This document shows, piece after piece, positions 1 to 24,179 of a DNA stretch of 24,179 nt. A program made the translations under genes and the position numbers. Below the pieces are notes generated by a model. It had not been told where the DNA came from. It made no database searches and saw only the letters and a list, made by a program, of their open reading frames with translations. Every line of letters starts with the position of its first letter. The first letter of the stretch is position 1. Source of the DNA: Synechococcales cyanobacterium VAR_4_metabat_354 (lineage in GTDB: Bacteria; Cyanobacteriota; Cyanobacteriia; Cyanobacteriales; Chamaesiphonaceae); assembly GCA_031414775.1 (NCBI GenBank), contig JANOQI010000053.1:1-24179 (forward strand). Direction: 5' to 3'.

Positions 1-143
1 CAAGCCCTGATGCTCTCGTAGGCTCGATATTTATTTCAATGTCTGGATTATCCCAGACATTGAAATAAATCCCAATTCCTGAATTAAAGGTGCTGAAAGC
101 CTTGCAGCCTCGTCAAAAAAACTGTCCGGAGTATTGATTAAAC

Positions 144-859
144 ATGTTGAACAAAAGCTTGAATCGTCGCTGTCTCATAATATTCAGCATATTTCTACTA
201 TCACAGCTGACTATAGCTTGTCGTGGACAGCAACAACTTTTCTCTAATTCTGCTGCCGACTCCAGCCCCGCGTTAGCCAAAGGCATTAATCTAGATCCAT
301 CGATCGCCCTGCTATTTCCGCCCCGGGAGTGCAAACTGTGGTGTTGGCGGGTGGCTGTTTTTGGGGTGTGGAAGCAGTATTTGAAAAGCTGAAAGGGGTT
401 TCGGCTGTTGTCTCCGGTTTTGCGGGTGGCACGGCAGATACGGCGAACTATGATGCGGTCAGCAGTGGCCAAACTGCTCATGCGGAAGCAGTAAAAATCA
501 CCTACGATCCTCAACAAATTTCCTTGGGTCAGTTGTTGAAAATTTACTTTTTGATTGCCCACGATCCCACGGAGATCGATCGACAGGGGCCAGATACGGG
601 CAAACAATATCGATCAGCGATCTTTTTTGCTAATTCTGACCAGCAAAAAGTGGCCAAAGCTTATATCGATCGACTAAACCAAGCAAAGGTTTTTCCCAAG
701 CCGATCGCTACTCAGTTAGTAGCCTTTGATAATTTCTATGTGGCTGAAGATTATCATCAAAACTTTATCGATCGTAATCCTAATTATCCCTATGTCGTGA
801 TCAATGATTTACCCAAAATTGCGCAGTTACGGCAGCAATTTTCCCATCTGATCCGATAA
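144..859 (+). pseudogene. msrA: Peptide-methionine (S)-S-oxide reductase MsrA, split by a frameshift between its lipoprotein signal (144..~305) and catalytic domain (329..859)
   Basis: ORF 329..859 has the MsrA motifs GGCFWG, GHAE-like AHAE, DRQGPDTGKQYRS and AEDYHQ. ORF 144..392 begins with a lipoprotein-like signal (…LLSQLTIAC). The two frames overlap at ~290-328. Confidence 0.85.
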
Positions 860-929
860 CAAAAATCATGCCAATTTACTTACATTTCATCATAAAAGCG
901 CCTCAAAAGATCTAGTTCTTATTTGCTGA

Positions 930-1337
930 TCACAACCAAGCAATTGCCTTTCTGGCAATTGCGAGATCTTCCTCAGCACTCGCTCCGCCAATCCCCAATC
1001 CACCAACGCAGAGCGACTCAATCATGATGGGCAAGCCACCCGCGAGCATACAAATATCAGCATTCTTGGCTAAATCAGCTGCTATGGCTGGCTCGCTCTG
1101 GCTCAGAGCCAGCAGTACGTGATTAGGCATTTGGAAATTATAAGCAGTAAGAGCTTTTCGGCGCGTGGAATCGATCGCCATATAAGGAACTGTATCCATC
1201 CGCGCAAAAGCAACTAAATGACCACCTGGATCGACGACCGTAATGGCAACCTCCACACCTAGTTGACGGGCTTTATCTAAAGCCTTGTCGATCAGTTTTT
1301 GGGCTATTTCTAGAGTGAGTTGTGAACTATTTAGCAA
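930..1337 (-). CDS. GlcG/HbpS-family haem-binding protein (DUF336)
   Basis: Motifs VAITVVDPGGHLVAFARMD, RRKALTA and GGLPI…GGLGIGGAS.EED are typical of the family. Confidence 0.9.
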   Translation of the reverse strand: MLNSSQLTLEIAQKLIDKALDKARQLGVEVAITVVDPGGHLVAFARMDTVPYMAIDSTRRKALTAYNFQMPNHVLLALSQSEPAIAADLAKNADICMLAGGLPIMIESLCVGGLGIGGASAEEDLAIARKAIAWL

Positions 1338-1734
1338 ATTATTACCTAAGTATTTTGTGATTGAGTATAGGGTTTGGATAGCCTACCTGTCTATATCATC
1401 GCCGTCCAGCAAATGTAAAATATCCATCAGCTTCTTGTAAGCGCTTATCTGCTTCCTTTAGCTTTTGCTGATCTACTGCGTGATTTCTCTTGCGCTCTTG
1501 TAATTGCTTAATTACCAAAGCAAGTGCGGTAGCTAATCGGACAGGAAAACAGTAAATATGTCATGGATATAAGCCGAAATTATTTACTCATAATATTAAT
1601 ATTGTCTGAAATAGCACCCATATATGCTGAAAATCAAAATTCTTTGAATCTTGCACCTAGATTGTATTGAAAGATGCAAATTTATACATCCCCACCAAAC
1701 TCTTGAAATATCGCCCCAACCAGAATGTAAAGCG

Positions 1735-1821
1735 ATCTAACGGCTCAAATCAGAGGCGGATAGTAACCTTGAACTCAGCACTAAGATCTCTCAACCGTCC
1801 GTTGCATTTGAATTGTTAGGC
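1735..1821 (-). repeat. Integron attC site (attC1, 87 bp)
   Basis: Minus strand reads GCCTAAC (R'', RYYYAAC)…GTTAGAT (R', GTTRRRY). The arms pair (CAAAT/ATTTG, CGG/CCG) with two unpaired bases on one arm. The brnA stop codon TAA lies inside R''. Confidence 0.85.
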
Positions 1822-2109
1822 TGATTGACGTATACCAGCAACATTTTTCTGCGCTTCTGCATAGATTCGCAAAGCAGCAGCCATATGTTGTTCGGCTTCT
1901 TCCCCTTTCGATTGGAACCACGATAATGTCTCAGGATCAACACGGATAGCAACAGTTGCGAGCGGAGAAGAGGGGATTCGCAATTTTGCGTTTGAGAAAA
2001 ACTCGTCAGTAAGAGGCGGGATATCAGACGTGTCAATCTCATCATCTGACATTGCATCAACCCTAGCCCAATCCGTTCTTGAGGTATTGCTCATAATTTT
2101 TCCTTTCAT
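1816..2109 (-). CDS. brnA: BrnA-family antitoxin
   Basis: SRTDWARVDAMSDDEIDTSDIPPLTDEFF plus C-terminal VAIRVDPETLSWF. Overlaps brnT. Confidence 0.9.
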   Translation of the reverse strand: MKGKIMSNTSRTDWARVDAMSDDEIDTSDIPPLTDEFFSNAKLRIPSSPLATVAIRVDPETLSWFQSKGEEAEQHMAAALRIYAEAQKNVAGIRQSA

Positions 2110-2350
2110 GTGAGAGAGCTTTTCTGAGTGAAATAATACGAACTATGTTTCCATCAGGCTCGGTGTAAACTACTACCACCACACGCCCATCTAGCATTCC
2201 AGTTCCAATCCATCGTTCTTCACCATAATCGTCACGTTCATCAATCTCAACGGCCATTGGCAAATCAAAGATGCGATAAGCGTCCGCAAAATCGAAGCCG
2301 TGCTTGTCAATATTAACCTCATTTTTTCTCTCGTCCCATTCAAAATTCAT
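2063..2350 (-). CDS. brnT: BrnT-family toxin
   Basis: MNFEWDERKNEVNIDKHGFDF…DYGEERW…RIISLRKA signature. Confidence 0.93.
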   Translation of the reverse strand: MNFEWDERKNEVNIDKHGFDFADAYRIFDLPMAVEIDERDDYGEERWIGTGMLDGRVVVVVYTEPDGNIVRIISLRKALSHERKNYEQYLKNGLG

Positions 2351-2407
2351 TTACTCGACTCACCACACTCAGATAATGTAGCAGACGGAGGTTCATGTTT
2401 TATGTGG

Positions 2408-2782
2408 TCATGGCTGATATGGTGTGCCTTGATGAAACCTCATGATCCAACCACTTTCTGTCCGCGACCAAATAGAACTTCGTCTGGCGTATTCTACAAT
2501 GCTATCGTACTCAACCTGACTATTATAAGTAACCTGCGCTGTATTTTGAGCGAGCAGACGAATAGCAAGATTCGGCAGAGGAATTACCGCGTGGATTGGC
2601 TGCGAGTCTAATTGAATAATCCGATCGCGGGTGTAAACTCGTCCCGATCTGCCGAACTCAAAAAAATCGGCTGCGAACCGCTGTTCTTGAAAAGTTCGAT
2701 CAAAGCGCGTGAACTCGCGCCACATATCTTCTTCGAGCCGAGTTAGGATTACATGATCTTCTTCAGAAAGGAGGAGAGGCAT
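2408..2782 (-). CDS. DUF4440 / NTF2-like protein (first gene of a cassette)
   Basis: DFFEFGRSGRVY…RSSIW…WIMRFHQGT motif. Starts 30 bp after the R' box of attC2. Confidence 0.85.
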   Translation of the reverse strand: MPLLLSEEDHVILTRLEEDMWREFTRFDRTFQEQRFAADFFEFGRSGRVYTRDRIIQLDSQPIHAVIPLPNLAIRLLAQNTAQVTYNSQVEYDSIVEYARRSSIWSRTESGWIMRFHQGTPYQP

Positions 2783-2812
2783 GATTGGATTGGGAAGAAG
2801 TGTGTGGTTGAG

Positions 2813-2891
2813 GTCTAACGGCTCCGTTCACCCGCCGTAAACAATCTCTCAAACTCAACCAGCCAACTTGATACGGTCGGGTGCAGGGGAG
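2813..2891 (-). repeat. attC2, larger part (interrupted by the IS110 element; remainder at 4679..4687)
   Basis: + strand GTCTAAC-GGCTCCGTTCACCCGCCGTA…TACGGTCGGGTGCAGGGGAG. Same layout as attC1, including TCTAACGGCTC and unpaired T and C. Joining it to AT-GTCGGGC restores an 88-bp attC. Confidence 0.8.
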
Positions 2892-2910
2892 ACGACCACT
2901 AGAAAGACAG

Positions 2911-2968
2911 AGGAGACGACCATGCATGCGGCGACAGATTCATGTCTACTAACATATCGTTCGCTCCT
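2911..2968 (+). ncRNA. Extra target-binding-loop module (TBL-A) of a putative bridge RNA
   Basis: AGGAG/CTCCT and ACGA/TCGT stems; internal loop CCA-TGCATGCGGC // TACTAACATA; capping hairpin GACA-gattca-TGTC. Confidence 0.72.
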
Positions 2969-3016
2969 TACCCATAATTCTAAACCAGTTGAAGAAAAGC
3001 TTTAATTAAAAAAGCG

Positions 3017-3186
3017 GGAGAGATTGCCAGGATTAGAGGACGACCATGCAACGGAAGTCACTAGATGACTACTAACATATCGTATCGCCTCTAACTCTTT
3101 ATCCTACTCTCTTAACGAATTCTCAGGGAACAAGGAATCAACCTTTTCCATAATCTATTCGCGTGTGCAGGCGGCAAGCTCTCTCC
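3017..3186 (+). ncRNA. Putative IS110 bridge RNA (target loop 3033..3094, donor loop 3116..3161)
   Basis: Outer stem GGAGAGA-TTGCC / GGCAA-gc-TCTCTCC. Target loop guides TGCAACGGAA // TACTAACATA. Donor loop CGAAT/ATTCG and AAGG/CCTT stems with guide CTCAGGGA, identical to the IS right end (4669..4676). Confidence 0.82.
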
Positions 3187-3217
3187 GTACCATCAAAATC
3201 AATGGGATTAATCTACC

Positions 3218-4489
3218 ATGAGTATCGAAAACTATGTTGCCTATATCGGCATTGACTGGGCAGATCGTAAACACGATATTGCTCTCTATGATTGTGCCTC
3301 AGACACTTGGCAAGAATACATCATCAAAACCCGTCCCCAAGACATCTTAGATTGGGTCAATCAATTACGAACACGTTATGGAGAGGGACAAATTGCTGTA
3401 GCTATGGAACAGAAAAGAGGCCCTTTGCTATACGCCCTGTGCCAGTATGATAACTTGGTTCTCTTTCCTATCAATCCTCGCACCGTTGCCAACTACCGCA
3501 AAGCTTTCCAGCCTTCACGAGCTAAGTCTGATCCTGTCGATGCCCGTCTGCTAGTTGAATTGATGCAAAAGCATCCAGATAAGTTGGAGCGTTGGATCGC
3601 TGGCTGTCCTCGCACCCGTGCCCTCAGACAATGGGTCGAATCACGGCGGATGTTGGTAGGCGAGAAAGTCAGACTGACTAATCGCATCACGGCATCGCTC
3701 AAGTCTTATTTTCCTCAAGTCCTGGATTGGTTTGAGGATAAAGACACTCTGGTCTTTTGCGCTTTCATGGAACAGTTTCCCTCTGTGAAGGCCGCGCAAG
3801 CGGCAACCCCGGAACAATTAACCCAATTCTTTCGCTCTCATCAGGCTGGACGTAAAAGTGCTATTGCCCGTCGCATCCAACAAATCCAAGAAGCAGGACC
3901 TCCCCTGACAAACGATGAGGCTATTGTAGTTCCAGCCCAAGCGTTGACCTGTGCCTTGATTACCCTCCTGAAGGTAATTCTCACTCAACTGACAGAATTC
4001 AATGCCAAGATTACAGCTCTCTTTGAAACCATTCCTGATGCTGAATTATTCTCTACTTTGCCGGGAGCCGGGCCTCATCTAGCTCCCCGACTACTGGTCG
4101 CATTTGGCGCAGAAAGAAGTCGCTTTACTTCTGCTCAAGCCTTTATGAGTTATGTTGGCATTGCTCCTGTTAAAGAGGAAAGTGGCAAGAAACGATGGGT
4201 TCATTGGCGATGGTCTTGTCCTATTTTCCTCCGACAAACTTTCGTTGAATGGGTTAATCAATCTAGACGTTTTTCTTCTTGGTCACAAGCTTTTTACCAA
4301 CAGCAAAAACGCGCTGGAAAGACTCATCAAAAGGCTATTCGAGCACTGGCTTACAAGTGGGGGAGAATTCTTTGGCGTTGCTGGAAAGATAATATAGCTT
4401 ACGATGAGGAGAAGTACCTAGCTGCTTTAACACAAAAGAATTCGCCTCTTATCAAGTTGATGGAGTTTGAAAACAAAGAGCAACAATAA
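3218..4489 (+). CDS. IS110-family transposase/recombinase
   Basis: RuvC-like DEDD residues (YIGIDW, AMEQ, KSDPVD). C-terminal Tnp domain STLPGAG…FTSAQAFMSYVGIAP.KEESGK with the conserved serine. Confidence 0.96.
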   Translation: MSIENYVAYIGIDWADRKHDIALYDCASDTWQEYIIKTRPQDILDWVNQLRTRYGEGQIAVAMEQKRGPLLYALCQYDNLVLFPINPRTVANYRKAFQPSRAKSDPVDARLLVELMQKHPDKLERWIAGCPRTRALRQWVESRRMLVGEKVRLTNRITASLKSYFPQVLDWFEDKDTLVFCAFMEQFPSVKAAQAATPEQLTQFFRSHQAGRKSAIARRIQQIQEAGPPLTNDEAIVVPAQALTCALITLLKVILTQLTEFNAKITALFETIPDAELFSTLPGAGPHLAPRLLVAFGAERSRFTSAQAFMSYVGIAPVKEESGKKRWVHWRWSCPIFLRQTFVEWVNQSRRFSSWSQAFYQQQKRAGKTHQKAIRALAYKWGRILWRCWKDNIAYDEEKYLAALTQKNSPLIKLMEFENKEQQ

Positions 4490-4678
4490 CCTTCGGGAAC
4501 GGAATTAATTTAATTCATCAATTGCAATAAAATAGAAAATCCAAAGAATCTGTTTTGAGGTCAAGCTAATATTTTACAACTCACTTACAGGTAGGTTTCT
4601 TGTGGTTAAATAACTATGAAAATATAGTTAAAAAAGATGTTCAACTTTTACTATTGACTTCCGTCTACCTCAGGGACT

Positions 4679-4687
4679 ATGTCGGGC
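4679..4687 (-). repeat. attC2 remainder (R'' box GCCCGAC)
   Basis: AT-GTCGGGC directly follows the IS right end and corresponds to TT-GTTAGGC of attC1. It lies ~40 bp downstream of the 4727..5095 gene. Confidence 0.7.
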
Positions 4688-4726
4688 TGCTGAGAGTCAA
4701 GCAAGCACATCCGAAATCTACAGCCT

Positions 4727-5095
4727 CTAGTACGATCTCAACTTATAAACTGGCTCAATTGATACAACATTAGGATCATCCTCTAGGCGATTCAATATCT
4801 CACGGGGGATATTTGCAGTGAATATTGACGGACTAACTTGAGTACGAATCTCAACGCCAGAAGGTACATACCCCTCTGTGGAAACCTTCACTGTTGCCAC
4901 CAGAAAAGCTTCTCGATTCAAATCTCTAAGAGCTTCTCCACTTAACTTCAGCTTTGAATTTCCAGGGGGAACGTATTCAACCCTATACTGTGAGGTATTG
5001 TCATGTTTGTCTGAAGACATAGCGTATTTAGAGATAGGAAGAACTAGTATCAACGTTGAAACTATTACAATTATAGCTTTGTGCCATCTTTTCAT
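4727..5095 (-). CDS. Signal-peptide/TM protein resembling a stand-alone subtilase prodomain (I9-like)
   Basis: Hydrophobic N-terminus. The C-terminus IFTANIPREILNRLEDDPNVVSIEPVYKLR aligns by eye with the adjacent protease prodomain. Confidence 0.65.
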   Translation of the reverse strand: MKRWHKAIIVIVSTLILVLPISKYAMSSDKHDNTSQYRVEYVPPGNSKLKLSGEALRDLNREAFLVATVKVSTEGYVPSGVEIRTQVSPSIFTANIPREILNRLEDDPNVVSIEPVYKLRSY

Positions 5096-5105
5096 GGTTC
5101 AACTT

Positions 5106-6902
5106 CTATGGTAAATCACGAACCTTCTGTACTGATGCGCTTGCGTCCACTCTTCCCATTCCATAGCGGTCATTCCAGGCTGTACTAGGAGGATTGGATC
5201 GAGCAGTCTTAACTAAAATATCGCGGATCTGGTCAACAGTCAGATTTTTATTCAGACTATGGGCTTCAGCAAGTATCAGGGCTATGACTCCAGTGACAGC
5301 GGGAGCAGCCATGCTTGTTCCCGACATGCGAGTAACCCCGACGCGAGTTGAAGAATTTGCAGCGAATACATTGTGTCCAGGTGCGCTGATTTCCGGCTTT
5401 TGTCGTCCATCTCTGGTTGGACCAGCACTAGAAAAATGAGATAAAGGTTGCCCAGAAGTGTGGGCATCATATGAACCGACGACTATGCTTTGATTGCCGC
5501 AAGAGATACTGCCAAGAGTATGAGAGTTATTGTGAGGTGGAGCAAAACTAGATTGTCCTCTATCATCGCGCTCTATCCAAGCATGAAACTGACCATCTGC
5601 AATGTTCACGCCATGCAAACGAAGCGTAATTTGTGGAGGGAGAGATGAAGCCATAAACTCAGTGTTCATAAAGATCCCAATTGTATTATCTCCATTGTTG
5701 GGATCTCCCTTGCGGTGAGCAACAAAAAAGAGCAAATCGTTTGCCTGATTGAGAATTCGAGCTGATGCACCTAAATCTATTTCACCGATACTCTGGTCAT
5801 TCTGATCAATCAGCTCTAATTTCAGATGATCGTCCTTGCCATACCAAATTTCGAGCTCATTATGAGTAAAATCGAACTGACCAATTTTCCAGACAAGATC
5901 GATAAAGCTTCCTTGCACAACCTTATTACTGGCATGAATGCCATCTTCATATGAGTTGCTAGCCGCAATGACGACGGAACGATTAGGTTTAGCCGTAACA
6001 ACTGCATCAATTCCTTGTTCAACTAGGCTGGTTCCATCATGAGCACCACCATTTGTTCCTAGGCTGATATTAATACTACAAGGGCGATTTCCCGCTTGCT
6101 CAAAGATAAATTGAATGGCTTCTAAAAGTTGTACTGAACCCCCGAAATTAGAGTTGACAACATCTGGACTTCCCCACGGAATGTCACTAGTACTGATTTG
6201 CACAAAGATTATGTCTGCTTGGGGCGCAACACCGGGTACGCTACTACCACCACCATTCCCACAGGCAATATCCATGACATGAGTTCCATGACTCGCCCTT
6301 CCTGGATCATGTCCTAAACTTGTGTAAGGGTCAACTGAGCGTAAAGCTGCATTGATTTCAGTTTGTGTATAAACCTGACCATATCCTAAATGGCTAGATG
6401 CACCAGGTAAAACAGCCTGATCCCAAAAAGACAATATGCGTGTGCTGCCATCAGGGTTACGAAAGTTACGATGGGCAAAATCACATCCATAGTCAATGAT
6501 GCCAACAACAACACCTTTTCCTTGTTGTCCTTGAGCAAGAGGTGGCAGCAAATCTGCTTTGGCTTTTATTTCTTCAGTGGTTGACTTTAGTTCTGGCTTA
6601 AGAACTTGAGATGCTTTGAGACTTTGAACATACGGAAGTTGTCGCAGTATTTCTATTCGATCAAGCGGTACTCTTGCAGTAACAATATGAGAACCATCAG
6701 GAGTAGTTCCTAGATCGGCTCCTGCAAAAACTTCGCTTCGGTTCTGCCAGCTTGTTAGATCAGAAATCTTGGCAATAACAGCAATTTCTCCTTTTGCGGT
6801 TGAGGCGGTAGCAGAGAGAACCATTCCTCTAGCTCTACGATCTAGATGTAACTGTATTCTTGGATCGATGTCAGTGAAGGCTTGTTGCAATTGTACACGC
6901 AT
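5106..6902 (-). CDS. S8 (subtilisin-like) serine protease, CspA-like architecture
   Basis: Intact triad: GIIDYG, SHGTHV, SGTSMAAP. N-terminal prodomain and a long insertion between His and Ser. No obvious signal peptide. Confidence 0.93.
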   Translation of the reverse strand: MRVQLQQAFTDIDPRIQLHLDRRARGMVLSATASTAKGEIAVIAKISDLTSWQNRSEVFAGADLGTTPDGSHIVTARVPLDRIEILRQLPYVQSLKASQVLKPELKSTTEEIKAKADLLPPLAQGQQGKGVVVGIIDYGCDFAHRNFRNPDGSTRILSFWDQAVLPGASSHLGYGQVYTQTEINAALRSVDPYTSLGHDPGRASHGTHVMDIACGNGGGSSVPGVAPQADIIFVQISTSDIPWGSPDVVNSNFGGSVQLLEAIQFIFEQAGNRPCSINISLGTNGGAHDGTSLVEQGIDAVVTAKPNRSVVIAASNSYEDGIHASNKVVQGSFIDLVWKIGQFDFTHNELEIWYGKDDHLKLELIDQNDQSIGEIDLGASARILNQANDLLFFVAHRKGDPNNGDNTIGIFMNTEFMASSLPPQITLRLHGVNIADGQFHAWIERDDRGQSSFAPPHNNSHTLGSISCGNQSIVVGSYDAHTSGQPLSHFSSAGPTRDGRQKPEISAPGHNVFAANSSTRVGVTRMSGTSMAAPAVTGVIALILAEAHSLNKNLTVDQIRDILVKTARSNPPSTAWNDRYGMGRVDASASVQKVRDLP

Positions 6903-6995
6903 AATAATACCTGTTTTTCAGCTTTCCTATTTTATCAGGGTTAATTCATCCATACCTCATCTGAGATACTTCTTGATTCAGTCGTGAATTGAAGT

Positions 6996-7193
6996 CTAAT
7001 TAGCTGCAAAGAAAATGTTAGACCCTGGAAAAACTTCGTCATCAAGAACTGGTGGAATCAAAAAAATTCCAGCAGCACGAACTGAAAGAAAGCGATCCAT
7101 GCCTGCTATCGGGACAGTAGGATCACCACCAAAGTTCGTGCCACCAAGCCATTTTGACTGTGTTATGATACGACGCAGCCTTTCAGGAGTATC
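6996..7193 (-). pseudogene. 3' remnant (65 codons) of a probable Dyp-type peroxidase gene
   Basis: Own translation: DTPERLRRIITQSKWLGGTNFGGDPTVPIAGMDRFLSVRAAGIFLIPPVLDDEVFPGSNIFFAAN*. The frame opens right after a TAA with no upstream start. FLSVRAAGIFLIPP resembles the Dyp C-terminal 'FV..rGG.YFF.P' strand. Confidence 0.5.
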
Positions 7194-7248
7194 TTAATAA
7201 TTATGATACTAAAATATACTAAAAACCAGCTGTATCAGTGCTTTTAAG

Positions 7249-7926
7249 ATGAAATTAGTGGGCTATATTCGGGTATCAACGAATTCTCAGGCTGAAAACA
7301 CCTCTTTGCCAGAACAGAGGGAGAAAATCGAAGCTTACTGTAATGCTTTCGGTCATCAGCTAGTCGAAATTTTTGAAGAGGTACAGTCCGGCAAGGATTC
7401 AGCTGGCCGACCAATATTTGCTCAAGCCTTGCAGTCAGTCAAAACCAAAGCTGATGGTATCGTGGCCGTGAAGCTCGATCGGATCGCCAGAAATACTCGC
7501 GATGTTTTGGCACTGGTTGAAGATGTCTTGAAGCCTGATGATAAGTCTTTGGTATTACTGGATATTCAAGTTGATACCTCTACTGCGATCGGCAAGATGA
7601 TTTTGACCGTGATGGCTGCTGTAGCTTCTTTGGAGCGGGATACAATTATCGAGCGTACCCAAGGTGGGCGCAAAGCTAAAGCCAGTGGTGGTGGATATGC
7701 TTATGGCTCTCCGCAGTTTGGTAAGCGATCGATCGACAATGAATTAGTGGCCCATCATGGCGAGCTGGAGACCATTGAAATTATTAGGAGGCATCGCAAG
7801 TCCGGTAAGAGCTATCAGTCGATCGCAAAGTATCTCAACGAACATGGCATCAAAAGTAAGCGGGGTGGGCGTTGGCACCCGGAGACGGTTAGTGCAGTTT
7901 GTAAGCGACAGGCTATAAAAGTATGA
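7249..7926 (+). CDS. Serine recombinase (resolvase family with C-terminal DNA-binding domain)
   Basis: GYIRVST (catalytic Ser), SGKD..GRP, KLDRIAR, GKMILTVMAAVASLER motifs. Confidence 0.95.
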   Translation: MKLVGYIRVSTNSQAENTSLPEQREKIEAYCNAFGHQLVEIFEEVQSGKDSAGRPIFAQALQSVKTKADGIVAVKLDRIARNTRDVLALVEDVLKPDDKSLVLLDIQVDTSTAIGKMILTVMAAVASLERDTIIERTQGGRKAKASGGGYAYGSPQFGKRSIDNELVAHHGELETIEIIRRHRKSGKSYQSIAKYLNEHGIKSKRGGRWHPETVSAVCKRQAIKV

Positions 7927-8872
7927 TTTCACTTTAATATCTGAATCTTTTTCTCTTATTCCTTTTCTGATACTGCATTACAACTAGTTGTATCTGATTT
8001 ATTGATTTCAGAAGTGTAGTATTGGATACATCTTTTTTACAAATTATGTGATCAATGTACCTTTACAAAATAATAAACTCAACCTAACATTTTAAGAGTA
8101 AACACATCTAAATTTGTTTTTAGATGTACAAGAAAATTCAAACTTACCAAGAAGCATATTTCCTGTCTAGTGGAATATGACATCTTGAAAATCTATGAAA
8201 CCTATAAATCTTGCAAGACGATATAGTACTTAAATCAAGTACGAGATATATTCCTTGGCTGACTCTTAGCTAGTGGAATAAACCATGGCAGCAAACAGGA
8301 CTTCTCTCGCGTCAAAGTGATGATTCTCTAGCTTCCATAGTAGTCTTCGCTTAATCCAATTAAGAGCTACAAGCTTCACAAAAAATTTGTTGGCTTTAGT
8401 TGGGTGAATTCGTTTTCAGTAAAGCTTACCCTTGTAAATATTCTCAACTGCCTAAGTTGCTGACAATATTTATTCAAGAAAAGTAATAACAAGAAATTGA
8501 TAAGAAAGTTCGTCATTTTTGAAAAGATATTTAAACTATACGAATCTTCGTTAGTTCAGATAAATTTTTTGCGTGAAGAATTATCGCTCTGATTTTGTTT
8601 CTAGAAAAAATGAAATACTTCCAAGAATTTTTCATCTTAATAGTAAACATGAACAGTCTTTGCTCCTATGAAAACTCTAGAAGAATCTTGAGACACAATA
8701 TCTTCTAGAAATTACATTCAATAAACTTTCGATGAAAACCTGGAAAAGTTTATATTTGGAAACAGATATAAGCTGAAATAGATAGATTTATATTGCCCAA
8801 TTATTTGCAATTTTTATCGCAAATAATCAATCAATTTTACTAACAATTACTACTGTCTAGAAAGACTGGAGA

Positions 8873-11800
8873 TTGACTATGCAAACTAACGATTTGACTA
8901 TTAAAAAGCTCGACAACACAAAGTCAGAAAGTTTAATCGAAAAGTCTCTTCCTGACTTGTTTCGAGAACAAGTACAGCTCCATCCCAATAAGGAAGCAGT
9001 TGTCTGTGGCAATGAAGGACTAACTTACCAAGAACTATCCGAAATTAGTTCGCGTTTAGGTTCGTATCTTACGCATCTTGGTGTAGCTGTTGATGAACAT
9101 GTAGGTATCTTCCTTGATTCATCACTTGATTTAGTCATCGGGGTTTGGGGCATTCTGTTTTCAGGCAGTGCTTATTTGCCATTATCACCAGAATATCCCG
9201 AAGATCGATTGAGATATATGGTCGAGGATGCAGGTGTCAAAATTGTTTTTTCACAAGAAAAGCAACGCATTAGGTTGGCAGAGCTATTGCCTCCAGGTAC
9301 ACGAATTGTTACCCTTGAAGAGGCCAAGGAGTTTAAGGTACCAGCTGACATAACTGGACAAAGTGGACTCTGCGAACGACCACATTCAGGCGACTTAGCC
9401 TATATCATTTATACCTCTGGAAGTACGGGGAAGCCCAAGGGAGTGATGATTGAGCACCGCAGTATCATCAATCAGATAAGTTGGATGAAAACTGCTTGCA
9501 AGTTAGATCAGAACAAAGTAGTGCTCCAAAAAACACCTATGAGTTTTGACGCAGCACAATGGGAGATTCTTGCATCTTGTTATGGCAGTAAAATTATTAT
9601 GAGTCGCCCTGGAGCTTATAAAGATCCAGAACAATTAATCGACACTATTATCCGACATAATGTGACAACTCTGCAATGCGTTCCAACTCTCCTCCAAGCT
9701 CTTCTCGATAATGATATATTCCATAATTGCAAGTCACTCACACAGATATTCAGCGGCGGTGAAATGCTTTCAAGAAAGCTTGCTCTACAATGCATCGAAA
9801 CACTGCCAAAATGTGACTTAACTAATCTCTATGGACCGACCGAATGCACTATTAATACCTCTGCCTTCCAGGTTAATAAAAATACGATTGCTGATTACCC
9901 TAATGCGATTCCAATCGGCACTCCTGTTCACAACACTCAGTACTACATTCTCAATAGCCAAAAGTCGTTGGCATCAGTTGGAGAAATTGGTGAGTTATAC
10001 ATCGGTGGTATTCAACTTGCGCGCGGATATATTAATCGACCAGACTTGAGTAAGGAAAAGTTTATCAACAACTGGTTTTCGACGAGTTCTGAAATTACCA
10101 AGCTTTATCAGACAGGGGATTTAGCCCATTGGAATCCAGATGGGACTGTTCAGTTCGTTAGCCGAGTAGACAATCAAGTGAAACTTAGAGGATTTCGGAT
10201 TGAACTCGACGAAGTAAAGCAGATAATTGAAACACATGATTGGGTCAAGCACGCAGCTGCCATAGTCAAGGAAAATCCCCGTGTTGGATGTCCTGATTTA
10301 GTCGCATTTGTTGAATTGAGTCCCAAGGAAGCTGCTCTGATGGATCAGGGTACTAGAGGAGAACACCATCTGTCGAAAAAAAACAAGCTTCAGGTTAAGG
10401 CTCAATTATCGAATCTTGGATATAGAGATGTCGATGAAAATAATAGCAAAATGGTGGTCAATCTCCCAGGTAAAACACCAGAAAAGGGACAGCGGCGATT
10501 GGCATTCGCTCGAAAATCCTACCGTTTATTTGAGGGAGGTACCATCCAAAAAGCTGATATTGTGAAGCTACTGAGTAGACAAGTCACAGGCGGTGAGCAA
10601 TATAGCTTAGAAGGTTATCGCGGCTTAAATAAATTGAGCTTCACAGAAATAGGTCAGATTTTAAGATATTTCGGGCAGTTTCACAGCAACGAGCGTTTAT
10701 TACCCAAGTACGCTTATGCATCTCCCGGTGCATTGTACGCAACGCAAATGTATCTTGAATTAGTCAATGTAGCTGGCTTGAAAACAGGTTACTACTATTA
10801 TCATCCAGAGCACCATCAATTAATCCTAATCAATGAAATAGATAGTCTAGAAAAGACCCAAATAAAAATACACTTCATTGGCAAAAAGAAAGCTATTGAA
10901 CTAGTTTACAAAAACAATGTTCAAGAGGTACTTGAAATTGAAACTGGCCACATGTTGGGTTTGTTTGACGAAATCCTTCCAGCGTATGAGCTTGGCATCG
11001 AAGAGGCTGATTATATACCAGCGGTAAAGGATAACTTAGTGTGTTCAGACGAGGACTATTACCTAGGTACCTTTGAATTGGAACCTCGTGTCAGGCCGCT
11101 TTCAGCAGAATTGGTTGATATCTATGTGCAAAGCCATCCTGGAAAGATCGCCGATCTACCTGTAGGTCAATACAAGTACAAAGATGGCTACTTAGAAAAG
11201 ATTTCAGATAACCTCATTCTAAAGAAGCATGTAATAGCTATCAACCAGAAAACCTATGAACACGCGAGTTTTGGAATCACAATAATTGGTAGAGGCAATA
11301 ATAAATGGGCTAACTATATTGCGCTTGGTAGAAAACTTCAACATTTACAGATGAACGATCAAAGTCTTGGCCTAATGTCATCAGGGTACAGTTCCGAGAC
11401 TGGTAATGATCTTCCTTCGGCGAAGCAAATCACAAAAATACTAAGCGCCAGTGATGAAGAATCGGGGTCTTCTTACTTCTGTGTTGGTGGTCGCGTGAGC
11501 TATGAACAATTAATCAGCGAAGGGATGAAGGAAGATGCCGTCCAAATGAAAGGTCCGGCAGAATTGATCAAAGAAGATATCCGCAACTTTTTGCCTGATT
11601 ATATGATGCCTAACAGAATCATAGTGATGGACAAGTTACCACTTACTGCTAATGGGAAAGTCGATTTTAAAGCACTAGAAGCAGCGGACAAGGTGAATAT
11701 GGAAATGGCTACATGGTCAATCGTCGCACCTAGGACAAATACTGAACAGCGAGTAAGTGAGATTTGGAAGAAGGCGATGAAGTGGGATTCTGTCTCGGTA

Positions 11801-12811
11801 CAAGACGATTTTTTTGAATCCGGTGGAAACTCACTTATTGCAGTAGTCATGATCAATAGGATCAACAGAGAGTTCAATTGCAACTTGCCTTTATATGCTC
11901 TTTTTGAGGCTTCAACCATCGAAAAGCTCGCACACAAAATTGATAGTAATGAAGTTAATTTTTCGCGTTTAGTAAGTTTATCTTCTAAAGGAGTAGAGAA
12001 TCCAGTGTATTGCTGGCCTGGACTAGGTGGCTACCCCATGAGCTTAAAACTACTGGCAGACGAAATAAATATCAATCGACCCTTTTATGGTTTTCAAGCG
12101 CATGGAATCAACCAAGGCGAGCAGCCGTTTTCGTCCATCAAGGAAATGGCTGTTGAAGACATTAAGGAAATAAAGCGTATTCAACCATCTGGTCCCTATA
12201 CGCTCTGGGGATATTCCTTCGGAGCAAGAGTGGCCTTTGAGGTAGCGTATCAGCTTGAGCAATCCGGTGAACATGTAGAAAAACTCTTTTTGATCGCTCC
12301 GGGATCGCCAAAAATTGGAACTGAGCATGAAGCTATTCATGATAACCAACCTGTATTTAGCAACAAAGCCTATGTGACTATTCTTTTCTCGGTTTTCGCA
12401 CGTAGTATCAACGGCTCTGTACTAGAAGAATGTTTGCAGGTGGCAAAAGATGAAAGCAGCTTTGTTTCATTCATTTGCTCAAGATATAGAGATCTTGATT
12501 TAGAACTAGTGGAACGAATCGTCAAAATTGTTAGCCAGACATATGAAGCCAAGTACACATTTAGTGAGCTAGCGGAGAGGCAGATCATTGCGCCCATAAC
12601 TATTTTTAAAGCCAATGGTGATGATTATTCATTCATTGAGAACCATGGTGGTTACTCTAAAAGAACTCCAATGGTTATAGACCTCAATGTTGATCACTAC
12701 AGTATGCTTACCGTAACAGGCATCAACGAACTGGTCAGGGCGATTAGCTACCAGCTTGGTGAGGATAGTAAGCTTCAAAAAATAGTTCTCTCTCAGTCGA
12801 ATATGGAGTAA
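8873..12811 (+). CDS. indC: Single-module NRPS A(Ox)-T-TE, indigoidine synthetase (IndC/BpsA type); start may be ATG 8879
   Basis: A domain YTSGSTGKPKG and TPMSFDAAQWE. FMN oxidase inserted in the A domain (FARKSYRLF, RLLPKYAYASPGALYATQ). T domain DDFFESGGNSL. TE CWPGLGGYPM and GYSFG. No C domain. Adjacent to pecS/pecM. Confidence 0.9.
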   Translation: MTMQTNDLTIKKLDNTKSESLIEKSLPDLFREQVQLHPNKEAVVCGNEGLTYQELSEISSRLGSYLTHLGVAVDEHVGIFLDSSLDLVIGVWGILFSGSAYLPLSPEYPEDRLRYMVEDAGVKIVFSQEKQRIRLAELLPPGTRIVTLEEAKEFKVPADITGQSGLCERPHSGDLAYIIYTSGSTGKPKGVMIEHRSIINQISWMKTACKLDQNKVVLQKTPMSFDAAQWEILASCYGSKIIMSRPGAYKDPEQLIDTIIRHNVTTLQCVPTLLQALLDNDIFHNCKSLTQIFSGGEMLSRKLALQCIETLPKCDLTNLYGPTECTINTSAFQVNKNTIADYPNAIPIGTPVHNTQYYILNSQKSLASVGEIGELYIGGIQLARGYINRPDLSKEKFINNWFSTSSEITKLYQTGDLAHWNPDGTVQFVSRVDNQVKLRGFRIELDEVKQIIETHDWVKHAAAIVKENPRVGCPDLVAFVELSPKEAALMDQGTRGEHHLSKKNKLQVKAQLSNLGYRDVDENNSKMVVNLPGKTPEKGQRRLAFARKSYRLFEGGTIQKADIVKLLSRQVTGGEQYSLEGYRGLNKLSFTEIGQILRYFGQFHSNERLLPKYAYASPGALYATQMYLELVNVAGLKTGYYYYHPEHHQLILINEIDSLEKTQIKIHFIGKKKAIELVYKNNVQEVLEIETGHMLGLFDEILPAYELGIEEADYIPAVKDNLVCSDEDYYLGTFELEPRVRPLSAELVDIYVQSHPGKIADLPVGQYKYKDGYLEKISDNLILKKHVIAINQKTYEHASFGITIIGRGNNKWANYIALGRKLQHLQMNDQSLGLMSSGYSSETGNDLPSAKQITKILSASDEESGSSYFCVGGRVSYEQLISEGMKEDAVQMKGPAELIKEDIRNFLPDYMMPNRIIVMDKLPLTANGKVDFKALEAADKVNMEMATWSIVAPRTNTEQRVSEIWKKAMKWDSVSVQDDFFESGGNSLIAVVMINRINREFNCNLPLYALFEASTIEKLAHKIDSNEVNFSRLVSLSSKGVENPVYCWPGLGGYPMSLKLLADEININRPFYGFQAHGINQGEQPFSSIKEMAVEDIKEIKRIQPSGPYTLWGYSFGARVAFEVAYQLEQSGEHVEKLFLIAPGSPKIGTEHEAIHDNQPVFSNKAYVTILFSVFARSINGSVLEECLQVAKDESSFVSFICSRYRDLDLELVERIVKIVSQTYEAKYTFSELAERQIIAPITIFKANGDDYSFIENHGGYSKRTPMVIDLNVDHYSMLTVTGINELVRAISYQLGEDSKLQKIVLSQSNME

Positions 12812-12923
12812 TTGTCGATACTGTTACGCAACCAAGACTGAATAGCAAATCCATTCTGCTAAGCTTTGGTTGTGTAATGCTAGTCTAGCCACCAAGAAAC
12901 AAAGCAGGTGTTCTTACAATATA

Positions 12924-12964
12924 GCCGGTGGTGATTCTTCCTTTTAATTAAAATTGCTACCGGC
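12924..12964. terminator. Probable terminator hairpin between convergent indC and pecS
   Basis: GCCGGTGGTGATT…AATTGCTACCGGC inverted repeat (with G-U pairs). Confidence 0.5.
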
Positions 12965-13017
12965 ATGGCATTCCTGGTAAACAGCGGCTGACAACCTTTG
13001 ATTCTCTTACTTAATCG

Positions 13018-13524
13018 CTACTTCTCAAGCGAAATTAAAAGCTTGCGCAGCAATTGAGCAAGTGCTTCACGTTCCGTTTCTTCTAAAGCGATCAGAAGAC
13101 GATGCCCGTTATCAACATGAGCCTCAACAGCTGTTTCAATCAGACTGAGACCTCTATTTGTCAACTGAATTAGCATCCCTCGCCGATCGCTTGGATCGGG
13201 TATACGCTTGACTAAGCCAGCTGGTTCTAATCGATCAATACGATGCGTCATCGTACCGGATGAAACCATCAAGGTGTTAAATAACTCAGTCGGTGAAAGC
13301 TGATATGGTTGACCAGAACGGCACAATGTTGCTAATACATCGAATTCTCCACCATTCAAGTTAAATTCTGAAACTGTCTCTTGAATCGATCGCTCTAAAT
13401 ATTTACTCAGTCGTCCTATTCTTCCAATAATGCCCATTGGTGATACATCTAAATCCGGTCGCTCTTTCTGCCATTGAGCCAAAATTGCATCAACTGGATC
13501 AACACTCATTGAAGTATTGCTCAT
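13018..13524 (-). CDS. pecS: MarR-family regulator PecS
   Basis: DPVDAILAQWQKERPDLD N-terminal helix (urate-responsive/PecS subgroup), EFDVLATL, DPSDRRG. Divergent from an EamA gene. Confidence 0.85.
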   Translation of the reverse strand: MSNTSMSVDPVDAILAQWQKERPDLDVSPMGIIGRIGRLSKYLERSIQETVSEFNLNGGEFDVLATLCRSGQPYQLSPTELFNTLMVSSGTMTHRIDRLEPAGLVKRIPDPSDRRGMLIQLTNRGLSLIETAVEAHVDNGHRLLIALEETEREALAQLLRKLLISLEK

Positions 13525-13531
13525 ATATAAA

Positions 13532-13604
13532 GTCTTAACATTAAATATCTTAGCATCAAGATAAATGTTAGAATCTCGATGTCGAGTATCTTAATATGAA
13601 GATA
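13532..13604. promoter_or_regulatory. Tandem palindromic operators TATCTT-N6-AAGATA (likely PecS sites)
   Basis: Perfect copies at 13546..13563 and 13587..13604, each overlapped by a degenerate copy (~13532 and ~13572). Confidence 0.75.
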
Positions 13605-14462
13605 AAAAACATGAAGAAACCGACTGTTCAACTATCTGATATTCTGCTGACTGCTCTAGCACCGATGAGTTGGGGAACAACTTATTTTGTGGCAACTGAA
13701 CTTCTACCACCTCACCATCCCCTATTGGTTGCTGCCTTGCGATCACTCCCGATTGGTATTTTGTTGACAGCATGGTTGAGACAGCTCCCTCAAGGTATTT
13801 GGTGGTGGCGTATTTTACTCCTAGGCAGTCTCAATATCGGTATCTTTCAAGCGCTGTTATTTATCGCTGCTTATCGCCTACCAGGTGGCGTTGCGGCAAC
13901 AGCTGGTGCGATCCAACCTTTATTGGTCGTACTATTTTCTTGGACAATATTGAATGAAAGACCATCTAAGCTATCTATTGTGGCTGCGATCGCTGGTTTT
14001 TTTGGTGTCGGGTTACTAGTTCTTGGTCCTGCTGCACGCCTTGATAGTGTTGGTGTTATAGCTGCGATCGCTGGAGCTGCCACAATGGGTCTCGGAACGG
14101 TATTAGTCAAACGGTGGAAGCGCCCAGTTTCTTTACTTGTATTTACAGCATGGCAGTTAGCAGTTGGCGGCATCGTTCTACTGCCGATTGCTCTAGTGAC
14201 TGAAGGACCAATAACTCATCTTTCAATAACTAACGTATTAGGCTTCGTTTACCTGGGCGTAGTTGGCACTGGAATTGCCTATGCACTCTGGTTCAGAGGG
14301 ATTGATAAACTGAAAACATCAGCTGTTTCATCTCTGGGATTGATGAGTCCTGTAGTCGCAACATTAGTTGGATTTTTCTCATTACACCAAAAGCTCACAA
14401 CAATTCAACTTGTTGGGATGGCCATCGTTTTAATAAGTGTTCTAGTCGGAGCGACAAACTAA
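13596..14462 (+). CDS. pecM: EamA/DMT exporter PecM (likely start ATG 13611)
   Basis: LLTALAPMSWGTTY.VATELLP and AAYRLPGGVAAT motifs; ~10 TM segments. Confidence 0.88.
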   Translation: MKIKNMKKPTVQLSDILLTALAPMSWGTTYFVATELLPPHHPLLVAALRSLPIGILLTAWLRQLPQGIWWWRILLLGSLNIGIFQALLFIAAYRLPGGVAATAGAIQPLLVVLFSWTILNERPSKLSIVAAIAGFFGVGLLVLGPAARLDSVGVIAAIAGAATMGLGTVLVKRWKRPVSLLVFTAWQLAVGGIVLLPIALVTEGPITHLSITNVLGFVYLGVVGTGIAYALWFRGIDKLKTSAVSSLGLMSPVVATLVGFFSLHQKLTTIQLVGMAIVLISVLVGATN

Positions 14463-14485
14463 TCAATTACGTCAACCTTCAGGGA

Positions 14486-15073
14486 GTGCCAGTGGAGGAT
14501 TATCGTAAGATCCTAGCATGGGTCGATCGAACTACCGATCTTGGTAGGCGTGACTATGCCATCCTGCGGCTGCTGTGGGATAATGCGCTCCGCCGTGAAG
14601 AAATCGTTACCCTCGAACTCAGCGATTATCTACCAAAACAAGGACAACTGATGGTTTTGGGTAAGGGTCAAATTGATCAGCAGTCGATCGATCTCAATCC
14701 CCAAGTCATTGAAGCATTGGATGAATGGGTGGCCTTTCGAGTTGGTCTTGGTTTTCAGCCGAAAAATGGCTCTGAGCGTGATGTCGCTTTATTCTTGAGT
14801 CGCAACGGTCGGCGGCTCTCTGGTACCGATGTCTTCCGCATTCTCAAAAACTACGCTGACCTCGCTGAAGTCCAGATTTCTCCGCATCGAGTAAGGCACA
14901 GTGCAATTACCGCCTACTTGGATTCTAGCGATGGCAATATCAGGGTGGCTCAGTCATTGTCGAGGCACAAAGACCCCAGGACGCTGATGATTTATGATGA
15001 TAGTCGTCAGCAGCTTCAACGACGGGCTACTAGGGAGCTGGGGGATTTGTTGGATGTGGTTGGTGATGGATGA
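14486..15073 (+). pseudogene. Tyrosine recombinase, catalytic domain only (5'-truncated)
   Basis: RDYAILRLL..ALRREE, GKG, HRVRH, SRH, LMIY. The core-binding domain is absent and the frame abuts the pecM stop. Confidence 0.8.
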
Positions 15074-15106
15074 ATATGTGGTAAATAACTATTAACCAAT
15101 CGATCA

Positions 15107-15402
15107 TTACCAAACCAGTTTATTTCCCTGTCCCCAAAAGCCATCAAATTTAGCAACCTTGATATCGCCTAGAACTTTAGTCTGACAGGCAAGACGAAGA
15201 TTTCGATCGATCGAGTGTGGTGGCAAAGATCTTCTAACGGTATCTTTCCAGTTTACTGATGATACCTCACCTTCAATCTGCACTGCACAAGTTCCACAGG
15301 TGCCGATGCTCATGCAATTGATGAATTTAGCCTTGCCATTGTACAGATCGATACCCTGTTCTAATAAAACCTGCCTGAGATTTGCGCCTGGTTCGCAAAT
15401 AC
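15107..15402 (-). pseudogene. 2Fe-2S ferredoxin-like protein lacking its first residues
   Basis: The frame extends upstream of the called ORF: ICEPGANLRQVLLEQGIDLYNGKAKFINCMSIGTCGTC…RLACQ. There is no start codon before the junction with the brxA remnant. Confidence 0.8.
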
Positions 15403-15661
15403 TTATCCCAAGGTGAGCGATGAGGCATTAGGTTACTGGCTGTATTTGCTCCGGCATCTGTCCTTTTCAGGTTCGCCGATCGACAATCCCTATCTGCGTT
15501 CGGTGGGATTGAGCGATGTGAATTTAGAACAACGGGTGAGACAGTTGCCTGGATTTGCTTTTGCGCGGATGAGCGATCTCTACGATTTTGGCTGGCAGTA
15601 TCCAGATCTCCAGGCTTGGGCGGCGGGGGTTTTGAGCGATGGGGGTGAGATCGGCGGATGA
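15401..15661 (+). pseudogene. brxA: 3' remnant of a BREX BrxA-like gene
   Basis: TYPKVSDEALGYWLYLLRHL…; overlaps the brxB start (ATGA). The identity is inferred mainly from position. Confidence 0.6.
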
Positions 15662-16296
15662 CGGGTACACTATTCACAGATGTTTCATTAGATCGATCTA
15701 TTGCGGCTCTCAGAAGCGATTTGCTCGAAGCTAGCGGCCCGAAAATTAGCACGATGCGAAATTATCGGTTTGCCATTTTGGTCTACGATCCAACCGACGA
15801 ATTTAAGCTGCGCCGATTAATTCGGAATTTGAGCGACGATTTGAAAGGCGATGGCTGGAATGTGCGATCAATTTCGCTACATCAACTACTATTAAATCGG
15901 ATTAAGGCTGAAGATCCTAAATTAATCGAGAGCATGATGCGGATGGAACACCGTCTCTATGAGCGCGATCCCGATCGAGCGGTAAATCACCTCAAAGATA
16001 AGCTGTCGCACTACATTGATGGCGTGGATGGGATTGCTAAAGATGTTGTAAATTTAATCGATGAGTTTGCTACTGAGAATACCTTAGTGGCAAACCGCAC
16101 CCTGGTTTTATTGGCGAGAACAGGGGCACTTTATCCCTTTTTTCGCTCGTCAGCATTGCTCAAGCTGATCGATGGGAAAATGCGGAATTTGCCTGTGGTT
16201 TTACTCTATCCTGGCAAGCGTCAAGACTTAAATGCACTGTCATTTATGGGTGAGTTGTCGGCTGACCGTGATTATCGCCCACGCATTTATTCATGA
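15658..16296 (+). CDS. brxB: BREX protein BrxB (DUF1788)
   Basis: FAILVYDP.DEF, GALYPFFRSS.LL, PVVLLYPG, LSFMG…DYRPRIY motifs. Confidence 0.85.
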   Translation: MTGTLFTDVSLDRSIAALRSDLLEASGPKISTMRNYRFAILVYDPTDEFKLRRLIRNLSDDLKGDGWNVRSISLHQLLLNRIKAEDPKLIESMMRMEHRLYERDPDRAVNHLKDKLSHYIDGVDGIAKDVVNLIDEFATENTLVANRTLVLLARTGALYPFFRSSALLKLIDGKMRNLPVVLLYPGKRQDLNALSFMGELSADRDYRPRIYS

Positions 16297-17408
16297 TGGA
16301 GACTACTTCGATGCAGATTAAGGATGTTTTTGCCAATGATGTGACGCGCGATATCGCTCCAGTAATTTACCTCCATGAGCAAGATCCGGTAAAGGTGATG
16401 GCGGAAGTTGCCGAGTACATCGTCACGGGTGGATATCCTGATACAGATCCCCGCCACAAGATTGGAATTCACGAGCAGTTTGTCAAATTGTTGGGCGGTC
16501 TAGCAGAGGAAATACAAAAAGCTGGCGGGGTAGAATTACCCGCCTCATGGATCTCTGGATTTTACGGTTCGGGGAAATCTAGCTTTGCCAAACTTTTAGG
16601 ATTAGCTCTGGATGGCTTAATTTTGCCCGATGGACAGGCGATCGCTGAAGTTTTGCTTAAACGGGATGAATCGCCTAACTTCAGCGAATTTAAGGCGGCT
16701 TGGACGAGGATTCGGAGTCTGGTACAGCCGATCGCTGTCATCTTTGATATTGGAGCGGTGGCACGGGACGACGAACAGATTCATTCAGCGGTGAAGCGGG
16801 AAATCCAGAAACGGCTGGGCTATTGCAGCACCAGTAATTATGTAGCAGATTACGAGTTGAACCTCGAACTTGAAGGTCTGTGGTCGGAGTTTGAAGTGAG
16901 TGCCCAGCAGATACTCGGTCGGGCTTGGGCTGAAGCGAAAGATAGTCGGATGGCTGAGGAAGAATTTTCTCAGGTAATGCACGCTATGAATCCAAGTCGG
17001 TACACCGATCCGTTGAGTTGGTTTGAGAGCCGTGCCGGGGCGAATACGGGTGAGGGATCTTCGGTCGATGAAACAATTAAAGCGATCGCCGAAATGCTGC
17101 GGTTGCGGGCTGCGGGCAAGACTTTGTTTGTGGTAGTCGATGAGGTCAGTCAATATATCTATCAAAACAACACGCGGATGTTGAAGCTTCAGTCTTTTGT
17201 CTCAGCCCTGGGGCAAGGTCACTTAGAACTTAGTATAGATTGCCGTACACACGGCATGGTTAGAAACGAGGCGAAAATCACAATTTGCTTAATGAGGCAA
17301 AATCAACCCTCCCCCAAAAAACCTGCACATCACTCCCAGAAAGAGTCTCGCCAACAGCCAGCACGACCCCAAACACAGCAGCATTTACCGAGTTATGCCA
17401 AGTCTTGA
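16293..17408 (+). pseudogene. brxC: BREX ATPase BrxC, truncated at ~17216 with an unrelated read-through tail
   Basis: WISGFYGSGKS (Walker A) and VVVDEVSQY (Walker B). BrxC-like sequence ends at LQSFVSALGQ, far shorter than full-length BrxC. Confidence 0.85.
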
Positions 17409-17470
17409 ATTCCGCCGCTTCCGATGGGTCTAAAGCCACCCACTCATCTAAATCATTAAATTCCTTGTAA
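17278..17470 (-). pseudogene. Degenerate copy of the 3' end of the 18019..19773 gene
   Basis: Translates as …EAAEFKTWHNSVNAA-VFGVVLAVGETLSGSDVQVFWG, compared with EAVEFKAWYDLVKAA…AIVVLAGGEALAWRDARDLLG. Confidence 0.7.
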
Positions 17471-17504
17471 AATAAAGAAAATCAAAAATGACACTCACTG
17501 AACA

Positions 17505-17708
17505 ATGTCTACAGCCGTTGAACAAATAGAATCCGCAATTCTTAAGCTCTCGCCACAAGAGTTAATTCAACTTACAGACTGGGTTTTAGATTTGGATGAG
17601 CAGCATTGGGACAAACAAATAGCAAGTGATATCAGTACAGGCAAACTAGACTTCCTTGCCCAAGAAGCATTTGCAGAACTAGAGAACGACAACTGCCGGA
17701 TGCTCTAA
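17505..17708 (+). CDS. Putative antitoxin
   Basis: Small acidic protein (WDKQIASD…GKLD.LA.EA), coupled by TAATG to a ParE/RelE-like gene. Confidence 0.75.
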   Translation: MSTAVEQIESAILKLSPQELIQLTDWVLDLDEQHWDKQIASDISTGKLDFLAQEAFAELENDNCRML

Positions 17709-17959
17709 TGCATTACACAACCAAAAGATTCTGGAAATGCTACGACGCTTTACCAGAAACAATTCAGCAGATAGCCGATCAGAACTATACATTACTGAAA
17801 GTCGATCCCTCACACCCATCGTTGCACTTCAAAAAAGTTGGAGAATATTGGTCGGTCAGAGCTGGCAGAGGCTACAGAGCTTTAGGAGTAGAAACCGAAA
17901 AAGGCATTTCCTGGGTCTGGATTGGCTCTCATGCAGAATATGACAAGCTTATTCGTTAG
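17708..17959 (+). CDS. ParE/RelE-like toxin
   Basis: FWKCY..LP…DPSHPSLHFKKV…WSVR.G.GYRALG…WIGSHAEYD signature. Confidence 0.85.
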   Translation: MHYTTKRFWKCYDALPETIQQIADQNYTLLKVDPSHPSLHFKKVGEYWSVRAGRGYRALGVETEKGISWVWIGSHAEYDKLIR

Positions 17960-18018
17960 GCGATCAAACTAAATTTTGACCCTACTCTCGAAAAATCGAT
18001 AACCCTACAGGCTCCCAA

Positions 18019-19773
18019 TCACCCCTCCTCACCCAACAAATCCCTCGCATCCCGCCAAGCCAAAGCCTCCCCGCCAGCCAGCACAACGATCGCATGGCAA
18101 CGAGCATCGCTGTAGCTATACTCAACCAGCCCAGCAGCTTTAACCAAATCATACCAAGCCTTGAACTCCACGGCTTCCATCTGATTCACAGGCTTCGGCT
18201 CCCTATAAACGTCTGACAACGGAGTCACCTGCGGCTGAGACCGAGGCTGCGATATCCCCATCTTCTCCTCCAATGCCAACATCTGTGCAGCGATCGCATC
18301 CCACGGAGCCTCGCCGACCACCGATGCCGAAGACTCAACCTCAGCCTCAAGAGCAAGAACGGGCTTAGACTCAATGATTGGCTGACAAACCTGAGAAGCA
18401 TCATCGATCCTCAATAGCTGCTGAGTTTGAGCGGTGGCCTCAGCGGAAACTAAAGGCTTGCACTTCAAGATACTCGGAGCATCGTAGGTTACACCCAACC
18501 GATCGCACTTAGCTTTCTCTTCTAGCTCTCGCTCTAAACGACGCTGATACTCGTTCCACATTAAGCCAGCCTTGAAGGGGTTAGCGAGTAACTGAGCCGC
18601 CAACTCCACTGCACGGGAAGTACTGTTGCCAGATTCCCCGAACTTGCTCTGCTCAATGTAGGAGCGGAAGCTGAGGTTGACGTTGCCATGAACATCAGCC
18701 CAAGGCTTGCGATCGATCGTCCCTACTTGCAGACCAGCGACGTATTCAGTCCAATGAGTCCCAGTACCTCGATCGCACGTCTTTTGGACTTCGGACTCCA
18801 CCCACTTGGAAGGAGTATGCAAGCGCGGATTATTGACGGCGTGAGCGTACAGAGCGGCCATGAAGCCCTGCAACTCCTCTAAGGATGCCCAGAGTCCATT
18901 CCGCTGGCCAAACTCCACCCAGGTATCGCCTTGTCTGGCTGAGCGGCGCTCCTTTCGAGTAGGTTTAATGGCGCTTACGATAGTTTTTTCAGCAGCGGCG
19001 GCGGAAGATTTGTCAGTACTAGGAATTGTTTGTGTACAAGGGTCTTTGACTTGTTCAGTTTCGTAGGGATCGATGTTGCTCGGTTCCGGTTCTATAATCG
19101 TTGGGGTTAACTCTACCTGAATGGAATCCGAATATGAATCAGACCAAAAATCAATCTCCTCCTCAATTTTAAAATGAGGGGTAGGGGAGGGATCTTGTAT
19201 TTGCTTAGATCTGTAATTGCTTTCTTTAGTACTTATTATGTGACCAACTTTTCCGTGCTCGGGTAAACCGAGCACGGCTTTTTCCGTTTTCCCATAACCA
19301 TGCGGTTTACAGGCTTCGATCTTGCCTTTCTTCTGGCTTAGTAAGGGTTCTGCAGATATTTCTAAATCTACTCCAGTACCATCTTCAACCAGCACATAAT
19401 CATGTCCAGCATATTGCCCAAAAGAGTTTTTGAAAACCCTTTTCACTAGATAGCCATAATTAATCAGTTGACGAAGATATTTACGGATAGTTTCTATGTT
19501 CTTCCCCATCTCCTTTGCAAGGGCTTTAGGAATTAATCTCCAAGTGTCAGGCTTCCTAATCCGCTTCATTAGAATTGCTAACGCCGTGGAATCTAACCGA
19601 TCGTCATCGATGCCAATGTTGTTGACGACGCTGTAATTTACCTTGTGAGGCGATCGAATGATTTGAACGTTGGGTGAGCTTAGAGCCTTTTGCTTGGGGT
19701 CTGTGATTCCTGGCTGCGTGAGGCTATCAACAGCCATATGGGGGGCTGCTACGGTAGATGCGGTGTTTTTCAT
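18019..19773 (-). CDS. Putative replication-initiator-like protein with N-terminal winged HTH
   Basis: NYSVVNN…DDRL…KPDTWRL…LAKEMG…TIRKYLRQLINYGYL resembles phage/plasmid initiator HTH domains. The rest is not recognised. Confidence 0.55.
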   Translation of the reverse strand: MKNTASTVAAPHMAVDSLTQPGITDPKQKALSSPNVQIIRSPHKVNYSVVNNIGIDDDRLDSTALAILMKRIRKPDTWRLIPKALAKEMGKNIETIRKYLRQLINYGYLVKRVFKNSFGQYAGHDYVLVEDGTGVDLEISAEPLLSQKKGKIEACKPHGYGKTEKAVLGLPEHGKVGHIISTKESNYRSKQIQDPSPTPHFKIEEEIDFWSDSYSDSIQVELTPTIIEPEPSNIDPYETEQVKDPCTQTIPSTDKSSAAAAEKTIVSAIKPTRKERRSARQGDTWVEFGQRNGLWASLEELQGFMAALYAHAVNNPRLHTPSKWVESEVQKTCDRGTGTHWTEYVAGLQVGTIDRKPWADVHGNVNLSFRSYIEQSKFGESGNSTSRAVELAAQLLANPFKAGLMWNEYQRRLERELEEKAKCDRLGVTYDAPSILKCKPLVSAEATAQTQQLLRIDDASQVCQPIIESKPVLALEAEVESSASVVGEAPWDAIAAQMLALEEKMGISQPRSQPQVTPLSDVYREPKPVNQMEAVEFKAWYDLVKAAGLVEYSYSDARCHAIVVLAGGEALAWRDARDLLGEEG

Positions 19774-20450
19774 AGGTCTATGTGTTGAGGATAGACCGCT
19801 GGATTCATTAGATTTTTTGGACGCTGGCGGGTGCTATGTCTATGCCAAAACTACTATGCAACCCGAGGGATTACATATGACATTGCGTCATTTTGGGGCA
19901 AATAGTAGACATAGCGAAGCTGTGAAGGATAAAATGCGACTAATAATTGTATGTCGTATTCTTCCTTCGATCTGTTGGTTTGAGGTCTTGAGAACCCTCA
20001 AATGTTAGATTAACAAGCTAGCCGAACACCGTTTGATCTATTGATCGAGCGGTTTTTGCTTTGTTAGCGTGGTTGTAGTACTCAGTACTATTGTCTTTGC
20101 ATAGAGTTTTAGGGAAAGGTTGTGAACATCATAGATCGATGAGTGGGCATTGGCCAGAGCGTAAGACATAATCTTGATGAAATTCACTTGGCTCTCAGAT
20201 GACAAGCCTTGCAGCATGAAGTACTCAGGGACTACCTCTAGCACAGACAAGCAGAACCGGGCATAGTTGATTGACTTCGGCTCCTATCTCTTCCCCCTTT
20301 GTAGAGAGATTGTGCGTTCCCTCGTGCGCTTGTCCAGGGTGCGCTATCGCCTTCCCTTTGGTCAGCCCTTGACAATGCTCCTCACTTACTAACCATTCCT
20401 CCGGCCAAGAGGGGGAAGAGATAGGTATGGTCGTGTTTTGGTACTTCAGC

Positions 20451-21329
20451 TTATGCACGGGAGCTACCCTGGCCACTGCCAAAGATGTCACGGGCGATCG
20501 CATAAAGAACGCCGATCTTCCCGCAACTGGCGATGAGATCTAACTTCGTTTTGTATTCTCCTTTTTTCATGCGGGTATTAACATTAAAACCGTCGCGGTA
20601 GTAAAGCTCTGTGTACAGTTTTCTCCAAGCTATTTGCTGATCCACCTTTGTTGCATCGCACCATTTATTGATCAGTTGCCGCAAGCTGGCACGTTCGGTC
20701 AATGGTGGCGCTGGTTCTTTTGACGGCGGAAGTTGGTGGAGTTCTTTGATCGCATCGATGCGTCTTTGCTTCATCTTCTGCATGTCGGATTCTAACGATG
20801 CGAAGCGCTGGTCGGATTCGGCTTGCCACTTTTCTTTTTGGGCTTTCCATTTTTCGTCATCGACAAGTCGTTGAGAGTGGGCAAGGGTTATTTCGGCGTG
20901 AGTTTTTGGTGACGCTGCTTGTTCAATGAAATCGAGGCTGGTAGTTCTGACAGCTTTAGCGACTGTAGAATCTCTCAGGAGATAGCCTAATCTGAGGGTG
21001 GAGCGGGGGTTCCAGATGGTTACATTTCGGGCTTTATTTGCGAGGTTGAACTTCAACCTCGCAGAATTCAACTCCTTGCCAGTCAATATCTTTAGGCCAT
21101 CAGCATCAAATTCAGATCGATGATACTTTACTACTGATTTCACTGTATCTATTGGAGTTTCGTAGAATTCTGCTATCTGTTCTGTAGTGGCAGCTCCTAT
21201 ACCTTGCCAAACATCAAAATGAAGAGCTTTGGCCTTGCTTAGCAATTCTTCGGCTCGATCTTCGATTTGAGCCAGCTGCAAATTTCTAGCTGATGGAGAC
21301 TCCATCAGCACTTCTTCGTTATTTGTCAT
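20451..21329 (-). CDS. Phage antirepressor-like DNA-binding protein
   Basis: N-terminal ATTEQIAEFYE…LRLGYLLRDS.VAKAVR, then a coiled coil, then an ORF6C-like C-terminus (LRQLINKW…AWRKLYTELYYR). Confidence 0.65.
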   Translation of the reverse strand: MTNNEEVLMESPSARNLQLAQIEDRAEELLSKAKALHFDVWQGIGAATTEQIAEFYETPIDTVKSVVKYHRSEFDADGLKILTGKELNSARLKFNLANKARNVTIWNPRSTLRLGYLLRDSTVAKAVRTTSLDFIEQAASPKTHAEITLAHSQRLVDDEKWKAQKEKWQAESDQRFASLESDMQKMKQRRIDAIKELHQLPPSKEPAPPLTERASLRQLINKWCDATKVDQQIAWRKLYTELYYRDGFNVNTRMKKGEYKTKLDLIASCGKIGVLYAIARDIFGSGQGSSRA

Positions 21330-21436
21330 GTTGTATCTCTAAATAAGATGTACGTGTTGCCTTGGATACTTTGAGTTATTTGACGCGATGTTCATATACG
21401 GCTTGGTATTTTGGCAGGACTGGAAAGCAAAGGGTC

Positions 21437-21676
21437 TTACCATGGGTCTGCAAAGTCTCCATCTTCAACAGACTTGTATTCAATCAATTCTGCTGGGTTG
21501 CATTTTAGGATCTCGCATAGTCGAATAAATCGCTCAATTTGCTCTACGCCTGTCCTATTTCTCTCTAAGTTTCTAATAGTTGAAGTATCTACCTCTAAGC
21601 GAATAGCCAGCTGGCTTTGTGTCATGCCAACTTTTTTCCTCAATTCTGCAATTCTAGTCACGGCTATTTTTCCCAT
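21437..21676 (-). CDS. XRE/Cro-C1 HTH regulator
   Basis: IAELRKKVGMTQSQLA..L.VD.STIRNLE…LCEILKC.PAEL. Confidence 0.9.
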   Translation of the reverse strand: MGKIAVTRIAELRKKVGMTQSQLAIRLEVDTSTIRNLERNRTGVEQIERFIRLCEILKCNPAELIEYKSVEDGDFADPW

Positions 21677-21710
21677 TCATTCTACATATCAAAATATTAG
21701 CATAAAAATC

Positions 21711-21768
21711 TTGACGCTAAAAAATAGACGTAATTATCTTGACAGTGTTAATAAACTCACGGTATTAT
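21711..21768 (+). promoter_or_regulatory. Tandem sigma70-like promoters divergent from the XRE gene
   Basis: TTGACG-N18-TATCTT (21711..21740) and TTGACA-N18-TATTAT (21739..21768). Confidence 0.55.
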
Positions 21769-22048
21769 ATTCATATGGTCACAAACGACCACAGCGATCA
21801 ACCCAGAGAGAACTGGCTGAATAAACACTGAAGGCTAAATCTGCTCCAAAAGCTATAAAGACAGAACCTGTACTCACCCAATAGCCAGCCTCTCTACTAC
21901 TGATTGAACGGCAACGGCAAAGCCTAAATTATCTGGCTTCCCTTGGAGCTAAACCTATACACGCGACAAAGCGATCGACATTCTCGCAAAAGTTCATCGA
22001 TCGCTTTGCTCCGCCACCCACCCATAAAGGATCAGAGGTATCTCGATT

Positions 22049-22456
22049 ATGACATACACGACTAAGAATCCAGCTGCCTTAAGCACCCCCAACCACAACG
22101 GCTGCACGATCGATCGCCCGGTCACCCAATGGCCAGCCTTCGACCAAAACCACGAATACTGCGGAGAAATCCACCGCATCGCCGCCTGGGCAGTACCTAA
22201 TGCAGTCTACGAAGCATGGGGCCTCCAAGATAACCTTGATTTATATCTGACAACCGAAGGCCACTGGGCACCGACCCTAGAAATCGCCGAACATCTTCTA
22301 GCCTCAACGCCGCCGCCAAAATCATTCAAAGTCAAAGGTTCAACCTTGCGCTTTTTCTTCCCCAGTGAATGGCTGAAAAATAAAAAGCCCAGTATCAATG
22401 AAGATTACCGAGTATTCCGCGATTTTGCTAACGAATGGACTGCTGAGGTAGCTTGA
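22049..22456 (+). CDS. Hypothetical protein
   Basis: 135-aa ORF with GAGG upstream, overlapping the methyltransferase start. Confidence 0.6.
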   Translation: MTYTTKNPAALSTPNHNGCTIDRPVTQWPAFDQNHEYCGEIHRIAAWAVPNAVYEAWGLQDNLDLYLTTEGHWAPTLEIAEHLLASTPPPKSFKVKGSTLRFFFPSEWLKNKKPSINEDYRVFRDFANEWTAEVA

Positions 22457-23415
22457 TGAAAACTGTCCTCAGCCTGTTCGCAGGTGGCGGGGGAAAAACA
22501 CACGGCGCGATCGAGGCAGGATACAGCCCGATCGGAGCCGTGGACAATAACCCTGAAGCCTGTGCCCACTACCGCCGAAACATTGGCGCGATCGAATGTG
22601 GAAACTTAATGCAGATTGAACCATCTGAGTTCGATAAGCCAGACCTGTTAATGGCCAGTCCTCCATGCCCAAACTTCTCTCAAGCCAAAGTAGGAGCAAG
22701 GGAAGGAGTGATGGATTTAGCCCTTTCCAACCGAGTTGGCTACTATGTCCGCAAGCTTAAGCCCAAGGCAATACTCATTGAGAATGTCCGGCAGTATGCT
22801 AACTCTCAATCTTTCCGCGAACTAATGGCGGATATCGAAAACGCTGGCTACACCTGCGATATCGGAGTATTCAACGCCGCTGATTTTGGCGTACCCCAAG
22901 GACGAATCAGATTATTTGTACGAGCTGTTAGGGGCCGTAAATCTAAGATTTTACCGCCACGCTATACCAACCAGAGGAACCCCAGCGGAGATCTGCCAGT
23001 ATGGCGGGGGTGGTATGAGGCGATCGAGGATTTAATTCCGCAGATGCCCAAATCGGATCTTACGGAAAGACAGCTGGCAGCGGTATCAGGTAAAACCCAA
23101 CACCAATTAATTCAGCGCACCGGCTATTACGGCTTAATTCCTAAGACCTGGGCGGACAATTTACTGATCGGAACCATCAGAGCATCGCTTGGGACTGATG
23201 GAAAAGGCAGTAAGCGATCGCTGTTCATGGATTGTTGGCTGAACCAAGCTGAGAGTTATTCCAGGTCAATTAACACAGCGGCTCTAGTTCGCTTACAAGG
23301 ATGGGCGGACAATTTGAGTTGGTCTGGTGATGTCAGAGCAGACGTGCGGATATTGGGTAATTCTGTATGTCCGCCTGTTGCTAAGGCTTTGATTCGATCG
23401 ATGCAGGTGGCTTGA
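22453..23415 (+). CDS. DNA (cytosine-5) methyltransferase, no cognate endonuclease in view
   Basis: Motifs I LFAGGGG, IV SPPC, VI ENV, VIII PQGRIR, X GNSV. Confidence 0.93.
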   Translation: MMKTVLSLFAGGGGKTHGAIEAGYSPIGAVDNNPEACAHYRRNIGAIECGNLMQIEPSEFDKPDLLMASPPCPNFSQAKVGAREGVMDLALSNRVGYYVRKLKPKAILIENVRQYANSQSFRELMADIENAGYTCDIGVFNAADFGVPQGRIRLFVRAVRGRKSKILPPRYTNQRNPSGDLPVWRGWYEAIEDLIPQMPKSDLTERQLAAVSGKTQHQLIQRTGYYGLIPKTWADNLLIGTIRASLGTDGKGSKRSLFMDCWLNQAESYSRSINTAALVRLQGWADNLSWSGDVRADVRILGNSVCPPVAKALIRSMQVA

Positions 23416-23484
23416 TACAGCTGCTGAGCAGCATTAGAAAAAGGAGGCTACTGATGCCCCTCCATACATATCAAGGAGCAAACC

Positions 23485-23634
23485 ATGAGCAACATATTGA
23501 AAGCCGCGCTCGACGGGCTAAACAGAGAAATCTTTGCCGGGGTGGAATTCCCTGATGCGCTCGATAGGGTCTTGTTGGCCTTCCCAGAAGTGACCCAGGG
23601 AGAATTGACCGAAGCCTACGACCAGCAGCCATAG
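23485..23634 (+). CDS. Small hypothetical protein (49 aa)
   Basis: MSNILKAALDGLNREIFAGVEFPDALDRVLLAFPEVTQGELTEAYDQQP*. AAGGAG RBS; paralog at 23936. Confidence 0.7.
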   Translation: MSNILKAALDGLNREIFAGVEFPDALDRVLLAFPEVTQGELTEAYDQQP

Positions 23635-23657
23635 GTGGTGAAAAATCTAGAGAAATT

Positions 23658-23688
23658 AGGGGGTGAGCGATCGCCCCTGTTTTCTTTT
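23658..23688 (+). terminator. Putative intrinsic terminator
   Basis: AGGGGGTGAGCGATCGCCCCT hairpin followed by GTTTTCTTTT. Confidence 0.55.
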
Positions 23689-23729
23689 GCCTATCAATTA
23701 TTTCAAAGGAATTAACAAGGAGGTTTCCT

Positions 23730-23882
23730 ATGGCTAGTGATGAATTTCGAGAGCTGGTGAAAAGGATGAGATCGTTGCAGAAAGAGTACTTCAGAACTCG
23801 CGATCGGCTGGTGCTGGGCCAGGCTAAAGAACTTGAAAAACAAGTCGATCTTTATCTAGCCGCAGAGGCAGAGCAAGGTTAA
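23730..23882 (+). CDS. Small hypothetical protein (50 aa), phage-like
   Basis: MASDEFRELVKRMRSLQKEYFRTRDRLVLGQAKELEKQVDLYLAAEAEQG*. Strong AAGGAGGT RBS; followed by a GGGG…CCCC hairpin. Confidence 0.7.
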   Translation: MASDEFRELVKRMRSLQKEYFRTRDRLVLGQAKELEKQVDLYLAAEAEQG

Positions 23883-23935
23883 GGGGCGATCGATACCCCC
23901 ACTTTCGTTTGTCCAATAATCCGAAAAACATAACT

Positions 23936-24046
23936 ATGACCACCACACTGAAAGTCGCACTAGGTAGGCTGAAAAGAGAAATCTTCGCCAGTGTCGAATT
24001 CCCGGACGCATTGCACCGAATTATCTTGGCCTTTCCAGAACAATAG
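23936..24046 (+). pseudogene. Truncated paralog of 23485..23634
   Basis: MTTTLKVALGRLKREIFASVEFPDALHRIILAFPEQ* aligns with the 49-aa protein but stops early. Confidence 0.65.
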
Positions 24047-24179
24047 TCCAGACAGATTTACAACGACAAAGTACCAAATATCGACGAAAAGCGATTCATC
24101 GCGTAAGGTACAAGTATCAACAAAGTACCAGAAGAATCGCCGTATGAACGATATTATACAGACCCTCCTTACAAAAGCG

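Follow-up and report, generated by a model that had tools for sequence, protein, structure and literature searches.

An IS110-family element of cyanobacterial integron attC sites with a predicted bridge RNA of two target loops and one donor loop

Bridge RNAs have been described as bispecific, combining one target loop with one donor loop. An IS110-family element in a contig of Synechococcales cyanobacterium VAR_4_metabat_354 (24,179 nt, the whole of which is referred to here as the window) raises the question of whether a single recombinase can be provided with two target loops bearing different guides, as was originally predicted from the left end of the element. The element, its gene and its termini were located as follows.

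2886-4682, + strand: IS110-family insertion sequence
2887-2895, + strand: left subterminal inverted repeat GGGAGACGA, with its partner at 4661-4669
3218-4489, + strand: recombinase gene, 423 aa (Pfam DEDD_Tnp_IS110 and Transposase_20)
4654-4680, + strand: right end, conserved in relatives
4654-4659, + strand: -35-like TTGACT, within the right end
4661-4669, + strand: right subterminal repeat, within the right end
4669-4678, + strand: left donor CTCAGGGACT, followed by the core AT at 4679-4680, within the right end

The ends were identified through other copies in the same genome, which were 100% identical to exactly these limits and then diverged; such copies lay at four contig ends (C30, C38, C50 and C52), and a partial copy, 90% identical, lay inside another contig. 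These copies place the start at 2886, rather than at 2888 as originally predicted. The last four bases, ATGT, are common to the usual target (core AT plus GT), which puts the end of the element proper at 4678. A unitig spanning 2886-4682 in DNA run X5 had a depth of 155.6, compared with 5.9 for the flank. Junctions in relatives read ...TTAT before GGGG at left and ...CT-AT-GTTAG at right; the element was multi-copy and site-specific, without target duplication and with one core dinucleotide at both junctions, as expected of IS110. Residues 10-166 of the predicted protein matched PF01548 (DEDD_Tnp_IS110, 3e-25) and residues 276-361 matched PF02371 (Transposase_20, 7.7e-17), in the DEDD-then-Tnp order of the IS110 family; these matches identify an IS110-family recombinase and bear out the original assignment. 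The IS621 recombinase is approximately 100 aa shorter.

The subterminal repeats, read by eye and from repeat D6, agreed at 7/9 positions without formal scoring. The pair changed together in two relatives (L021 and L026), where the repeats were 10-12 bp, also by eye, against a yardstick of 11-13 bp for the IS1111-attC group. The left repeat also resembled the 5' strand of unit A, described below (repeat D6). The predicted circle junction reads ...GGGACT-AT-GGGGAG and places TTGACT 18 nt ahead of TATGGG; no contig containing a circle junction was seen among the public-run contigs examined.

The left end was 332 nt in length and comprised two units of one fold, each of approximately 60 nt, plus a putative donor loop. 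Its parts were delimited as follows.

2911-2968, + strand: unit A, predicted extra target-binding loop (from sequence, a covariance-model match of 68.4 bits and a guide that tracks insertion flanks)
2911-2915/2964-2968, + strand: unit A outer stem, AGGAG/CTCCT
2916-2919/2957-2960, + strand: unit A ACGA/TCGT
2923-2932, + strand: unit A left guide, the 10-mer TGCATGCGGC
2933-2936/2943-2946, + strand: unit A hairpin GACA/TGTC, spanning 2933-2946
2949-2957, + strand: unit A right guide CTAACATAT, with CTAACAT starting at 2949
2969-3016, + strand: A-rich linker from unit A to the core, its 3' half (...GAAAAGCTT.A.T.AAAAAG) kept in relatives
3017-3028, + strand: 5' strand of the enclosing long-range stem, pairing with 3173-3186
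3033-3094, + strand: unit B, predicted target-binding loop of the core (covariance-model match of 81.7 bits; covered by an RNA contig, 3017-3163)
3033-3039/3088-3094, + strand: unit B outer stem, TTAGAGG/CCTCTAA
3040-3043/3080-3083, + strand: unit B ACGA/TCGT
3047-3056, + strand: unit B left guide, the 10-mer TGCAACGGAA
3057-3060/3066-3069, + strand: unit B hairpin GTCA/TGAC, spanning 3057-3069
3072-3080, + strand: unit B right guide CTAACATAT, with CTAACAT starting at 3072
3116-3161, + strand: predicted donor-binding loop (left guide equal to the right end; inner hairpin covaries)
3116-3120/3157-3161, + strand: donor loop closing stem
3122-3129, + strand: left donor guide CTCAGGGA, equal to the right end at 4669-4676
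3132-3135/3142-3145, + strand: donor loop inner hairpin, covarying
3146-3152, + strand: right donor guide TTCCATA
3173-3186, + strand: 3' strand of the enclosing stem, with covariation

Every coordinate and string that had been assigned to the units, the donor loop and the stem was recovered in the sequence. A repeat finder identified two blocks common to both units (D2, 19 nt at 95%; D10, 12 nt at 100%), and a covariance model of the unit, which had both window units among its 28 training rows, produced exactly two matches in the 24-kb window, at 2908-2971 (68.4 bits) and 3032-3095 (81.7 bits). The same model found no target-type unit on either strand of the right end (189 nt), and Rfam covariance models gave no match between positions 2400 and 5000 at E up to 1. 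Folding the left end as a single sequence (2870-3217), a check of the kind proposed with the original prediction, was unexceptional (z = -1.54); structural support came instead from relatives. In the left-end alignment 86.7% of cells were paired, compared with 82.5% after shuffling and 39-54% when partners were slid, and both sides had changed at 19 pairs, a number reached by 0/500 shuffles.

These changes were clear in the core. All 5/5 pairs of helix 5, in the enclosing stem, changed on both sides, and the stem at 3017-3028/3173-3186 confirmed that unit B and the donor loop lie inside it and unit A outside, as predicted. The third loop had been taken for a donor loop, and its left guide CTCAGGGA was indeed identical to 4669-4676; guide and right end also changed together between clades (CTCAGAGG/CTCAGAGGCT; CTCAGGGC/CTCAGGGCAT). 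The right donor guide, TTCCATA, was said to complement a TATGGA circle junction, whereas the actual pairing is with TATGG plus G:U pairs; since it needs G:U pairs and never varies, this half of the loop argues less strongly. The guides of the loop matched both ends of the element, as in the donor loop of a bridge RNA, and the covarying structure points to a gene for a structured RNA ahead of the recombinase, in the left end, where a bridge RNA is encoded. Together, this evidence supports unit B and the third loop as a canonical target loop and donor loop within a covarying stem. A different donor contact was considered because 3051-3064 in unit B and 4651-4664 in the right end are 13/14 complementary, but it recurred only in the closest relative (L008) and overlaps the conserved TTGAC.CCGTC, and so was treated as chance.

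Unit A departs from the bridge-RNA pattern of one target and one donor loop per RNA. The original prediction had called for a covariance model and a count of loops across homologues; applied to 93 sources, the model (R1) found two matches in 50, one in 24, none in 17 and three in 0, while a further two sources had two matches belonging to two separate elements. In the 50 sources that, like the window, contained two target-type loops, the paired matches were 113-225 nt apart on one strand. In the recombinase tree, two-unit rows formed a single clade of 21 rows (support 99/93), the sister of which consisted of seven single-unit rows, and relatives at 45-50% identity had one target loop and one donor loop inside an enclosing stem. 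Therefore, unit A is best seen as a derived extra copy, with a single origin; the hosts of these elements were cyanobacteria. Invariant columns in an alignment of 39 left ends clustered in the two units and in the donor loop, with almost none in the linker, and were about as numerous in unit A as in unit B. The claim that the unit stems had diverged by compensatory changes held for the outer stem of unit B (5/7 pairs), but barely for unit A, where both sides had changed in 1/5 outer-stem pairs and 1/4 hairpin pairs; the outer stem of unit A hardly varies, and support from covariation is accordingly thin. These observations support unit A as an extra, clade-specific and conserved target-type loop with its own guide.

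The target of these elements was the integron attC site, which the original prediction had missed, and which gives two guides a purpose. Insertions followed the form ...T(G/C)CA-N6-(T)TT-AT, the element, then AT-GTTAG, and 30 reconstituted empty sites folded as R''(RYYYAAC)...R'(GTTRRRY) hairpins; of 30 right flanks, 27 began with GTTAG or GTTAT. Besides these boxes and imperfect hairpins, recognized through pattern and folds, there was cassette context, in the form of small genes (BrnT/BrnA and DUF4440) beside the attC-like sites, and the genome encoded an integron integrase (TIGR02249, 470 bits against a cut-off of 265), 1.1 kb from which lay an attC-like hairpin. The insertion point between L' and R' presumably adjoins the integrase crossover point. 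Insertion at a fixed position in attC sites is shared with the IS1111-attC group, for which Tetu & Holmes 2008 and Post & Hall 2009 are cited in the literature. CTAACAT, which is constant in the two units, complements the R' box, while the variable 10-mer matches the L' side. Target strings had been predicted to join the 10-mer directly to AT; in real targets the spacer between the 10-mer match and the AT core was 0-3 bases, mostly 2-3, and usually T. Two attC-like sites were read in the window.

1735-1821, + strand: unoccupied attC-like site, ATCTAAC ... TGCATTTGAATT GTTAGGC (looser pattern reading)
2813-2885, + strand: left part of the attC-like site occupied by the window copy, with R'' box GTCTAAC at 2813-2819 and a long imperfect stem

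A strict R''/R' pattern search of the window identified nothing, the site at 1735-1821 coming from the looser reading, and no unoccupied perfect target was found in the element's own genome. The insertion flanks were not repeats at sequence level. The junctions of the window copy were atypical; its left flank ended in ...GGGTGCA, without N6-TTTAT or AT, and its right flank was GTCGGGC, such that this insertion is not assignable to either guide. A public DNA contig from X5 carried the left flank of the window uninterrupted, continuing as ACGGAATTGTTAGCAG; this empty allele of the window's own attC reads TGCAACGGAA. None of the loose-end sequences in X5 was present in the element's own genome.

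As in the target loop of a bridge RNA, the guides matched the left target on the bottom strand and the right target on the top strand, and in L030 and L035 the right guide and the insertion point shifted together. Across 45 unique insertions, unit A had the better-fitting guide in 25, unit B in 17, and there were 3 ties; the best match was 9/10 in 6 insertions, 8/10 in 12, 7/10 in 13, 6/10 in 12 and 5/10 in 2. Five near-identical copies in a Leptothermofonsia genome had flanks that split by eye into A-like and B-like; other genomes contained 1-5 copies each, and few insertions were gained from copy searches. Covariation of guides with flanks, proposed as a test by the original prediction, was evaluated against shuffled pairings, which ignore kinship among elements and among attC sites. 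Where unit B fitted poorly, the cognate unit A guide scored 6.61 compared with 5.91 for shuffled pairings (0/10000 as high); where unit A fitted poorly, the cognate unit B guide scored 6.41 compared with 5.84 (24/10000). Over all 43 events, 345/5000 shuffles were as high as unit B, for which the effect was clear only in the subset with poor unit A fit. The comparison supports the view that left flanks of independent insertions match the unit A guide in some cases and that of unit B in others. The predicted pair of programmed specificities can be upheld insofar as flanks track both guides beyond shuffles, but the matches were imperfect and those of unit B weaker; equally, unit A is 'accessory' in being an extra loop, but the label may understate a loop that matches better at 25/45 insertions.

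It is unlikely, although of the alternatives the best sustained, that unit A lies outside any guide RNA and is a duplicated DNA segment (a protein-binding site, promoter element or decoy), its likeness to flanks reflecting the existence of few attC sub-families. A weak hint in this direction came from RNA. In metatranscriptome run X19 a single contig, identical to the window over 3017-3163, was the only cover of the 2.1 kb, while run X20 contained the core of a relative ending at 3176, followed by adapter; there was no cover in either over 2886-3016 or most of the gene, and such missing cover is not evidence of absence. The abundant RNA may, on this slight indication, start at approximately 3017 and lack unit A. 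One promoter-like match only was identified (2949-2978), which was not conserved in relatives, and no terminator-like site was found between the units. A DNA segment would also suit the near-invariance of the unit A stems, the likeness of its 5' strand to the left subterminal repeat (D6), and the TGCATTGGG-like strings found both in the commonest guides and in the commonest flanks. However, conservation falls on the same positions in unit A as in unit B, the hexamer and hairpin loop alone being variable, which is the pattern of a programmable loop. Furthermore, rare guides meet rare flanks: TCGCGC in L077, a partial copy whose flank equals the unit A guide at 10/10 positions; TGCC in both the flank and unit A of L101; GCGAGT in L014/L015; and GTGAGC in L047. 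The shuffle tests for unit A (0/5000 and 0/10000) and the joint loss of both units from decaying copies (L024) also count against a DNA segment.

A little less probable again is that targeting falls to unit A alone and that unit B no longer selects, being kept as part of the folded core, for instance as a donor-loop scaffold or for excision. The majority of better matches (25/45) and the strongest matches (five at 9/10, and L077 at 10/10) do belong to unit A, and unit B was not clearly above shuffles overall (345/5000). Yet the cognate unit B guide beats shuffles where unit A fits poorly (24/10000), and the TCCA/TGCA position covaries with flanks mostly via unit B: 8/13 NCCA flanks came from elements with a TCCA guide, compared with 2/33 NGCA flanks (Fisher p = 1.7e-4), and in 7 of those 8 cases the TCCA guide was that of unit B. 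The L092 flank matched the unit B guide at 9/10 positions, and the empty allele in X5 matched it at 10/10. In addition, the unit B hexamer differs between near-identical copies in one genome (L087 and L089), and single-unit relatives use the loop at the unit B position. Joint action of both units on one attC site, e.g., one per arm or strand of the folded site, would suit imperfect palindromes that recombine in folded form and a right guide identical in both units, but is highly improbable given that the R''-side arm has no AT core or T-rich spacer, that one guide alone fits at most insertions (8-9 compared with 5-6), and that members of the single-unit sister clade share both the kind of site and the insertion position within it.

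The reading preferred here, with a probability of roughly 0.6, is that 2886-4682 is an active IS110-family element, the left end of which encodes a three-loop bridge RNA, with two guide loops for the target and one for the donor. As a bridge-RNA variant, the predicted three-loop arrangement is well supported by comparison with relatives. The core (approximately 3017-3186) would be of ordinary design, with unit B as target loop and a donor loop closed by the long-range stem, while unit A, 5' of the core, would be a second target-binding loop that arose through a single duplication in a cyanobacterial sub-clade and was then retained. Both target loops would share the right guide CUAACAU(AU) but have different 10-nt left guides, of the form U(G/C)CA-N6, which match the variable L' side of attC. 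In the donor loop, CUCAGGGA would pair with the right end, while UUCCAUA would span the circle junction and pair with the AT-GGGG of the left end. Two recombinase dimers, one on either of the target loops and the other on a donor loop, could then form a synapse, leading to insertion into two classes of attC site, in each case between L' and R'. Unit A would accordingly be transcribed, bound and used, one possibility being that it is present only in transcripts that start at the circle junction. Hiraizumi et al. 2024 (PMC11208158) state that a synaptic complex takes its target loop from one bridge RNA molecule and its donor loop from another; on that account a further target loop would need no new mechanism. 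About as likely as not is a fuller version, in which two target loops evolve independently but rely on a single donor loop and address two attC families, the core RNA perhaps coming from integrated copies and unit A from circle-junction transcripts alone, and which would make this the first multi-guide bridge RNA.

A clade that keeps two target loops, each with a guide of its own, would imply that the bridge-RNA architecture can hold more than one address, and suggests a route to wider range for an element whose target family varies, as attC does. For engineering, it would offer a natural template for combining one recombinase and one donor with two targets and, if the reading is true, a design ready for multiplexed bridge recombination. 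In terms of integron biology, these elements make up a cyanobacterial family that splits attC between L' and R'.

Searches of the literature for a second or extra target-binding loop, or for a bridge RNA associated with attC, found no relevant paper, supplements aside; section 2.4 of bioRxiv 10.64898/2026.10.21.760802 concerns longer guides, not extra loops. The nearest known system is the bridge RNA of IS621 and the IS110 group, which according to Durrant et al. 2024 (PMC11208160) and PMC11208158 has its gene in the left end, ahead of that of a DEDD recombinase, as here. By the same accounts, the target loop of IS621 likewise consists of stem, left guide, stem-loop, right guide and stem, with the left guide in the sense of the left target top strand and the right guide complementary to the core and right target. 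Unlike IS621, there are two target loops per donor loop here, a long-range stem encloses the core, and subterminal repeats of 9-12 bp are present; furthermore, the IS621 left guide runs into the core, whereas here there is a gap of 0-3 nt, and the core is CT in IS621 but AT (or TAT) here. The IS1111-attC group (ISKpn4, ISPst6, ISPa25), as described by Siddiquee et al. 2024 (PMC11187229), similarly combines a DEDD transposase, a fixed site at one attC end, an element-encoded guide RNA and subterminal inverted repeats. In that group the seekRNA follows the transposase gene and its top-strand match precedes the bottom-strand match in the 5' to 3' direction, and no more than one targeting module has been described; in the present element the guides are doubled and in the opposite order, and all guide loops are upstream of the recombinase gene. 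This likeness is one of description, and the best named plasmid relative was ISEsa2 (42%). Guide arrays (CRISPR; TIGR-Tas) also provide one effector with several guides of the same fold and different spacers, but here there are two units only, each a complete two-guide loop, with no tandem repeats bearing a processing signal and no sign of guide acquisition. Finally, tandem expansion of non-coding repeats beside IS110 transposases (bioRxiv 10.64898/2026.08.14.744561) resembles the present case in duplicating left-end non-coding material. Those repeats are recent, with identities of 95% or more over lengths of 50 bp or more, and were read as local expansion, while unit A is an old copy whose guide has diverged and which is fixed throughout a clade.

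The open reading frame at 3218-4489 encodes a recombinase of 423 aa in which both Pfam domains of the IS110 recombinase family are present. Elsewhere in the same genome, a search located 100%-identical copies of both element ends at four further contig ends, and a partial copy, 90% identical, inside a contig; these end-matching copies delimited the element to 2886..4682. The IS110 element ends were 332 nt (left) and 189 nt (right) in length. All strings and coordinates given for the left-end loops in the original prediction were found in the sequence:

2911-2968, unit A, a target-type loop
3033-3094, unit B, a target-type loop of the same fold
3116-3161, third (donor) loop, containing CTCAGGGA, the same as 4669-4676
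3017-3028/3173-3186, enclosing stem, surrounding unit B and the third loop

Each unit has a variable left guide (the 10-mer T(G/C)CA-N6, of which N6 is the hexamer) and a constant right guide, CTAACAT. Unit A lies 5' of the RNA core (~3017-3186), which comprises unit B and the donor loop. The left terminus (2884-2898, including the subterminal repeat GGGGAGACGACCA) resembled the 5' strand of unit A (2908-2922) at 14 of 15 positions and, in a transcript starting there, could compete for the 3' strand of unit A. A gene for a serine recombinase, with Resolvase and Recombinase domains, was situated at 7249-7926, 2.5 kb from the element and beside a subtilase gene.

Relatives were fetched as 61 genome loci and 80 metagenome loci, mostly cyanobacterial, and a covariance model of the unit, trained on 28 units, was applied to 93 sources, giving 128 matches in total. 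Counting target loops in homologues, a check named in the original prediction, gave two per left end (i.e., two matches on one strand, 113-225 nt apart) in 50 of 93 sources, the window included; 24 had a single match, 17 had none, and in two the paired matches came from separate elements. The model identified no three-unit element among the 93 sources. In a maximum-likelihood tree of 46 recombinases, two-unit rows formed one clade of 21 (support 99/93), counting a locus (L101) of which unit A escaped the text pattern, and the sister was a clade of seven single-unit rows. Remoter relatives, mostly proteobacterial and of 45-50% identity, had one target-type and one donor-type loop within an enclosing stem. 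Since the sister clade and the remoter relatives have one target loop, unit B holds the ancestral position and unit A is a derived extra copy of single origin.

Two relative loci, L010 (~860-1010) and L038, had ~100 nt extra separating unit A from the RNA core, their left ends being 433 and 416 nt long. In two metagenome copies (L099:~840-865 and L104:~500-525) the donor loop or unit B was interrupted by ~25 nt consisting of one small repeat (…GC.ACGC.CACGCTACGCGA…), apparently a miniature mobile element or repeat that inactivates these copies. Another locus, L116, contained two single-unit elements head to tail (98-161 and 2111-2174), spaced 2013 nt apart, whose left flanks are almost the same (TGTAGTGAGC/TGTAGTGAGT); this pair is a tandem insertion or duplication.

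The left end had no match in Rfam and its single-sequence fold was unremarkable (z = -1.54), so the case for structure rests on the relatives. Among 39 distinct two-unit left ends, invariant columns were concentrated in the three loops (units A and B and the donor loop) and nearly missing from the linker, and the hexamers 3' of AT(G/C)CA were variable. When pairs of the named structure were counted, 86.7% of cells were paired, compared with 82.5% in shuffles and 39-54% with partners slid; both-side changes occurred at 19 pairs, a number reached by 0 of 500 shuffles. Such changes were seen in the enclosing stem (5/5 pairs), the outer stem of unit B (5/7) and the inner hairpin of the donor loop (2/4); in unit A's own stems, only 1/5 pairs of the outer stem and 1/4 of the hairpin changed on both sides. 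The fold of unit A therefore draws its support mainly from conservation and from likeness to unit B.

Left donor guides and right ends of the elements
Two-unit clade: left donor guide CTCAGGGA; right end CTCAGGG(A/C)CT
Single-unit clade: left donor guide CTCAGAGG; right end CTCAGAGGCT (four loci) or a one-base variant of it (two loci)
L030 (a relative locus): left donor guide CTCAGGGC; right end CTCAGGGCAT

The donor loop had been predicted to match the right end and, through TTCCATA, to complement the circle junction. Identity to the right end was confirmed. TAT-GG in the junction ...ACT-AT-GGGG is a possible partner of the right donor guide TTCCATA, with G:U pairs needed to extend the pairing; as TTCCATA is invariant in relatives, it is no more than compatible with this partner.

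Left flanks of independent insertions were unlike in sequence but common in design: an RYYYAAC box 80-110 nt upstream of the insertion, a long imperfect hairpin with arms changing together across loci, and T(G/C)CA-N6-(T)TT-AT adjoining the element. The right flank, after the element's ...CT-AT, was GTTAG in 21 of 30 cases and GTTAT in 6 (i.e., the GTTRRRY box), and flanks rejoined without the element folded with the RYYYAAC and GTTRRRY boxes paired. The insertion target is an integron attC site. On another contig of the window's genome, C35, there was an integron integrase (92343-93281; TIGR02249, scoring 470 bits where the cut-off is 265), the match holding one in-frame TAG, and, at 1.1 kb from it and close to the end of the contig, an attC-like hairpin (94390-94473). 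An unoccupied attC-like site in the window (1735-1821, ATCTAAC...TGCATTTGAATT-GTTAGGC), downstream of a BrnT/BrnA pair, had TT in place of the AT of occupied sites; genes between attC-like sites were small and cassette-like (BrnT/BrnA, DUF4440). Both units carry the constant CTAACAT(AT), complementary to the target core plus conserved box, (AT)ATGTTAG; the variable 10-mer reads in the same sense as the L' side of attC, which is likewise variable. At L030 and L035 the insertion point was one base farther from GTTAG and the right guide one base longer.

Guides were compared with flanks for 45 distinct insertions of two-unit elements, leaving out flanks <24 nt and the window's own copy (its flank being without AT); the guides of the window were assigned to the two further copies from its genome, and L092 and L101 were added by eye. 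The better guide was that of unit A in 25 insertions and unit B in 17, with 3 ties, and the best score was 9/10 in 6, 8/10 in 12, 7/10 in 13, 6/10 in 12 and 5/10 in 2. Against shuffles that preserve column make-up and not relatedness, and so overstate significance, the mean for unit A across all 43 events was 6.42 (5.80 shuffled; 0/5000 as high), for unit B 5.84 (5.64; 345/5000) and for the better of the two 7.14 (6.46; 0/5000); where unit A fitted poorly (n = 22), unit B averaged 6.41 (5.84; 24/10000), and where unit B fitted poorly (n = 36), unit A averaged 6.61 (5.91; 0/10000). Guide-versus-flank covariation, which the original prediction had put forward as a check, was seen at one position: 8/13 NCCA flanks were in elements owning a TCCA guide, compared with 2/33 NGCA flanks (Fisher p = 1.7e-4). 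That guide belonged to unit B in 7 of the 8 cases, and 2 of the 5 exceptions were mis-anchored TGCC strings.

Individually, the flank of L077 equalled the unit A guide (10/10 positions), that of L092 fitted unit B (9/10), and a rare TGCC was common to the flank and unit A of L101. Four loci (L014, L015, L008, L099) had a unit A hexamer of the kind usual in unit B, and the flank followed unit A. Five near-identical copies in one complete genome occupied, by eye, A-like sites (L047, L062) and B-like sites (L026, L060, L064). The spacer between 10-mer and target core was 3 nt in 16, 2 nt in 16, 1 nt in 7 and 0 nt in 2, a variable length unlike that of IS621. Two loci of one genome (L087 and L089, G003) had identical unit A guides and different unit B hexamers (GCGCCA vs ACGTTA), which is natural reprogramming of one loop only.

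Unit A is predicted to be a working second target loop, with a probability of about 0.6. The available text of PMC11208158 describes an IS621 synaptic complex in which target loop and donor loop belong to two different bridge RNA molecules, each loop carrying a recombinase dimer. Because the loops come from separate RNAs there, it is proposed that an additional target loop, whether in cis or carried by a different RNA, would give the same donor complex a second address. One fixed right guide with two left guides would suit the attC family, with its conserved boxes and variable L regions.

The window's own copy had atypical junctions. Its left flank (2813-2885) ended ...GGGTGCA, lacking N6-TTTAT, at the junction ...GGTCGGGTGCA|GGGG; the right flank (4681-4700), at the junction ...ACT-AT-GTCGGGC, was GTCGGGC, not GTTAG, and GTCGGG was present on both sides. 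In a public DNA run (X5) this left flank was uninterrupted, continuing as ACGGAATTGTTAGCAG, which was absent from the window's genome; the empty allele read TGCAACGGAA, identical to the unit B guide at 10/10 positions. The junctions suggest a later rearrangement or an off-register event, and were probably produced by the former.

Twenty public runs contained the stretch, of which two were metatranscriptomes from different studies, both compared with 2700-4800. The first (X19) yielded a single 155-nt contig covering 3017-3163 with zero differences; the remainder of the 2.1 kb was uncovered, which argues against uniform DNA carry-over. The second (X20) yielded a gene fragment (4317-4513) and a contig from a relative. 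This contig opens with 85 nt belonging to the relative's own unit B and linker, goes on to cover 3112-3176, where five positions differ, and ends in Illumina adapter. The RNA core is thus represented in RNA libraries by a short species. Neither contig starts before 3017, a weak hint that the abundant RNA leaves out unit A; this does not count as evidence for a silent unit A, since the termini of an RNA cannot be read from contigs and such libraries frequently lose small RNAs. TTGACT at 4654-4659 stands 18 nt ahead of TATGGG at the predicted circle junction, and a transcript from a putative junction promoter there would include unit A.

Among named plasmid relatives, the nearest was ISEsa2 (42%). 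Full-text literature searches for a bridge RNA with more than one target-binding loop, and for 'bridge RNA' together with attC, gave nothing relevant; the available text of a survey of 32,190 bridge RNAs (bioRxiv 10.64898/2026.10.21.760802) reports longer guides, not extra loops. The attC habit and, as read by eye, subterminal repeats are common to the IS1111-attC group and the present element, but the seekRNA of that group is single and downstream of the gene, according to the available part of PMC11187229, whereas the guides here are double and upstream. The system would work like the bridge RNA of IS621, with its defining features except for 'one target loop'.
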